A DNA stretch of 64,000 bases from an uncultured virus (IMG/VR IMGVR_UViG_3300002773_000047) (taxonomy: Duplodnaviria > Heunggongvirae > Uroviricota > Caudoviricetes), in the IMG/VR virus record IMGVR_UViG_3300002773_000047. One strand, 5' to 3'. Numbering within the stretch: the first letter of the stretch is position 1; each line of letters opens with the position of its first letter. The notes under the pieces were generated by a model. The model ran no database searches and was not told the DNA's origin. It saw nothing but the letters and a program-made list of their open reading frames with translations. Below are positions 1 through 64,000 of this stretch, one piece after another. The translations under genes and the position numbers were made by a program.

Positions 1-1062
1 TCAGAGCGCCGACCGCTTCACCTCCTTATTGCGGTCGTAGACTTTTGCCGTGGTTGCGGGGTTGGTGTGCAAATCCGGCAATTCGCCATGCACCTGCTTA
101 TGCAGCGTCGCGTAGTAGGCGCGCAGGTCGTGGAACGTGAATCTGTCGCTCTCTGCGATCACCTTCTTTTCAATTGCGAGCAACACGCATCGCTGCCAAA
201 GCGTTTTAAATCCCCGTGCCGAGTAGGCGTTATTGTCGCGGGTCGGAAAAACGTAGAGGCAGTCCACGCCGCGCTGTTTGTGCAGCGCCTGGAGCCGGTC
301 CATTAGGGCGCCAAGTGCGGCCGTGATCGAAATGATTTCCACGATGCGCTCGCGCTTTTTGCCGCGTTGTTTCGCGCGGAAGACGCGAATTTCTCCCGCA
401 TTGCGATCCACCTGCGGCCAAGACAATTCAAGGAATTCGATTTTTCGATTTCCGGCCAGACTCGCGTACTCCGCCGCCATGCCGATGATTTGCCGCTGAG
501 GCGTCTGCTCAGCGAGCCATGCCAGGAATCGGGCGAGAACTGCCGGGTCCGGCGCCTCGGTGCGCGGCTCGCTTCCGTGCGGCTCGACGCCGATGGTGCT
601 GTTGATGGTGCAGACGCCGAGCTTGATCGCGTGGCCGAAGATCCGGGACAACAGGCTCTTCTCGATGTCCGCCCGTCGCGGCGAGCCGGCGCGCTCGATG
701 TGGACGTAGTGCGCCACCACCGTGGTGGTGATCTCGGTCATGTGCATGTGGCCGAGTCGGTCGTTGATCTGCTTCCACGCCAAGCCGTAGTCGTCGCGGG
801 TGCCTTGTGTCAGTTTTTTCCAACGCGGCGAACTCTGAAAGCGCTCCCAGACCCAGCTGAGCGTGCCCATGCCGTCGCCCGGCGCACCGCCGTTCATGTC
901 GAGCACCTTGCGCAGGGCCGCCGCGAGGTCGGTGCCCAGGTTGATCGGCTTTTTGCCGACAGGGTGGAAGCGGTAGGTGACGGTCTTGCCGTCCAGCCAG
1001 GGCCGGGCTTCCATACGTGGCAGCAGCCCGGCCGCCGAGGCTCGATCTCTGGTTCTGCCCAT
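1..1062 (-). CDS. int: Tyrosine recombinase / phage integrase
   Basis: GNRKIE (catalytic R), FTFHDLRA (HxxR) and C-terminal H...Y; ATG at 1062 overlaps the upstream gene's TGA. Confidence 0.93.
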   Translation of the reverse strand: MGRTRDRASAAGLLPRMEARPWLDGKTVTYRFHPVGKKPINLGTDLAAALRKVLDMNGGAPGDGMGTLSWVWERFQSSPRWKKLTQGTRDDYGLAWKQINDRLGHMHMTEITTTVVAHYVHIERAGSPRRADIEKSLLSRIFGHAIKLGVCTINSTIGVEPHGSEPRTEAPDPAVLARFLAWLAEQTPQRQIIGMAAEYASLAGNRKIEFLELSWPQVDRNAGEIRVFRAKQRGKKRERIVEIISITAALGALMDRLQALHKQRGVDCLYVFPTRDNNAYSARGFKTLWQRCVLLAIEKKVIAESDRFTFHDLRAYYATLHKQVHGELPDLHTNPATTAKVYDRNKEVKRSAL

Positions 1063-1283
1063 CAGCGTGCTCCTGCCGGGGTTTTCCAGCGCGGGCCGTT
1101 GCTCGCGGAGGGCGGTGCGGCCGTGGCTGCGGGCCCGTAGAGGCGCGCCCATTCGACGCGCGCTACCAGCGGGCGGCCGTTGGGCCGCCGGTCGACGCGC
1201 AGGCCGAGCCGGCGGAGGTACCTGACCTTGGCGACGTTCTGGGTGAGGCCGCAGCAGATCGAATCGATTTCTTCGTCGCTCAT
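1062..1283 (-). CDS. DUF4224-like excisionase / recombination directionality factor
   Basis: MSDEEIDSICCGLTQ...YLRRLGLRVDRRPNGRPLV, coupled to int; alternative GTG start at 1310. Confidence 0.7.
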   Translation of the reverse strand: MSDEEIDSICCGLTQNVAKVRYLRRLGLRVDRRPNGRPLVARVEWARLYGPAATAAPPSASNGPRWKTPAGAR

Positions 1284-1327
1284 GTCTGGGCGGTTGGGGT
1301 CGGTAGTCACGATGCAATACTCGAAAG

Positions 1328-1570
1328 ATGAGAAAGGCCGCCCGTACCGCCCGCCAGCTGCAGCAGATCCTGATCGAGCGTATCGAAGCGCTGCCGGGCA
1401 TGGCCGGCCAGGTCACGGACGTGCACTTGGGCGGCGTGCGGTGGATTGACGGGGGAGAGGGCGGTGCCAACTGGACGGTGCCGATCCTGAGGAACCGTGA
1501 CCTGCACACGCCTGCTGTTGCGCGGGTGATTCGGCAGGCCCAGATGGAATTCGACCTCGAAGAGGACTGA
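1328..1570 (+). CDS. Small hypothetical protein antisense to the early operon
   Basis: 80-aa ORF fills the gap between flanking minus-strand genes. Confidence 0.6.
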   Translation: MRKAARTARQLQQILIERIEALPGMAGQVTDVHLGGVRWIDGGEGGANWTVPILRNRDLHTPAVARVIRQAQMEFDLEED

Positions 1571-1575
1571 TCTCT

Positions 1576-2358
1576 TCACGTATCGCCTTTGGCAGCGGCG
1601 CGGCGCAGCATTCCGTCGCAGCCGCACACGGACCAATCCCCTCCACAGATGCCGCATCGGCCATCGGCCAAGCGACATGTCGCTGGGGTGGCCGGCAGGG
1701 GCGAGTGTTTCGGCTTGGCCGCCTGTTTCGCGCGGATCCTGTTCACCATGTCGGGGGCGCTGATGCGCGCCAGCTCCGTCTCGCCCTCGGCGTGCATGTC
1801 GATGTCTTGTGCCAGGCACAGGGCGGCCAGCGTGACCATGACGCCGCCGACTTCCTGCGCCTTCTCGCCGACCGGGCGGCCGAAGGTGTAGTCCACCAGC
1901 TGGTGCGCTTCGCTGGCGGTGCACCCGCAAGCCTGCACCAGCTCCAGCGCCTCTTCGAGGAAGCGGTGGTTGCGCTCCATGCGGTCGCCGGCGATGGCCT
2001 CGCCGAAGCACTCCAGCAGCCACGGGCGCACGCGCTGCTGGAACACCGCGGGGGAGGGGGCGGAGTCTGGTACGGCCTCGATGTCCGTCTTCCCAAGGAA
2101 GATAGCGCCCTCCTCGGGATACTCGGTGTAGTGGGCGTAGAGGCCGTTGCCAGAGTGACCGGCCGTGACCTGCAGCGTGATCTCGGACGGCTCGCCCCCG
2201 AACATCGCCAGCAGATCGGTCGCTTGCTTGAGGTCGATGAACAGCGGTCCCGGCTGCGGGGTGGAGGCTGCCCGCAATGCGCGGGCCGGCGGCTGCTGGC
2301 TGGCGCTAGGCTGCCACGGCAGGGCTTCGGATTCGGTCGTTTCGATGGAGTCGGTCAT
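1576..2358 (-). CDS. Protein with C-terminal MazG-like nucleotide pyrophosphohydrolase fold
   Basis: Acidic helical motifs RFLEEALELVQA and QEVGGV. Confidence 0.55.
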   Translation of the reverse strand: MTDSIETTESEALPWQPSASQQPPARALRAASTPQPGPLFIDLKQATDLLAMFGGEPSEITLQVTAGHSGNGLYAHYTEYPEEGAIFLGKTDIEAVPDSAPSPAVFQQRVRPWLLECFGEAIAGDRMERNHRFLEEALELVQACGCTASEAHQLVDYTFGRPVGEKAQEVGGVMVTLAALCLAQDIDMHAEGETELARISAPDMVNRIRAKQAAKPKHSPLPATPATCRLADGRCGICGGDWSVCGCDGMLRRAAAKGDT

Positions 2359-2372
2359 GCTGGTCCTCGTGG

Positions 2373-3110
2373 TCAGGGTAGGAGGCGGCGGAAGCGCACA
2401 GCCCACACCCAGGGGTTCTTGTCGGCGCTGCCCGCGCCGTTGATGGCATCCCACAGCGCCAGGTAGGCATCGCGGGCGGTGTTGTGAATCGGCTCGCCGG
2501 TGATGGCGTCGAGGTAGCGCAGCCAGCGCAGCGGGCCGCGATAAGGCTCGATGCCCTCGGCCAAGGCGTCGGCCTCAGTGATGGACTTCAGACGCTCCAC
2601 GCGCACTTCGGTAATCTCCAGAAGGACGCGACTGGCCGCGCGCGGCATGAAGATGGCCGGGCGCTTCCACCAGCCCGGCGTCGCGCCCGCGCTCCGGCGG
2701 CGCCCGGGCATCGGCCACAGCCCGTCGCCGTCCGCGGCGTAGCGGTAGGCGTGGCCGCACGCCAGGGTCAGGTCGACAAAGTGCCATTCGTCTCGGCGCT
2801 TCTTCGCGCTGTAGCGCGTCTCCCAGCGGCCGAAGGCAAAGAAGGTTTCCCGGACCCAGAGCAAGTCTCCGGGGCCCCCATATGGGCAGCGCGTTGGTTC
2901 GCTCCGTCGCTCCCACCCATTGCGGGTTTCGCTTTCGAGCGTGTAGAGCCGGGGAACGTAGCTGTGCACGCTTAGGCCGGAGAAGCTCAGGTTGAGGCCC
3001 GGCGAGGGGTGGCGCCACTTCGTCACCCGGCGTGTTTGTAGCTTGGGATCGATCGTGCGCAGCACGGCGCGCACCATCGGTCCTGTGTAGAGGATGGGGA
3101 TGTCGGTCAT
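2373..3110 (-). CDS. ASCH/PUA-like phage protein
   Basis: PILYTGPMVRA..QTRR, CPYG..GDLLWVRETF, PAIFMPR, RVERL..ITEADALAEG, NPWVW. Confidence 0.75.
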   Translation of the reverse strand: MTDIPILYTGPMVRAVLRTIDPKLQTRRVTKWRHPSPGLNLSFSGLSVHSYVPRLYTLESETRNGWERRSEPTRCPYGGPGDLLWVRETFFAFGRWETRYSAKKRRDEWHFVDLTLACGHAYRYAADGDGLWPMPGRRRSAGATPGWWKRPAIFMPRAASRVLLEITEVRVERLKSITEADALAEGIEPYRGPLRWLRYLDAITGEPIHNTARDAYLALWDAINGAGSADKNPWVWAVRFRRLLP

Positions 3111-3139
3111 ACTGGGCGACTCCTTTGGAGGGCGACAAC

Positions 3140-3358
3140 ATGGAACCGTGTTCTGACTGCCGAACGCTGGATCGCCAGCTTTCGACCCAGCAGCCGCATG
3201 CAAACCTGGTCTTCAACAGCTCTCGGCCGATGAGGTATCCCACGCCAGGGAGCGAGGAGACGTGGACCTGCAGCACGTGCGGCACGAGCTTCTCGCGCGA
3301 CCTGGATCGCCGCGATGACCGAGCTATTTGGGAGATTTCCCAGCGGGCGAGTGGGTAG
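3140..3358 (+). CDS. Small zinc-ribbon protein antisense to the early operon
   Basis: CSDC...CSTC pairs; GGAGGG SD before ATG 3140. Confidence 0.65.
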   Translation: MEPCSDCRTLDRQLSTQQPHANLVFNSSRPMRYPTPGSEETWTCSTCGTSFSRDLDRRDDRAIWEISQRASG

Positions 3359-3360
3359 CC

Positions 3361-4455
3361 TCACGCTGGCACCCCGTCCCAGGTGCGGCCGTCGAGCAGG
3401 CGGCCGGCGGCCTTCTTGCCGACCTTCACAACCGGGCATTGCCAAGAGAACGCAGGGTCGTTGAGCATTGACTCGATTGCGTGTGCTGGCTGGAAGCAGC
3501 CGCTGGCGATCGGCCTGCGCTCGTCGGCGCTGACCAACTCAAAGCTGCCGCCACCGTGCGGGATTTCTTCGGACTGCATCGGCCGCCACTCGCCCCATTG
3601 CTTGAACAGGAACGGCACGCCAGCTGCGTGGCACTGGTCGCGCAGGTTGCGCGCCCAGTCGGGATGCATCGGTCGCGCACTTGGGCCGCTTTCGCCGCCG
3701 ACTATCACCCAGTCGACGGCGCCGGGCATGTCGCTATGGTTCGTAAAGCCGCCGCGCGGCTCACCCAAGCCGGCCGACGGTCCACAGGCCAGCACGCCAG
3801 CCCTGTTCCAGTATCCGGCGCGGAGCACGTCGACGCGGTGGCCGGATTTGTCGGGCCACGCAACACTGGTGAGATCCACGGCGCCCAGTAGCGGCTCCAT
3901 GCTCAAGAACCGCACGCGCGCCGGCACTTCCAGCAGCTTCGGAATGTCGCGATCAGCCTCGGCCTGATTCACGATGGTGGCGCCGAGCCAGACGTTGGGC
4001 CACGGCCATGCGACAGGGCACTCCGATGGCAGCGCCTTCATGCTTGCGGGCAGTGTCTCTTCGATCATGCGGGCGGCGTTGCCGATTCGCTTGGTTAAGA
4101 GGAGCCAGTCCAAGTTCGGTGTCGAAAGGATCAGATTGAACAGGTCGACGCGCCACTGAGGATCGACCTCGTTGTCGAACACGTCGGCCAGGCTGGCGCA
4201 GAACACTCGCTGCCGGCGGCCATGGTGCGCGAAGAAGTCCTCGTGCTGGGCGTCCCAGCGGTGCGGCAGCGCCCAGTTCGCGAGGCTGGTGCGGCGACGC
4301 GGGGCGCCCGGGCCCCAGTTGATTGCCTGACCACCGCTGAAGCGCGCGTTGCGCGTCTCCGCGTAGCAGTGGTCGCAGCCCGGGCCCACCTTCTGGCAGC
4401 CTTCCCAGGGATTGAAGGTGTGGTCAGCCCACTCGATCTTGGTGTTCTCGCTCAT
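3361..4455 (-). CDS. Phage Gp37/Gp68 (DUF5131) radical-SAM-like protein
   Basis: IEWADHTFNPWEGCQKVGPGCDHCYA, LTKR, SMEPLLG, GGESG, FFKQWG-like motifs. Confidence 0.88.
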   Translation of the reverse strand: MSENTKIEWADHTFNPWEGCQKVGPGCDHCYAETRNARFSGGQAINWGPGAPRRRTSLANWALPHRWDAQHEDFFAHHGRRQRVFCASLADVFDNEVDPQWRVDLFNLILSTPNLDWLLLTKRIGNAARMIEETLPASMKALPSECPVAWPWPNVWLGATIVNQAEADRDIPKLLEVPARVRFLSMEPLLGAVDLTSVAWPDKSGHRVDVLRAGYWNRAGVLACGPSAGLGEPRGGFTNHSDMPGAVDWVIVGGESGPSARPMHPDWARNLRDQCHAAGVPFLFKQWGEWRPMQSEEIPHGGGSFELVSADERRPIASGCFQPAHAIESMLNDPAFSWQCPVVKVGKKAAGRLLDGRTWDGVPA

Positions 4456-4541
4456 ACGCACTCCAGCGCGATGCATTTGTGAAGGGCTCGCGCCGCCAGG
4501 GCGCGAGCGGGGAGGCGCGCCAGAGGGCGCGCGGGGGCCGA

Positions 4542-5363
4542 TCAGTTCGGCGCGCCGACCAGGACCGGCAGCCCGGTTTCGGTGGCGATGGTGGCGCGCA
4601 GCTCCTTCACGGCCGTCTCGATGACCTTGTGCGGGCGCACGAGCTCGTACCAGATGGTCAGCTTGCCGCCGTCGGCGATGCGGTAGCGCAGCTGCGCTTC
4701 GACTTTCCAGAGATCGCCGTTCTCGAACACGGGGATGGCGAGCACGAACACCTCGGGCACCTGCATCTGGCCCTTCTGCGCCGAGCCCTGCACGTCTTCT
4801 TCGTAGGTGAACTGGGTGGAGCCGTCCGACAGGCGTACGCTGGAGGCAAAGTTCACCTTCTTCTTTGCTTCGAGCGTGCGCGCCACCTCGAGCACCACCG
4901 CGCCGGCCGGCTCGGCGATGTCCGGCAGGTTGGTTTCGATGAACTGCGCGAAGTCCGCTTGGTTTTGGCCTTTGCCGGAGGAGGCGTTCCAGGTCTTCCA
5001 CTCGGGCGACAGCGGCGCGTTGTACTTGGCCGTGTGGTCACGCCAGCCGGGGGCCGCCGCCACGTCGTTGAAGATGGCGGTGAAGGTCGGCGGGTTGATC
5101 GTCGAGTAGAGGCGCGTGGCTTCGCCCTTCTGGTCGTTGACGACGGCGATGAAGCTGGCGGCATCGTGCAGCGTGGTGCCGCCGCGCTTGCGGATCGGCG
5201 CCGGCAGGATCTCTTCCTTGCCTTCGTAGCGATAGCCCGCGGGCAGCAGCACGTACGGGAAGGAGTTGTTGAGGTTGCCCAGCTCGGCCGCCTTCATGGC
5301 GCTCAGGCCGGCGCCGGCGTCGAGCGCGGCCTGGGTGTTGTTGAGTTGAATGTCGTCGCTCAT
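4542..5363 (-). CDS. DUF2303 (YfdQ-like) protein
   Basis: SPEWKTW..QADFAQFIE, F.SSVRLSDG, IPVFENG, LRYRI. Confidence 0.8.
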   Translation of the reverse strand: MSDDIQLNNTQAALDAGAGLSAMKAAELGNLNNSFPYVLLPAGYRYEGKEEILPAPIRKRGGTTLHDAASFIAVVNDQKGEATRLYSTINPPTFTAIFNDVAAAPGWRDHTAKYNAPLSPEWKTWNASSGKGQNQADFAQFIETNLPDIAEPAGAVVLEVARTLEAKKKVNFASSVRLSDGSTQFTYEEDVQGSAQKGQMQVPEVFVLAIPVFENGDLWKVEAQLRYRIADGGKLTIWYELVRPHKVIETAVKELRATIATETGLPVLVGAPN

Positions 5364-5416
5364 GGTTTCTCTCGTTGAAGCGGTGGAAAAAAGGAATGGG
5401 TGAGGGTGGCGCGCGA

Positions 5417-5794
5417 TCAGGTGACGGCGCGGACTTGGCGCGACTCCTCGGACACCGAGCGCACGCCGTCGAGGGTGCGCTGGCGCGGGTCTTCGCGCTG
5501 CAGGTTGTTGTCGGGGGTGGCGAACATCAGCGTCTTGCCGCGAACGGGCTTCGGCTTCTTCACCTTGAGGTTGCTGTCGAGTTCGACCTGGCCGGCCTTG
5601 CCGACCGGCTTGATCTTGATCGCCAGCACGAGCTCGCCGCCCTTGCCGGTTTCCGTGCAGGCGTGCACCAGCTCGTTGAGCTCGTGCGTCGCCTCCTCGG
5701 AAATGGAGCCGTAGTCGAGCGTCTCGAGGAACTCCGAGAAGCTCTGCCGCTTGGCCTGCGGCGTTGGGGACTTCAATACTTCGGGCATGTTCAC
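5417..5794 (-). CDS. YfdP-like protein (usual DUF2303 partner)
   Basis: TGKGGELVLAIKIKP and MFATPDNNLQREDPRQ; adjacent to DUF2303 gene. Confidence 0.65.
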   Translation of the reverse strand: MNMPEVLKSPTPQAKRQSFSEFLETLDYGSISEEATHELNELVHACTETGKGGELVLAIKIKPVGKAGQVELDSNLKVKKPKPVRGKTLMFATPDNNLQREDPRQRTLDGVRSVSEESRQVRAVT

Positions 5795-5901
5795 CTTTCT
5801 GGTGGTTGAGGAAAGAAAGAGGGCGCCGCTCGCGCGGGTCGATCGGAAAGGGAGGGAGGGATGGAGGAGGTGAGCCCGACCGACGAATCGCCCGAAACTG
5901 G

Positions 5902-6189
5902 TTAGTCGGCCTTGGCCGCCTCGAACTTCTTGAAGCCCAGCGGCTTGATGTGCTGGTCGAAGAACTTGCCCTTCGACTCGGCGGCCATGAAGTCGCTGTG
6001 CGTCTTGGCTTCCACGTTGGGGTACTGGTAGAGGTGGCCCGGACCGCGGGTGAAGGTGAGGGCCAAGGTCTTCGTGGTGGCGTCGTAGCCGATGGCCGCC
6101 ACCTGCTTGCTCTGCACCGGAGTGAGAGGGATGTCGAGGCGGTCCGCCGGGTCGGTGAAAGCAGCAGGCGCCGCGTGGGTCTTGGGCAT
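5902..6189 (-). CDS. KTSC domain protein
   Basis: VQSKQVAAIGYD..L.LTF..G.LYQY.NV..FM.AESKGKFF. Confidence 0.85.
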   Translation of the reverse strand: MPKTHAAPAAFTDPADRLDIPLTPVQSKQVAAIGYDATTKTLALTFTRGPGHLYQYPNVEAKTHSDFMAAESKGKFFDQHIKPLGFKKFEAAKAD

Positions 6190-6214
6190 GGTTGCTCCTG
6201 GTAGTGGTGGGTGG

Positions 6215-7297
6215 TCAGGCCGCCAGGCGCTGCGCGTGCTCGGCCTTGGCTTCGGCAGCGCGGTGAATGAGCGCGTCGCAGATGTCGGCAAACTGGTGCT
6301 CGTGGTACAGCGTTGCGCCGCGCTCGCGGGCGGCGGGCTCAATGCCCAGGGCGCGCAGCTGCTCGGCGGTCAGCGTGAAGCCCAGGCGCGCGGCGATGTC
6401 ACCGATGCGCAGGGTGGGCGCGCCGGCTCCCGTCGATTCGTTCGCTGCCGTGGCGCCGGCCTCGAAGTGGCGGACTGGCGCGGGTGCGGGGTCCGTCGCG
6501 CGCGTAACGCGGCTGGTGGAGTAGCTGACGGCGCTGGGGGCGGGGCGAGCGGCAGCGGGTTCCGGTTCGGCCACCTGTTCCTGCGGCTCGACGGCGGCGG
6601 CCGGCGCGGGCGCCTGCTTGCGCTGCAGCTCGGCCAACTGTGCCCGCAGGCGCTCGTTTTCGAGCCGCTGCGCTTCCGCCGCGGCGCGCTCGCGGGTATC
6701 GGCGATCATCTTTTCCAGGGCCCGGATGGTCGCGTCCTTCTGCGCCGCGGCGCGCACGGCGAATTCCTCGAAGACATCCGCACCGACGTTGATGTTGCGC
6801 ACGTACTCCAGGCCCGCTTCGATGCGCTCGATGGGCAGGCCTGCGGCCTTCGCCACGTAGCTTTCGATCACGGCGATGGCGTCGGTGTGCTTCTGCTTGC
6901 GCTCCGCTTCAATGCGATCGCGCTCGGCCTTCTCGTCGGCGAGCTTCTTCTCGTGGACCTTGATCTGCTCGTCCACGAACGTTTCGACGGGCTCCACGAT
7001 GGCGATCAGGCGGGCGGCCTCGCCGTCGATGACCTTCTTGCAGTCGTTGAGCTGGTCTTTCGTCTTGTCGCGCAGGCGCTGGATGGCGAAGCGGCCGGAC
7101 TCGCGGAGTTCGAGGCGCGCGTCCTTGGCGGCCTTGAAGCCCTTCGGCGTGCTCATGTCGAAGACGACATTGCGGTGCCGCGTGGCGAGGGCCTCCATGT
7201 CGCTCTCCAGCGGAGAGAACACGGCGAGCGCCGCCTGGGCGATGCTGGTAGGTTGGGTGCTGACTTCCGCAGCGGAGGTGGTGGCGAGATCGGACAT
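6215..7297 (-). CDS. Coiled-coil recombination-associated protein
   Basis: Long helical ORF downstream of the exonuclease gene. Confidence 0.65.
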   Translation of the reverse strand: MSDLATTSAAEVSTQPTSIAQAALAVFSPLESDMEALATRHRNVVFDMSTPKGFKAAKDARLELRESGRFAIQRLRDKTKDQLNDCKKVIDGEAARLIAIVEPVETFVDEQIKVHEKKLADEKAERDRIEAERKQKHTDAIAVIESYVAKAAGLPIERIEAGLEYVRNINVGADVFEEFAVRAAAQKDATIRALEKMIADTRERAAAEAQRLENERLRAQLAELQRKQAPAPAAAVEPQEQVAEPEPAAARPAPSAVSYSTSRVTRATDPAPAPVRHFEAGATAANESTGAGAPTLRIGDIAARLGFTLTAEQLRALGIEPAARERGATLYHEHQFADICDALIHRAAEAKAEHAQRLAA

Positions 7298-7305
7298 ATG
7301 GCCTC

Positions 7306-8232
7306 TCAGAACGGGTTTTCGACAACTGCATGGCCGCCGCGCACGGGCGTGGCGGGCTCGGGGAACAGGGGGAGCTCCGCGGCAGGCGCCGGAGCTGGGG
7401 AGGGGGCGGGTGCGCCTGCAGGAGCGGGCGCGTCGGGGGCGACCTTGGGGGCGCCGGACATCTTTTTGGGCGTCCGCAGTACTTCGAGGTGGCTGTCCAC
7501 CAGCCGCATGAAGCCGATCAGATCGGCTTCGAGAGCGGCGATGGCATCCTCGTTGCGATAGATGCGCTTGACGAACAGGTCCTTGCCGACGGGCTCCAGC
7601 CAAGGGCAATACACCACCAGGTCGCACCACTGGCGGCCGGTGATCCAGAGCCCGCCGTTGATCTGGTCGATGTATTCGAGGTGGGCGGTTTCCGGGCTGG
7701 CCCAGACCTGCCCCAGCTTGTCGCACGCGAAGGGGCACTTGATCTCGACCATGCCGTCGTCATCGATCAGGCCGTCCGACGAGTAGCCGAAGCGCTCATC
7801 GTCGGTCATGATCAAACTGACTTCCTCGACCAGCGCGCCAGTGCGCTTCTCGTAGACCATGCGCGCCCGGGGTTCGAGATCGCGTCCGCGGCGCATCGCA
7901 TAGGTGACGAAGGTGTCATCGAGCGGCTCGCGGCTGATGGTCTCGAATGCGATCAGCCAGGCGTACTTGATGGCCGCCGCGCCCGGCTCCTCGGTGGGCT
8001 CGCCCGCGAGCGCCTTGGCGATGGCCGTCGCCCCCGGCTTTTGCTTGTAGCCGGCCTTGGCGCGTGCGTCCGACTCGGCCATGCCGAGCTGCAGGGCGTC
8101 GACGTAGAGGCGCTGCTGGTCGGTGAGGCCGCCGACTTTCTCGCGCGCCTCACTGAAGCGGGAGGCGGTGGCCACGCCGCAACGGGCACGCAACCAGTCT
8201 TCGCTCCCCTGGGGGTAGTTCAGCAGGATCAC
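7306..8232 (-). CDS. YqaJ / lambda-exonuclease-family 5'-3' exonuclease
   Basis: QGSEDWLRAR..TASRF, GRDLEP.AR, SSDGL..EIKCP, Y.DQ; GTG start overlaps ERF stop. Confidence 0.9.
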   Translation of the reverse strand: MILLNYPQGSEDWLRARCGVATASRFSEAREKVGGLTDQQRLYVDALQLGMAESDARAKAGYKQKPGATAIAKALAGEPTEEPGAAAIKYAWLIAFETISREPLDDTFVTYAMRRGRDLEPRARMVYEKRTGALVEEVSLIMTDDERFGYSSDGLIDDDGMVEIKCPFACDKLGQVWASPETAHLEYIDQINGGLWITGRQWCDLVVYCPWLEPVGKDLFVKRIYRNEDAIAALEADLIGFMRLVDSHLEVLRTPKKMSGAPKVAPDAPAPAGAPAPSPAPAPAAELPLFPEPATPVRGGHAVVENPF

Positions 8233-9047
8233 GGACGACCTCCTGCCCGCAGCTTCTTGCGGTGAGCGATCACCGACTCCTTGAACTCGTCGTAGAGGTC
8301 GCGGCGCTTCGTGTCCGCCAGCGCGACGCAGCCTTCCGCCCACAAGGCAGCGGCATCGGCATCGGTCCTGGTCTTCTGCAGGCGGTCATACAGCTTGTCG
8401 GCCAGCCGGTCGGCATCGGAAACCTGCCTCAGATCGTGCGCACCAGGTGTCTGGCCAGCGCCATTGCCGTCGTCGTCGTTCTCGCCGATTGCGACGTTGA
8501 AGATCAGCTTCAGCAGATAGCGCTGGGAGTAGGTCATCGCCGAGCCCTGGGCGTGGGTCTTCGTCATGACGTCGCCGCCCTTGGCACCCTTGCCGTCGGC
8601 GGGCATGTCGCACTTGTAGGTGCGCACGTGCCCGGCCGCGTGGGAGACGTAGCACAGCACGCGGATGTGGTCCTCTTTCGGGCTGTCGTCGGTGTCGAAG
8701 CTCAGCGCGAAGCCGTTCTTCGTGTAGATGGGGCGCAGCGCGCGGTTCAACTGCGCGTAGCTCGCGTACTTGCTGCGGGTCTGCGGGTTGACCGCATCGG
8801 CCGAGATCGGGCCCATGGCGGCCTGGGCCTTGGTCATCGCGGCGTTGAACTTCTGCTCGTTGGCGCGGGCATGCATGCGCTCGTGCATGTTCAGCAGCCG
8901 CTCCATCTTGTCGATGTCGACGTTCGGGTCGTTGGCGGCGGCCGTGATCGCGTGCAGCACGGTGGCGATCTCGTTGCGCGCCGGCAGCACCAGCGTTGCC
9001 TTTGGTGCGAAAACCTCGGGCTCGGTGGGGGCGAGTGCGGCGCTCAC
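8229..9047 (-). CDS. ERF-family single-strand annealing protein
   Basis: DIDKMERL, KYA, GSAMTYSQRYLL..FN, DDDG. Confidence 0.85.
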   Translation of the reverse strand: MSAALAPTEPEVFAPKATLVLPARNEIATVLHAITAAANDPNVDIDKMERLLNMHERMHARANEQKFNAAMTKAQAAMGPISADAVNPQTRSKYASYAQLNRALRPIYTKNGFALSFDTDDSPKEDHIRVLCYVSHAAGHVRTYKCDMPADGKGAKGGDVMTKTHAQGSAMTYSQRYLLKLIFNVAIGENDDDGNGAGQTPGAHDLRQVSDADRLADKLYDRLQKTRTDADAAALWAEGCVALADTKRRDLYDEFKESVIAHRKKLRAGGRP

Positions 9048-9286
9048 TTCGCGATACCCCTCAGAGCGAACCAGGAATCGCGCGGCTCGGTGCCGCACAC
9101 GGCCAGCAGGACGGCCGCGAGAAGCAGCAGCAGGACGATGCCGCCGACGATGAGGTAGTCGTGCGCGGTCGACGGGAACCACAGGCACGGATCGCCCATG
9201 TGGTCGTCGTTGGCAGCGGCCGGCATGCCGGCGGGGGAGGTGTCGCCAGCGCTGACGCGCGGCGGGTGCACGAGGCGAACGCTCAC
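9044..9286 (-). CDS. Small membrane protein
   Basis: One hydrophobic segment; coupled to neighbours. Confidence 0.55.
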   Translation of the reverse strand: MSVRLVHPPRVSAGDTSPAGMPAAANDDHMGDPCLWFPSTAHDYLIVGGIVLLLLLAAVLLAVCGTEPRDSWFALRGIAK

Positions 9287-9555
9287 GATGCGATCCTTTC
9301 GTAGATGAGGAGGGCGATGACGAAGAGGCCGGCGAGCACGGACACGGCCGTGGCCACCGTCTCGCTGATGCGCTGGCGGAGCGGGACTTCGATGTAGAGC
9401 CGGGTGGTGCTAGAGCGCTGGCCGGGGCCGAAGGCGTCTTCGAGCGAACGGGGCATGCGGCCGGGGCGGTGGTCGTCCGCGTTCACCGAGCCCACCAGCG
9501 TGGGTTGGTCTGCGGGCGCGGGCACCAGGGGGAAGGAGTAACCGGGGCGCTTCAT
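9283..9555 (-). CDS. Small membrane protein
   Basis: PRSLEDAFGP plus C-terminal TM helix; coupled. Confidence 0.6.
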   Translation of the reverse strand: MKRPGYSFPLVPAPADQPTLVGSVNADDHRPGRMPRSLEDAFGPGQRSSTTRLYIEVPLRQRISETVATAVSVLAGLFVIALLIYERIAS

Positions 9556-9676
9556 CGCGTGCTCCCCGGGACATCAGCAGAGCGGGCCGCGCGGCGCTGG
9601 GCGTGCAACTCGCGCGCATCGCTGTTGAAGCGCGCGGCGAGCGTGATCGCCTGGACGAGGGCGTGCAAGGCGGCGC

Positions 9677-9907
9677 TCACGATGCAGCCTCCTGCGCCTT
9701 GGCGAGGGCGGCGGCGTTGGCTTCATCCGCGTGGCGCCCTGCAATGAGCGCGTCGAAGTAGCGCTGCTTGTGCCCTGTACGCTCGCTGACAAGGAATTCG
9801 ACACGGCCGCGCGCACCGACCACGCGCCCGACGGTGAAAACATGCTTTCCTCGGAACGTGTCGCCGAAGACTTCCCACGGCCTCGGCGTGTGCTGCGCGG
9901 CGCTCAT
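9677..9907 (-). CDS. Hypothetical phage protein
   Basis: HTPRPW N-terminus and ALAKA C-terminus typical of lambdoid early ORFs; ~40-codon coupled ORFs flank it (9552-9680, 9904-10026). Confidence 0.6.
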   Translation of the reverse strand: MSAAQHTPRPWEVFGDTFRGKHVFTVGRVVGARGRVEFLVSERTGHKQRYFDALIAGRHADEANAAALAKAQEAAS

Positions 9908-10022
9908 ACCGCACACCACCCGCAAGCGGCCATTGCACGCACACGGCGGGCCTCGGCGTAGCGCTGGCGCAGCGCGGCGATCTGGTGCTGGATCTCCAGC
10001 AGCTGGGCGTGCAGGGCGGCCT

Positions 10023-10217
10023 TCATGCGAGGCCCCAGCTAGGCGCTGTGTCAATGCGCATGGCAGCCTCGGTTTCGAGGCGGATCAACGCGCCGGTCTG
10101 CTTCGCCTGGGCATACGCGCGGTCGAATGCCTGGAGCTCTTCATCCGTGAACTCGGGGCAGGGGGCCGGCATCGCCGCCGGATTGGCTTGGGCTGTCTGC
10201 CCGGGGTTCTTGTGCAT
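10023..10217 (-). CDS. First gene of the leftward operon, hypothetical
   Basis: GAGGAG SD; immediately downstream of OL operators. Confidence 0.6.
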   Translation of the reverse strand: MHKNPGQTAQANPAAMPAPCPEFTDEELQAFDRAYAQAKQTGALIRLETEAAMRIDTAPSWGLA

Positions 10218-10244
10218 TTGCGCTCCTCGCGGGCCGTTCTGTGG

Positions 10245-10297
10245 CCGCGGAAGTGCATTATGCAGAAGTGCATTGATGTGTCAATGCAGAAGTGCAT
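10245..10297. promoter_or_regulatory. OL operator cluster / PL
   Basis: ATGCAGAAGTGCAT at 10260-10273 and 10284-10297, partial copy at 10245-10258. Confidence 0.8.
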
Positions 10298-10334
10298 TAA
10301 AAATTTCTGTGTCCTCGCAGTCTGCGGAAAAGGA

Positions 10335-10362
10335 CGAAAGAAAGCCCGCGCGAGGCGGGCTT
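10335..10362 (-). terminator. Intrinsic terminator of cI
   Basis: AAGCCCGC/GCGGGCTT stem followed by a U-rich run on the minus strand. Confidence 0.65.
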
Positions 10363-10387
10363 GTGGGAGGCGGGGGAGGGGGTCTGC

Positions 10388-11155
10388 TCAGTACTGCTCG
10401 CTCTTCCAGACCGTGAGGATCTTCCCAATGATGTGGAGATGGGGGTTCTTGGGCGAGATGTCGTAAGGCGGGAAGTCGTCCTTGTTCTTCGAGATCACGC
10501 GCAGGACGAAGCCAGGTCCATTGAACTCGGGCACGCGCTGCAAAATTTTGATGTAGCCCTCGTCGCCGACTCGAAAGAAATAGACGCCTTCGTGATCCAC
10601 GCGGTTCACGCCCATGTCCATCAGCAGCGGATCGCCAGGGTTAAACATCCCCTTCATTGATGGGCCGAATCCCGTGACGATGCAGAGGTTCTGCAGGCTG
10701 GTGTACGAGCGAACGTTCAGCTGCAGCCACTCGCGGTCGACCTTCCAGCTCTTGATGATGCCGGGCGACTCGCCTTCGAGCACCAGCTTGCCGCGCGTGT
10801 CCATCCCGCCGCTGATGTCGTACTGAACGATCTCCACCTCCTCGCCAGATGCCTGCGGTGCTGGAGTCGGCGCGGGAGGGGCTGCCGGTGGGTCAAAGCC
10901 TTCCGGCTCACCCTTGCCTTCAACCCGCGCCCATTCCTTCTCGGCCAGTTCCTCATCGTAGAAGGCGAGCGCATCGACCCCGAGGTGCTTCGCTGCCAGA
11001 TCGAAGCTTTCCGTTCGACGGGGCTGCTTGATGTCCCCCTTCTTGAAGCGATCGAAGCCCGACTGGGCGGTGGGCCGCTTGATGGCGGCGGCCAGCGAAG
11101 TGGGGTTCAGCCCACGTTTCGCGAGAAGTTTGTTGAAGAGGGTGACTCCGTCCAT
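10388..11155 (-). CDS. cI: CI-like repressor (HTH plus S24 autopeptidase)
   Basis: N-terminal HTH-like region; GPSM..F.PGD, YIKIL, VISKN, IIGKI; divergent from cro. Confidence 0.88.
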   Translation of the reverse strand: MDGVTLFNKLLAKRGLNPTSLAAAIKRPTAQSGFDRFKKGDIKQPRRTESFDLAAKHLGVDALAFYDEELAEKEWARVEGKGEPEGFDPPAAPPAPTPAPQASGEEVEIVQYDISGGMDTRGKLVLEGESPGIIKSWKVDREWLQLNVRSYTSLQNLCIVTGFGPSMKGMFNPGDPLLMDMGVNRVDHEGVYFFRVGDEGYIKILQRVPEFNGPGFVLRVISKNKDDFPPYDISPKNPHLHIIGKILTVWKSEQY

Positions 11156-11164
11156 GCCTCGACT

Positions 11165-11216
11165 ATGCAGAAATACGTAATGCACTACTGCTTGAAATTG
11201 CAATGCAGAAGTGCAT
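11165..11216. promoter_or_regulatory. OR operator cluster / PR-PRM
   Basis: ATGCAGAAGTGCAT at 11203-11216; degenerate copies at 11180-11193 and 11165-11178. Confidence 0.8.
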
Positions 11217-11225
11217 AATCTCTGC

Positions 11226-11426
11226 ATGACTCAACTTCAAACGGTGATCCGACAGCTGCGCGCCTCGCTGTCGCAATCTGAAATTGCCAGGCGCACCGGC
11301 ATCGCCCAGTCGAAGATTTCTCGGTGGGAGGCCGGAAAGATCGCCGCAGGCGCGGAAGAAGCGCTCAAGTTGGTTGATCTCGAGCGCCGGTTGCGCAAGG
11401 CGGCGACGAAGGGCGGCGCGTCGTGA
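11226..11426 (+). CDS. cro: Cro-like HTH regulator
   Basis: LSQSEIARRTGIAQSKISRWEAG HTH; divergent from cI. Confidence 0.85.
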   Translation: MTQLQTVIRQLRASLSQSEIARRTGIAQSKISRWEAGKIAAGAEEALKLVDLERRLRKAATKGGAS

Positions 11427-11614
11427 TGCACATCAAGCCTCTCGCTTCACTGAGCCACGCCGAGGTTGCCGACCTCGCAGCGCACGCCGCCGAGCGCGGT
11501 GAAGAGCTCCCCCTGGCCAACCCATTCCCGGCCGACGGTCCCGACAGCTGGCGACACCGCGTCTTCCGCGATGTCTTCGTCGCTCGCGCCGTCGACCTCC
11601 AGCCGGTCGGCTGA
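11423..11614 (+). CDS. Hypothetical protein
   Basis: Overlaps cro stop. Confidence 0.55.
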   Translation: MMHIKPLASLSHAEVADLAAHAAERGEELPLANPFPADGPDSWRHRVFRDVFVARAVDLQPVG

Positions 11615-11641
11615 CCACTTCACCCCAACCACCAATTCCAG

Positions 11642-11956
11642 ATGTCCACCATCGACCATGACCAAGAGCCGGCGTTCGCCCGCGGCATCGCCGGGCCGCT
11701 CGGGAAGCTCACCGAAGACCTCAAGACCAAGGTTGACGAGGCGACTGACAAGGTATTCCGGCAGCACTGCGCCCTGAGCGGTACCGACGCGAGCACGCTG
11801 CTGCGCGACTTCGTGTACCTGACCTGCTACGGCAAGACGTGGCGTGCGATGGCGGCTGAGAAGCTGTTGCATGAGGAGGAGCGTATCGGCGCTCTGCGCA
11901 AATTGGCAGGGCCTTTTGAGGGCCCCGAATTCGCGCAGCGGGGAGGGCACCACTGA
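11642..11956 (+). CDS. Putative regulator in cII position (possible ribbon-helix-helix)
   Basis: LKTKVDE..F...C...G...S.LLRD pattern; position after cro. Confidence 0.5.
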   Translation: MSTIDHDQEPAFARGIAGPLGKLTEDLKTKVDEATDKVFRQHCALSGTDASTLLRDFVYLTCYGKTWRAMAAEKLLHEEERIGALRKLAGPFEGPEFAQRGGHH

Positions 11957-13278
11957 TGGACTGGCTCAACCGCTGCCACTTCGGTGACGTGCGCGCAGTA
12001 CTGCGCCGCATGATCGCTGACGGCGTGCAGGTGAACACCATCGTGACCTCGCCGCCGTACTGGGGCCTGCGCTCATACCTCCCGGCCGGCCATCCAGACA
12101 AGGCGATGGAGATCGGCAGCGAACCCACGCTCGGCGAATTCATCGCTGGCATGGTCGAAGTCTTCGACCTGTGCCGCCAGGTGCTGCGCGACGACGGAAC
12201 CATGTGGGTGAACATGGGCGACAGCTACGCCGGCTCTTGGGGATCGCAGGGCCGTGAACACAGTGGCATCGCCGTGTCGGCACTCAGTGCGCGCCAAGTC
12301 GCGGCTGGTCAGCGTAAGGCCTCAAAGACGAGCAGCACTGACCGCACGCCTGGCATGAAGCCGAAAGATCTGATCGGCCAGCCGTGGCGGCTAGCCCTCG
12401 CATTGCAGGGCTTCACCGTGCTGCCGTCAATGACCATGCTGCAGTGGGCCGACGGGTTGCGAGACGCGCGTGTCGCTGGTGACTGGGCGCAGGTCGGTGC
12501 GATCGAGGCGCGCATACGGGCCGAGTGCGTCGCTGATGCGCTGTCTCGTTCCTGGTATCTCCGCCAGGACATCATCTGGCACAAGCCCAACCCGATGCCC
12601 GAGTCCATCAAGGATCGGTGCACGAAGGCGCACGAGTACATCTTCCTGCTGTCGAAGTCCGAGCGCTACTACTTCGACCAGGGCGCGATCCGCACACCGC
12701 TGAGCGCCGAGACAAAGGCCTTGTCCTTCGACACGATGGACTACAAGGCGCGCGATCGCTACAAGATGCCCGACGGTTGGAACACTGGGCCCGGAGCTCA
12801 CGGCTCGTTTCATCCAGAGGGCAGAGAGAAGGGCGCTGGCCCTCGCGGCACGGGTGTCGGCTGGGGATACGCTGAATCGGACCCCAAGCCGCGCACGACA
12901 GCCAGCAAGCGCAACAGCTTCGCTCGCGAATCGAAGAACACGGCCGGCGAGCACGGCCAGAAGCCGCAGCACCGGCCTGATCGCGACGAGGTGCACTACG
13001 CGAACACCGCCAACAAGCGGAGCGTGTGGACCGTCGCCACCGAGGCATATCCCGGATCTCATTTCGCAACCTTCCCGCGCGCGCTCATCGAGCCCTGCGT
13101 GCTCGCCGGTGCACCGGCCGGCGGCATCGTGCTCGATCCCTTCTTCGGCAGCGGCACCACCGGCCAAGTGGCGCAGCAGCTGGGCCGCCAATTCATCGGC
13201 ATCGACATCAACCGCGCCAACGAGCCGCTTCAGGCCGACCGCTTGCGCCAACCCTCTCTTCTCCTGGAGGCAGCTTGA
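11956..13278 (+). CDS. N4-C/N6-A DNA methyltransferase, beta class
   Basis: VTSPPYW before LDPFFGSGTT; HFATFP. Confidence 0.92.
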   Translation: MDWLNRCHFGDVRAVLRRMIADGVQVNTIVTSPPYWGLRSYLPAGHPDKAMEIGSEPTLGEFIAGMVEVFDLCRQVLRDDGTMWVNMGDSYAGSWGSQGREHSGIAVSALSARQVAAGQRKASKTSSTDRTPGMKPKDLIGQPWRLALALQGFTVLPSMTMLQWADGLRDARVAGDWAQVGAIEARIRAECVADALSRSWYLRQDIIWHKPNPMPESIKDRCTKAHEYIFLLSKSERYYFDQGAIRTPLSAETKALSFDTMDYKARDRYKMPDGWNTGPGAHGSFHPEGREKGAGPRGTGVGWGYAESDPKPRTTASKRNSFARESKNTAGEHGQKPQHRPDRDEVHYANTANKRSVWTVATEAYPGSHFATFPRALIEPCVLAGAPAGGIVLDPFFGSGTTGQVAQQLGRQFIGIDINRANEPLQADRLRQPSLLLEAA

Positions 13279-13661
13279 ATCACGCCCCCTTCACCCGTAG
13301 CCCGCTGCAAGTCGCGCAGCAGCACGCCGACCAGTTCACGCCGCGATTTCTCGCATACCTGCCCGAGAACCTGCACGTCTACGACGCCTTCGAGCGCGAG
13401 ACGATGCGGGTGGTTCGCCGTGGCTTCCAGCACTACAGCGCCCGCACCATCATCGAGGTGCTGCGCCACAACTCGGCGCTGGCGGAGCGCGGCGGCCCGT
13501 GGAAGCTCAACGACTGGCACACCCCGTACCTGGCGCGGCTGTTCGCGCTGCTGAACCCAGCCTTCGCGTGCCTGTTCGAGTTCCGCATCACCAAGGCGGT
13601 CGGCCGTGGCCGCGCGGCGGCGGCGAACGACCCCTCGATGGAAGGGGTGGGCGGTGCATGA
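13275..13661 (+). CDS. Conserved-looking phage hypothetical protein
   Basis: HYSARTIIEVLRH..WKLND..PYLARLF; TTG start overlapping MTase stop. Confidence 0.65.
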   Translation: MNHAPFTRSPLQVAQQHADQFTPRFLAYLPENLHVYDAFERETMRVVRRGFQHYSARTIIEVLRHNSALAERGGPWKLNDWHTPYLARLFALLNPAFACLFEFRITKAVGRGRAAAANDPSMEGVGGA

Positions 13662-14994
13662 CTTGGCTCTACATTCCATCGAACTCTGTGCCGGCGTGGG
13701 CATGCTCGGAGAAGGACTGCGAGCCGGGCTCGGACATCTGGGCATCGCGACTCGCGCCGTCTGCTACGTTGAGCGGGAAGCTCACGCTGCCAGCGTCCTG
13801 GCGGCGCGCATCGAAGAAGGAAGCCTGGACCCGGCTCCTGTCTGGTCCGACATGCTCTCCTTCGACGCTCGAGCGTGGCGCGGCGCAGTGGATTGCGTCG
13901 CTGCAGGCTTCCCCTGCCAAGACCTCAGCCTTGCAGGCCGCCGTGCTGGGCTCGACGGCGAGCGCTCCGGCCTCTTCTTCCGGGTCCTCGACATTGCAGA
14001 CGATAGCGGTGCGTGGCTCCTCGTTCTGGAGAACGTCTCAGGCATCGCTTCTGCCACCGCCTCCGTTGTGGACGAAACCGAAGGGACTCTCGACGAGCGC
14101 GCGGCCGCCCGAGTCGTGGGAGAACTGGCCGACCGCGGGTGGCACTCGGAATGGATCACTCTTTCCGCGTCCGACGTGGGCGCCAGCCACGGGCGCGCCC
14201 GTTGGTTCTGCGTCGCGTGGCGCGTGGCTGACGCCGGCGGGCATGGCGGGCATGGACCATACGGGCAAGGCGGGAGCGGGCGGCGAGTTTGCTCAGCAGG
14301 CAACGAACTGGGCCACGCCCCGTGCATCGATGGCGACGAACGGGAGCGACAGCGGATCTGCGCGGAGGCAACTCGAGGGGCTGAACATCGGGTTGAAGGA
14401 TCAGGCGAAGCAATGGCCTACGCCGAGCGCAGCGCTCGCTGGCAGCGGAGGCTCGGATTGCTCGGAGAAGCGTCGGCCGGAGAACCTTGCGAGCTTTGTG
14501 AAGACGCGCGAGGCGCAGCAGCAGTGGCCCACGCCTGCTGCGAACGAGTACGAGGGCGGCGATCCGAACAAGATGCTCGAGCGCCGCGAGCGGGAGAAGT
14601 TGAAGGGCCGCAACGGCAATGGCTTCGGCCTGACGTTGGGCATGTCGGTTGCGCAATGGCCGACGCCAGCTGCCCGGGACGGCAAGGGCACGAACTCGGA
14701 GGAGCATGCGCTTGTGACCGGCGGGGGCCGGAAGCACATGGACCAGTTGGCGAACTTCGTAGCCTATTCGCCCCAGGTCCAGCCGATCCGCGATGGGCAG
14801 GAATCCTCGCAGAGCACCCCGAACTCGCCCCGGCACTTGAACCCGATTTTCGGTGCGTGGTTGATGGGGTGGCCTTCGGCATGGGTGATAGCCGAGCCGC
14901 ACGCCTCAAGTGCGTTGGCAACGGCGTCGTGGCGCTCCAAGCTGCGGCAGGAATTGTCGAGCTTGTGCGGCGCGCGCGGGGAGTGACGGCATGA
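13654..14994 (+). CDS. DNA cytosine-C5 methyltransferase (main chain)
   Basis: Motif I LCAGVG, IV GFPCQD, VI ENV, VIII H.R.R.F, X LKCVGNGV. Confidence 0.88.
   Translation: MHDLALHSIELCAGVGMLGEGLRAGLGHLGIATRAVCYVEREAHAASVLAARIEEGSLDPAPVWSDMLSFDARAWRGAVDCVAAGFPCQDLSLAGRRAGLDGERSGLFFRVLDIADDSGAWLLVLENVSGIASATASVVDETEGTLDERAAARVVGELADRGWHSEWITLSASDVGASHGRARWFCVAWRVADAGGHGGHGPYGQGGSGRRVCSAGNELGHAPCIDGDERERQRICAEATRGAEHRVEGSGEAMAYAERSARWQRRLGLLGEASAGEPCELCEDARGAAAVAHACCERVRGRRSEQDARAPRAGEVEGPQRQWLRPDVGHVGCAMADASCPGRQGHELGGACACDRRGPEAHGPVGELRSLFAPGPADPRWAGILAEHPELAPALEPDFRCVVDGVAFGMGDSRAARLKCVGNGVVALQAAAGIVELVRRARGVTA
13658..14986 (+). CDS. Overlapping +1-frame partner chain of the C5 MTase (WPTP repeats, motif-IX-like end)
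   Basis: ~440-codon open frame inside the MTase gene; W(P/L/A)TP repeats and LNPIFGAWLMGWP. Confidence 0.6.
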   Translation: MTWLYIPSNSVPAWACSEKDCEPGSDIWASRLAPSATLSGKLTLPASWRRASKKEAWTRLLSGPTCSPSTLERGAAQWIASLQASPAKTSALQAAVLGSTASAPASSSGSSTLQTIAVRGSSFWRTSQASLLPPPPLWTKPKGLSTSARPPESWENWPTAGGTRNGSLFPRPTWAPATGAPVGSASRGAWLTPAGMAGMDHTGKAGAGGEFAQQATNWATPRASMATNGSDSGSARRQLEGLNIGLKDQAKQWPTPSAALAGSGGSDCSEKRRPENLASFVKTREAQQQWPTPAANEYEGGDPNKMLERREREKLKGRNGNGFGLTLGMSVAQWPTPAARDGKGTNSEEHALVTGGGRKHMDQLANFVAYSPQVQPIRDGQESSQSTPNSPRHLNPIFGAWLMGWPSAWVIAEPHASSALATASWRSKLRQELSSLCGARGE

Positions 14995-15257
14995 ACCAAA
15001 CCCGCCTCGGCTCCCTCATCGAAACGCTGATGAACGTGTGCATCGGCTTGGCCGTGTCCGTCATCGCGAACCAGTTGGTGTTCCCGCGCTTCGGCTTCCA
15101 CCCCAGCGTGGCCGAGAACGTTGCCATCAGCGTCATCTACACGGGAATTTCCATCGTGCGGCAGTACGTGCTGCGCCGGTGGTTTAACGCTCAATTGCAG
15201 CGCGCGGCGCAGCGCTTGGCACAGGCGGCACTACGGGAAGGGCGCGTCGAGGAATGA
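14991..15257 (+). CDS. Small two-TM membrane protein
   Basis: SLIETLMNV.IG..Y.LRRWF; coupled to neighbours. Confidence 0.7.
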   Translation: MNQTRLGSLIETLMNVCIGLAVSVIANQLVFPRFGFHPSVAENVAISVIYTGISIVRQYVLRRWFNAQLQRAAQRLAQAALREGRVEE

Positions 15258-16228
15258 CCCGACCAGTTCCATATCCCGCAGACACGCGCGCGAAGGGCTG
15301 GCGCTTCGAGCTGGACCACGAGCGCATCGAGCAATCAGACACCTGGGCGCTGGCGCCAGCGGACGTGAAGCCGTGGCTGCTGATGCTTTGGGTCACGGCC
15401 TGGCGCCAGGAACCGTGCGGCTCGCTGCCCAACGAAGACGAGCTCATCGCCGTGCGCATCGGCATGCCCATGAAGACGTTCGCCAAGGTGCGCTCCAAGC
15501 TGATGCGCGGCTGGTGGGAGGCCGAGGACGGCCGCCTGTACCACGACACCGTGACGAAGCGCGTCCTGGAAATGCTGGCCGCCCGCGAGGCGGAGCGTCG
15601 CCGGAAGGCGGAGTACCGCCAGCGGAAGGAGGCGGAGCGCAGATCGGACACCAGTGGTGATCCGGATTTGTCCCACGGGACAACCGGCGGACACCAGCAG
15701 GACGACACCCGGAATGACACCGGGAGAGACGACACCGGAACCAGAACCGGAACCGGAACCAGTAAAGAAGAAACCACCACCACTTCCCGAACTACGTCCG
15801 ACGTGGTGGGGGCGGGCGGGCAAAGCCCGACGAGAGCAGGGGAGGTGTGCAAGGCGATCAGAGCGAAGAAGGTGGCCGACGCGAACCCATCGAGCCCGGA
15901 GCTCCTGGCCCTCCTCGCCAAGGGCGTGCCTGTCGAAACCTTCGAGGCCGCGGCCGAGATCTGCGCCAAGTCCATTCCGCCCAAGGGCTTCGCCTACCTG
16001 CTGGGCATCGTGAAGCGCCAGCTTGGCGAGGCGGCAGCCATCGCCTCGGGCGCAGCCATGCCCGAGAAGCCGTGGGATGAGAGCCGTTCAACCATCGAGG
16101 CCAAGGCCGCCGAGCTCGGCCTCGCGCCTTGGAACGAAGCCGACCTGAGCGCCGATCGCGAGAGCTTTCCCGCATTCACGGCGCGCGTGCGTCGTGCCGT
16201 CAACGAACGCCAAGGAGTCCCCGCATGA
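15254..16228 (+). CDS. Replication initiator (lambda O-like position, YdaU/DUF1376-like N-terminus)
   Basis: LLMLW..AW.Q.PCGSLPNED..A, DGRLYH; internal low-complexity repeat tract. Confidence 0.7.
   Translation: MTRPVPYPADTRAKGWRFELDHERIEQSDTWALAPADVKPWLLMLWVTAWRQEPCGSLPNEDELIAVRIGMPMKTFAKVRSKLMRGWWEAEDGRLYHDTVTKRVLEMLAAREAERRRKAEYRQRKEAERRSDTSGDPDLSHGTTGGHQQDDTRNDTGRDDTGTRTGTGTSKEETTTTSRTTSDVVGAGGQSPTRAGEVCKAIRAKKVADANPSSPELLALLAKGVPVETFEAAAEICAKSIPPKGFAYLLGIVKRQLGEAAAIASGAAMPEKPWDESRSTIEAKAAELGLAPWNEADLSADRESFPAFTARVRRAVNERQGVPA
15645..15785 (+). repeat. Iteron-like repeats, probable replication origin
   Basis: Five GACACC units, palindrome TGTCCC-AC-GGGACA, four (G/A)GAACC units, then an A-rich run. 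Confidence 0.55.
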
Positions 16229-16455
16229 CCACAGCACTCGCCATCAGCCAGGTGGCGGTATCCGCGCAGCGCAACCTCCATCAGATCGCCACGTACGACC
16301 GCGAATTGCGGCAGCGCGGCGCGCTGGTCGCGGCGGTGGCACTGAGCCCCTACCGCGCGGTGGAGCGCGCCCGTCTCGACGTGTGCGCCGAGCACTTCGC
16401 CGCGCTGCAGCCCGCCAACGACCTCGCCTTCGAGCAGAACCCGGAGCACGCATGA
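16225..16455 (+). CDS. Hypothetical protein
   Basis: AAGGAG SD; ATGA coupling. Confidence 0.6.
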   Translation: MTTALAISQVAVSAQRNLHQIATYDRELRQRGALVAAVALSPYRAVERARLDVCAEHFAALQPANDLAFEQNPEHA

Positions 16456-16979
16456 TCCCGTCGATCAATCCTTGGGACGCCGAGATCGAGGTGTTCGAGC
16501 AGCTGACGCTCGCGCGCCTTCTGAAGCACACCGAGCCCGAAGGCGAATGCCTCGCCTGGACGGGCCACGCCAACCTCGGCCGCAGCCCGCAGATCCGCCT
16601 CGGCGGCGCCAAGGGCCGGGCCTACAACGTCCGCCGTGTGCTGTGGGTGCTTACGCGCGGCAGCATCCGCGCAGATCGCGTGGTCACGGTGGACTGCGAC
16701 TGCGAGCTGTGCGTGCACCCCGACTGCCTCATCGCGATCCACCCGTCCAAGCTTCAGAAGGGGCAGCCGAAGTCGCTCCTGGCGTCGCGCCGAATCGCGA
16801 CGGCCCAGCGCAGGCTGTCGCCGATCTCCGAGGAAATGGTGCAGGAGATCCGGAGCAGCTCTGTTCCTGCTGTCGAGTTCGACCGGCGCTGGGGACTTGG
16901 CATCGGAACCTCTGCGCACATCCGGTCCGGAGCGCGCCGCGCCCCGCTGGGCCTGGGCATGTTGGGAGGTGCCGCCTAA
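16452..16979 (+). CDS. Degenerate HNH/His-Me finger protein with C-terminal HTH-like part
   Basis: ECLAWTG...RRVLW...C.CELCVHPDCL. Confidence 0.55.
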   Translation: MIPSINPWDAEIEVFEQLTLARLLKHTEPEGECLAWTGHANLGRSPQIRLGGAKGRAYNVRRVLWVLTRGSIRADRVVTVDCDCELCVHPDCLIAIHPSKLQKGQPKSLLASRRIATAQRRLSPISEEMVQEIRSSSVPAVEFDRRWGLGIGTSAHIRSGARRAPLGLGMLGGAA

Positions 16980-17413
16980 TGGCCCGCCGCCGCACCGCCG
17001 CGCTCGGGCTGATCGCTCGGGCCCTCATCGAGAAGCAGTGGCACGCAACCGCCGTGCGCGCGCAGATCCACGCCATCCTGGGCGACGACAGCGACCAGTT
17101 CGTAGCCGCCGCCGGCCGGGTGTTGTTCGTGGTGCTGGGCGCGCTCATGGCGGAAGACATAGACGACGACCTGCCGGACGTGCGCATCGTGCGCGGCGCC
17201 TGCAACGCGCTCTACGAGCAGGCGGGCGTGCCAACCATCGACCCGACGCGACGCGCATCGCTGCGCTCCGGGCTGGAGGCTTGCGAGCGTCTCGTCGATG
17301 GCCTGCAACGCAAGTCGCTGATCGATGCCGCTTGCGACCTGGAGCTGAAGCTGAAGACCGGACACCTGGACTGGGCCTCCTTCGAGTCTCTGCTGGAGGG
17401 CATCGCAGCATGA
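16979..17413 (+). CDS. Hypothetical protein
   Basis: TAATG coupling; helical ORF. Confidence 0.6.
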   Translation: MARRRTAALGLIARALIEKQWHATAVRAQIHAILGDDSDQFVAAAGRVLFVVLGALMAEDIDDDLPDVRIVRGACNALYEQAGVPTIDPTRRASLRSGLEACERLVDGLQRKSLIDAACDLELKLKTGHLDWASFESLLEGIAA

Positions 17414-17673
17414 CGTGCCCGAACTGCGACAAGGCGGCAATCCGCGCCGACTGGCCCGGCTACACCGCAAACTGCCGGGAATGCCTGGCGCGCGGCATCG
17501 CCAACGGGCCCGAGTACTGGCGATCGCGCCAGGACGGCTCGCTCCGCGAGGAGTACAAGGCCGCGCTCCGGAACATCTGGGGCGCCGACTGGAAGAAGGG
17601 CCACGACGCCGTAAAGCTGGCCGCGCAGCGGCTCGACCAGCAGCGGACCTCGCCGCAGGGAGCCTTGCTGTGA
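17410..17673 (+). CDS. Small zinc-binding protein
   Basis: CPNC...CREC; GGAGG SD. Confidence 0.65.
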   Translation: MTCPNCDKAAIRADWPGYTANCRECLARGIANGPEYWRSRQDGSLREEYKAALRNIWGADWKKGHDAVKLAAQRLDQQRTSPQGALL

Positions 17674-18101
17674 CGGTCCACATCCTCGGAATCGACCCCG
17701 GCGCGAGCACGGGCCTGGCCGCCTTCACCGGCGGCGCGCTCGGCTTCCTGAAGACCATCGAGCCGCACTCCATCGAGCACACCCTGCGCCACTACAAGCC
17801 GGCGCGCGTGGTCTTCGAGGACAGCCGGCTGGAGTCCAAGGTCTGGACGGCCGCGGGCAGCCGCGCGGCGGCGCTGAAGATCGCCCGCAACGTCGGGCAG
17901 ATCGACGCCTGGTGCAGCCTCATCACCGCCATCTGCGGTGACCTAGGCATCCCTGCCCACGGCATCAGCCCGACCGCCAAGGGCGCGAAGCTGGACGCCG
18001 AGGCCTTCGCCCTCGTGACCGGCTGGGCCGCGCGCAGCAACCAGCACGAACGGGACGCCGCAATGGTCGCGTGGCCCTACCGGAGGGCCGTGAAGTCATG
18101 A
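17670..18101 (+). CDS. RuvC-like Holliday junction resolvase
   Basis: ILGIDPGASTGLA, VVFE, HERDAA. Confidence 0.75.
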   Translation: MTVHILGIDPGASTGLAAFTGGALGFLKTIEPHSIEHTLRHYKPARVVFEDSRLESKVWTAAGSRAAALKIARNVGQIDAWCSLITAICGDLGIPAHGISPTAKGAKLDAEAFALVTGWAARSNQHERDAAMVAWPYRRAVKS

Positions 18102-18682
18102 CGGTCACCCCCACCGAGCAATCCCGCCGCATGTCCTTTGGGCGCGGCGTCATGGAAGGCCTGCGCATGGCAGGCATCCAAAACCCTGGAGACGTGATGA
18201 ACGCAGCGAAGTTGGCCCGCATCGAGAGCGGCCTGAACAGCATGGCCAAGAAGGTGCTCGGCGCCGTGCCCATCCAAGCGCCCTGGTCGAAGGAACAGAT
18301 CGTCAGCGAGCTGCGCCGCGCCGGGGCCACGGTAGACCGCGCCGTGGTCGACGGCTGCCTCATCACTCTCTGCGAGCGCGGCCTGGTGAAGGAACCCAGT
18401 CGGGGCAGCTTCATCCGGGTCATCGCTCGCCTCATCACCCAAGCAACCGAGGAGTTCCACGACATGTCCGCCAACGCCAGACCCGCTGCAGCGCAGCAGC
18501 CCCAGCCTTCCGCTCCAGAGCGGGACGATTCCCTTTCCCGCCTGGCGAACCTGGGCGCGCTGCTGCGGCGCGCCGCCGACGAGTGCGACGCCATCGCTCT
18601 CGACGTGGAAGCGCGGGTGCAGGCCGCCGGCAAGGAGGGCGAGACGCTCCGGCAGCTCAAGGCTCTTCTCACTGGCGCCTGA
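18098..18682 (+). CDS. Winged-helix-like hypothetical protein
   Basis: CL..LCERGLVKEPSRGSF wing-like motif. Confidence 0.55.
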   Translation: MTVTPTEQSRRMSFGRGVMEGLRMAGIQNPGDVMNAAKLARIESGLNSMAKKVLGAVPIQAPWSKEQIVSELRRAGATVDRAVVDGCLITLCERGLVKEPSRGSFIRVIARLITQATEEFHDMSANARPAAAQQPQPSAPERDDSLSRLANLGALLRRAADECDAIALDVEARVQAAGKEGETLRQLKALLTGA

Positions 18683-18694
18683 GGCGAGGACAAC

Positions 18695-19195
18695 ATGGCA
18701 GACATTGCCCTGCAAGTCATCTGGCCCGACCAGGAGCGCGCGCGCACCAGCTTGCTCGAGCGCGTAGCGCCCTGGTGCAAAGAGCAGTGGGCCGCCGGCC
18801 GGCGCCTGGAGCTGGAGATTCGGCTGCACGAGGATGCGAAGACCGATCGCCAGCGGAAGTACTACCACGGCGTGGTGCTCAAGACCATCGCGCTGCAGGC
18901 GCGCCCGAACGACCAGCAGTTCCCCCTGAAGGTCTGGAAGGAGCACTTCCGCGCTGAGTACTTGGGCTGGAAGACCGTCACCAGCCGCAACCCGCTCACG
19001 GGCAAGAAGGTGCGCAGGCGCGAGCGCGTCAGCACCGAGCAGCTGGGAGTGAAGGGCTACAGTCAGCTCATCGACCGCGTGAGCGCGTTCGCTGCCTCGG
19101 AACTGGGCGTGACGTTCCCCGCAAGCTTCGAGCAGTGGGAGCGGATGCAGGTGGACCCGGACACTGGCGAAATCATCGGGGGAGTTCTGGGATGA
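18695..19195 (+). CDS. NinB/Orf-like recombination protein
   Basis: KTDRQRKYYH, WKEHF, STEQLG...YSQLIDRV.AFA..LGV.F. Confidence 0.7.
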   Translation: MADIALQVIWPDQERARTSLLERVAPWCKEQWAAGRRLELEIRLHEDAKTDRQRKYYHGVVLKTIALQARPNDQQFPLKVWKEHFRAEYLGWKTVTSRNPLTGKKVRRRERVSTEQLGVKGYSQLIDRVSAFAASELGVTFPASFEQWERMQVDPDTGEIIGGVLG

Positions 19196-19452
19196 AGTGG
19201 TTCATCGACTTCTACTGGCAACTGCGCGTCCTGCCCTACGCGGTGAAGCACCTGCTGGGCCGCTGGTATGTCCTGAGGGACGCGCCCGACGGCGTGGTCT
19301 TCTGGCTAGCCAAGGCCCACCGGGAAGCGCTGCGGGATGAGCTCGCCCAAGACGACGATGTGATGTCCTTCCTTGCGGAAGGCACGCGCGAGCTGGAGGT
19401 GCGGGTGCAGCGCCTACGCCGAAAGATCGAGCGACTTGGGGAAAAGCAGTGA
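19192..19452 (+). CDS. Hypothetical protein
   Basis: ATGA/GTGA coupling on both sides. Confidence 0.55.
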   Translation: MKWFIDFYWQLRVLPYAVKHLLGRWYVLRDAPDGVVFWLAKAHREALRDELAQDDDVMSFLAEGTRELEVRVQRLRRKIERLGEKQ

Positions 19453-19982
19453 AGCGGAGCGCGCCCATGCCGCGTACCGGCTTCAAGCGCCGCCGGCCGC
19501 AGGTCATCGGCGTGGATCTCGCTTCGGGCCCAGACCGCACGGTGATCGTGAAGATGCTGCCGGTGCCCGGCCGCATCGTGAGCATGGTTGCGATCAACGA
19601 TGCCGATTTCCGCGGCGGCATGCCGAAGACCGTTAAGCAGGAGAACCGCACGCTGTTGAACATGGCCCGGGGTCAGCGCTGCCTGTTGCAGGTGCCCGGC
19701 ACCTGCACGGGCGACACCGCCACCACGGTGGCATGCCACAGCAACCAGTCGGTGCACGGCAAGGCCGGCGCGCGCAAGGCTGACGACCAGTGGTCCGTGT
19801 GGGGGTGCGTGCGCTGCCACACCTGGCTCGACCAAGGCCCGGCCCCGGCCGCCGAGAAGATCGAGCGGTTCGCCGCCGCTCACCGCTGGATGGTTTCCAT
19901 CTGGCAAGACATCGTGGCAGGCGTACAGCCGGCCACACCGAAGGAGCGCCGGGCCGCCGCATGGGCCCTGGCCAGGATTTAA
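19449..19982 (+). CDS. DUF1364/YbcO-like zinc nuclease-domain protein
   Basis: ARGQRCLLQVPGTC..TTVACHSN...GK...KADD...GCVRCH..LD. Confidence 0.75.
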   Translation: MKRSAPMPRTGFKRRRPQVIGVDLASGPDRTVIVKMLPVPGRIVSMVAINDADFRGGMPKTVKQENRTLLNMARGQRCLLQVPGTCTGDTATTVACHSNQSVHGKAGARKADDQWSVWGCVRCHTWLDQGPAPAAEKIERFAAAHRWMVSIWQDIVAGVQPATPKERRAAAWALARI

Positions 19983-19996
19983 AACGAGGAGAACGA

Positions 19997-20563
19997 ATGG
20001 CTGAAGCCCAAAAATCAACCCTGCTGGTGGTGCTAGAGGCGGTGCAGGATCTGCACGCCCAGGAGCAGGTGGTCACCCGCGAGACGCTGGCCGAGCTGAC
20101 CGGCCTGAAGCTCACCACCATTGATGACCGCCTCGGCGTCCTGGTGGACGAGGGCGACATCGTGCGCGTGCAACGCGGCGTGTTCGTGCCGGCGGTGCGG
20201 CATGCGCCCGCGCGGCCCATGTCCAAGACCGTGATGCCCGACGGCACTGTGAAGATCGAGATCGGCGACGAGGTGCTCACGCTCACGCCGCGGGAGGACC
20301 GGGCTCTGGCAAATCTGATGGCGGGCGCCGCCGCCCAGGCTGCGGCCATCGAAGCGGGGAGGAACACTGCGCTGCTCGCGGCCGAGCTGGGTGAGGAGGT
20401 CAAGCGCCTGCGTCGTCAGGTGCAGGCGCTCACGGAACGAGTGGACCCTGGCCAAGGGCAGCTTTTCGCGGAGCTGGGGCGCGTCGTGAAGCCGGCCGCC
20501 AACGGCGCGGCATTCGGCTTCGATAGGAGCAAACCTGTTTCGGGCGGAAAATCAGTTTCATGA
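19997..20563 (+). CDS. Winged-HTH protein, candidate late-gene activator
   Basis: TRETLAELTGLKLTTIDDRLGVLVDEGDIVRVQRGVF; AGGAG SD; Q-like position at end of nin region. Confidence 0.6.
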   Translation: MAEAQKSTLLVVLEAVQDLHAQEQVVTRETLAELTGLKLTTIDDRLGVLVDEGDIVRVQRGVFVPAVRHAPARPMSKTVMPDGTVKIEIGDEVLTLTPREDRALANLMAGAAAQAAAIEAGRNTALLAAELGEEVKRLRRQVQALTERVDPGQGQLFAELGRVVKPAANGAAFGFDRSKPVSGGKSVS

Positions 20564-21042
20564 ACACCTCCGACTACATCGCGCTTGCCGCACTCGCGGT
20601 CAGTGGATATGCCGTTTACCAGTCTCACCGTACAAATGCGCGCACAGAAGCGGCACGCCGGGAGTCGGAAGCCACGCAGGCTGCTGCCAAGCGCCGGGGG
20701 TTGGTCGACGAGGTGATCCTGGAGGCGCACGGCTTGGCCGACGACGTGCGCTTGCACGGTGGCGAGGTAGATAAGACGAAGCGGCGCGCGAACGACATGG
20801 AGATCAAGAGCGGATCGCGCGAGAATTCGAGCTTCACCCTCATCCGGCAGAGTTGCGAAGGAAAGCGGATAGAGGCGGAAGACGCGCACACGGCCTACGC
20901 GCAGCCCGTTCTCTCTGCAACAACGGAAGCGCTCGGCCAGCGCTCGATCGAGGAGCTCGAATCGACGCTGCGAGATATCAAAAAGGCGCGCGGCCGCGTT
21001 CGCCTGCTCATCGAGGAAACCAAAAAGCTGCTATCGGAGTAG
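20560..21042 (+). CDS. N-terminally anchored coiled-coil protein (moron-like)
   Basis: Hydrophobic N-terminus IALAALAVSGYAVY. Confidence 0.6.
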   Translation: MNTSDYIALAALAVSGYAVYQSHRTNARTEAARRESEATQAAAKRRGLVDEVILEAHGLADDVRLHGGEVDKTKRRANDMEIKSGSRENSSFTLIRQSCEGKRIEAEDAHTAYAQPVLSATTEALGQRSIEELESTLRDIKKARGRVRLLIEETKKLLSE

Positions 21043-21070
21043 CCGAAATCTCACCGGCGAGAATGGCCGC

Positions 21071-21364
21071 GTGAACACGCACACCTCTCAACTCGCAGGC
21101 CAAGAGCTCGAAGCCTGGGTAGCCAAGGCCGTGGGCGAGCAGGCCTACAAGACCCTCTGGCCGGACTTCGAGAAGCTGGTGGACCGTTTCGCCATCAGCA
21201 TCTCACCCCTCCCGGGCAAGGGCCTGCAGTGGGTCGCGATCGTGATCGGTCGGCCCGCCACTGGACTATCCGCCGGCCCGTACCAAGAGGGCCCGACGCC
21301 CCGAATCGCAGTGGGGCGCGCCATCGTCGCAGCCCGATTCGGCCTGGAACTTCAGATCGGCTGA
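21071..21364 (+). CDS. NinX (DUF2591)-like protein
   Basis: L.G.EL..WVAKA.G ... GPTPRIAVGRAIVAARFG. Confidence 0.65.
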   Translation: MNTHTSQLAGQELEAWVAKAVGEQAYKTLWPDFEKLVDRFAISISPLPGKGLQWVAIVIGRPATGLSAGPYQEGPTPRIAVGRAIVAARFGLELQIG

Positions 21365-22488
21365 GCGAAGACGGCCGACCAGTGCATGTGGCTGCTCTTG
21401 TGGTGCCGCATTTCCCGTAGCTGGAACGTGATGCGCACGCGCCCGACACGTGCCACTTCGACTTCGGCCTCCATCGTCTCCGGCAGCCCCTTGGCGGGCT
21501 CGGGCAGCTGCTTCGAAGCGGCCGACAGCTCCTCGACCGACACGCTCGCCAACACGCCATTCGGGTGGAACGGATCTTTCAAGTCCGGCATCCGGCCGTC
21601 GCCGTACTGCACCAGCATCTTCAGCGCCGTCATGCCGTTGCGCACGCCCTTGTCCTCGTCGCAGTTGTTGAAGATCATGTGGGCGTTCCGCGCCTTGTAG
21701 GCCAGTCGCACCGTCTCGGCGATGATGCCTTTGAGCTCGGCGTCCGAATACTCGTAGGAGAACCTTTCCGCCGGCGAGGACACCGCAGCGTTGTACGTCT
21801 CGGTGTTCCGGCCATGCAGGCGCACCAGCGTGTAGTTGGGGTTCGTGACCTCCCAGACCGGCGGTACGCTGTTATCGAAGCCGCGCGGGCCGTCGACCAC
21901 GGTGTGCACGGCGTTCAGGGCGCGCAGCATGGCCAATGTCTCGACGGTCCGCTTCGTGCCGTCCCACCAGCTGCTGTGTCGGAACTCGATGCTGATGGTG
22001 TCCCGCGGCAGCTTCTGGCGGATGGACTCGAGGTGAGCGACCACCCGAGGGCTCGGTACCACCGACGGCGGGAACTGGAAGTGGATCAGCCCGAGCTTGC
22101 CGTTCAGGCGTAGCGGCTCGAGCGATTGGTGGAAGGCCTCCCACAGTGCATCCTTCACCTCGTCGGCGGTATCCCGGTAGAGCAGGCGCTTCCGGCCGGG
22201 CAGCAGCTCCTTCACGCCGCGCGGCAGCACCTGCACGTCGGTCTGGTGCCCGGTGAAGAAGCGGAAGGCCTTCACATTGAAGACGAACCCCTCGGGCGTG
22301 CGCGCCGCCCAGTTGTGCGTGTTCGTCTGGGAGGGGATGGCGTAGTAGCTGCTGTCCACCTCGACCAGCGGGAAGATGCTGGCGTAGTAGCGCAGGCGCG
22401 CCTCCGGTGTCTTGCAGTCCGGAGGGTAGAAGCGGCCGCAGTCGATCAGCGTCTTCTCGGCCCAGGAAGCATGCCCCACGAGAGTCAT
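21352..22488 (-). CDS. DUF72 (YecE/YunF) TIM-barrel protein with C-terminal extension
   Basis: VEVDSSYYA, F.VKA, FQFPPS, EFRH.SW, VRLHGRN, Y.YS..EL, FNN. Confidence 0.88.
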   Translation of the reverse strand: MTLVGHASWAEKTLIDCGRFYPPDCKTPEARLRYYASIFPLVEVDSSYYAIPSQTNTHNWAARTPEGFVFNVKAFRFFTGHQTDVQVLPRGVKELLPGRKRLLYRDTADEVKDALWEAFHQSLEPLRLNGKLGLIHFQFPPSVVPSPRVVAHLESIRQKLPRDTISIEFRHSSWWDGTKRTVETLAMLRALNAVHTVVDGPRGFDNSVPPVWEVTNPNYTLVRLHGRNTETYNAAVSSPAERFSYEYSDAELKGIIAETVRLAYKARNAHMIFNNCDEDKGVRNGMTALKMLVQYGDGRMPDLKDPFHPNGVLASVSVEELSAASKQLPEPAKGLPETMEAEVEVARVGRVRITFQLREMRHHKSSHMHWSAVFAQPI

Positions 22489-22515
22489 GTCTCATTATGG
22501 GCACCAGCAGCCGCC

Positions 22516-22557
22516 CCCCTGTAGGGATTCGCCGCGTCGGCGGGCAGCGAGAACATT
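22516..22557 (+). promoter_or_regulatory. Late-promoter motif copy 1
   Basis: CCCCTGTAGGGA-TTCGCC-N17-GAACAT. Confidence 0.6.
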
Positions 22558-22562
22558 CCCTC

Positions 22563-22798
22563 ACCGATCACGGTCCCCGAACTTGGCGTCAGCCCTGGCG
22601 CTGGAGTGGGGGGCAAACCACTCCACATGACCCCTTGCGCATCCCAGGGGATTCAGGGCGGGATGAGAACCGCGCGGCCCAGCGCACCCTGTGTGCGTAG
22701 TCGGATGGACCGGTCCCCGGCGCTTTCGCCGGCCAGTTGTCTCCTCGCGCGGCTCCGGCCGCACGTTCGCCCGCCAGGCCCACCCTGGCGGGTTTTTT
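22563..22798 (+). ncRNA. Putative structured non-coding RNA
   Basis: Promoter upstream, at least 7 nested stems, intrinsic terminator, no credible ORF. Confidence 0.55.
22770..22798 (+). terminator. Intrinsic terminator
   Basis: CCCGCCAGG-cccac-CCTGGCGGG-TTTTTT. Confidence 0.85.
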
Positions 22799-22852
22799 CT
22801 GCCGGACGCCCAGTCGCATCACAATGCACCAACTCCATCCTTGAGGGCTGTC

Positions 22853-23251
22853 ATGAGCAATTACGACTTCGAGTTCGACCTGATCCGCTCGCGAGACGAC
22901 GCACCGCCATTCAGCCGCGAGTATCAGCAGGAGCTGGCAGGCTACGCGACGCAGTTCGGCCCTCACTCTCAGACCGCCTTCACGATGGATTCTGTTGACG
23001 GCGGAGGAGGGCCGCTGGGCGAGTTCGCGTTTGGGAGCTATTCCGAGCTGATCAAGGCGGTGGGAGCGGTCGCTGTCGGCTACATCGCCGCGAGGGCAGG
23101 GCGGAAGGTGAAGGTCAAGAGCAAGGATCTTGAGGTTGAAGCCCGCAATCCCGAGGAGGTGAAGGCGCTGTTGCTGGTTCTCCGCGAGCATGAGGCTGAA
23201 GCAGCCGCGAAAGCGCCAGCGGCAAACGAGCAGAAGCCTCCTGCCGCATAG
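22853..23251 (+). CDS. Hypothetical moron protein, weakly EACC1-like
   Basis: GAGGG SD; GGGG-hydrophobic helix-RKVKVK pattern. Confidence 0.55.
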   Translation: MSNYDFEFDLIRSRDDAPPFSREYQQELAGYATQFGPHSQTAFTMDSVDGGGGPLGEFAFGSYSELIKAVGAVAVGYIAARAGRKVKVKSKDLEVEARNPEEVKALLLVLREHEAEAAAKAPAANEQKPPAA

Positions 23252-23261
23252 CGCTGACATC

Positions 23262-23302
23262 ACCCTGTAGGGTTCGACCAGCTCGGGAGCGCGCGGAACA
23301 CT
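23262..23302 (+). promoter_or_regulatory. Late-promoter motif copy 2 (terS)
   Basis: ACCCTGTAGGGT-TCGACC-N17-AACACT. Confidence 0.7.
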
Positions 23303-23309
23303 CGCGCGC

Positions 23310-24272
23310 ATGGCAACACGCAAGCCGGCCAAGAAGCAGGCACCCGCACCGAAGAAGACCATCACCAAGCCCGCAGCCCTCAAGAAGGCCGCGGGCGCAC
23401 CTGCGCGCAAGAAGTCGGCACCGCCGGCCAAGCCGAAGAAGCCAGCCCGGCCGACCCGAGCAGCAACACCAGCACCAGTCACAGAACCCGCACAGCTTGG
23501 CCTAACCGACCTGCAGCAGCGCTTCGTCGACGAGTACCTCGTGGACCTGAACGGCACGCAGGCAGCCATCCGCGCCGGCTACAGCCCGGACACCGCCCGG
23601 CAGATGGCATCGGAGAACCTGTCAAAACCGTACATCCAGATTGCCATCGCTGAAGCTCGAAAGGCCCAGCAGACGCGCACGCACATCGAAGCCGATCGCG
23701 TGGTGGTGGAGGCTTGGAACATCGTGTTCGCCGACCCGCGTGAGCTGGTGCAGATCAAGGTCGGCTGCTGCCGGCACTGCTGGGGCGAAGGGTTCAAGTT
23801 CCAGCGCACCGTTGGCGAGTTCAACCACGACCGCGAGCAGCACGCCCTCAAGGCGGGCAACCTGGCCGACTTCGACGAGAAGGGCGGCATCGGGTTCGAT
23901 CCCCTCAAGCCGCCGCATCCTGCCTGCCCGGACTGTGGTGGCGATGGCTACCCGCGCACGGTGCTGACCGACACGCGGCAACTGTCGCCCGCGGCGCGCG
24001 CCCTGTATGCCGGCGCCAAGATGACGAAGTACGGCATCGAGGTGCAGATGCACGACAAGGCCGCCTTCGCGGAGAAGCTCTTCAAGCACCTGGGCCTCTA
24101 CGAGAAGGACAACCAGCAGAAGACCGACCCGCTGGCGTCGCTGCTGAGCCGGATCACGACCGGAAATGCCAACGGATTCCGGCCCGTGGCCGACGATCCC
24201 GAGGTTCCCGATGCTGGTGCGCCTGCATCGAGCGCCATGCAACCGCGCCAGGACGTGGACGGCGAGGACTGA
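23310..24272 (+). CDS. terS: Terminase small subunit
   Basis: QRFVDEYLVDLNGTQAAIRAGYS..A...ASENL.KP.I; HDK..A.EKL.KHLG. Confidence 0.92.
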   Translation: MATRKPAKKQAPAPKKTITKPAALKKAAGAPARKKSAPPAKPKKPARPTRAATPAPVTEPAQLGLTDLQQRFVDEYLVDLNGTQAAIRAGYSPDTARQMASENLSKPYIQIAIAEARKAQQTRTHIEADRVVVEAWNIVFADPRELVQIKVGCCRHCWGEGFKFQRTVGEFNHDREQHALKAGNLADFDEKGGIGFDPLKPPHPACPDCGGDGYPRTVLTDTRQLSPAARALYAGAKMTKYGIEVQMHDKAAFAEKLFKHLGLYEKDNQQKTDPLASLLSRITTGNANGFRPVADDPEVPDAGAPASSAMQPRQDVDGED

Positions 24273-24274
24273 GC

Positions 24275-25957
24275 ATGGCGAAGAAGGTGCAGGACGACGA
24301 GCGCGACGACTGGCTGCCCGAGCTGGCCGGTGGATCGGCGCTCGATGGGCAGCTCTGGCCGGACAAGCCGCGCGACCTGAAGCGCATCAAGGTCATTCCG
24401 CCCACGCACGTGCCTCAGGACGCGGCGGAGCTCGAGCGCTGCCTCGCCGACCCGGAATGGCGCCTCTTCAGCGGGTGCCTGTACCAGATCATCGTGAAGG
24501 GGGAGAACGATGGCGACGACGACCTGGTGCAGCCCTTCATCCCGAACCGGGCGCAGAAGCGCTTCATTCGTCGGCTCTGGCATCGCAACATCATCCTGAA
24601 GGCGCGGCAGCTCGGCTTCACGACCCTGATCGCCATCCTGTGGCTCGACCACGCTCTGTTCAACGGGAACCAGCGCTGCGGCATGATCGCCCAGGACCGC
24701 GAGACGGCCGAGGCCATCTTCCGCGACAAGGTGGTCTTCGCCTACGACCACCTGCCCGAGGAGTTGCGCGAGCGCTTCCCGCTGGCCAGGGCCAGCACGA
24801 AGGAGCTGCTGTTCGGCCACAACAACAGCAGCATCCGCGTGGCCACCAGCGTGCGCGGCGGCACCATCCACCGCCTGCACGTCTCCGAGTTCGGGAAGAT
24901 CTGCGCCAAGTTCCCCGCGAAGGCGAACGAAGTCGTCACCGGCTCGATACAGGCGGTGCCGCTGTCCGGCATCCTGGTCATCGAGAGCACGGCAGAGGGC
25001 AGGGAGGGCGAGTTCTACGACATGTGCCAGCGCGCCCAGGCGCTGGTCGCCGGCAAGGTCAAGCTCACCGCCAGCCAGTACCGCTTCCACTTCTACGCCT
25101 GGTGGCAAGACCCGGCGTACTCGATGGACCCGGCCGGTGTCGCCATCAGCAACGAGCAGCACGACTACTTCAACGAGATCGAGCAGACGTGCGATTGTAA
25201 GATCGACTTGGGGCAGCGCGCCTGGTACGTGGAAAAGCTGCGCAACGACTTCTCCGGCAAAGAGGAGAAGATGTGGCAGGAGTACCCCTCGACGCCTGAG
25301 GAGGCCTTCCAGCAGTCCACGGCCGGCCACTACTACGCCAAGGACTTGGTGCTGCTGCGCAAGCGCGGCGGCATCTGCCAGGTGCCCGTGCTCGACCTGC
25401 CGGTGTTCACCTTCTGGGACATCGGCAACAGCGACGGTACCGCCATCTGGTTCATGCAGCTGCTGCGCGGCGAGGACCGCTTCATCGGCTACTACGAGGA
25501 GCACGAGGAAGACCTGCGCCATTACGCGCGCCACCTCCAGGAGCGAGGCTACCTCTACGGTGGGCACTTCCTGCCGCACGACGCCGACCACAAGCGTCTC
25601 GGCGACTACAACCGCAGCACGAAGGAGCAGCTGCAGCTTCTGCTGCCCGGCCAGGCCTTCTTCATCGTGCCGCGCGTCACCGAGCTGATGACCGGCATCT
25701 ATGCCGTGCGCAAGCACATCAAGGGCGCCTACTTCGATCTGAATGGGACGGAGGAGGGCATGAAGCGCATCCAGGGCTACCGCAAGAAGTTCAGCCAGTC
25801 GGAGAGCCGCTTCCTCGACCAGCCCGACAAGAGCAACGGGTGCAGCGAAGGCGCTGACGCGCTGCGCCAGTGGGCACAAGCCAAGGAGCTCGGGCTGCTC
25901 GACAGCCTGACCGAGAACAGCAGCTACGTGGAGGCCCCGGAGCCTGCCTGCGTGTGA
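24275..25957 (+). CDS. terL: Terminase large subunit
   Basis: ILKARQLGFTT, LHVSE, IESTAEG, WDIG..D, LPHDA. Confidence 0.92.
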   Translation: MAKKVQDDERDDWLPELAGGSALDGQLWPDKPRDLKRIKVIPPTHVPQDAAELERCLADPEWRLFSGCLYQIIVKGENDGDDDLVQPFIPNRAQKRFIRRLWHRNIILKARQLGFTTLIAILWLDHALFNGNQRCGMIAQDRETAEAIFRDKVVFAYDHLPEELRERFPLARASTKELLFGHNNSSIRVATSVRGGTIHRLHVSEFGKICAKFPAKANEVVTGSIQAVPLSGILVIESTAEGREGEFYDMCQRAQALVAGKVKLTASQYRFHFYAWWQDPAYSMDPAGVAISNEQHDYFNEIEQTCDCKIDLGQRAWYVEKLRNDFSGKEEKMWQEYPSTPEEAFQQSTAGHYYAKDLVLLRKRGGICQVPVLDLPVFTFWDIGNSDGTAIWFMQLLRGEDRFIGYYEEHEEDLRHYARHLQERGYLYGGHFLPHDADHKRLGDYNRSTKEQLQLLLPGQAFFIVPRVTELMTGIYAVRKHIKGAYFDLNGTEEGMKRIQGYRKKFSQSESRFLDQPDKSNGCSEGADALRQWAQAKELGLLDSLTENSSYVEAPEPACV

Positions 25958-25968
25958 GGACCACCACC

Positions 25969-28290
25969 ATGACGAACCAGACCAACGACCTCGACCCCGT
26001 GGACACGCCCGATGGCGATGTGCCGCTCTCGCTCGCCGAGTACCACCAGATCCTCGAAGAAATCGACAGCCAGCCGCGCGCGTGGCGCCGCATTGCCGAC
26101 CGGGAAATGGACTACGCCGACGGCAACCAGCTCGACACCGAGCTGATCCGCCACATGAAGGCGCAGGGCATCCCGACCACGATGGAGAACCTGATCGGCG
26201 CATCGCTGGAGGGCATCCGTGGCTACGAGGAGGCGAACCGCACGGACTGGCGAGTGACCTCCAACGGGCAGCCTGGCGGACAGGACGTAGCGGACGCGAT
26301 CAGCTTCAAGCTCAACGAAGCCGAGCGGAAGAGCAAGGCCGACGACGCCTGCAGCGGCGCCTTCTATCCTCAGATCGCGGTGGGCATCGGCTGGGCCGAG
26401 GTGTGCCGCAACTCCGATCCTTTCGACTACCCCTACCAGTGCAACGTCATCCACCGCAACGAGATCCACTGGGACTGGGCCAGTACCAAGCTGGACCTGA
26501 GCGACGCGCGGTGGTTGCGCCGCCAGCGGTGGATGCACCCGTCGCGCCTGGCGCGCGTCTTTCCTGACCAGAAGGAGCTGATCCGCCGCTACGGCCGCGC
26601 CGGCATCAACTGGTGGGCGGAGTTCGACGAGACGCAGCACGGCGGCGGCAGCACGGGCCTGAACCGGGCGTGGGATGTGGCGCGCGAGTGGACCCGCCTC
26701 GAAGACCGGTGGTTCAACCCGATGAACAAGGAGGTGTGCGCCTCCGAGCTGTGGTACCGCCGGTGGTCCGATGTGATCGTGCTCAAGAGCCCGGACGGCC
26801 GCGTGGTGGAGTACGACGAGAAAAACCCGGCGCACGTTTTCGCCCTGGCCAAGGGGCGCGTGCAGTTCATGCGCGCCACCGTCGCGAAGGTCCGCCGCAG
26901 CTACTGGCTCGGCCCGCACGTCCTCTTCGACGGCCCCAGTCCCTATGCGCACCGCTACTTCCCGTACGTGCCGTTCTGGGGCTTCCGCGAGGACGGCACT
27001 GGCGTGCCCTTCGGCTATGTGCGTAACCTGATGGACCAGCAGGACACGCTGAACAACGGCAATGCGCGTCTGCGCTGGGGTATGAGCTCCTACCGCACCG
27101 AGCGCACGAAGGGCGCCGTCGACATGCCCGACGACGTGTTCCGCCGCACCATCAACCGCCCGGACGCCGACATCGTGCTGAACGCGGCGCACATGGCACA
27201 GCAGGGCGCCCGGTTCGAGGTGAAGCGCGACTTCCAGGCCAATGCCCAGCAGCTCGAGCAGCTTCAGAACGCCCGCAACGCGATCGAGCGCATCAACCCC
27301 GCTGCCGCGGGTGCGTTCTCTGGCCGGCGCGGCACTGCCAACAGCGGCATCCAGGAACAGACCCAGGTGGAGCAGGCCAACCAGTCGCTCGCGCACATGA
27401 TGGGCAACCAGAAGCGGGCGCGCACGCTGGTGGGCGAAATGCTGGTGGCGATGATCGTGCAGGACATCGGCTCAAGCCCGCACGCGGTCGTCATCGAGGG
27501 CGACGACGTGACGCCAGCGCGCACTGTGGTGCTCAACAAGCCTGAAGCGGACCCGCTCACCGGCGTTCCCTACCTCTCCAACGATCTGCAGCGCACCATG
27601 CTGCAGGTCGGGTTGGAAGATGTGCCCAGCTCGCCGACCTACCGCGGGCAGCAGCTCAACGCCCTGTCCGAAGCGATCAAGAGCCTGCCGGCGCAGTACC
27701 AGGCCGCCGCCATGCCCTTCCTCGCCAGCCTCATGGACGTGCCGTTCAAGCGGGCGCTCGTGGAGGCCCTGCGCGCCGCCTCGGCGCAGGAGACGCCCGA
27801 GCAGGTGGAGAAGCGCATCCAGGAAGCGGTGCAGGACGCGCTGGCGAAGGCCGGCAACGACCTCAAGGCCCGCGAGCTCGACATGAAGGAGCGACTGACC
27901 GAGGCCCAGATCAAGCAGATCATGGCCCAGGCGGTGCAGACCGGCGTGCAGGCAGCCTTCGCGGCGATGCAGGGAGGCGCGCAGGTGGCGCAGATGCCGA
28001 TGATCGCGCCGATCGCCGACGCCATCATGCAGGGCGCAGGCTACCAGCGGCCCACGCCGGGCGGCGACGATCCGAATTTCCCGACGCCGGCGCAGACGGC
28101 CGCCATGAACATCAAAGACCCCTATATCCAGGGGCAGGGCCCCGCCGCGCTGGCGGCTCAGGAGGAAGCGGCTGCTGCACCGCCGGTGCGCGAGAACACC
28201 AGCCCGACGTTCCCTCCGCGCGCGATTCAAGCGGGGGGAGGCATGAAAGGTATCGAAACTACGAGTGTTTCAGACAGCTTGCCGACGTGA
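25969..28290 (+). CDS. Portal protein (P22-like podovirus type)
   Basis: Follows terL; Y.DGNQ, FPYVPFWG.R...G.PFG.VR...DQQD..N; long helical C-terminus. Confidence 0.85.
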   Translation: MTNQTNDLDPVDTPDGDVPLSLAEYHQILEEIDSQPRAWRRIADREMDYADGNQLDTELIRHMKAQGIPTTMENLIGASLEGIRGYEEANRTDWRVTSNGQPGGQDVADAISFKLNEAERKSKADDACSGAFYPQIAVGIGWAEVCRNSDPFDYPYQCNVIHRNEIHWDWASTKLDLSDARWLRRQRWMHPSRLARVFPDQKELIRRYGRAGINWWAEFDETQHGGGSTGLNRAWDVAREWTRLEDRWFNPMNKEVCASELWYRRWSDVIVLKSPDGRVVEYDEKNPAHVFALAKGRVQFMRATVAKVRRSYWLGPHVLFDGPSPYAHRYFPYVPFWGFREDGTGVPFGYVRNLMDQQDTLNNGNARLRWGMSSYRTERTKGAVDMPDDVFRRTINRPDADIVLNAAHMAQQGARFEVKRDFQANAQQLEQLQNARNAIERINPAAAGAFSGRRGTANSGIQEQTQVEQANQSLAHMMGNQKRARTLVGEMLVAMIVQDIGSSPHAVVIEGDDVTPARTVVLNKPEADPLTGVPYLSNDLQRTMLQVGLEDVPSSPTYRGQQLNALSEAIKSLPAQYQAAAMPFLASLMDVPFKRALVEALRAASAQETPEQVEKRIQEAVQDALAKAGNDLKARELDMKERLTEAQIKQIMAQAVQTGVQAAFAAMQGGAQVAQMPMIAPIADAIMQGAGYQRPTPGGDDPNFPTPAQTAAMNIKDPYIQGQGPAALAAQEEAAAAPPVRENTSPTFPPRAIQAGGGMKGIETTSVSDSLPT

Positions 28291-28312
28291 GCCAGTGGCC
28301 AAGCGCTTCAAG

Positions 28313-29188
28313 TTACGCTGCCAACTTTGATTGGGGAAGTTCGCCGCGAGGCACCGTCAAACCTTGCCGAAAGAACATGACCTCTGATCCAACGTAGCGC
28401 ACCTGCGCGGTGTAGTTCAGGCCATAGATGATGGACCGAGACATCCGGTACATCTGTTGAATTTGGTCTACGTTGTCATAGGACACTACCCATGGGACTT
28501 CGAACTCTCCCGATTGCAACAGCAGCGCGATCCGTTGGTGATCGTCATGCTCGTAGTAGTTGCGATAGAGGCCCTGGCCCTTGGTGTAGTAGGGAGGGTC
28601 GAGGTAGACGAGGGACTGGCGGGGAAGAAAGCTGCGGCTTCTGCTCAGCAGCGCATGCGCATCCTCGTTGTAGACCGAGATGCTCGATGAATGGAGCGCA
28701 ATCATTTCGATGCGCTTGGCCAACACATCTTTCTTTAGCCGAGCGTCGAGTTTGTAGTTCCCGTCCTGAGCGAGGCCTCCGATCACGCCGCCTTTCAATA
28801 CCCCCGACCGATTGGTCCGGTTCATGAACAAGGTCGCAAAACCGCGCTCAGCTTGGCCAACCTTGATTTCCCCTCTGAGAACGGCTCGCCAATGGTGCCA
28901 CTGGGCCATCGTCACCGGTGTATCAGCGAGCAGACGCAGGATCTCTTCTGGTTGCTGAGTGATTGACACCCAGAAATCAAAAACTGCTGGGTCCAAGTCG
29001 TTGATGTGGATGTGCGTTGCGTCGCCATGAAACAGCAACTCTAGCGCCACTCCAGCGCCGCCAGCATAGGGCTCGAGATAGTGGCCGCCCGACAGCCCGT
29101 TGGCCCTCATCAAGCTTGCAATGAACGGGGCAAACTGTGCCTTGCCGCCCGGGTATCGAAGAGGGGTATAGAGCTTGTTGGAGAACAT
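28313..29188 (-). CDS. Dam-family N6-adenine DNA methyltransferase
   Basis: PLRYPGGK, EPYAGGAG, INDLD, YLDPPYY, SYD. Confidence 0.92.
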   Translation of the reverse strand: MFSNKLYTPLRYPGGKAQFAPFIASLMRANGLSGGHYLEPYAGGAGVALELLFHGDATHIHINDLDPAVFDFWVSITQQPEEILRLLADTPVTMAQWHHWRAVLRGEIKVGQAERGFATLFMNRTNRSGVLKGGVIGGLAQDGNYKLDARLKKDVLAKRIEMIALHSSSISVYNEDAHALLSRSRSFLPRQSLVYLDPPYYTKGQGLYRNYYEHDDHQRIALLLQSGEFEVPWVVSYDNVDQIQQMYRMSRSIIYGLNYTAQVRYVGSEVMFFRQGLTVPRGELPQSKLAA

Positions 29189-29241
29189 TATTCGTCGCGT
29201 GGCGTCTCAACTCTAGCGCACAGCAGCCGGCTTGGCCAGCG

Positions 29242-30900
29242 TCATACGAAGCGCGCAGAAGTCCGGGCGACTGCCTGCTCGAAGGAGGCTACAAATTCTG
29301 CTGATTCTCTCGGATAGCAGGCCATCCATTCGCGAAGGATGCCCCACCGATGGATCGCGTTCCAATGCTCCTTCCACCACTGCTTCGTGCTGTCGCGCTG
29401 GGTAGATTGAACTGTCGTGCCCAAAAACTGGTTCACGATCTTGTCGCTCGTGGGGTTCGGAACGTCAAACCGAAGCATGGCGGCCTGTAACGTTGGTGTC
29501 GGCCTCTCGACGATGTCTTGAAGAAACCGAATGATGGTGTTTTCGGGGGACCGCGCTGTGCCCCGCGAACCTGCGACGCAAGGCAGTTTGATAGTGTTGC
29601 CTCTGGACGCGGCCTTGAGCGGAATGGATGTATCAGCATCAACTATCAGTACTCGGTCTTTGAAAATTGCGTCTTTCTCCGGCAGCGCTATCAGGTTCGA
29701 GCCGCCCACTCCCAATGGAATAAGTTTTATCGTGACCCCGTATTTACGGCCTAAGGATGCGCGCTTTCCTTTGGGAATTAGCGTGTCGCAAAATTGGGCA
29801 CCTTCCACATCTTCAAAGTAAACCCCTAAAGTGGGCTTTTTCGATTTCGCTGCTTTTCCATAATCAGCCGTCAGGATCATGTCATCAAGAACCGCTTTAA
29901 GCGATTGATCCTCCGCGAGTCTCGGGCGTCGCGTATCGAGAAGATAGATGATCTTGTCCGGAGATCTCGCATTGCCTGCACCTTCTGGGTGGACCGCACT
30001 TATTAGCGCGGGAGAGTGCGTTGTAGCCACGATTTGAAGATTTAGCTTTCGCGCGGCGCTTTTTAGTGCATCTGCGAGGCGGGATATGGCGTGAGGATGA
30101 AACCCGACATCCAATTCATCGATGATCAACAACCCGCCCGTGTAGGCATCGCCTTGTTCTCGCTTCAGTTGACTGAATGACGCGAGCGCAGTTGCAATGC
30201 TTGCCAAGCTGTCTTGGCCCATGGAAACCGCCAGTGCTTCGTGGGTCTGGTACCCTGGGTGTGCGGTCTTTTTCTTCGATCCTCGTATGCTCTGATGAGT
30301 CATCCTGTCGGTCACTCCGCCGCCAAGGATTACCGAGTCAATAAAACTCGTCATCAAATTTTTGTCGTCGGTGTGCATTTGCAGATTAGCGCTTGACACC
30401 TCTTTCTCGTCGGCCTCGCCAATAGAAGCAAGTCGACGGATTCCTAAGAAAATACATGCCAGAGGGATCTTGGCATCTTGGCCAATTGGGTCATCCTCTG
30501 CACGCTCAATCGTTCGAGGTACGACTCGGGCGCGCTTCCACGCTTCTCGCCGGGTCATGGCACATCGCTTCCGGACCTCAACTCCGTCCACATCGGCCAC
30601 GACGATCGGAGCTGCTGCAGGATTTTGCTGAGCAGTATCAACCTCACTCAATGCAAGGTAAACGATGCGTTCAATGTTTGCGTAAAAGGGATCGCCTAAA
30701 TAGGTCTTTGGTGCGCCTTCGGAAGTCAGACCGAAAGTATTCGCCAAGAGCCCAAGGATCGTTGATTTTCCTATGCCGTTGTGACCCGCAATCAGAGTAA
30801 GTCTAGAGCCAAGCTCTATTTTTAGTTCTTTTAGCTTTCTGAAAGGAGAATCAGAAAATTCCAACGATTTAACGCGAATATTTTGAATTTGTGCCGGCAT
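29242..30900 (-). CDS. ABC/AAA_21 ATPase fused to a TOPRIM-like domain (OLD-like)
   Basis: Walker A GHNGIGKS, SMGQ, Walker B LLIIDELD, TTHS; C-terminal YFED, GVGG, VDAD, SPE. Confidence 0.8.
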   Translation of the reverse strand: MPAQIQNIRVKSLEFSDSPFRKLKELKIELGSRLTLIAGHNGIGKSTILGLLANTFGLTSEGAPKTYLGDPFYANIERIVYLALSEVDTAQQNPAAAPIVVADVDGVEVRKRCAMTRREAWKRARVVPRTIERAEDDPIGQDAKIPLACIFLGIRRLASIGEADEKEVSSANLQMHTDDKNLMTSFIDSVILGGGVTDRMTHQSIRGSKKKTAHPGYQTHEALAVSMGQDSLASIATALASFSQLKREQGDAYTGGLLIIDELDVGFHPHAISRLADALKSAARKLNLQIVATTHSPALISAVHPEGAGNARSPDKIIYLLDTRRPRLAEDQSLKAVLDDMILTADYGKAAKSKKPTLGVYFEDVEGAQFCDTLIPKGKRASLGRKYGVTIKLIPLGVGGSNLIALPEKDAIFKDRVLIVDADTSIPLKAASRGNTIKLPCVAGSRGTARSPENTIIRFLQDIVERPTPTLQAAMLRFDVPNPTSDKIVNQFLGTTVQSTQRDSTKQWWKEHWNAIHRWGILREWMACYPRESAEFVASFEQAVARTSARFV

Positions 30901-31034
30901 AGCATCCCTCAACGATGTACCTAGTTGTTACTTTGGTGTGAGTATCCGACTAATCCATCGCTGATGGATTAGGGAAATGGAGATGTCGGCGGGGGGGACG
31001 CGCGAGCGATCAGTGGTGGCTTGTTCATGTGCAC

Positions 31035-31075
31035 CCCCTGTAGGGTTTCACGAGAGGCCATGCCCTCGGCAAAGT
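31035..31075 (+). promoter_or_regulatory. Late-promoter motif copy 3 (scaffold/capsid operon)
   Basis: CCCCTGTAGGGT-TTCACG-N17-CAAAGT. Confidence 0.65.
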
Positions 31076-31079
31076 CGTG

Positions 31080-31258
31080 CTCAAGCGTGATGCGAAAGCA
31101 AAGCGTGAAGTAGCCCGCTCGTGAGAGCCGGCACCTCCCTCGAAAGAGCGCGAGGTAACTCCCCCAGCTGGAGGTGTACGGGGTGGGGCTTCGGCCCCGC
31201 CCGGTGCTCCGAATGCGGATGTCCCTAGCGGCCACGGCGACATGTGGCGGACGAGCAT
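31080..31258 (+). ncRNA. Structured 5' leader RNA with GNRA/UUCG tetraloop hairpins
   Basis: TGC-GAAA-GCA, GCTC-GTGA-GAGC, CTC-GAAA-GAG, GGGTGGGGC-TTCG-GCCCCGCCC. Confidence 0.6.
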
Positions 31259-32288
31259 GACGGCAACAACCGACAACTTCTTTGACAGCATCAACGGCGC
31301 ACTGACGCCGGAGCAGGCTCTCCAGGCATTGAGCTTGGAAGAGAAGGGCGATACCGGCGGCAAGCCGGAAGACGGTGGCGCGCCCACGACCACCACTGCA
31401 ACCGACGATAAGCCCGGTGCGGCTGAGCCCACGAAGGGCAACGAGCAAACCGACGAGACGAAGGGCAAGGCCGATGGCGCCCAACCCATCCCGGAAGACC
31501 AGCAGACCGCGGACAACACCGTGGTCCTGGCCAGGGACGGCAAGCACACCATCGACTTCAGCCACCTGGACAAGGCACGCCAGCAACGCGACACGTACCG
31601 GGCCGAGGCCGAAGACGCGAAGCGCCAACTGGCGGACCTGCAAGCACAGGCGAAGGCCCGCGAGAACGAAGGGCAGGCCCCGACCAAGACCGACAACATG
31701 GTCGCCACAGCAGAGGCGGCAATGTCGAAGGGGGTGGACCCGGGCCTGTTCGGCGACTTCTCGGAAGAGGCGCTTGCGGCAGGCATCGCCAAGCTGGTGC
31801 AACAGCAAGTGGAGGAGCGCGTCGGCAAGGCCGTCGCGCCGCTGCAGGCGAAGCAACAGCAGGACGCCGCCACCGCGCACTACGAGGCCATCTACAAGGC
31901 GCATCCCAACGCTGACTCCATCGTGGAGAGCGCCGAGTTCAAGGCCTGGGTGGATGCCCACCCGAGCGCGGTTCGCAATGCGTACTGGCAACTGTTCGAC
32001 CCGAAGACGGGCGGAACGGCTGAGCAGATCGTCGAAGTGTTCGATGCCTTCACGAAGGGCAACAAGGAAGCTCCTACGCCCGCAGCCTCTGACAAGGCTG
32101 CGGCCACGGCCGCCGCTGCTTCCGCGCGGAAAGAACCCCCTGCAAGCCTGTCCGGTATCCCCGGCGGGCGCGCGGACGGGCTCTCTCCGCAGGAGCACAT
32201 GGCAGGCATGGGTGGCGTCGACATGTACGCGGCCATGGAAGGCATGAGCCCCGCACAGATCGAAGCCTTTCTGAACAAGCAACTCTGA
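31257..32288 (+). CDS. Capsid scaffolding-like protein
   Basis: Acidic helical protein directly before the major capsid gene. Confidence 0.7.
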   Translation: MTATTDNFFDSINGALTPEQALQALSLEEKGDTGGKPEDGGAPTTTTATDDKPGAAEPTKGNEQTDETKGKADGAQPIPEDQQTADNTVVLARDGKHTIDFSHLDKARQQRDTYRAEAEDAKRQLADLQAQAKARENEGQAPTKTDNMVATAEAAMSKGVDPGLFGDFSEEALAAGIAKLVQQQVEERVGKAVAPLQAKQQQDAATAHYEAIYKAHPNADSIVESAEFKAWVDAHPSAVRNAYWQLFDPKTGGTAEQIVEVFDAFTKGNKEAPTPAASDKAAATAAAASARKEPPASLSGIPGGRADGLSPQEHMAGMGGVDMYAAMEGMSPAQIEAFLNKQL

Positions 32289-32340
32289 TTGCACCAGGCA
32301 TCGCCGGGAGGCGAGGCCGATCCCATCGAAGGAGGACTCC

Positions 32341-33633
32341 ATGTCCGAAAGCAAAACGAACGTCCCGTCGGGCGCCACCGGCGCCATGATCCAGCAGGCG
32401 GTAGGGGTCTTCCACACCTGCATGCAGCGCAACACGACGCTGAACCGCCTCACGGGCAAGATGCCCACCATCGAGAACGCCATCGCGGGCGCGAAGCGTC
32501 AGTCGAAGCCCACGATGCCCATCGTGCGCGCCGACGACCTGGGCAAGAACAAGGGTGACGAGATCACCTTTCACCTCGACAACCCGATCAGCGGTTACCC
32601 GATCATGGGCAGCGAATACGCCGAGGGCAAGGGCGTGGGCATGTCGTTCTCGGAAGACCGGCTGCGCGTCAACCAGGCGCGCTTCCCGGTGGACATGGGC
32701 AACACCATGACCCAGATCCGCAGCCCCTACGACCTGCGCCGCCTGGGCCGCCCGAAGGCGCAGCAGCTGATGAACGACTACATCGACCAGTCGATCCTCG
32801 TTCACATGGCCGGCGCCCGCGGCTTCCACGACAACAAGATCGAGTGGCGCGTGCCGCTCGCCTCGCACCCGAAGTTCAAGGAAATCATGGTGAACCGGGT
32901 GAAGGCGCCGACGCGCAACCGGCACCTGGTGGTCGGCGGTGGCGCCGTGGGCGAGGTGAAGGCGAACGCTGGCGAGCTGACCATTGCCACGACGGACATG
33001 TTCACCATGGATGCGGTGGACTCGCTGCGCTCCTGGATGGACCAGATCCCGCTGCCGCCGCCCCCGGTGGAGTTCGAGGGCGACCTGGCCGCCACCGACA
33101 GCCCAATCCGCGTTGCGCTGGTGTCGCCCGCGCAGTACAGCGGCTTCGCCACGAACCCGGACTTCCGTAGCTTCCAGGCCAACGCCTATGCGCGCGCCCG
33201 GCTGGCGAAGGACCACCCGCTGTTCCTCGGCGACGTGGGCCTCTGGAACGGCATCCTCATCGTGAAGATGCCCAAGGCGATCCGCTTCTACGCTGGCGAT
33301 CAGCTCAACTACTGCGCTGCGTACGACAGCGAGGTCGAGTCCAGCGTCGTCGTGCCGGCGTCGTTCGGCACCACCTTCGCCGTGGACCGCGCGCTGCTGC
33401 TGGGCGGCCAGGCGCTGGCGCAGGCCTTCGGCAGCTCGGAGCACAGCGGCATCCCGTTCTTCTGGTCGGAAGAGAAGGGTGACCACGGCGACAAGCTCGA
33501 AATCCTGATCGGCGCCATCCTGGGCATGTCGAAGATCCGCTTCGCAGTGGACCACGGCGACAGCACCCAGTTCACCGACCACGGCGTGACGGTGCTGGAC
33601 ACGGCCGTTCGCATCATCAAGCCGCGCGGCTGA
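32341..33633 (+). CDS. Major capsid protein, N4-gp56 / DUF4043 type
   Basis: DL.K.KGD.I.F.L, EGKG..M, HPLF.G..G.WNG, R.LLLG.QA, K.RF; AGGAGG SD. Confidence 0.85.
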   Translation: MSESKTNVPSGATGAMIQQAVGVFHTCMQRNTTLNRLTGKMPTIENAIAGAKRQSKPTMPIVRADDLGKNKGDEITFHLDNPISGYPIMGSEYAEGKGVGMSFSEDRLRVNQARFPVDMGNTMTQIRSPYDLRRLGRPKAQQLMNDYIDQSILVHMAGARGFHDNKIEWRVPLASHPKFKEIMVNRVKAPTRNRHLVVGGGAVGEVKANAGELTIATTDMFTMDAVDSLRSWMDQIPLPPPPVEFEGDLAATDSPIRVALVSPAQYSGFATNPDFRSFQANAYARARLAKDHPLFLGDVGLWNGILIVKMPKAIRFYAGDQLNYCAAYDSEVESSVVVPASFGTTFAVDRALLLGGQALAQAFGSSEHSGIPFFWSEEKGDHGDKLEILIGAILGMSKIRFAVDHGDSTQFTDHGVTVLDTAVRIIKPRG

Positions 33634-33699
33634 TGACCTCGGGGGCCGGCTGCGGTTGGCCTCCGCCTTCACCTTTCTCGAATCACACAGGAGGCCAAC

Positions 33700-34179
33700 A
33701 TGGCAACTATTAAGAAACTGGGGCTGGGCCTGCAGCAGTTCGGCGGCTTCACCCCTTACGGCAACCTCACCACGCTGCGCGCCGCGCTGCTGACCGCGGC
33801 CGATGGCGGCGCGCTCAACGCGGACAGCGCCACGCCCCTCGGCATCGGCGATGTCGTGGTGCTCGACAAGCTGCCCGAGGGCATGGTGCTGGAAGACGCG
33901 CAACTGATCGTGTCGACGGCGATGACCGCCGCAGTAACCGGCTCGCTGGGCTTCATCTACGCCGACGGTGTGGACAGCGCCGACGTGCCGCAGGACGCCG
34001 CGTATTTCGGTGCCGGCCTGGCGCTCAACGCGACCGGCCGCCTGCGCGCCGCCACCGCCAAGGTGCCGGTGAAGCTGCCCAAGCCCGCGCTGCTGGTGCT
34101 GACCATCGCAGGCGCGGCCAACGCGAAGGCTTCGCGCGTGGACGTGATCGTGCACGGCGAGCGCGGCGGCCCGAAGTAA
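33700..34179 (+). CDS. Capsid decoration / cement-like protein
   Basis: Beta-rich 159 aa after MCP; AGGAGG SD. Confidence 0.6.
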   Translation: MATIKKLGLGLQQFGGFTPYGNLTTLRAALLTAADGGALNADSATPLGIGDVVVLDKLPEGMVLEDAQLIVSTAMTAAVTGSLGFIYADGVDSADVPQDAAYFGAGLALNATGRLRAATAKVPVKLPKPALLVLTIAGAANAKASRVDVIVHGERGGPK

Positions 34180-34248
34180 TCGACACCTGAGCCGAGCGGG
34201 GCGGGGCCATGTGCTTCGCCCCTTCGTCACATCCAAGAGGAGCAACCC

Positions 34249-34692
34249 ATGTCCGCCAGCCAACTCGTCGCCATCACCTACGTCGGCACGGAAACGCCGT
34301 TCCAGGACCGCATCTACCGATCGCGCCTGACCTTCGACCCCGACCAGACCCGCGAGGTGCCGGCCGAGCTCGCTGCCAAGTTCCTGCTGCACGCAGACGT
34401 GTTCAAGGCGGCCGACGAAAAGGCTGCCGAGGCGACCGCGAAGAGCAAGAAGGCCGCCGCGCCGAAGGACGACACGGCGGAGACGCTCGAAGCCGCCCAG
34501 AAGGCCGAGGAAGAGCGGCGCCAGAAGGAGGGCCAGCGCTTCGAACTGCACCAGCAGATCGACAAGATGGACAAGCAAGCGCTGCGCGACTGGACGAAGA
34601 CGAAGTTCCAGCAGGAGCTGCCCGGCAACCTCGGCATCGAGAAGATGCGCGATCGCGTCAAGGGCTTCGTGGATCAGTTCGGAGCCCCATGA
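34249..34692 (+). CDS. Hypothetical virion-assembly protein
   Basis: GAGGAG SD; coupled to the next gene. Confidence 0.65.
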   Translation: MSASQLVAITYVGTETPFQDRIYRSRLTFDPDQTREVPAELAAKFLLHADVFKAADEKAAEATAKSKKAAAPKDDTAETLEAAQKAEEERRQKEGQRFELHQQIDKMDKQALRDWTKTKFQQELPGNLGIEKMRDRVKGFVDQFGAP

Positions 34693-35384
34693 CCCTGCAG
34701 GACTTGATCCGGCGCTTCCGCGTCCTGGCCAACGACAAGCGGCAGCCCTATTTCTGGGCAGATGCCGATGTCGTGGACTGGCTGAACGATGCCGAGCGGC
34801 AGGCTGCGGTGCGCGGCCGGCTGCTGCGCGAGGACGCGGACCCTGAGGTGTGCCGCATCGCGCTCGCATCGGGGCAGGCGGTGTACCCGCTGCACGCGGC
34901 GGTGTTCGAGATCATCAGCCTGCGCCTGCTGCCAGTCAACGGCGACCGCGCGCGCTCGATCAGGCTCGTTTCGCGCGAGTGGCTGGATGCCGAGGTGCCC
35001 GGCTGGCGTGAGCGTGTAGACCCGGCGTGCTTCGCGATCCAGGATGACACTTCCTTGCGCCTGGTCGGCACGTTCGAGGCCGGCGATGTGCTCGTGCTCG
35101 AGTGCTATCGGACGCCCCTGGAGTCAATGGCGCTGCCCCCGGGCGGCTCGCCGCCGCCGGTGGTCCGCAGCACGCCCGATATCCATGCGACGCACCACGA
35201 GCACCTGCTGCTGTGGGCGTTGCATAAGGCTTTCAGCATCCCCGACACCGAGACGTTCGACCCGGCACGCTCGGACAGGGCTGAAGCGGGCTTCACCGCC
35301 TACTTCGGGCCGATGCCCGATAGCGACCTCCGCCGTATCACGCGCGAGGATGTTCCACATCACAACGTGCTGATCCTGCCATGA
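34689..35384 (+). CDS. Head-tail adaptor-like protein
   Basis: MTL.DLI..FR....D...PY.W.D......LN.A; H..L..WAL.KAF. Confidence 0.65.
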   Translation: MTLQDLIRRFRVLANDKRQPYFWADADVVDWLNDAERQAAVRGRLLREDADPEVCRIALASGQAVYPLHAAVFEIISLRLLPVNGDRARSIRLVSREWLDAEVPGWRERVDPACFAIQDDTSLRLVGTFEAGDVLVLECYRTPLESMALPPGGSPPPVVRSTPDIHATHHEHLLLWALHKAFSIPDTETFDPARSDRAEAGFTAYFGPMPDSDLRRITREDVPHHNVLILP

Positions 35385-35602
35385 GCACGACCCTTGTTCA
35401 CGTAGAGCTCCGCGTCGGCGAGACGGTGCGCATCGGCAACACGCTGGTGACGCTCTCTCAGAAGTCGGGACAGCGCGCGCGTCTCGCCATCTGCGCCGAC
35501 GCGAACACCCCCATCCAGCGCCCAGCCGGGCGCGCAACCACTGGCGCGCAGGAGTGCGCTTCTTCCGCTGAAGAGGCCGCAAATGGCAAACACCCTGTAT
35601 GA
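35381..35602 (+). CDS. CsrA/RsmA-like RNA-binding protein
   Basis: RVGETVRIGNTLVTLSQKSGQRARLAICADANTPIQR aligns by eye with E. coli CsrA [38 protein letters not shown]. Confidence 0.6.
   Translation: MSTTLVHVELRVGETVRIGNTLVTLSQKSGQRARLAICADANTPIQRPAGRATTGAQECASSAEEAANGKHPV
35544..35559 (+). promoter_or_regulatory. AGGA-loop hairpin 1
   Basis: GCGCGC-AGGA-GTGCGC, 23 nt before ATG 35583. Confidence 0.55.
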
Positions 35603-35990
35603 CGCTGCGCGGCAGCGCTTCCTGGAAGCTCAGCTCAACTGGGCGACCGACACCATCAAAGTTCTGTTGGTGGACACTGGCGCCTACACGCCGCAGACGG
35701 CCATCCACCAGTACCTCGCGGACATCCCGATCTCGGCGCGCATCGCGGGCCCCGTGACGCTGACCGCGAAGACCACCACCGGCGGCGCGGCCGACGGCGC
35801 GGACGTGACGTTCACGGCTGTCTCGGGCGCGAGCATCGAGGCCATCGTGATCTACCGCGACACGGGCACCGAGGCGACCTCGCCGCTGATCGCTTTCATC
35901 GACACGGCCACGGGCCTGCCAATCACGCCCAACGGCGGCGACATCATCGTCACCTGGGACAACGGCACCAACAAGATCTTCAAGGTCTGA
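35583..35990 (+). CDS. Virion structural (tail-associated) protein
   Basis: DTIKVLLV, AIVIY, PLIAFID, PNGGDI.V.W. Confidence 0.75.
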   Translation: MANTLYDAARQRFLEAQLNWATDTIKVLLVDTGAYTPQTAIHQYLADIPISARIAGPVTLTAKTTTGGAADGADVTFTAVSGASIEAIVIYRDTGTEATSPLIAFIDTATGLPITPNGGDIIVTWDNGTNKIFKV

Positions 35991-35992
35991 TC

Positions 35993-36343
35993 GTGGGGGG
36001 CGCAGGAGTGCAGGACACGCAATCTCTCGCGGCGTCGCCGCAGAAGCCGCCGCCGATCATCATCGGCGTGGAGGGCATCGCCCCGAAGCCCATCGAGCTG
36101 ACGCCGGCCATCGTGCCGGGCATCAACTGGCGCATGGTGGGCGCGCTGCCGCCGTTCCAGATGTTCGTCCACGAGCTGGCGCCGTGCCCGCCGGGGCGCG
36201 ACAGCCAGGAGTGGGCCATCGACTACGCGCTGCGCTTCGCTGGTCAGCGTGGCGACGACGTGCTCATGGGCGAGTACAGCGCCTGGCACGCGGCAAAGGG
36301 GTACTGGCCGAACGAAACGCCGCTGGGCGTGCTGAAGGACTGA
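35993..36343 (+). CDS. Hypothetical protein (start uncertain, 35993 or 36008)
   Basis: Fills the gap in the tail operon. Confidence 0.6.
   Translation: MGGAGVQDTQSLAASPQKPPPIIIGVEGIAPKPIELTPAIVPGINWRMVGALPPFQMFVHELAPCPPGRDSQEWAIDYALRFAGQRGDDVLMGEYSAWHAAKGYWPNETPLGVLKD
36000..36011 (+). promoter_or_regulatory. AGGA-loop hairpin 2
   Basis: GCGC-AGGA-GTGC overlapping GTG 36008. Confidence 0.5.
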
Positions 36344-36355
36344 GGGAGCGCGAGT

Positions 36356-37618
36356 ATGGGCCACCGAATCGCCGGCGTCCTCTACGGGGAGAACATCGTT
36401 GGCCGCATTCTTGAAGTGCGGCAAGGCCTTGATCCGTTGCTGGTGTCTTCAGATCTGATTTCCTACCCCGGCTCCGTCGGGAGCAGCGGCGCGTTTGCCG
36501 CGCTTGCACCGGACTTGAAGGCCGGTGTGGTCACGTTCAACAGCGGCATCTCGGGGTCGAATTTTCGCTACTACCCTGACATGAACACGATGGCCAACCC
36601 AGTGACGCCGGCCGCCGGCTTTGCTGCAACCACCACGGTGTGCGCGATTTCGAACGATCACTACGCGGTCGGCGGCACCAGCTCTCCCTACCTCTACGTC
36701 TTCAAGCGGAGCGACCACTCGCTGGTCACGGTGGCCACGACCAACCTCGGCACCATCTATGCGTTGGACTTCTCGCCGGACGGTACAAAGCTGGCGGTGA
36801 CGCACGGCAGTTCGCCCTATATCCGCGTCTATAACACCTCGACGTGGGCTTATACCGATGCGGTGACGGTGCCCGGCGGCGGTGGCAATTACGGACTCGT
36901 GTTCACCTCGGATAGCACGCGCTTTGTCGTGATGTGTGCTTCTTCGCCCTTCATTTCGATCTACAACGCTACGACCATGGTGCGAAGCTACGGCTACGCC
37001 GCGAGCAGCAAGTACACCCCGACGACCAACTACATCCGCCCCCTCGCGCGGCATCCCACTACGGCAAACTCGATCTTGATGGCGTTCGGCACCTCGCCGT
37101 TCATCGCGGAGTTCAATGCGGACACCCAGGTCTTCACGGATTTCACTGCCCTGACGACCGGTGGCGTGATCGGGCCGGGCTACAGCCTGACGGTCGATCC
37201 AGATCCAACGGAGGACGCGGTCTACCTCCGCCACAACACTGGTTCGACATCGCCAACCCGGACGATGTCGAAGTTCAGGATCTCCACGCGCGCACCGTTC
37301 CCGGCGCAGTCGCCACTGTTCCGCAACGCCATGTGGGGCAGCACTGGCGCGCTGACGCCATTTGTCATCACTTACGACACCCCCTACAAGATCACGGGCA
37401 CGGTGCGGGACATCAGCAACAACCCCGTGGCGCGCGTGGTGCGCGCGCATCGACGAGATACCGGTGAGCTCGCCGCCCAAACCACCTCGAGCGCGAGCAC
37501 CGGCAACTACGACCTGCGCGTGCCGGACATCGGGCCTTACGACGTGCAGTTCATGACGGCCGCCGGCGAGCTGCTGAACGACCTGTTCTACGCGCAGACG
37601 GAGCCGCAACCGGTCTAG
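36356..37618 (+). CDS. Beta-propeller protein with C-terminal Ig-like domain; candidate receptor-binding protein
   Basis: Repeated blades FSPDGTKLAV..SSPYI.VY, FTSDS....V...SSPFI.IY; C-terminal ITGTVRD. Confidence 0.65.
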   Translation: MGHRIAGVLYGENIVGRILEVRQGLDPLLVSSDLISYPGSVGSSGAFAALAPDLKAGVVTFNSGISGSNFRYYPDMNTMANPVTPAAGFAATTTVCAISNDHYAVGGTSSPYLYVFKRSDHSLVTVATTNLGTIYALDFSPDGTKLAVTHGSSPYIRVYNTSTWAYTDAVTVPGGGGNYGLVFTSDSTRFVVMCASSPFISIYNATTMVRSYGYAASSKYTPTTNYIRPLARHPTTANSILMAFGTSPFIAEFNADTQVFTDFTALTTGGVIGPGYSLTVDPDPTEDAVYLRHNTGSTSPTRTMSKFRISTRAPFPAQSPLFRNAMWGSTGALTPFVITYDTPYKITGTVRDISNNPVARVVRAHRRDTGELAAQTTSSASTGNYDLRVPDIGPYDVQFMTAAGELLNDLFYAQTEPQPV

Positions 37619-37620
37619 CG

Positions 37621-40600
37621 ATGCCGTACACGCCCCCGACCAGCCCGCTGAACGCTTCGTGGGTCGGGGCACCGACCTACCGAGGGCCCGCGCGCGTCAT
37701 CCTCGGCACCTGGGTCACGCCGAATCAGTGGATCTACCAGCCGGCCAGCGCCGAGGGCGGCATGGGCACGCCAACGGTCATCGGGCAGCAGCTCGTGGCG
37801 GCTGCAGGTGCCGCTGACCAGACCCAATGGGGTACGACCTTCGCGCTGACGAAGGTTCTCTACTACCGGCCGCCGCAGTACACCATCACCGCTTCGTGGG
37901 TCGGCAAGCCGGTCTACATCCGCACCATCGGCGCATCCCTGTCGGTCACCTGGGACCAGCAGCGCGCCTACGTCAATCCGCCGGGCTTTCTGTCCGAGGC
38001 GACGGGCACGCCCTTCGTCACGCAGCAGCAGTTCGTGCGGCCGGTGGGCTTCACGCCGCTGGCCTTCGGTTCCACGTACGCGATCTTCCCCTACCAGTAC
38101 GCGCCGCCGCGCTGGACGATCAATGCGAGCTGGGTGGGCAAGCCGGCCTACACACCCGCGGTGGGCGTGCGCGATGGGCTCTGGACGCTGCCGTCAGAGG
38201 ACAAGTACATCCCGCTGACGGGCTGGGACTCGTGCAGCTTCGGCGCCGCCACGATCCAGAACTACCTCACCTACGTTGCGCCGGGTGGGTTCGACAGCCT
38301 GGCCGTCGGCGCGCACCAGGTGCGCAATGCGGCGGGCGCGCTGCGGCCAACGGGCATCGCCAGCCAGCTCTCGTTCGGTGCCGCCCTCGTGGCGTTCGGA
38401 CAGCGCAAGGTCACGCCCACGGGCGTGGATCTGTCGGGCTTCGGCGCGGCCGCCGTGGTACTGAAGAACAGGCGTCTCTTCCCAGGTGGCTTCGATGCGA
38501 TGGCCGGTGGCAACCCGACCATCATCAACCGGAACCGGTACATCGCAGCCGGCAACATCGTGCCGCCGGCGCTCGGCACGAGTTCGATGGTCTGGCTCTA
38601 CACCCGATACCTGCTGCCGAGCGGGCTGGTGGCCACCGGTTTCGCGAGCACCAACCGGGTGAGCCACGACCGGCAGTATGTGCAGCTGAACGCGGGCATC
38701 CCCACGCCAGGCTTCGGCACAGCCTGGATCAGCCAGGGCACGCGGCTGGTGGCTCCGGCGGGCGCGTTCCTCGATGCCGTCGGCAGGCCGAACGTGGGCG
38801 GCACGCGCTACATCACGCCAACGGGCTGGGACTCGTCGGCCTTCGGCACACGGGTCATCCCTGAATCGCAGACCGTGGCGCCGCAGGGCTTCCGGGAGGT
38901 CTGGGGCGACACGAACATCAAGAACCAGCTGTCGTTCGTGCGGCCGCCCGGGTTCGAGACGAACGTGCAGGAGCAATACCGCTGGGGGCGGGCGCAGGTC
39001 TACAACCTGCGGCAGTACGTGGTGCAGAACTACGACCCTACCGACGGGCTCAACCCGCCGCCGTGGCCGCAGTGGACGGCTATCGAGAACCGCAACCGCG
39101 TGGTGGGCGCGATCGGCATCGCGCCGCCGCGTGTGGGCGAGCCGCTGGTGTTCAACAACGCCCGCGTGATCGCGCTGGCTGGCATGACGCCTCCTGGCTA
39201 TCCGGGCACGACGCCGGCAGGCCTGGTCGCCTATGGCGTGCGGCTGCTGCCGCTGGAGGGCATCGAGCCGCCGCCGCTGCTGAACTGGAACGCGGTCTAC
39301 AACGCGGCGCGCGTGGTGGCGCCGGCCGGGGCCGATACGCAGCTCTTCGGCGTGCCCGCGCTGGAGAACACGCGGCGCTACTACCTGCGGATCGGGAACA
39401 TCGACTCGGCGGCCTACGGCACCGCCTTCATCGACTTCGCGATTCGGACGCTGGACATCGAGTCCCGCTACGCGATCCAACCGCCCGACGTGCCGCTTCC
39501 CGAGGTCAAGTTGCACACGCGCTACGTCGATCCGAGGGGCGATGACATGTCGCGCATCGGGCTGGCCGCGCTGTCCATTCACTTCAACATCCTCCTGCCC
39601 AGGTGGACGCACCGGGACTTCTTCGGCGAGCCGCGTGTGCACAACGTGACCCCCGAAATGCGGGGCTACGGATGGAACTCGGAGGAGTTCGGTGACGCCT
39701 TCGTGCGGCTGCAGTACCGGCCCGTGGCGCCGGATGGCGCCGCCACTCAGCTCTTCGGGCAGGTCAAGATCGCCGACCGCAAGCAGACCATCGCGGTGCC
39801 GGGCAACAACTTCATGCGCGTGGGCGACAAGCTGGTGGTGACACGGGCTGGTGCACCGCCGTACGCCACGCAGTGGATCATCCAGGACCAGGAGATTGCC
39901 TCTGAGAGCGAGTTCGGCAAGCCAGGGCTGAACCAGTATGTCCTCTACGTGCCCGGCATCACCGCACCGCCGCTGGGCGACGCGACGGTGCGCAGCAATG
40001 GCGTCATGGTCGACGCCGGCATCAAGGTGGACGGCTACGGCGAGCCCACCGTTTCGCTGAAGAGACGCTATCTCACGGTGGCCGAGTGGCCCGACGTGCA
40101 GGTCTTCGAGCCGACGCCCGCGCGAATCACGCCGCACACCATCTACGCGGTGGTCGAGGCGCCGGCACAGGCCATCCGCAACCACCCGCCCGCCAACCTG
40201 CACTATGTCGGCCAGACGCTGGAATACGGGCCGGGCGCCCGGTTTGGGCAGCACTCGGTGCGCACCTACCGCGGCATCCTGTCGCCCTCGACCGTGGGGA
40301 ACACCGCGCAGCTCGGTGCACCCTCTGTCCAGCTGCACCGGCGCTACCTGGAGCCGGCGGGTATGCAGGCCTACCGCATGGGCTGGGTGGTGCTGGGTGA
40401 CGGCACGCAGTTCGTGAAGCAGTTCGGCGGCGCCGACATGCAGCTCTTCGGGCAGCCGGCGGTGGCGCGCGGGCCGTACCTGGGGCCGCAGACCGTTCGT
40501 CCTGTGGGCCTCGCGCCGCCGGACTTCGGTGTGACCTGGGTGTCGCTGTTGCACCGGACCTTCCAGTTCACCGGCTTCAACGCGCTGGCGATGGGCGGGT

Positions 40601-40947
40601 CGCGCGGGGAGCCGCCGTATCAGTGGCAGTCGCTCCACGTTGGCCCCCTGATGCCGACCATTCCGCCTGGCATCGACGCGGCTGCTTTCGGGACCGCGTG
40701 GATCTCGCTACGCATCCGGGGCCTGGAGCCGCAGGGCTTCGAGGCGTTCGCAAGCGAGTACGACCCGGAGAATTTCGCCGCGCGCATGCACGTGCGCAAT
40801 GCCTATGTTCCGTCGGGCCCGGCGGCGCGCACGCTCGTGCCTGTGGGGATCGACGCAGCGCAGGCCGGCGTGCCCAATGCCAAGCTGGCCGTGCACTACA
40901 TCCGGCCCGACGGCAACGCCGATCAGTACCGAAAAGGAGCCTTCTAA
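37621..40947 (+). CDS. Large repetitive tail/virion protein
   Basis: 1108 aa with many P.G.....FG repeats. Confidence 0.75.
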   Translation: MPYTPPTSPLNASWVGAPTYRGPARVILGTWVTPNQWIYQPASAEGGMGTPTVIGQQLVAAAGAADQTQWGTTFALTKVLYYRPPQYTITASWVGKPVYIRTIGASLSVTWDQQRAYVNPPGFLSEATGTPFVTQQQFVRPVGFTPLAFGSTYAIFPYQYAPPRWTINASWVGKPAYTPAVGVRDGLWTLPSEDKYIPLTGWDSCSFGAATIQNYLTYVAPGGFDSLAVGAHQVRNAAGALRPTGIASQLSFGAALVAFGQRKVTPTGVDLSGFGAAAVVLKNRRLFPGGFDAMAGGNPTIINRNRYIAAGNIVPPALGTSSMVWLYTRYLLPSGLVATGFASTNRVSHDRQYVQLNAGIPTPGFGTAWISQGTRLVAPAGAFLDAVGRPNVGGTRYITPTGWDSSAFGTRVIPESQTVAPQGFREVWGDTNIKNQLSFVRPPGFETNVQEQYRWGRAQVYNLRQYVVQNYDPTDGLNPPPWPQWTAIENRNRVVGAIGIAPPRVGEPLVFNNARVIALAGMTPPGYPGTTPAGLVAYGVRLLPLEGIEPPPLLNWNAVYNAARVVAPAGADTQLFGVPALENTRRYYLRIGNIDSAAYGTAFIDFAIRTLDIESRYAIQPPDVPLPEVKLHTRYVDPRGDDMSRIGLAALSIHFNILLPRWTHRDFFGEPRVHNVTPEMRGYGWNSEEFGDAFVRLQYRPVAPDGAATQLFGQVKIADRKQTIAVPGNNFMRVGDKLVVTRAGAPPYATQWIIQDQEIASESEFGKPGLNQYVLYVPGITAPPLGDATVRSNGVMVDAGIKVDGYGEPTVSLKRRYLTVAEWPDVQVFEPTPARITPHTIYAVVEAPAQAIRNHPPANLHYVGQTLEYGPGARFGQHSVRTYRGILSPSTVGNTAQLGAPSVQLHRRYLEPAGMQAYRMGWVVLGDGTQFVKQFGGADMQLFGQPAVARGPYLGPQTVRPVGLAPPDFGVTWVSLLHRTFQFTGFNALAMGGSRGEPPYQWQSLHVGPLMPTIPPGIDAAAFGTAWISLRIRGLEPQGFEAFASEYDPENFAARMHVRNAYVPSGPAARTLVPVGIDAAQAGVPNAKLAVHYIRPDGNADQYRKGAF

Positions 40948-42134
40948 TGACCGACACCTCCCTCATGCCGGTGGCCGGCATCAACAACGTCTCGGAGGAT
41001 GCTGCCATGCAGCGCGGCGGCGATGCCGCGCGGTTGTTCGTGCGCGATGCGGTGAACGTGGACATCACCCCGGCGGGGAAGGCATCGGTTCGCACGGGCG
41101 AGCGCCTGGTGAGCGCGGCACGGTTCCGCGACGTGTGGCAAAGCCCACTGCACCGCGACACCTTCGGCACTCTCGCTGGCAAGTGGGTCAAGATCAACCC
41201 GGCCGACTGGTCGCACGAAGAGCTTGCTACGGTGGGGGAGGGTGCAGAACACGCAGTGTTGAACAGCCTCGTCTGCGTAGCCGGGCCTGCAGGTCTGTTC
41301 ACATTCGACGGCAGCGCGGCGCAGCGCCTGACGCTTGACACGCCGCCCGCACCGCTGCTGACTGCCGGCACAGGCTCACTGGAGCCGGGCACCTACGGCG
41401 CGGCCGTGGCTTGGCTGCGCGGCGCGCAGGAATCCGCCCCGTCCGAGCTCGCAACCGTCGAAGTGGGCCCAAGCGGAGCGCTCGAGGTGACTCTGCCCAT
41501 CTGGCTCGACCCTACGCTCACTGGCGTTCGGCTGTACCTGACGCGGCGTGATGGCGGCGAGCTGCTGCGCGCCGGAGACTGGCCGGCCGGTACCGCGTCG
41601 ATCCACCTACCACTGCTGCCCCAGCTCGGCGCGGCGGCCCAGTTCCGCCACCTGTCGCCGATGCCCACAGGGCGTTTTCTCTCGTACTGGCGCGGCCGGC
41701 TGCTGGTCGCCCGCGGCAACTTGCTGCGCTGGTCTGAAGCACTGGCCTATCACCTGCACGACGAGCGGCACGGGTTCGTTCAGATGCCGCAGCGCATCAC
41801 CTTCGTGCAGCCTGTCGACGGCGGTGTGTGGGTCGGGCAGGTCGATCACGTCGTCTTCCTTCGCGGCAGCGCGCCCGCCGAGTTCTCGGCGGAGCGCAAA
41901 GGAGGCCGCGCACCGGTGCCTGGCAGCGCCATCCTCGCGTCGCCGGATGCTCTCGGCGGTGACCTCACCGCAGGCGGCAGTGACGCGGCGGTCTGGCTGG
42001 CGGAAAACGGCTACGTCGCCGGTACCGCCTCCGGCGCGCTGGTGGAGCTGCATGCGGGCGTGCTGAAGGGCATCACGGGCCGTGCCGGAACCTCTGTAGT
42101 GTTTGGCCGGCGCCTGCTGACCGCTGTAGTCTGA
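40947..42134 (+). CDS. Tail/virion structural protein
   Basis: GINN....RDAVNVD N-terminus; AAAGGAG SD; TAATG coupling. Confidence 0.7.
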   Translation: MTDTSLMPVAGINNVSEDAAMQRGGDAARLFVRDAVNVDITPAGKASVRTGERLVSAARFRDVWQSPLHRDTFGTLAGKWVKINPADWSHEELATVGEGAEHAVLNSLVCVAGPAGLFTFDGSAAQRLTLDTPPAPLLTAGTGSLEPGTYGAAVAWLRGAQESAPSELATVEVGPSGALEVTLPIWLDPTLTGVRLYLTRRDGGELLRAGDWPAGTASIHLPLLPQLGAAAQFRHLSPMPTGRFLSYWRGRLLVARGNLLRWSEALAYHLHDERHGFVQMPQRITFVQPVDGGVWVGQVDHVVFLRGSAPAEFSAERKGGRAPVPGSAILASPDALGGDLTAGGSDAAVWLAENGYVAGTASGALVELHAGVLKGITGRAGTSVVFGRRLLTAVV

Positions 42135-42166
42135 GGTCTTCCGTCCCGGGCATCCGGGAATCATTC

Positions 42167-42208
42167 GCTGCGCAGGAGTGCGGCATAGGACTACTGGAGC
42201 TTCCTATG
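42167..42208 (+). promoter_or_regulatory. AGGA-loop hairpin 3 plus start-codon-sequestering hairpin
   Basis: GCTGCGC-AGGA-GTGCGGC, then CATAGGA...TCCTATG enclosing a GGAG SD and pairing ATG 42206. Confidence 0.6.
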
Positions 42209-42784
42209 ACGACGCTGCGCAAAGAACTGGCTGCGGACCTGAACCGCGAAACCTACGATGTCACCGAGCAGGGCATCTACTTCCCCCGTCAAGGCGTGCT
42301 TGCACAGGGCGAGTACTTCGACCGTATCAACGGCGGCGAGTGGACCCGCACCAAGAACAAGATCGTCATCGAAGGGCTGGCGCACATCCTGAACGTGGCG
42401 CTGGGCAGCACGGCCAAGCCGGCGGGCTACTTCCTGGCCCTGTTCAGCGGCGCGGCGGCGCCGGCCGACAACTGGACGGCCGCCAGCTTCGCGGCCACCG
42501 CGTCCGAAATCGTCAGCCTCACCGAGGGCTACACCAGCCCGACCCGACCGGCCTGGACCTCGGCAAACACCAACACCGGTTCGATCGACAACATGGCGGC
42601 CGTCGCCACGGTCACCATCGCCACCGCCGGCCAGCTCAACGTGACTGGCGCGGCAATGCTGACGAACAACGCGCGAGGGGGCACGACCGGTGCGCTCGTG
42701 TCGGCGACGAAGTACGCTGCCGCCCGCGTGTTCCAGAACGGCGACACCTACGACATCGGCTACCGACTCAGCCTGACCGTCTGA
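42206..42784 (+). CDS. Virion structural protein
   Basis: N.IV.EGL...L, Y.ALF, E...Y....R..W. Confidence 0.7.
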   Translation: MTTLRKELAADLNRETYDVTEQGIYFPRQGVLAQGEYFDRINGGEWTRTKNKIVIEGLAHILNVALGSTAKPAGYFLALFSGAAAPADNWTAASFAATASEIVSLTEGYTSPTRPAWTSANTNTGSIDNMAAVATVTIATAGQLNVTGAAMLTNNARGGTTGALVSATKYAAARVFQNGDTYDIGYRLSLTV

Positions 42785-42787
42785 TCC

Positions 42788-45385
42788 ATGCACGCACCGC
42801 GCCCCTACGGGCGCTTTGCCGAGCAGGCGGAGCTGTCCCCGGAAGATGCCGCTGCCGTCGAGCGGCTGGCCAGGACCGCGACCAACTTCAAGCAGCTGTC
42901 CGCTTTGGACAGCCTGAAGCGCGTCGCGGCGCTGCCCAGCGGCCGCCAGGCGGTGGCGATCGACATGGGCGGCGTGTTCCGCATCCTGGTGCTGGAGCGC
43001 CACGAGAACCCGGAGCACGAGGTCACCGGCCTCGCCGAGACGAACGTGCCCATGCTGTTCTCCGGCGCCATCACTCGCGCCCAGGTGCTGGAAGGCGAGG
43101 GGGTGGGCATCAAGCTGACCGAGCAGACGCGCCGCCGGCTCGCGGGCTACCGTGACGACGAGGAGCTGCCGCCGAAGGATGTGGCGCTGCAGCGTTTCCG
43201 CATCGACTACCACGACCGGTTCGCCTACTTCCGACCCGAGTACAGCGGCATCTACACGTTCACGCAGTACGTGAAGCAGCGCCCGACCTGGTACAGCGGT
43301 GCCATGGCCGAGGTGGCGCAGGTGGTCGGCGGCTACGGCCGGCAGGTGCTGGCGGACCTGCCCGACGATCCCGTCGAGCGGGCCCGCATGCGCGTGCCCG
43401 AGCGCTTCATGCGCGAGATCCGGCGCGAGGTCGCGGGCCTGCGACTGCCCGGCTACACCGGCTTCCCGGACCGCGAGGGCCAGTTCCAGTACCGCTACCA
43501 GCACGGGGAAGGCAACGCCGTGTCGTTCGGCACCGACGGAAGGCCCTGGCTGCTGCGCATCAGCACGCGGGGCGTCTTCGCCATGCCCTTGCCGTTGGTG
43601 CCGGCGACAACCGCCGCCGCCTTCCGCGCCTACGTCGAGGAGGTCGGCGATGCCGAGCTGCTGAAGGTGCTGGATCGCTTCGGCGGACTGCCTTCGGGTG
43701 AGACGTTCCCCGATGACGAACAGGACTTCGAGGCTTGGCGGCGCGCGGGCGTATTCATCAAGGTGTGCGACTGCGCCGACTTCTACACGCGGCAGGCCTT
43801 CTATGCCGCCGGAGGTTGGTCCCTGAACAGCCGCGGCAGCGAGGGCTTCAACACCTGTTGGGACCGCGACGACGCGGGCCTTCTGCACGCGCACGCCTAC
43901 AAGATGAAGCTGCGGCTGGGCGCGGCCGCCAACGGCGGGCGGTTGAAGGCCTCGTGGCAGTTCGACGGCGAGGACGAGGCCGCCCGCGCACACGGCTATC
44001 TGGATCGGGTCTTCGAGCAGCTGCGCGATGGCTCCCACCGCTCGCGCGCGGCGGCCTACAAGATTCGCCGCGCCACGGCCGCGCAGATCCTGGCGCGCGC
44101 TTCGGTGTCGAACGGGCCCGACCACGACTACTGGGACGCGCTCGAGCTGGAGCCGATCGCTGTGCACCAGGGGAATGTGGCGCGGGTGGGCACGGGCCCC
44201 ATGTACTGGCCGGGCAAGAACCCGAAGTCGATGGGGCGCTTGAAGTTTCCGGAACTGCGCGGGCTGGGCTGCGAGTCGTTCGTGATGGTGTCGGAGGACT
44301 ACGCCGGCCCCGCCGTGCGATGCGACACCATCGTCTTCGGCTGCTACGTTGACGACGAGCTACAGGTGGTCAAGTATTTCTACGACGAGCGCAAGGTGCA
44401 GGAGAAGGTGCAGAGCACCTTCGAGAAATTCATGATCGTCGGCCAGTGGGAGAAGACCGAAACCACCGGGCTGTCTGGCCTGATGGGCTACTTCTACACC
44501 TCGGCATTCGACGACCGGCAGGTGGCGCCGCCGGTCAGCACCACGACGCACATCACCGGCATCGACATGGGCTACGGCCAGCCAGCCTTCGCCACGCCGC
44601 CGCTCCTGTACTGCGTCGGCTCGCTTTCGCGGGCCCGCTACTACTACCACCGCACGACGGTGAAGAGCACCTCGGGCTTCGGCATCGACGTGGCCGCGTG
44701 CGTGCCGGTGTTCGAGCGCGACTGCATCCTCTACCCCTACACCGAGAGCACCTCTGGCCGCGCCGAGTCGGAGAAGACCGAGCAGTTCGCGATGGCGGAC
44801 CCGACCTCCTACCAGCTCTGGTGCTACGACAACATCTTTCACTACATGGGGCAGACGGACAACCACAACAAGGGTGATCCGCCCTCGAAAGACGGTGTGC
44901 CTGTCTACGTCGACACGCTGGTCTACTCGCCCACCGAAGTGAGCGACTATGCCGACAGCGGCAACTGGTTCAACCTGCCGCCCGGCGGGTTCCTCGACGT
45001 GACCGCTGTTTGCGGGCCCTACACCTCGCGCACGTCGAGCACTCACCACGCGAACGGCGTTGTCATCGGCGGCGAGGCGCCGGGCTTCGAGCCGTTCTCC
45101 AGCGAGAAGCTGTTCCCGGCCGAGCAGTCGGGCCGGCTCAGCGTGTCGATGAAGGGCGCCGGCTCTGTCGTCGCCCACAAGGACATTCCGCATTCCTGGT
45201 ACTTCGGCTTCTCGCCGGAAGAGCAGACCTACTTCTACCGCGACGCGGTGCATGTAGCGATCGGCGACAGCAGCTACGCCAGCATCTACGAACAGGACCA
45301 GAACGGCCTGCGCCGCCGCTGGGGCTACACGGCGCTGGCCGACAACCGCAGCGCGCACCACTTCATCGGAGTTATCAATGAGTAG
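42788..45385 (+). CDS. Large tail/virion protein
   Basis: 865-aa ORF in the structural operon. Confidence 0.7.
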   Translation: MHAPRPYGRFAEQAELSPEDAAAVERLARTATNFKQLSALDSLKRVAALPSGRQAVAIDMGGVFRILVLERHENPEHEVTGLAETNVPMLFSGAITRAQVLEGEGVGIKLTEQTRRRLAGYRDDEELPPKDVALQRFRIDYHDRFAYFRPEYSGIYTFTQYVKQRPTWYSGAMAEVAQVVGGYGRQVLADLPDDPVERARMRVPERFMREIRREVAGLRLPGYTGFPDREGQFQYRYQHGEGNAVSFGTDGRPWLLRISTRGVFAMPLPLVPATTAAAFRAYVEEVGDAELLKVLDRFGGLPSGETFPDDEQDFEAWRRAGVFIKVCDCADFYTRQAFYAAGGWSLNSRGSEGFNTCWDRDDAGLLHAHAYKMKLRLGAAANGGRLKASWQFDGEDEAARAHGYLDRVFEQLRDGSHRSRAAAYKIRRATAAQILARASVSNGPDHDYWDALELEPIAVHQGNVARVGTGPMYWPGKNPKSMGRLKFPELRGLGCESFVMVSEDYAGPAVRCDTIVFGCYVDDELQVVKYFYDERKVQEKVQSTFEKFMIVGQWEKTETTGLSGLMGYFYTSAFDDRQVAPPVSTTTHITGIDMGYGQPAFATPPLLYCVGSLSRARYYYHRTTVKSTSGFGIDVAACVPVFERDCILYPYTESTSGRAESEKTEQFAMADPTSYQLWCYDNIFHYMGQTDNHNKGDPPSKDGVPVYVDTLVYSPTEVSDYADSGNWFNLPPGGFLDVTAVCGPYTSRTSSTHHANGVVIGGEAPGFEPFSSEKLFPAEQSGRLSVSMKGAGSVVAHKDIPHSWYFGFSPEEQTYFYRDAVHVAIGDSSYASIYEQDQNGLRRRWGYTALADNRSAHHFIGVINE

Positions 45386-46526
45386 CTACCGCGACGACGT
45401 TCAAGAAACCGCTGTTGCCAGCAGCTCCGTATGGCTCGGGCTGACCAGCGTGACCGAGGAAATCGCGCGCGCGTCGAGTGCGCTGCTGTTCGGGCTCATG
45501 GTGCTGCACGCCGACGCGGCCGTGGTCAGCGATGCCGTATTCGACCGGCCCGGCGGCATCGTCATCGAGCAGGCGCTGGCCAGCGATCAGGTCATCGACG
45601 CTCGAACCAGCCACGAGCTTGTTGCCGAGCATGCCGCCGCTTCCGATCAGGCACTGGGCCGCCTGCGCGTGCTCCATGCCGATGGCGCGCAGGCCAGCGA
45701 CCAGGTGATCGACCGCGTGCGTTCGGTAGTGGTCGAGTCGGCGATCGCGAGCGACCTGGTGCTGGCACAGCGCAAAGCCCGCAGCATGGTGGTGGAGTCG
45801 GCCCGCGTCAGCGATTCGGCCCCCAGCTTTGCTTCGTCGGTGGTGCAGGAGGCCGCGCAGGCCTTGGACTTCACCACGGGCAACCTGCATGCAGCGGACA
45901 TGCCGGCGGCGGTGGCGACAGCCTCGGATGAGGTGATCGACACGCGGCAGGCTGCCGCTCCGGTGGTCGAGGTGGCTCATGCCAGCGACGAGGCGTTCGG
46001 CCGGCTCCATGCCGTTGACCTGGTGCGCGACAGCGCGATGGCCGAAGACCAGATGGTCGGCGAGCCCGTGCGCGCGCAGGCTTGGACGGCGAACACCGAG
46101 TCGTGGGCCATGTCGCGCCACGACCCGGTGCCGTTCACATCGCTGGTGGTGATCGACGGCGCCTTGTACGGCCTGGCCGAGGACGGCGTATACGCGCTGG
46201 ACACACGAACCACCCAGGCAGCCGCCATCCGCACGGCGCCGGTGGATCTCGGGCAGGGAATGCTGGTGCACCCGCTGCAGGCCTTCCTGGAGTACGAGCT
46301 GGATGGCACCGCAACGATGGACGTGACCACCACGCAGCAGGGCGTGGCCGAAACCTACAGCTATCCGCTTGAACCGGAGCCAGCTGGCGAGCTCACGAAC
46401 GGCCGATTCATCTTCGGCCGCGGGCTGCGCGGCAGGCACTTCAGCTTCACTCTTCGCCTGGACGCGAAGCGTGGCGAGATCAACGACTTGAGCGTCAATG
46501 CGGCGCCGACGAAAAGGAGAGTGTGA
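45378..46526 (+). CDS. Virion protein with A.ASD repeats
   Basis: Repeated (E/D).A.ASD.V; C-terminal GRGLRGRHF. Confidence 0.7.
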   Translation: MSSYRDDVQETAVASSSVWLGLTSVTEEIARASSALLFGLMVLHADAAVVSDAVFDRPGGIVIEQALASDQVIDARTSHELVAEHAAASDQALGRLRVLHADGAQASDQVIDRVRSVVVESAIASDLVLAQRKARSMVVESARVSDSAPSFASSVVQEAAQALDFTTGNLHAADMPAAVATASDEVIDTRQAAAPVVEVAHASDEAFGRLHAVDLVRDSAMAEDQMVGEPVRAQAWTANTESWAMSRHDPVPFTSLVVIDGALYGLAEDGVYALDTRTTQAAAIRTAPVDLGQGMLVHPLQAFLEYELDGTATMDVTTTQQGVAETYSYPLEPEPAGELTNGRFIFGRGLRGRHFSFTLRLDAKRGEINDLSVNAAPTKRRV

Positions 46527-48418
46527 TGGGCATTCAACCCGACAGCATCCTCGGTGTGGCGGTAGAAACCGTCACGGACAAGATGGCGCACTTGGAGGTG
46601 CTCGCCGATCGCTACAACGCGCTGCTGAGCAGCGCGCTCGCGCAGATTGGCTCTGTGCAGGTGGCCGACGTGCCCGCGCCCACCCGACCGGTGGCGCCGG
46701 TTGCCAACCCGCCCGCGATCAACCTGGGCGACGCGCCAGGCTACTCGCCGCCCAATCTGACCATGCCGTCGTCACCGGCGGACATTGACATCGACGCGCT
46801 GCTGACCGGCCTGGACCTGGGCGACCTCGGCGACTTGCCCGACCCGCCGACCGCGATCCCGATCAACATCCCCGACGCGCCGGGCATGGCGGACATCCCA
46901 GCGCCCCAGCGCCCGCAGATCGACACCACGGTGGACTTGCCGGCCGCGCCGAGCATCGTGATGCCGGAGATGGAGGCGCTCGAGCGCATCACCCTGCCGG
47001 TGTTCGAGTTTCCGCAGCTGCCGACTTTCGACGCCACGCCGCCCAACGCCGACGGCATCACGGTGCCGAACGTCTTCATCAACTGGGCCGAGCCGGTCTA
47101 CGAGTCTGAGGTGCTCGATGAGCTGCAGGCCAAGGTGAAGGGCATGATGGCCGGCGGTACTGGGCTGCCGCCAGCCATCGAAGATGCTCTGTTCGCCAGA
47201 GCGCGCGAGCGCGACAGCGCGGAAACCGAGCGCGCGGTTCAGGAGGCCGTGGACACCTGGGCGGCGCGCGGCTTCTCCATGCCGCCGGGCATGCTGGCGA
47301 AGCAGACAGCCGTGGTCCGCGAGCAGGGGCGGCTGAAGGCGGTCGAGCTGAATCGCGACATCCTGATCCAGGCCGCGCAGTGGGAGATCGAGAACATCCG
47401 CTTTGCTGTGCAGCAGGGGATGGCACTCGAGCAGCTGACCACCAATCTCTACGAGAACATGGCGAAGCGCCTCTTCGAGGTGGCGCGCTTCCAGGCGGAG
47501 AGCCAGATCAACGTCTTCAACGCGCGCATCGCGCTGTTCAACTCGCAAAACGCGGCCTTCGAGACGCTGGCGCAGGTGTACCGCACGCGGCTGGACGCGG
47601 CGCTGTCGAAGCTGACCGCCTACAAAACGGCCGTGGAAGGGCAGGTCGCGCTGGGCCAGATCAACCAGCAGCGCGTCGAGGTGTTCAAGGCCAAGATCGA
47701 GGCCGTGCAGTCGAACGTCGAGGTCTACAAGGCCCTCATGCAGGGCGCATCAGTGCGCGCTGACACGATCAAAGCGCAGTTCGACGCCTACCGGGCCGAC
47801 GTGCAGGCTTTCGCCGAGCAGGTCGGCGCGGAGAAGGTGAAGTTCGATGCCTATGAGTCCCGCGTGAAGGGCGAGGCGGCCAAGGCTGGCGTGCTGGAGT
47901 CGCAGTCCCGCGCCTACGCCGCTACGGTGCAGGCGGTGACCAACAAGGCGGAAATCAAGGTCAAGGGCGCGCAGATCAAGATGGAGGCTGCGCGCACGAA
48001 GGTGTCAAAGTTCCTGGCCGATGTGGACGCCTTCAAGGCGCGCATCGACGCGAGCCTTCGCGAAGTGCAGTACAGCACGCAGGTCTACCAGGCGCAGGTC
48101 GAGGGCTGGCGCGCGAAATCGAATGCGGTGGTGGCTGACGCCGAGATGCAGTCGCGCTTCGCCGACATGAATACCCGGACCAACATCGCCTACGCGCAGA
48201 TGCAGATTAGCGAGTACACCGCCCGCATGCAGAACGCGGTGCAGCAAGCTCAGATCGCGCTGGAAGCCGCCAAGGCGCTGGGCCAGTACACCGCGCAGCT
48301 CGCGGCGGGTGCGATGTCGGCGATGCATGTGTCCGCAGGCATCACTGGGCAGGGATCGGCGTCGACGCAGGAAAACAAGAGCACCAGCACCCAGACCAGC
48401 TACAACTACAGCTACTGA
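46526..48418 (+). CDS. Proline-rich / coiled-coil virion (ejection-type) protein
   Basis: AAAAGGAG SD; Pro-rich N-terminus, AARGF..PPG, long helical C-terminus. Confidence 0.7.
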   Translation: MGIQPDSILGVAVETVTDKMAHLEVLADRYNALLSSALAQIGSVQVADVPAPTRPVAPVANPPAINLGDAPGYSPPNLTMPSSPADIDIDALLTGLDLGDLGDLPDPPTAIPINIPDAPGMADIPAPQRPQIDTTVDLPAAPSIVMPEMEALERITLPVFEFPQLPTFDATPPNADGITVPNVFINWAEPVYESEVLDELQAKVKGMMAGGTGLPPAIEDALFARARERDSAETERAVQEAVDTWAARGFSMPPGMLAKQTAVVREQGRLKAVELNRDILIQAAQWEIENIRFAVQQGMALEQLTTNLYENMAKRLFEVARFQAESQINVFNARIALFNSQNAAFETLAQVYRTRLDAALSKLTAYKTAVEGQVALGQINQQRVEVFKAKIEAVQSNVEVYKALMQGASVRADTIKAQFDAYRADVQAFAEQVGAEKVKFDAYESRVKGEAAKAGVLESQSRAYAATVQAVTNKAEIKVKGAQIKMEAARTKVSKFLADVDAFKARIDASLREVQYSTQVYQAQVEGWRAKSNAVVADAEMQSRFADMNTRTNIAYAQMQISEYTARMQNAVQQAQIALEAAKALGQYTAQLAAGAMSAMHVSAGITGQGSASTQENKSTSTQTSYNYSY

Positions 48419-48425
48419 CCTGAAT

Positions 48426-49094
48426 TCAGGGGCACTGGAGTCGATCCCCGATCTTCTGGCAAACGCGGCCACTCGGGTCCGTGAAGTAGGGGGAATTCCC
48501 CTGCTGCCAATTGATGCCCCCTTGGTTGTCGTAACACGCTCCGCCGCGGCAGTCAGTGATGATGCGCGGCGCTTCGGGCGGCTGGGTGTTGGGAGTGGGG
48601 TGCGGCGGGCTAGGCGTGCGGTCAGCCACCGCTCGCGCGCGAGTCGCAGCAATGTTCGTTCCGCACGCGGCATCAACTTTCAGTTCTGCGGACCTCACAG
48701 GAGCCGAGGCAGGGCCCGGGTGATTTCCGCGAGCAACCTCCAACTTCACCTTGCTCGTGGCAAGGTCAAGGTCGCGCTGCGCCGCGCGGCACTTTGCCTC
48801 GTCGACGGCGGCACCCGGGCCACCAGCTGTGCGGCCGCCGCTGCCTCCGATGATTGTTGCTCCCGGTGCTGGTTGATCGCGTCGCTGATCGTCGTCACGC
48901 ATCCGCGCGGCGGTATTGCGCTCTGTTGATGCGTCGAGCACGTTGGCCGTGGTGTTCACGCGCGAATCGGCGGCGCCGGCCGGACAGGGGCCGTCACCGT
49001 ATGTGACCTTCCCGTTCGGCAGGGTGCACTTCGTGACCTGCGCTGAAGCACAGCATGAGGCCAGGACCAGGGCCAAAAAGACGAACCGTTTCAT
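48426..49094 (-). CDS. Secreted DUF4124-like protein (antisense moron)
   Basis: Signal peptide, then AQV.KC....GKVTY.D.PC; GGAGG SD. Confidence 0.75.
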   Translation of the reverse strand: MKRFVFLALVLASCCASAQVTKCTLPNGKVTYGDGPCPAGAADSRVNTTANVLDASTERNTAARMRDDDQRRDQPAPGATIIGGSGGRTAGGPGAAVDEAKCRAAQRDLDLATSKVKLEVARGNHPGPASAPVRSAELKVDAACGTNIAATRARAVADRTPSPPHPTPNTQPPEAPRIITDCRGGACYDNQGGINWQQGNSPYFTDPSGRVCQKIGDRLQCP

Positions 49095-49131
49095 GTCGCC
49101 CACCTCCAATTTTTGCGAAATGTTACTCGCA

Positions 49132-49172
49132 CCCCCGTGGGGTTCGACTGGCGCGCCGGCTCTCCGAAAAAT
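49132..49172 (+). promoter_or_regulatory. Late-promoter motif copy 4
   Basis: CCCCCGTGGGGT-TCGACT-N17-AAAAAT. Confidence 0.6.
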
Positions 49173-49201
49173 GGCGCGCATCGAGATCGAGAGGTAGACC
49201 C

Positions 49202-51220
49202 ATGCACGGCTTCAAACCCGCCCCCAAGCGCGCCCATGCGCAACACCTTGCCGAGGGAGGCCTTGTGCGCGGCTTGGTGCGCAAAGTGATGGGCATTCCC
49301 GAGCCCTCAGACACGGGCGCCGCGGCGCCGGCGGCCACACCAGCTGCGCCGCCTCCCGCGCCAGCGCCGGCCCCCGAGAAGGCGATCACCCAGTACGCGG
49401 GCATGGGCGCCACCGAGCGTCGCATGAAGGCCATGGGCCTGAAAGACGGTGGGCCGGTGCGTGGGCCAGGCACCGGCACCTCCGACAGCATCGAAACCGA
49501 GGTTCGACCGGGCAGCTACATCATGCCGGCGGACTCCACCGAGCAGCTTGGCGAGGACGGCGTGGCCGCATTGGGCTTCAGCCCGGAGAAGGTGCCGGTG
49601 AACCTGAGCAACGGCGAATACCAACTGCCGCCCGAGCAGGTACATGCTGTCGGCGTGGAGGCGCTCGACGCGATCAAGGACGCTACCCATGCATCGGCCC
49701 CAGGCCCGCGCGGTTTCGCGCCGAGCGCGGCCGAACCGCCGGTATTCTTCGCCGACGGTGGGCTGGTTGATGAAGATCCCCGTAAGGCGCGCAACCCGCC
49801 ATCCGCTGCTTCACTGGATGTCAGCGCCAGCATCCCTGCGCCCTTGCCGATGCTGACGGCCTCGCTGCCGCCCAGTCCGCAGGCGCTGCAGCTGGCCGCC
49901 AACGAGAGGGCTGCAGCCACGCCCGCACCGGCGCCCTCATCGCAGACGAGCCCACTGGCCCAGACCCAAGGGGCTGCATTCGGCGTATTCAGGCGTGAGC
50001 CGACGGCGGGGACGCGAGGCGGCATGATGCAGCCCTACGTTGCAACCGGCCCCGCGTCGTTCGAGCCAGCAAAGGTGCAGGAGGGCACAGGACGGCTCGA
50101 TGCATTCAACGATCCGCGCTCGACGTTGTTCAAGGGCGAGGCTGATGCGGCACCTGCGCCGACCAGCCGGGGATTCGCCGGTGTGGGCGAAGGCTGGGGC
50201 AGTGGCGCGAAGCCTGTGGCAACGACCGTCGCCCCGGCAGCGGCGCCTGCAGTACGCCCGACTGCCGCGCCTGTAGCTGCGCCGATCGCACCTGCTATCT
50301 CGAACGATGCGCCCGCGAGCGCGGCGGCAACGGCCGCGAGCCAGGTCATGCCGGGCGTGTTCAGGCAGGGCAACAGCTACGGCGACTCGCCGGCCGCTGC
50401 CGCGGCGGGCTTCGCGCCACGCTCGGCGCCGAGCGCGCAGAACATGGCTGCGGCCGACGCGCTCGAGGCGCGTGGCATCGCAGAGCGAGCCGGTGAGCGG
50501 GCTGCTGTAGCTGGAGGCTCGGCAGCTGGGTTCGCACCTGGTAACGGCCTGACGGTGATCGGAGACGACACCCACGCGGATCGTGTGCGCCGGAGCGCGT
50601 TCGGCGCGGCGAGCACGCCGTACCGAGGATCGCCAAACGGACAGCTCACAGCCAACCAGGTGCGTGTGCTGGCCGGCATGGACGAGGCAAACGGTCGAAA
50701 CGCGCTCCAGCGCGACACCACCGCCGCGAACAATGCCGCTTCGCTGGAGCGCGAAGCGATCCAGCAGGCTGGCGCATCCGGCCGGACAGCGGTGCAGGAG
50801 GCGGGCGCCAATGTTCGCGCGGGCGCTACCAACGATGTGCAGCGTGGCGAACTGGCCCTGCGGCAGGAGGCACAGGGGTTTCAAACTCGCGGCGCCCAGC
50901 GCGTGGAGAAGCTGTACGAGCAGTACGAGAAGGCCAAGCCCGAGGAGCGGGCGGCCATCGCAGAGCAGATCCGCACGATGACGGGCAAGGAGCACCCGAG
51001 CCGCTTCACCGTGGTGCCCGGCGGGCAGGAAATCGACCCGACCACCCAGCAATCCGTCACGAGGCCGGCGCGCGTCTTCAACAACCAGACCGGACAGTTC
51101 GTCGAGCAGGGTCAGGCGCCGCGAGCAGGCCTCCCTCCGGGGATGACCCGACAGGTTGGCACGTCCAACGGGAAGCCGGTCTACGAGGATGCACAGGGCA
51201 AACGGTTCATCGGCGGCTGA
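49202..51220 (+). CDS. Internal virion / ejection protein
   Basis: GAGG SD; DGG.V.GPGTGTSDSI, LSNGEY, three (A/K)(E/D)GG motifs; Ala/Pro-rich. Confidence 0.7.
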   Translation: MHGFKPAPKRAHAQHLAEGGLVRGLVRKVMGIPEPSDTGAAAPAATPAAPPPAPAPAPEKAITQYAGMGATERRMKAMGLKDGGPVRGPGTGTSDSIETEVRPGSYIMPADSTEQLGEDGVAALGFSPEKVPVNLSNGEYQLPPEQVHAVGVEALDAIKDATHASAPGPRGFAPSAAEPPVFFADGGLVDEDPRKARNPPSAASLDVSASIPAPLPMLTASLPPSPQALQLAANERAAATPAPAPSSQTSPLAQTQGAAFGVFRREPTAGTRGGMMQPYVATGPASFEPAKVQEGTGRLDAFNDPRSTLFKGEADAAPAPTSRGFAGVGEGWGSGAKPVATTVAPAAAPAVRPTAAPVAAPIAPAISNDAPASAAATAASQVMPGVFRQGNSYGDSPAAAAAGFAPRSAPSAQNMAAADALEARGIAERAGERAAVAGGSAAGFAPGNGLTVIGDDTHADRVRRSAFGAASTPYRGSPNGQLTANQVRVLAGMDEANGRNALQRDTTAANNAASLEREAIQQAGASGRTAVQEAGANVRAGATNDVQRGELALRQEAQGFQTRGAQRVEKLYEQYEKAKPEERAAIAEQIRTMTGKEHPSRFTVVPGGQEIDPTTQQSVTRPARVFNNQTGQFVEQGQAPRAGLPPGMTRQVGTSNGKPVYEDAQGKRFIGG

Positions 51221-51242
51221 TGACAGGGCGCTGCAGAGCGCT

Positions 51243-51283
51243 CCCCTGTAGGGTTCGACGCACAGAGCGCCCGTCGGAAGACT
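51243..51283 (+). promoter_or_regulatory. Late-promoter motif copy 5
   Basis: CCCCTGTAGGGT-TCGACG-N17-AAGACT. Confidence 0.7.
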
Positions 51284-51289
51284 GGCGCA

Positions 51290-54200
51290 ATGGCTGGCGA
51301 AACTCTCAAGCCCTTCGACGGGCAACTCGATACCACACCGCACAACCTCACCCCGTTCGCGGGTGAGCTCGATCCGCCCGATGCAAAGCGCACCGTGCTC
51401 GGCACCGCAAAGGATGTCGGGGTCACGGCGCTGAAGGGCGCGGTCGGCTTGCCGCAGAGCTTCGTCGGCCTGGCCGACATCGTGACGGGTGGCCGCGCTG
51501 GCAAAGCTCTGGAGCAGGCTGGAGTCGGCTTCGAGGAGACACAGAAGTTCCTCGACGACCAGTACTCCGACGCACAGAAGGCCGCCAATCGCAAGGTGCA
51601 GGCAGCCGATGGCTTCGTCGATACGGCCAAGACCATGCTGGAGAACCCCAGCACCATCGCTACCAGCGTGGGCGAGTCGATCCCGCAGATGCTCGGCGGC
51701 GCAGGTGTGGCGCGCGGTCTGCTCAAGGTCGCACCCAAGGTGGCGCCTGCCATCGCTGGTGCCATCGGCGAGGGCGTGCTGGGCGCCGGCTCGCAAGCAG
51801 AGCAGATCCGCCAAGAGACGCAAGACGGGTTGCTCACGCCGAAACAGGCGGCCTTGTCCGCCGCGACCGGCGCTGCGACTGCCGGCTTCGGTGCGCTCGG
51901 CGGCCGGCTCGCGCAGCGGCTCGGTATCGGTGACGCCGACACGATGCTGGCGCAGGGTGCAATCCATGGCGCCGGGCCGGCTTCTCAGCGCTCACTCGCG
52001 CGCCAGGTCGGCGCAGGCATCCTGTCCGAGGGCGTGCTCGAAGAGCTGCCGCAGTCGATGTCCGAGCAGGCGCTGCAGAACCTCGCGCTGGACAAGCCCG
52101 TCGGAGAAGGTGTCGGCAAGGCCGCCGCCGCCGGGTTGCTCGCAGGCGGTGCCATGGGCGGCGGTGCCGCGCTGTTGCACGGCGCGACTGGTCAGCATGC
52201 CCCGAATCGGGCGGAGCCCGGTAGCGCGGAGCGCGTGCCCGGCGAGCAGCTCTCGCTGTTGCCGGTGGACGAAGCTCCGGCAGCCGCGGCGGCGAACGAG
52301 CTGCCCGCCGTTGCGGGCGGCCTGGCCAGCGTGCAGCGCACCTTCGATCCGCGCGACCCGGCCAGCCGGCCGCCGCTGGATGTGATGCCCACGGCCCCCA
52401 CCGATGGAGTGGAGTTCGAGGCGGCGCCACAGGGCGCACGCGAGTTCAGCACGGGCAACCTTTCGCTCGCTGATGAAGCGCAGCCCGTGCGCCCCTCCGA
52501 AAAGATGGGGCTGGACCCTGCTGCAGGCCCGCTGTCCACTGCCGCCGCGATGGCGGTGGATGGTGGCGCGCACGACGTGATGAACGCGGCCGCTCAACTC
52601 GCCGCTCAGACCGAAGCCGCCGACGGCAAGGGCACGAAGCCGGCAGCAGCTTCTCCGGCACCCGCCAGTGTGCCGATGGCGAACGTCAACGCCGAAACCG
52701 GCGAGATCTCCGGACAACCGCAAGACCGAGAGGCCGAACTGCGGGCACGCCTGGAGTTCGTGCGCCAACAGGCCGCGTCGAACGGCTGGGACCAGCGCCT
52801 GATCGCCGAGCGCGACAGCGCGCGAGCTGAACTGGCCGCACTTGCGCCCGCTGCCGCAGCGCCGACCAGCGTGCAGGAGGGCATCGCTCAAGCGCGCGCC
52901 CGCCGCGCAGCGCCCGAATCCGCACCGCAACCCAAAGGAGAAGCCCTTGGCACTCAAGCCGACCAAGCCCAGCAAGCAGGCACGCAACAAGCGCCGGCAG
53001 GAACAGAAGCGCCAGCAGCTGAGCCAATCGCGTCCGCCACAACGCTGACGCCCGCGCCGGCAGCACCGGCTGTATCGAACGCGAAGCGCGAGAAGGCGGT
53101 GCGCCGCGTGGAAGAAGGGCGCGCATGGTTCTTGTCCCGCGACAAGGCGCTGTCCTTCGTGGACACGTCGGGCCTCGCGGACACGCACGAAGTGGTGCCG
53201 GACAACCGCCGTTTCGTTGTGCAGGCCAAGGCCGAACAGCCGGCACAGGATGCGCAGCCGCAAACCGCTGCGCCGGCCGATCAGCTGGCGGACTTGCGCC
53301 GCCGACGCGCCGAGGCCGAGCCGGGCACGCCCCTGCGCCGCGACATCGATAACGACATCGCGGCGTTGGAGCGCGAACAGCAGCAAGCAGTTCGCCGGCC
53401 TGAAGCGGTAGCGCCGGTGGATGCTGCGGCGAACGAAGCCGCCACCAGCCCGCAGAACGACCTGCCCGAGCCTAGTCAGGCCCAGAAAGAGGCGGGCAAC
53501 TACAAGATGGGCCACCTGTCCGGTGACGAGGTACAGGGCCTGCGCATCAGCGTGGAGAACCCGCACGGCAGCACGCGCAGCGGCACCTCGCCGGACGGGA
53601 CCGAGTGGAGCAACACGATGGCCGCACACTACGGCTACGTGAAGGGCTCCGAGGCAGCAGACGGCGACCACGTGGATGTGTTCGTCGGGCCGGCAGCCGC
53701 GACAGCACCGACGGTCTACGTGGTGGACCAGATCAACGCGGATGGCTCCTACGACGAGGCCAAGGCGCTGATGGGGTTCAACAGCGAAGCCGAGGCCTTG
53801 GCCGCCTACAAGGGGAGCTACAACAAGGGCTGGAAGGTCGGTCCGGTCACCGCGATGTCGATGGACGACTTCAAGGCTGCGCTCGCGGACGGGCGCCTGA
53901 AGAAGCCGCTCTCGCCCACATTGAGCGAGCCCGTGCGCGAATCCTCGCCCGCTCCAGCAGCGCAGCGCGCTACGACGATGGAGACGGCGCGCACCGCGCT
54001 GGCTTCGTACTTCGATTGGTATCTCAGCCGCAATCCGAAGGCATCCCGCCCGATGGGCGGGATCTATCAGGGCAACAGCTTCACGCTCGACGCCGGCGGC
54101 GCGCCATTCACGAAGGCGGGCCAGGTACAGGTGAACGGCTTTAAGGAACTGACCTTCAACTACACGGCCGCGTGGAAAGAGGCTCAGTCGCGCGCCGCCG

Positions 54201-57200
54201 CAGCAGCGCCGGCCGCCGCCCCGATTGCTGCTACCAAAGCAGGAGACGAAAATGGACGAAATGCAGGAACTGTACCGACCGAACGACTACCCGCCGCCGA
54301 TCAAGGAAGCGATGCGCGCGATGCCGGCGCTGGCGACCGAGATCGCCAACCGGTGGATGCTCGGGTGGCCGAAGCGGGTGAAGGCGCTGATCGAGGCGAG
54401 CGAGTTCCTGCCGGCGCTGAAGGAGCAGGAGGAGGCCGAGCGGAGAGCGTACAGCGACTCCGGGAATCGGCACCTGGCGAGGCACGAGATAGCCGAGCTG
54501 TACGGCCTGAGCGACAGTCCGCCGACGCTGTAGCCGACCCGGCGACCGCCGAGGCCTCGCCAAAGCCCGAGCTCGACCAGTCGGGCGACCACACGCTGGA
54601 TGCCGACGATATCGGCAAGGGTGGGCTCACCAAGAAGTACCGCGACAACATCGCTGCCATCCGCATCCTGAAGGCGCTCGCCAGCGAGAGCCGCAAGGCC
54701 ACCCCGGAGGAGCGCAAGCAGATCGCGCGCTACGTCGGCTGGGGTGCGCTGAAGGGCGTGTTCGACCCGCAGAACAAGCAGTGGGCCAAGGAATTCGCCG
54801 AGCTGCGCGAGTTGTTGACCGATGCCGAGTACAAGGCCGCTCGCGCGTCGATGCTGAACGCGCACTACACGGCGCCGGTGGTGGTCAACGGCATCTACGA
54901 TGCGCTCGAGCGCATGGGGTTCACCGCTGGCCGCATTCTCGAACCGGCGGTGGGAACCGGCAACTTCTTCGGCCTGATGCCCGCGAGCATGCGCAAGCGC
55001 TCGCAGCTGCATGGCGTGGAGCTGGACCCGCTCACCAGCCAGATCGCGGCGGCGCTGTATCCGAGCGCCAAGGTGGCGCGGGCCACCGCGTTCCAGGACT
55101 TCCAGGCCCCGTCCGAGTACTTCGACCTGGCGGTGGGCAATCCGCCATTCGGCTCGGAGCCCATCGTCGATGACGACCGCTCGCCGTATTCGGGTTTCTC
55201 GATCCACAACTACTTCTTCGCCAAGAGCATCGACAAGCTGCGCCCCGGTGGCCTGCTGACGATGGTGGTGTCGCACAACTTCCTTGACGCCAAGAACGAA
55301 GCAGCACGGCAGTGGATCGCCGATCGGGCCAACCTGGTGGCAGCGGTCCGGCTGCCGCGAACCGTGTTCAAGGAGAACGCCGGCACCGACGTGGTGACCG
55401 ACATCGTGGTGCTCCAGAAGAAAACGGAATCCGAGCGCGCGAGCGGATTGGGCGATGCGGCGTGGGTGAAGGCCGGCCAGCAGACCCTGACCAACCCGAA
55501 GACCGGCGAGGCGACGCAGCACAACGTCAGCAGCTACTTCCTGACCAATCCCGATGCGGTGCTGGGCACGCCGGCGGCGGCCGGCGGGATGTATCGCCTG
55601 GGCGAGTACACCGTGGAGCCCTCCGGCGATCTGGCGCAACAGCTGAAGGCATGGGCCACCGCGCTCCCGGAAGACCTCTATCAGCCTGTGGAGCGCACGC
55701 ACGAGCAGGAAGCTGCCGACGTGGTGGTGCCTGACGGTGTGAAGGTTGGTTCGTTCTACGTGGACGACAGCGGCCGCGTGCAGATGCGCGGCCCGGATTC
55801 GCTGGGCAATCGAACGGCAGAGCCGTGGACGCCGCCCAACGCGAAGGCTGCCGAGCGCATGAAGGGGATGGTTGGCCTGCGCGACGCGCTGCGAGCACAG
55901 ATGCGCCTGGAGCGCTCCCCGGACTCTACCGACGGACAGATCGAGCAGCACCGCCGCGAGTTGAATCGCCTCTATGACGGGTTCCAGAGCAAGTACGGCT
56001 ACCTGAACGACCCGACCAACCGCCGCATCTTCCTGGACGACACCGAGTCGGCCCTGGTGCTGGCGCTGGAGTTCGACTACGACCGTGGCGTGAGCAAGGC
56101 GGTGGCCGAGCGCGAGGACATCGAGCCGCGTGCGCCCAAGGCAATCAAGGCCGACATCTTCGCGCGGCGCGTGATGTTCCCGCCCGCGGACAACATCAAG
56201 GTGAGCAACGCCAAGGACGCGCTGCTGGCCAGCCTGAACTACAAGGGCCGGCTGGATGCCGACTACATGGCGACGCTGTACGACAAGTCACCGGCCCAGA
56301 TCGTGTCGGAACTTGGTGACGTGGTGTATGCCGACCCGGTGAACGGGCTCGTGATGGCCGACGAATATCTGTCGGGCGACGTGAAGACGAAGCTGGCCGA
56401 AGCAGAGGCCGCCGCGCGTGACGACCCGGCGCTTCGCCGCAACGTGGAGGCCCTGCGCAAGGTCATTCCGGCCGACAAGCGGCCGAGCGAGATCCACGCG
56501 GCCATGGGCGCGGCTTTCATACCGTCGGAACTATTCCAGCAATTCGCCAAGGAAGTGACCGGCGCCGACGCGCGCGTCACCTACCTGCGCGCCACCGGTC
56601 AATGGCTGGTGGACTACACGTCCCAGCCCAACCCGGCGCTCAACACGGCGAAGTGGGGCATTGGCAGGATGACCGCGCAGAACATCTTCATGCGCACGAT
56701 GGCCGGCCAGGGCGTGGTGGTCACGGACACCATCCGCGACCCGAACGGTGGTACCCGCACCGTGGTGCTGGAGAAGGAAACGGAGGCCGCGCGCGAGAAG
56801 CAGGCCGCGATGAAGGCCGAATGGCAGCGCTGGCTGTGGAGCGACCCTGAGCGCGCCGACCGTGTGGCGGGCATCTACAACGACAAGATGAACCGCATCG
56901 TGGTGCGGCGCTTCGATGGCTCGCATATGACCTTCCCGGGCATGTCGCCCGCGATGGAGTTGCTGCCGCACCAGAAAGATGCCGTATGGCGCGCGCTTCA
57001 GCAGCGCCAGATCCTGCTGGATCACGTCGTCGGTGCTGGCAAGACCTTCGAGGTTGTGGCTGCCATCATGGAAATGCGCCGGCTGGGCATTGCGCGCAAG
57101 CCGATCGTCACGGTGCCCAACCACCTCACCCTGCAGTGGCGCAGCGAGTTCTCGCGCCTCTACCCGGCGGCCAACGTGCTGGCGGCCACGCCCGACGACT

Positions 57201-60200
57201 TCACCAAGGGCAATCGGGAGAAGTTCTTCTCCAAGATCGTCACCGGCGACTGGGATGCCGTCATCATCGGCCATTCCAGCCTGAAGAGGATCGCGCTGCC
57301 GGCCGAGACAGAAAAGGCCGTGCTGGAAGAGCAGATTACCGAGTTGGCCGACAGCATCGGCGAAATGAAGCGCGCCCGCGGCGACCGGAATGTCGTGCGC
57401 GACATGGAGAGCATCAAGGCCCGTCTGGAAGCCCGCATGAAGCAGCGCGTGCAAGCCCTTGGCGAGCGCGACAAGGTAGTGACCTTCGACGAGCTCGGCG
57501 TCGATGCTTTCGCCATCGACGAGCTGCACGAGTTCAAGAACCTCTTCTACAACTCCACCATGGAGCGCGTGCCCGGCATGGGCAACCCCGGCGGCTCGGA
57601 CAAGGCGTTCGACCTGTTCGTGAAGGCGCAGTACCTCTTCGACGCGCTGGGGGACAAGGCGCCGCTGATGGGCGCGACCGGCACGCCGGTTTCCAACAGC
57701 CTGGTGGAAATGTTCAATATGCAGCGGTTCCTGCAGTACCCGACGCTGAAGGCGCAGGGCCTGCACGTCTTCGACGCCTGGGCCAAGCAGTTCGGCAGCG
57801 TGGAATCGCTGTACGAGGTGTCGCCGTCTGGGACCGGCTACCGCCAGGCCTCGCGCTTCGCCAAGTTCAAGAACCTGCCGGCGCTGATGGGCATGTACCA
57901 GACCTTCGCCGACACGGTGACGCTGGACGATCTGAAGGCGCAAGAGGAAGCCCGAGGCCGCACATTCCCGGTGCCGCAGGTGGCCGGCGGCCGCCCGGTG
58001 AACGTGGTGGCGAAGCGCTCGCCGGAGGTGGCCAACTTCATGGGCGTGCCGCAACTGGACATCCAGGGCGGGCGAGTGCAGTTCGGGTTCAACCCGGCCG
58101 CTGGGGAGCGCGCAGTTATCGAGAAGGCCGAGGACGGCAACAGCTGGCGCGCCGAAACCCGCGTGCCGCAGCCCGACGAGAAGGAGATTCGGCAGCTGAT
58201 CGGCTCGGCCAAGACCGAAGAGGATGCCAAGCTGCTGGTGGTCGAAGCCGCCCTGTCGCCCAAGATCAAGGTGGACCCGAAGTCGATCCTCGGCCAGTTC
58301 GCCGACCTGAAGCGGCTGACGAAGGAAACGAAGGGGAAGGTCAACGCGCTGTCGCTGACCGGCCAAGCCAACAAGGCGGGCTTGGACTTCCGCCTGATCG
58401 ACCCGTCGGCGCCCGACTTCGAGGGCTCGAAGATCAATCTCGCCGTCGACCGCATGCTGGGCACCTACCAGAAGTGGACCAGCGACCGAGGAACGCAACT
58501 GGTCTTCTGCGACCTGTCCGTGCCCCTCTCGGCACGCAGCGGCTTCGGCAGCAAGGAGCGGCGCGTGTACGTGCGAGACGACGGCGCCCTGGTGCACAAG
58601 AAGGGCACCATGCACACGGTTCGCGGCCACGAAGACTTGCCGTTCTTCGTGGTGAAGGAGGGCGGCAAGGACGCCAAGGCCTTCGCCATCTACGACGCCG
58701 CCACGGGCTTGCGCGTGCACACCGGCCTGCCGGCCAAGGGCATTGCGACCGACTGGGCGGCGCAGGCCCTGAACGACGACGGCCGCCGCCAGCGCTGGAT
58801 CGACGCCCGCGACCGCATCGGCGACCTCCAGCAGGACGAGATCGACGACTACAACAACGCCAACGAGATCGACACCGAGGAAACCGAATCGATCTCGCTG
58901 GCCGACATCGCAGGCATGTCGGGAGCCACCGCGTTCTCGGTGTACGACGACATCAAGGGCAAGTTGATGGCGCGCGGCGTGCCGGAGCGCGAAATCGCCT
59001 TCATCCACGACTACAACACGCCCGCAGCGAAGGACAAGCTGTTCAAGGCGGTGAATCGGGGCGACATCCGCTTCCTGCTGGGCTCCACGCCGAAGATGGG
59101 CGCCGGCACCAACGTGCAGGAGCGCCTGGTCGGGCTGCATCACATCGACGCGCCCTGGCGCCCGAGCGACCTGGAGCAACGCGAGGGCCGCATCATCCGC
59201 CGCGGCAATGCGCTCTATGCTCGTGACCCGGATGGTTTCGAGGTGGAAATCTACCGCTACGCCACCGAGCAGACCTACGACACCCGCCGGTGGCAGATCC
59301 TGGAGCACAAGGCTCGCGGCATCGAGCAGCTGCGTAAGTACGACGGCACCCTCAACGAGATCGACGACATCGAGGGGGAGGCCGCCAACGCGGCCGACAT
59401 GAAGGCCGCCGCCTCGGGCGACCCGCTCATCCTGGAAGAAACACGGCTACGCAACGATGTGCGCCGCCTCGAATCACTGCAAGCCTCCCACGCGGACGAA
59501 ACGGCTTCGATGGTGCGCCAGGCGCGCGACCAACAACGCTTCGCGCAAGACTGGGGCCCGAAGGAGCTGGAAACGTTCCGAGGTCTGCAGGCTGCCGCCG
59601 AGGCCAACCCGGTGCCCAAGGATGGCTTCGCTGGCCTGACCGTTGCCGGGAAGACGATCACCGACCGCGAAGCGGCTATCAAGGCCGTCAAGCGGGGCAT
59701 CGATCGTGTGTTCGTAAGCGGCGGGCAGGAGGAGTTCCAGTACCGAGGCGTGACCTTCATGCTGGAAGGCACGCCCGACCACGTGGAGCTCAATTCGCCC
59801 ACCGGTGGGCTGGATTCCTATCGGCCGGCCAGGGACGTGCTGCCGTCGGCGGCGGGCATCCTGACCCGCTTCGGCAACTACATCAACCGTCTCCCGGCGC
59901 ACATCGTCGACCTCGATGCGAAGATCACGGAAGCGAAGCAGGCGGCAGTGCAATTGCGCGAGCAGGCCGGCAAGCCATTCGCCCAGGCGAAGGAGCTGGA
60001 GTCAGCACGCGAGGCACATCGCCGGGTGCAGCGCCGGCTCGTGGCGAAGGGGCCGGACATCCCGCTGAACCAGCGACCCGCCCTGCAGAAGGCCATGGCC
60101 GAGCAGCGCCAGCAGCTCATCGAGCAGGGGTTCGGGGATACGCTCGAGGAGTTCGGCGGTGGCGCCGACGATGCGCAGTTCCGCCGGGACGGGACCGAAA

Positions 60201-63200
60201 TGCTGTCGCCCGAGGCAGCCAGAGCCATGCGGGCGCTCCTGCCTAACTACTCGCCGCAGGCTCGCGCACAGGCTGTAGCGTCTGTGACCAAGACGGTGGA
60301 GGCGATCCGCGCAGGCTGGGGCAACGGGCCCGAGGTGATCGTGGCGTTCGACATGGGTGACCCGGTTGTGCCCGAGGCGGCCCGCCGCGCGGACCTGAAG
60401 CAGCGCAGCGGCGGCGCACGGGGCGCTCCCGAGGGCTTCTACTACCGTGGCAAGGCCTACTTGATGGCCTCGCGGCTGCCCACGGCCAACGATGCGGCGC
60501 GCGTGCTCTTTCACGAAGTACTCGGCCACCACGGGCTGCGCGGCCAGTTCGGCAAGGGGCTGGACGACGTGCTGAACCAGATCGGCACCATGCGCCGCGC
60601 TGACGTGGACGCGAAGATCAAGGAATACGGGCTGCGCGGCGTCAACAAGCTCGACCGGCGCGCCGCGGCGGAGGAAGTCCTGGCCGAAATGGCGCAGACA
60701 CACCCCGAGCTGCACTTCGTGCGCCGCGCCATCGCCGCGATCCGCACCTGGCTGCGCCAGCACGTGCCGGGTTTCAGCAACCTGCGGATGACGGACGACG
60801 AGATCGTGCGCAACTTCATCCTGCCGGCTCGGCGCTTCGTTGAGCAGGGCGGCCCGGACGACGGGCCCGGCGACGGGCTGCGCTTCAGCCGTGGTGACGC
60901 AGGCCCCGCCTCGACCAACAGCCTCGATACCCCCATCGCCGCCAACGACGAAGGTGTAGCGAACTTCTGGCACTGGTACAGTGGGCAGGATGGAAGCCTC
61001 AAAGACACCCGAAGCAGCACGCAAGGATCTGGAGGAACTGCTGGCGGAGCTGCCGCCGGTGGGCCCGGCCGAGATGGCGGCGCACCTGGGCGACTCGGAC
61101 CCGTTGATGCGCAAGGCCGCCCGCTCGTATTTTTCCACGGCACGCGAGACGACTTCACCGCGTTCGATACCGAGCACCCAAACCGAAAAGACGTAGGCTG
61201 GCTCGGCCGCGGCGTCTACGGTGCGAGCGACCCGGCGGACGCCAACTACTATGCCGGCGCCAAGCGCGGAGGCGGTGGGCAGCGCGTCATGCCGCTGTAT
61301 TTCGCGGTCACGAACCCCTACGTTGCCACGCCGGAGATCAAGGCCCGGCTGAAGCGGGCCACGCAGGCCCAGGTCGATCGCTTCACGGCGAACCTGCGCG
61401 CGATGGGGCATGACGGCGTGACGCTCACTGTCGAAGATGGCTCGGTGGAGATCGTCGCGTTCGATCCCAGCCAGGTGAAATCGGCCATCGGCAACAGTGG
61501 GGCATTCGACGCTGGCACCTCGGACATCCGGTTCAGCCGATCCACGGTGCAGGACTTCGCCAAGAAGGCCACCGCCGAGCTCAATAAGACTTTCAATGCG
61601 CCCGGCAAGTTGTCTTGGTGGCACAAGACCGTGGGCACCATGTACAACCTCGCGGAGCGTTCGCCAGCCTTCAAGGCGGTGTTCGACTCAGCGCAAGGGT
61701 TCGTCGACGACGTGAGCTTCTACGCCAACGACGCGGCCGAACTGGCGCCCAAGCTGCTGCCGAAGCTGGAGACGTGGCGCGATATCAAGAAAGCGCCGGT
61801 GGCCGCGGCCGACAACGCCGCAGTGGCGAAGCCGGTCTTCGAAGGCACGCTGACCTGGGCGCGAGACGAACAGGGCATGCCGGTACCGGTGCAGTCGCTC
61901 ATCGACGCGGCGGCCGAGCTGTCGGCCGACCAGAAGGCGCAGCGCCTGCTGCGAAACGGGCAGATCGACGAGCGCATGCTGAAGGCATGGCAGGGCATGC
62001 CAATGGAATCCTATGAGAAGGCCATCAGCACGCGCTTCGAGTCGCGCATGCTGCAGCCGGGCGTCGTCTGGACCGATGCGGAGCTGCGCTCCATGTTCAA
62101 GCTCACGGACGACCAGATCGCGCTCTACCACGAGTTCCGCGAGACGACCGACCGAAGCCTGGACACGATGGCACGCGCCGACATGCTGCGTTTCGTGGGC
62201 GACGATGCCAAGGGCATGCGTGGCATGGTGATGGATGCGCCGGACGCCCAAGCGGCGGCCGTGCTGCTGCGCGATCACCTGGTGCAGTTGGCCAACGAGC
62301 AGCCTGACCGCGCGACTCAGATCCTGAACACCGCCAACGGCATCATCGACCGAGCCGACAAGGTGCGCGAGCTGCAGGCCCGCGGGTATGCGCCGCTGTC
62401 GCGCTTCGGCCGCTACTCGGTCGACGTGGTGGACGCTGCCGGGGAGCGGCAGTACTTCGGCCTGTTCGAGACGGCGCGCGAGGCCAACAACATGGCCGCC
62501 CAGATGCGGGAAGAGTTCGGCGATGCCACCGTCACCCAAGGCACGCTCTCGGAGGAGGCCTTCAAGCTCTTCGCTGGCGTGACGCCCGAGACGCTGGAAC
62601 TCTTCGGCAATGCCCTTGGCCTCGATTCGACCGGCGAAAGCGCGCAGGACCAGGCTTTCCAGGAATACCTGCGGCTGACGAAGACCAACCGCAGCGCAAT
62701 GCGGCGGCTGATCCATCGCAAGGGCATCGCCGGTTTCAGCGAAGACGTGGGCCGCGTGCTGGCTTCCTTCATCTACTCGAACGCGCGCCAGACGGCCGCC
62801 GGCCTGCACATGGGCGACCTCGGCGAGGCGGTGCAGGCCATCCCGAAGGAACAGGGCGAGCTGAAAGATGCCGCCGTGCGCCTGGCCGACTATGTGAAGA
62901 ACCCGCAGGAGGAGGCGCAGGCGGTGCGCGGGCTGCTGTTCGCGCAGTACCTGGGCGGCTCGGTCGCGTCGGCGTTCGTGAACATGACCCAGCCTATCGC
63001 TGTGACGATGCCGTGGCTGAGCCAGTACGGCGGCGCGCGCGCCGCGGCCGCGCAGATCGGCCGGGCGGCCAAGAACATCGCCACGCGCGGCTTCGAGTAC
63101 GAACCGGATCTCGCCGCGGCGCTCAAGCGCGCCGAGGACGAGGGCACCGTGAGCCCGCAGGAGGTGCATCAGCTGATGGCGCAGGCGCGCGGCGCGAGCT

Positions 63201-64000
63201 CCCTGCGCTCCGGCGACGGCACGCGCGGCGGCGAGCTGCGCGCGATGGGCCAGAACGCACTGTCGCGCCTGTCGCTGGCCTGGGGGAAGCTCTTCGGCGC
63301 CGCCGAGCAGGTGAACCGCCGCATCACGTTCGTCGCGGCCTACCGCACGGCGAAGGCGCAGGGCATCGATGACCCGGCAGGGTTCGCTCGCAAGGCGATC
63401 ACCGAAACGCAGTTCCTCTACTCGAAGGCGAACAAGATGGAGTGGGGCAGGGGGGCGATCGGCGGAACGCTGATGACCTTCAAGACCTACTCGGTGGCCT
63501 ACCTCGAGCTGCTGCACCGCATGTACACGCAGGGCGGGCCCGAGGGCAAGCGCGCCGCGCTGCTGGCGCTGGGCATGCTGATGCTGATGGGCGGCGCCGG
63601 CGGCCTGCCGTTCGAGGAAGACCTGGAGGATGCGGTCGACGCGCTGGCGCAGATGCTTGGCTACAACTTCTCGACGAAGAAGGCCCGCCAGGAATTCCTG
63701 GAGAGCCTGCTGCCGAAGTCGATCGCGCAGTTCATCGACAAGGGCGTGAGCGGTCTGCCCGGCGCGCCTCTGGACGTGTCGGGCCGCCTTGGCATGGGGA
63801 ACCTCATCCCCGGCACCGGCCTGCTGCTGGAGAAGACCAGCCACGCGCGCGACCTGCTGGAGATCGCGGGCCCGGCCGGCGACTTCGCCAGCCGCATCCT
63901 CTCCGGCGGTCGCAGCATGCTCACCGGCGACGTGGGCGCCGGACTGCTGGAAATGTCGCCCGCAGCGGTGCGCAACGCGGCCAAGGGCGTGGACATGGCC
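51290..64000 (+). CDS. Giant polyvalent virion protein (>4,200 aa, 3' end outside window): pyrophosphatase, N6-MTase, SNF2 helicase (DarB-like), metallopeptidase, ART, PLxRFG
   Basis: Frame from ATG 51290 yields no closed ORF in the track; in-frame motifs GNYKMGH/DGDHVDV (~53.5 kb), EPAVGTG and NPPF (~54.9-55.15 kb), VGAGKT and DELH (~57.0-57.5 kb), HEVLGH (~60.5 kb), FFHGT (~61.1 kb), PLSRFG (~62.4 kb). Confidence 0.88.
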   Translation, partial: MAGETLKPFDGQLDTTPHNLTPFAGELDPPDAKRTVLGTAKDVGVTALKGAVGLPQSFVGLADIVTGGRAGKALEQAGVGFEETQKFLDDQYSDAQKAANRKVQAADGFVDTAKTMLENPSTIATSVGESIPQMLGGAGVARGLLKVAPKVAPAIAGAIGEGVLGAGSQAEQIRQETQDGLLTPKQAALSAATGAATAGFGALGGRLAQRLGIGDADTMLAQGAIHGAGPASQRSLARQVGAGILSEGVLEELPQSMSEQALQNLALDKPVGEGVGKAAAAGLLAGGAMGGGAALLHGATGQHAPNRAEPGSAERVPGEQLSLLPVDEAPAAAAANELPAVAGGLASVQRTFDPRDPASRPPLDVMPTAPTDGVEFEAAPQGAREFSTGNLSLADEAQPVRPSEKMGLDPAAGPLSTAAAMAVDGGAHDVMNAAAQLAAQTEAADGKGTKPAAASPAPASVPMANVNAETGEISGQPQDREAELRARLEFVRQQAASNGWDQRLIAERDSARAELAALAPAAAAPTSVQEGIAQARARRAAPESAPQPKGEALGTQADQAQQAGTQQAPAGTEAPAAEPIASATTLTPAPAAPAVSNAKREKAVRRVEEGRAWFLSRDKALSFVDTSGLADTHEVVPDNRRFVVQAKAEQPAQDAQPQTAAPADQLADLRRRRAEAEPGTPLRRDIDNDIAALEREQQQAVRRPEAVAPVDAAANEAATSPQNDLPEPSQAQKEAGNYKMGHLSGDEVQGLRISVENPHGSTRSGTSPDGTEWSNTMAAHYGYVKGSEAADGDHVDVFVGPAAATAPTVYVVDQINADGSYDEAKALMGFNSEAEALAAYKGSYNKGWKVGPVTAMSMDDFKAALADGRLKKPLSPTLSEPVRESSPAPAAQRATTMETARTALASYFDWYLSRNPKASRPMGGIYQGNSFTLDAGGAPFTKAGQVQVNGFKELTFNYTAAWKEAQSRAAAAAPAAAPIAATKAGDENGRNAGTVPTERLPAADQGSDARDAGAGDRDRQPVDARVAEAGEGADRGERVPAGAEGAGGGRAESVQRLRESAPGEARDSRAVRPERQSADAVADPATAEASPKPELDQSGDHTLDADDIGKGGLTKKYRDNIAAIRILKALASESRKATPEERKQIARYVGWGALKGVFDPQNKQWAKEFAELRELLTDAEYKAARASMLNAHYTAPVVVNGIYDALERMGFTAGRILEPAVGTGNFFGLMPASMRKRSQLHGVELDPLTSQIAAALYPSAKVARATAFQDFQAPSEYFDLAVGNPPFGSEPIVDDDRSPYSGFSIHNYFFAKSIDKLRPGGLLTMVVSHNFLDAKNEAARQWIADRANLVAAVRLPRTVFKENAGTDVVTDIVVLQKKTESERASGLGDAAWVKAGQQTLTNPKTGEATQHNVSSYFLTNPDAVLGTPAAAGGMYRLGEYTVEPSGDLAQQLKAWATALPEDLYQPVERTHEQEAADVVVPDGVKVGSFYVDDSGRVQMRGPDSLGNRTAEPWTPPNAKAAERMKGMVGLRDALRAQMRLERSPDSTDGQIEQHRRELNRLYDGFQSKYGYLNDPTNRRIFLDDTESALVLALEFDYDRGVSKAVAEREDIEPRAPKAIKADIFARRVMFPPADNIKVSNAKDALLASLNYKGRLDADYMATLYDKSPAQIVSELGDVVYADPVNGLVMADEYLSGDVKTKLAEAEAAARDDPALRRNVEALRKVIPADKRPSEIHAAMGAAFIPSELFQQFAKEVTGADARVTYLRATGQWLVDYTSQPNPALNTAKWGIGRMTAQNIFMRTMAGQGVVVTDTIRDPNGGTRTVVLEKETEAAREKQAAMKAEWQRWLWSDPERADRVAGIYNDKMNRIVVRRFDGSHMTFPGMSPAMELLPHQKDAVWRALQQRQILLDHVVGAGKTFEVVAAIMEMRRLGIARKPIVTVPNHLTLQWRSEFSRLYPAANVLAATPDDFTKGNREKFFSKIVTGDWDAVIIGHSSLKRIALPAETEKAVLEEQITELADSIGEMKRARGDRNVVRDMESIKARLEARMKQRVQALGERDKVVTFDELGVDAFAIDELHEFKNLFYNSTMERVPGMGNPGGSDKAFDLFVKAQYLFDALGDKAPLMGATGTPVSNSLVEMFNMQRFLQYPTLKAQGLHVFDAWAKQFGSVESLYEVSPSGTGYRQASRFAKFKNLPALMGMYQTFADTVTLDDLKAQEEARGRTFPVPQVAGGRPVNVVAKRSPEVANFMGVPQLDIQGGRVQFGFNPAAGERAVIEKAEDGNSWRAETRVPQPDEKEIRQLIGSAKTEEDAKLLVVEAALSPKIKVDPKSILGQFADLKRLTKETKGKVNALSLTGQANKAGLDFRLIDPSAPDFEGSKINLAVDRMLGTYQKWTSDRGTQLVFCDLSVPLSARSGFGSKERRVYVRDDGALVHKKGTMHTVRGHEDLPFFVVKEGGKDAKAFAIYDAATGLRVHTGLPAKGIATDWAAQALNDDGRRQRWIDARDRIGDLQQDEIDDYNNANEIDTEETESISLADIAGMSGATAFSVYDDIKGKLMARGVPEREIAFIHDYNTPAAKDKLFKAVNRGDIRFLLGSTPKMGAGTNVQERLVGLHHIDAPWRPSDLEQREGRIIRRGNALYARDPDGFEVEIYRYATEQTYDTRRWQILEHKARGIEQLRKYDGTLNEIDDIEGEAANAADMKAAASGDPLILEETRLRNDVRRLESLQASHADETASMVRQARDQQRFAQDWGPKELETFRGLQAAAEANPVPKDGFAGLTVAGKTITDREAAIKAVKRGIDRVFVSGGQEEFQYRGVTFMLEGTPDHVELNSPTGGLDSYRPARDVLPSAAGILTRFGNYINRLPAHIVDLDAKITEAKQAAVQLREQAGKPFAQAKELESAREAHRRVQRRLVAKGPDIPLNQRPALQKAMAEQRQQLIEQGFGDTLEEFGGGADDAQFRRDGTEMLSPEAARAMRALLPNYSPQARAQAVASVTKTVEAIRAGWGNGPEVIVAFDMGDPVVPEAARRADLKQRSGGARGAPEGFYYRGKAYLMASRLPTANDAARVLFHEVLGHHGLRGQFGKGLDDVLNQIGTMRRADVDAKIKEYGLRGVNKLDRRAAAEEVLAEMAQTHPELHFVRRAIAAIRTWLRQHVPGFSNLRMTDDEIVRNFILPARRFVEQGGPDDGPGDGLRFSRGDAGPASTNSLDTPIAANDEGVANFWHWYSGQDGSLKDTRSSTQGSGGTAGGAAAGGPGRDGGAPGRLGPVDAQGRPLVFFHGTRDDFTAFDTEHPNRKDVGWLGRGVYGASDPADANYYAGAKRGGGGQRVMPLYFAVTNPYVATPEIKARLKRATQAQVDRFTANLRAMGHDGVTLTVEDGSVEIVAFDPSQVKSAIGNSGAFDAGTSDIRFSRSTVQDFAKKATAELNKTFNAPGKLSWWHKTVGTMYNLAERSPAFKAVFDSAQGFVDDVSFYANDAAELAPKLLPKLETWRDIKKAPVAAADNAAVAKPVFEGTLTWARDEQGMPVPVQSLIDAAAELSADQKAQRLLRNGQIDERMLKAWQGMPMESYEKAISTRFESRMLQPGVVWTDAELRSMFKLTDDQIALYHEFRETTDRSLDTMARADMLRFVGDDAKGMRGMVMDAPDAQAAAVLLRDHLVQLANEQPDRATQILNTANGIIDRADKVRELQARGYAPLSRFGRYSVDVVDAAGERQYFGLFETAREANNMAAQMREEFGDATVTQGTLSEEAFKLFAGVTPETLELFGNALGLDSTGESAQDQAFQEYLRLTKTNRSAMRRLIHRKGIAGFSEDVGRVLASFIYSNARQTAAGLHMGDLGEAVQAIPKEQGELKDAAVRLADYVKNPQEEAQAVRGLLFAQYLGGSVASAFVNMTQPIAVTMPWLSQYGGARAAAAQIGRAAKNIATRGFEYEPDLAAALKRAEDEGTVSPQEVHQLMAQARGASSLRSGDGTRGGELRAMGQNALSRLSLAWGKLFGAAEQVNRRITFVAAYRTAKAQGIDDPAGFARKAITETQFLYSKANKMEWGRGAIGGTLMTFKTYSVAYLELLHRMYTQGGPEGKRAALLALGMLMLMGGAGGLPFEEDLEDAVDALAQMLGYNFSTKKARQEFLESLLPKSIAQFIDKGVSGLPGAPLDVSGRLGMGNLIPGTGLLLEKTSHARDLLEIAGPAGDFASRILSGGRSMLTGDVGAGLLEMSPAAVRNAAKGVDMA
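54252..54533 (+). CDS. Nested +1-frame gene inside the giant ORF
   Basis: AGGAG 6 nt before ATG; globular-looking 93-aa product while the main frame is low-complexity. Confidence 0.6.
   Translation: MDEMQELYRPNDYPPPIKEAMRAMPALATEIANRWMLGWPKRVKALIEASEFLPALKEQEEAERRAYSDSGNRHLARHEIAELYGLSDSPPTL
60990..61196 (+). CDS. Possible nested +1-frame gene at the ART domain
   Basis: Amphipathic-helix-like 68-aa product coinciding with a Gly-rich insertion in the main frame; weak SD. Confidence 0.35.
   Translation: MEASKTPEAARKDLEELLAELPPVGPAEMAAHLGDSDPLMRKAARSYFSTARETTSPRSIPSTQTEKT

Follow-up and report, generated by a model that had tools for sequence, protein, structure and literature searches.

The 12-nucleotide sequence GCGCAGGAGTGC, which occurs three times in a 64,000-nucleotide stretch of DNA from an uncultured F116-like phage (IMG/VR record IMGVR_UViG_3300002773_000047, hereafter the window), is probably the core of a cis-acting RNA operator, and its most likely reader is a CsrA-family dimer that the phage encodes in its own late operon. 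Comparison with the sequences of related phages showed that the hairpin motif is genuinely conserved and travels with the CsrA-like gene, and that conservation, not copy number, is what makes the 12-mer notable. Since the gene and the element were retained or lost together in relatives, the phage probably controls the translation of its own late proteins. The CsrA-type fold, together with a conserved element that accompanies the gene and is absent from two relatives without it, makes a self-contained phage Csr-like circuit the best reading. Such a circuit had been proposed in the initial annotation. Its CsrA family membership and its motif were supported, as was the co-occurrence of motif and gene, whereas GGA as the conserved feature of the loop and an R44-equivalent arginine throughout the family were not.

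The CsrA-like gene (35381..35602, + strand, 73 aa) begins at an ATGA overlap with the stop codon of the head-tail adaptor gene (34692..35384, + strand; SU10 adaptor-like; PF24175, 4.2e-26; phrog_399, 1.3e-44), and at every locus seen it lay inside the late structural operon and never in an accessory region. By its profile matches, predicted fold and predicted dimer, the product is a divergent CsrA-family protein, as had been proposed. Residues 7-62 matched positions 4-59 of the 64-position profile of PHROG 8397 (“CsrA-like regulator”) significantly (E 3.9e-18, 66.2 bits), and the score against Pfam CsrA (PF02599) was 16.3 bits (E 0.0096), below the gathering cut-off of 27 bits. Among 36 aligned family members, 26 matched Pfam CsrA at E ≤ 0.01 (best 3.7e-9), and when the profile of these 36 sequences was searched against the PDB, the best seven matches were CsrA/RsmE only, including RsmE 2jpp (8.1e-8), 2bti (8.2e-5) and 1y00 (8.9e-5). 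The AlphaFold2 model likewise pointed to the CsrA family. In the model, residues 1-50 were predicted with pLDDT of 85-97 as a five-strand β chain fold, and this β core appeared to be followed by a disordered tail. The C-terminal α-helix of CsrA, whose lack had been noted from the sequence, was indeed absent from the model, in which residues 54-72 had pLDDT below 50. The first 14 Foldseek matches listed were all CsrA, RsmA or RsmE chains, with rmsd of 0.7-1.5 Å over 35-47 columns and TM (target) of 0.57-0.78; their E-values were weak because the domain is short (best 7.2e-3, none ≤ 0.001).

CsrA forms an intertwined homodimer, each chain placing its strand 1 beside strand 4 of its partner and its strand 5 beside strand 2. 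The homodimer model of the phage protein adopted an intertwined CsrA-type arrangement; its score was 0.60, whereas the best of three controls had 0.00. Of 30 proteins whose structures were solved as pairs, 20 attained this mark, as did 1 of the 23 known as single chains. Separate runs shared at least 93% of contacts, the partner pLDDT was at least 79, and the cross-chain contacts joined residues 5-10 with 33-38 and residues 16-19 with 45-46. The predicted dimer may nevertheless reflect the model's memory of solved CsrA dimers. Arg47 of the window protein aligned with R44 of RsmE/CsrA, so the equivalent of this RNA-contacting arginine was present as stated in the initial annotation, but this did not extend to the whole family. 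Of the 36 aligned members, 22 had an equivalent arginine and 14 did not, among them the F116, 8P-like and Dartukuta-like proteins. All 36 loci nevertheless contained the motif, in some cases as a variant, and F116 and 8P retain it.

Exact matches to the 12-mer were found at 35546, 36000 and 42170, all on the + strand and at or near late-gene starts, in agreement with the initial annotation. The chance expectation was 0.07, and none of 100 shuffles contained three or more copies; the triple count alone was unremarkable, however, because 37 other 12-mers occur at least three times on the + strand of the window (66% G+C), and with one mismatch permitted there were four matches against 2.0 expected. 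Site A (mini-hairpin 35543..35560, + strand; 12-mer 35546-35557) falls inside the CsrA-like ORF at its 3' end, with the ATG at 35583 lying 37 nt downstream, and is conserved at the corresponding junction in F116, 8P, Dartukuta and others. Its putative target is the phrog_644 gene (35583..35990, +; 2.4e-50), whose Shine-Dalgarno region (35561..35582, +) formed a short hairpin, CUUCU/GAAGA, in free and constrained folds. In relatives, the phrog_644 gene is labelled “minor tail subunit”. Site B (36000..36011, +) overlaps the initiation region of its putative target, the phrog_11163 gene (35993..36343, +; 6.6e-38), which starts either at GTG 35993, 7 nt upstream of the motif, or at the in-frame GTG 36008 inside it; in F116, 8P and others, the AGGAG of this motif is the Shine-Dalgarno sequence, 3-10 nt before ATG. 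Site C (mini-hairpin 42167..42184, +; 12-mer 42170-42181), conserved in relatives, lies 36 nt before the ATG at 42206 of its putative target, the phrog_8123 gene (42206..42784, +; 2.6e-82). It is followed by a second hairpin, AUAGGA/UCCUAU (42185..42207, +), with the Shine-Dalgarno sequence in the loop and the A and U of the AUG paired, a design also found in F116, 8P, Dartukuta and L044. Just upstream of site C, sequence comparison revealed a terminator-like hairpin, CCCGG-GCAT-CCGGG (42145..42158, +), which was retained in F116 and 8P with altered stem bases and did not pass the terminator scan of the window. A hairpin with an AGGA loop had been proposed for each site. Sites A and C formed 7-bp stems with this loop and with differing outer pairs (-11.1 and -11.6 kcal/mol, equalled by 6 and 3 of 200 shuffles, respectively), but the stem of site B was weak and no longer than 4 bp (-4.8 kcal/mol, equalled by 16 of 200 shuffles).

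Among related phages the element had the consensus GCGC-ANGA(N)-GUGC. F116, 8P and Dartukuta carry it at the corresponding three junctions despite differing flanks, and it was also present in the capsid-gene leader of Bcep22-, GP4-, PEp14-, Parlo-, ZX1- and POI1126-type phages. The pattern [AG]CGCA.GA.{1,2}TG[CT] was present in 101 of 105 loci bearing the gene, a count inflated by shared descent, since every locus comes from a single broad group of ~60-kb podophages and many are near-duplicates. Three of the four missed loci end at the CsrA-like gene and the fourth ends 2.1 kb past it. Over the gene-bearing loci, 202 matches were on the gene strand and 11 on the opposite strand, while the backward pattern gave 3 and 7. 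Phages Y7 and Y11 carry the same module, with a phrog_644 protein 87% identical, and contain neither the CsrA-like gene nor the motif; being closely related, they could represent a single loss event. The gene and the hairpins thus travel together across relatives, the comparison by which the initial annotation had proposed to check the idea.

Several observations showed a constraint at the level of the nucleotides and of RNA. Translation of site A follows one of two frames, giving protein tails with ARMSA/ARRSA or with AQECA/AHECA, and the constraint therefore lies on the nucleotides. In 41 capsid leaders, the 3' half of the motif paired with its own pre-AUG partner at -15.5 kcal/mol, compared with -10.7 kcal/mol for the partners from other leaders, a value equalled in none of 5000 permutations. 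Several of these leaders were altered on both sides in a compensatory manner, and G.U-compatible variants occurred among relatives. When the 5' arm of site A was blocked, the helix covering the Shine-Dalgarno sequence grew to 11 bp by way of the 3' arm of the site. RNAalifold on a MAFFT alignment recovered only four pairs of the long-range helix. The pairing of the 3' half with the ribosome-binding region and the compensatory changes show that the element acts as RNA. Such an RNA might be self-sufficient, as a 5' stabiliser or an initiation brake, with no dedicated protein and with co-occurrence arising by joint inheritance. We consider this a minority possibility of some weight, because the long-range helix is supported in its own right and the loci come from a single phage group in which Y7 and Y11 may count as one loss. 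The 5' half GCGCA.GA, however, was invariant in four different structural settings, namely the three sites of the window and the capsid leader, even outside the long helix, which points to recognition in trans. The gene and the motif also occurred together despite differing gene positions: in F116-type phages the CsrA-like gene follows the adaptor, in Bcep22-type phages it precedes the capsid gene, and in POI1126 it is 1.3 kb away, across divergent genes. The joint absence from Y7 and Y11 likewise argues against a self-sufficient RNA.

GGA is the defining feature of canonical CsrA sites, and the candidate operator of the window carries an AGGA loop. The first G of the loop, however, varied among phages, being G, T, A or C in an otherwise constant motif, and among unique sites G occupied this second loop position 5 times in 14 at site A, 7 times in 13 at site C and 33 times in the 41 capsid leaders. 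Textbook GGA recognition is therefore unsupported, and the GGA of the loop is not what is conserved. The same variation bears on the proposal that the hairpins are sites for host CsrA/RsmA or another host RNA-binding factor, with the phage protein acting elsewhere as a “moron”. The AGGA loop of many copies would suit this proposal, and the accessible parts of the literature treat the structural-module CsrA-like gene as a host-directed moron (PMC9144972, PMC10269572, PMC8450108). It is nevertheless improbable, since GGA was often lost (AUGA, AAGA, ACGA) from an otherwise intact motif, the CsrA-like gene lay in the late structural operon at every locus seen, and a further, canonical CsrA copy is present at another place in the F116 genome. 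Moreover, Burkholderia cepacia and B. cenocepacia, which are hosts of such phages, are described as lacking chromosomal csrA in the portion of Sobrero and Valverde available (PMC7366521); a host protein would then not be needed.

The motif is very improbable as a DNA operator or promoter element bound by a transcription factor of the phage, or as an antitermination signal like boxB. The copies of site A are partly palindromic (GCGCA..TGCGC), a terminator-like hairpin precedes site C, and the Bcep22-type motif follows the -10 box of a conserved sigma-70-like promoter by ~20 nt, a usual position for an operator. These features were outweighed by the strong strand bias of the pattern, by the G.U-compatible substitutions and the compensatory changes with the pre-AUG region, and by the lack of a promoter-like site in the vicinity of the three copies in the window. 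Nut-type sites exert their effect from an upstream position, while site C is downstream of the only nearby terminator-like hairpin; sites A and B are at gene starts within an operon, unlike lambda boxB, which lies upstream of terminators and works with a cognate N-like protein and boxA, and the motif matched no Rfam family, so the boxB alternative offered in the initial annotation was not borne out. Chance recurrence of a G+C-rich 12-mer that contains a Shine-Dalgarno sequence, for which the many repeated 12-mers and the one-mismatch count of the window could speak, has next to no probability and is refuted by the presence of the motif at the same junctions in divergent phages whose DNA is only ~73% identical or not alignable.

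In the preferred reading, an operator read by the phage's own protein, the element would form a mini-hairpin of 4-7 bp with a G.U pair, placed in the leader of a late virion gene or at its initiation region, and the candidate reader would be the CsrA-family dimer encoded in the same late operon. The RNA would have two states, the mini-hairpin itself or a competing helix in which its 3' half covers the downstream Shine-Dalgarno sequence and AUG. At site B, where the motif lies on the ribosome-binding site, bound protein would block initiation. At sites A and C and in the Bcep22-type capsid leaders, where the motif is 30-50 nt upstream, a protein holding the mini-hairpin would expose the ribosome-binding site and activate translation, while binding to the single-stranded 5' half would have the opposite effect. 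Both the binding by the CsrA-like protein and the sign of regulation are what we infer from sequence and predicted folds. More tentatively, and with somewhat less than even confidence, the temperate podophage lineage (F116-, Bcep22-, GP4-, PEp14-, Parlo-, Lastavirus- and POI1126-type) may as a whole own a private, CsrA-derived translational switch with a changed RNA code, GCGC-ANGA(N)-GUGC, in which GGA is unneeded and R44 dispensable. By holding the mini-hairpin, the late-operon protein would open ribosome-binding sites that the competing helix otherwise closes, so that translation of capsid and tail proteins would wait for expression of the upstream late genes, and it would close genes starting inside the motif.

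Phage-borne CsrA genes have so far been interpreted as tools of host manipulation. The conserved cis element supplies the CsrA-like gene of the structural module with a candidate target, the capsid and tail messages of the phage itself. If the proposal is true, the gene would be an essential-type late regulator instead of a “moron”, which would affect annotation because many phage records label it “transcriptional regulator”, “moron” or “hypothetical”. The protein would be a natural CsrA-fold protein with altered RNA specificity, informative about how this fold reads RNA and possibly of use as an orthogonal translational switch. The initial annotation knew of no description of the arrangement; this held for the cis element, of which no description was found in the literature, but the phrog_8397-type gene itself is already catalogued (PHROG 8397; RefSeq “CsrA-like regulator”) and has been discussed as a moron.

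Among the closest known systems is CsrA/RsmA/RsmE translational control (PF02599; RsmE-RNA 2jpp, 2mf0 and others), which shares the small β-strand protein, the intertwined dimer (predicted here) and the short hairpin at or just upstream of the ribosome-binding site with a purine-rich loop, often AGGA. The phage protein differs in the predicted lack of the C-terminal helix, in its score below the Pfam cut-off and in the frequent absence of the R44-equivalent arginine. The phage RNA has the core GCGCA.GA and a 4-5-nt loop in which GGA seems dispensable, and the regulator is phage-encoded in a late operon, apparently serving its own virion genes, with no sponge RNA seen. In the RNA-phage coat-protein/operator system and in T4 RegA, a phage protein binds a small start-site hairpin and sets phage translation. 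The layout of site B resembles these systems, although the folds are unrelated and each genome here has several operators, some well upstream of the start. In a system described in 2020 (PMC7492729, available in extract), the ribosome-binding site is concealed by a structure in the leader, which protein binding upstream destabilises. The mini-hairpin similarly shares nucleotides with the helix covering the ribosome-binding site, but activation here is only predicted, and the protein, the motif and the setting in phage late genes are different. Canonical phage-borne CsrA proteins (RsmM/Bci type; F116 YP_164288; AUS531phi Bci) are likewise phage-encoded members of the family, and the work on them, in the sections available, concerned their influence on quorum sensing in the host (PMC7366521, PMC7546807). 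These copies score far above the Pfam cut-off and lie outside the structural module, whereas the phrog_8397 type is divergent and lies inside it. F116 carries both kinds, the canonical copy scoring 79 bits against Pfam CsrA, and in the nearest complete record the phrog_8397-type gene is the only CsrA-type gene.

The 12-nt motif occurred exactly three times in the window, always on the + strand, at 35546 (site A), 36000 (site B), and 42170 (site C), as the initial annotation had stated. The repeat count by itself is weak evidence for a motif, because the expectation of 0.07 copies (with three or more copies in 0 of 100 shuffles) was a post hoc figure, 37 different 12-mers were present in at least three copies on the + strand of the window, and four matches were found against 2.0 expected when one mismatch was allowed. 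The placement at or near gene starts was also correct. Site A was located 37 nt before the ATG of the phrog_644 gene (35583-35990), within the 3' end of the CsrA-like ORF, which was present as a 73-aa reading frame at 35381-35602 (+). Site B overlapped the start region of the phrog_11163 gene (35993-36343), and site C was located 36 nt before the ATG of the phrog_8123 gene (42206-42784). A stem with an AGGA loop had been described for each site; 7-bp stems with this loop were formed at sites A and C (-11.1 and -11.6 kcal/mol), whereas site B formed only a 4-bp stem (-4.8 kcal/mol). Nine nucleotides past site B, where the related locus L016 has an ATG (8637-8639), the window (36017-36019) and L014 read ACG and L015 reads ACC. 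The phrog_11163 gene in this clade therefore probably begins at the motif or ahead of it, with GTG or ATG, so that the motif would lie within the first codons. A one-mismatch copy, GCGCTGGAGTGCG, was present on the - strand (4457-4469) directly upstream of a minus-strand ATG; it may be either an additional (fourth) site of the B type or mere Shine-Dalgarno context.

The window region belonged to a temperate podophage of about 64 kb of the F116 (Hollowayvirus) type with 66% G+C. Its nearest record, a complete provirus, was 64,641 bp long and shared 93% of sampled words, and F116-like Pseudomonas phages showed about 73% DNA identity to the window over half of 33000-43000. The order SU10-like adaptor, CsrA-like gene, phrog_644, and phrog_11163, with phrog_8123 further on, was common to the window, F116, and 8P, and the motif was found at the same three junctions in F116, 8P, and Dartukuta. 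In Bcep22, GP4, and PEp14, the major capsid gene had a single motif copy in its leader, downstream of a conserved sigma-70-like promoter, and Parlo, ZX1, and POI1126 likewise carried one copy in this leader, which in POI1126 was 1.3 kb away from the CsrA-like gene. Over 102 loci (1.27 Mb), the first motif pattern matched the gene strand 189 times and the opposite strand 6 times. With the first base allowed to be A or G, a match was found in 101 of the 105 gene-bearing loci. The relaxed pattern gave 202 matches on the gene strand versus 11 on the other strand, compared with 3 and 7 for the backward-pattern control. Three of the four loci with no match ended at the CsrA-like gene, and one ended 2.1 kb past it. 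All of these counts exceed the number of independent cases, since many loci were near-duplicates and some were IMG/VR copies of the named phages. A recurrent match inside the capsid gene, in a conserved peptide, was rejected as a false positive, and a fourth match in 8P, antisense within an exonuclease gene, was taken as chance. Pseudoalteromonas phage Y7 and Shewanella phage Y11 shared the module, with a phrog_644 protein 87% identical to that of the window, and in both the adaptor gene was directly followed by phrog_644 with no CsrA-like gene between them. No motif was found at the A, B, and C junctions inspected in Y7, whose whole record gave 0 matches, or at those inspected in Y11 (the locus ends before C), whose whole record gave 1 unrelated match. 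The initial annotation had suggested the co-occurrence of gene and hairpins as a check; across the loci compared, the motif is conserved and goes together with the CsrA-like gene.

The consensus of the motif was GCGC-A-N-G-A-(N)-GUGC. The variable N was G in all nine unique B sites, where AGGAG doubled as the Shine-Dalgarno sequence, and T in two variant B sites (loci L018 and L044); of the other unique sites, 5 of 14 at A and 7 of 13 at C had G at N, as did 33 of 41 capsid leaders. Since N was often not G, the GGA that had been proposed as the recognized element of the loop is not the invariant feature. The nucleotides of site A were read in two different protein reading frames among the phages; the constraint acts on the nucleic acid.

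In the 41 capsid leaders, the 3' half of the motif paired with the nucleotides that separate the Shine-Dalgarno sequence from the AUG. Duplex energies averaged -15.5 kcal/mol when each leader was given its own partner and -10.7 kcal/mol with partners taken from other leaders, and the observed value was reached in 0 of 5000 permutations, a test that ignores relatedness. Two-sided changes were present in the leader variants GGAUGUGCC/GGCACAUCC, GGAGCUGCC/GGUAGCUCC, GGAGUGUG/CACACUCC, and AAGAGUGC/GCACUCUU. RNAalifold, run on 28 capsid leaders aligned with MAFFT, found no more than four pairs because one-base length differences shifted the register, and the duplex-energy permutation test was therefore relied on. 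Site A of the window folded freely into a mini-hairpin and a 5-bp hairpin over the Shine-Dalgarno sequence; when the 5' arm was made unavailable, the 3' arm lengthened the latter hairpin to 11 bp. At site C, a second hairpin held the Shine-Dalgarno sequence in its loop with the A and U of the AUG paired, a design also found in F116, 8P, Dartukuta, and locus L044. No promoter-like sites were found near A, B, and C in the window, and no Rfam family matched the motif. Judged from these sequence comparisons, the motif acts as RNA.

Membership of the 73-aa protein in the CsrA family was supported by a family profile, a predicted fold, and a predicted dimer. The window protein scored 16.3 bits with the Pfam CsrA model, below the cut-off of 27, and matched PHROG 8397 “CsrA-like regulator” at 3.9e-18. 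A single-sequence search of solved structures reached RsmE only at E 0.31, so a profile of the family was needed, which comprised 36 members from the window and viral contigs. This profile matched RsmE (2jpp) at 8.1e-8, and its best seven matches among solved structures were all of the CsrA family; 26 of the 36 members had a Pfam CsrA match at E <= 0.01. The AlphaFold2 model was confident for residues 1-50 and disordered beyond residue 53, without a C-terminal helix, as had been noted. The first 14 Foldseek matches listed were CsrA/RsmA/RsmE chains with an rmsd of 0.7-1.5 Å over 35-47 columns, at weak E-values (best 7.2e-3, none <= 0.001). The two-copy model showed the strand-swapped contacts that a CsrA dimer should have and scored 0.60, compared with 0.00 for the highest of three controls; among proteins of solved structure, 20 of 30 pairs and 1 of 23 single chains also came up to this mark. 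Contact agreement between runs was at least 93%, with pLDDT of at least 79. The predictor may, however, have scored well here because it had memorized CsrA dimers of solved structure. The hallmark of the family was KSGQxAR, with G13, K28, and G30 invariant in the 36-member alignment. The Arg equivalent to R44 was indeed kept in the window protein, and an Arg was aligned to this position in only 22 of the 36 members. Neither the length of the loop nor the variable base showed an association with features of the protein; the proteins of loci L054 and L056 were similar (about 75% identity by eye), yet their motifs were 12 and 13 nt long.

The CsrA-like gene itself is not new. RefSeq applies the label “CsrA-like regulator” to F116p47, Bcep22 gp54, GP4 gp04, and others, and by tblastn 75 phage records had the gene with E <= 1e-3 and 84 with E <= 1e-2, from phages of Pseudomonas, Ralstonia, Burkholderia, and Erwinia and one phage labelled Bacillus. 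Sobrero and Valverde include Bcep22, DC1, and GP4 among csrA+ phages, and their table entry for F116 is another, canonical gene (PMC7366521). The canonical copy in F116 was located at 16448-16600 (79 bits); the provirus nearest to the window had the divergent copy only. The JC1 and CSP3 papers call the CsrA-like gene a moron, and the JC1 paper reports one peptide of its protein from virions (PMC9144972, PMC10269572). Bci was rejected as the same gene, being of the canonical type (PMC7546807). Knock-down of the csrA homologue of phage PTXU04 led to small plaques (PMC11879866); this homologue was absent among the tblastn matches of the ZX1 protein. The statement that the arrangement had not been described holds for the cis element, for which full-text literature searches returned no description in the passages available, but not for the gene, which is catalogued by RefSeq and PHROG.

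On the best-supported reading, the motif would be a cis-acting operator bound by the CsrA-fold dimer that the phage itself encodes. Because B-type sites overlap the ribosome-binding site, a protein bound there should repress. For sites A and C and for the capsid leaders, nucleotides are common to the mini-hairpin and to the helix predicted to cover the ribosome-binding site, and protein binding to the hairpin form should activate, resembling CsrA at ymdA (PMC7492729).

Several other features were observed. A conserved block, (T)CAACCTTT(C)A, was located just 5' of the Shine-Dalgarno sequence in the capsid leaders (alignment A5, columns about 48-58) and may be a translational enhancer. The sigma-70-like promoter before the capsid leader of Bcep22-type loci (L051, L052, L085, L087, and others) consisted of TTGCAA/TTGCAT, 17 nt, and GATAAT, about 40-75 nt upstream of the motif, and its -35 region was often within an inverted repeat GGTTG..CAACC, a possible transcription factor site. 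Homologues of the phrog_644 protein of the window (35583-35990), a small virion protein, were present in 396 Mycobacterium phage records (34-66% identity) and in two 200-kb Xanthomonas phages (68-69% identity), an unusually broad host span. Dartukuta (vB_BspP_Dartukuta), recorded as a Bacillus phage, had the F116-type module together with the CsrA-like gene and the motif at A, B, and C, and its phrog_644 protein was 89% identical to that of the window; the recorded host may be wrong. Two other repeats were found in the window. Three copies of ATGCAGAAGTGCAT were located within 1 kb (10260-10273, 10284-10297, and 11203-11216) with inverted-repeat arms ATGCA..TGCAT, and by their sequence look like a set of repressor operators in an early or immunity region. 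Three copies of CCCTGTAGGGTT, with inverted-repeat arms CCCT..AGGG, were present on the + strand at 23263, 31036, and 51244.
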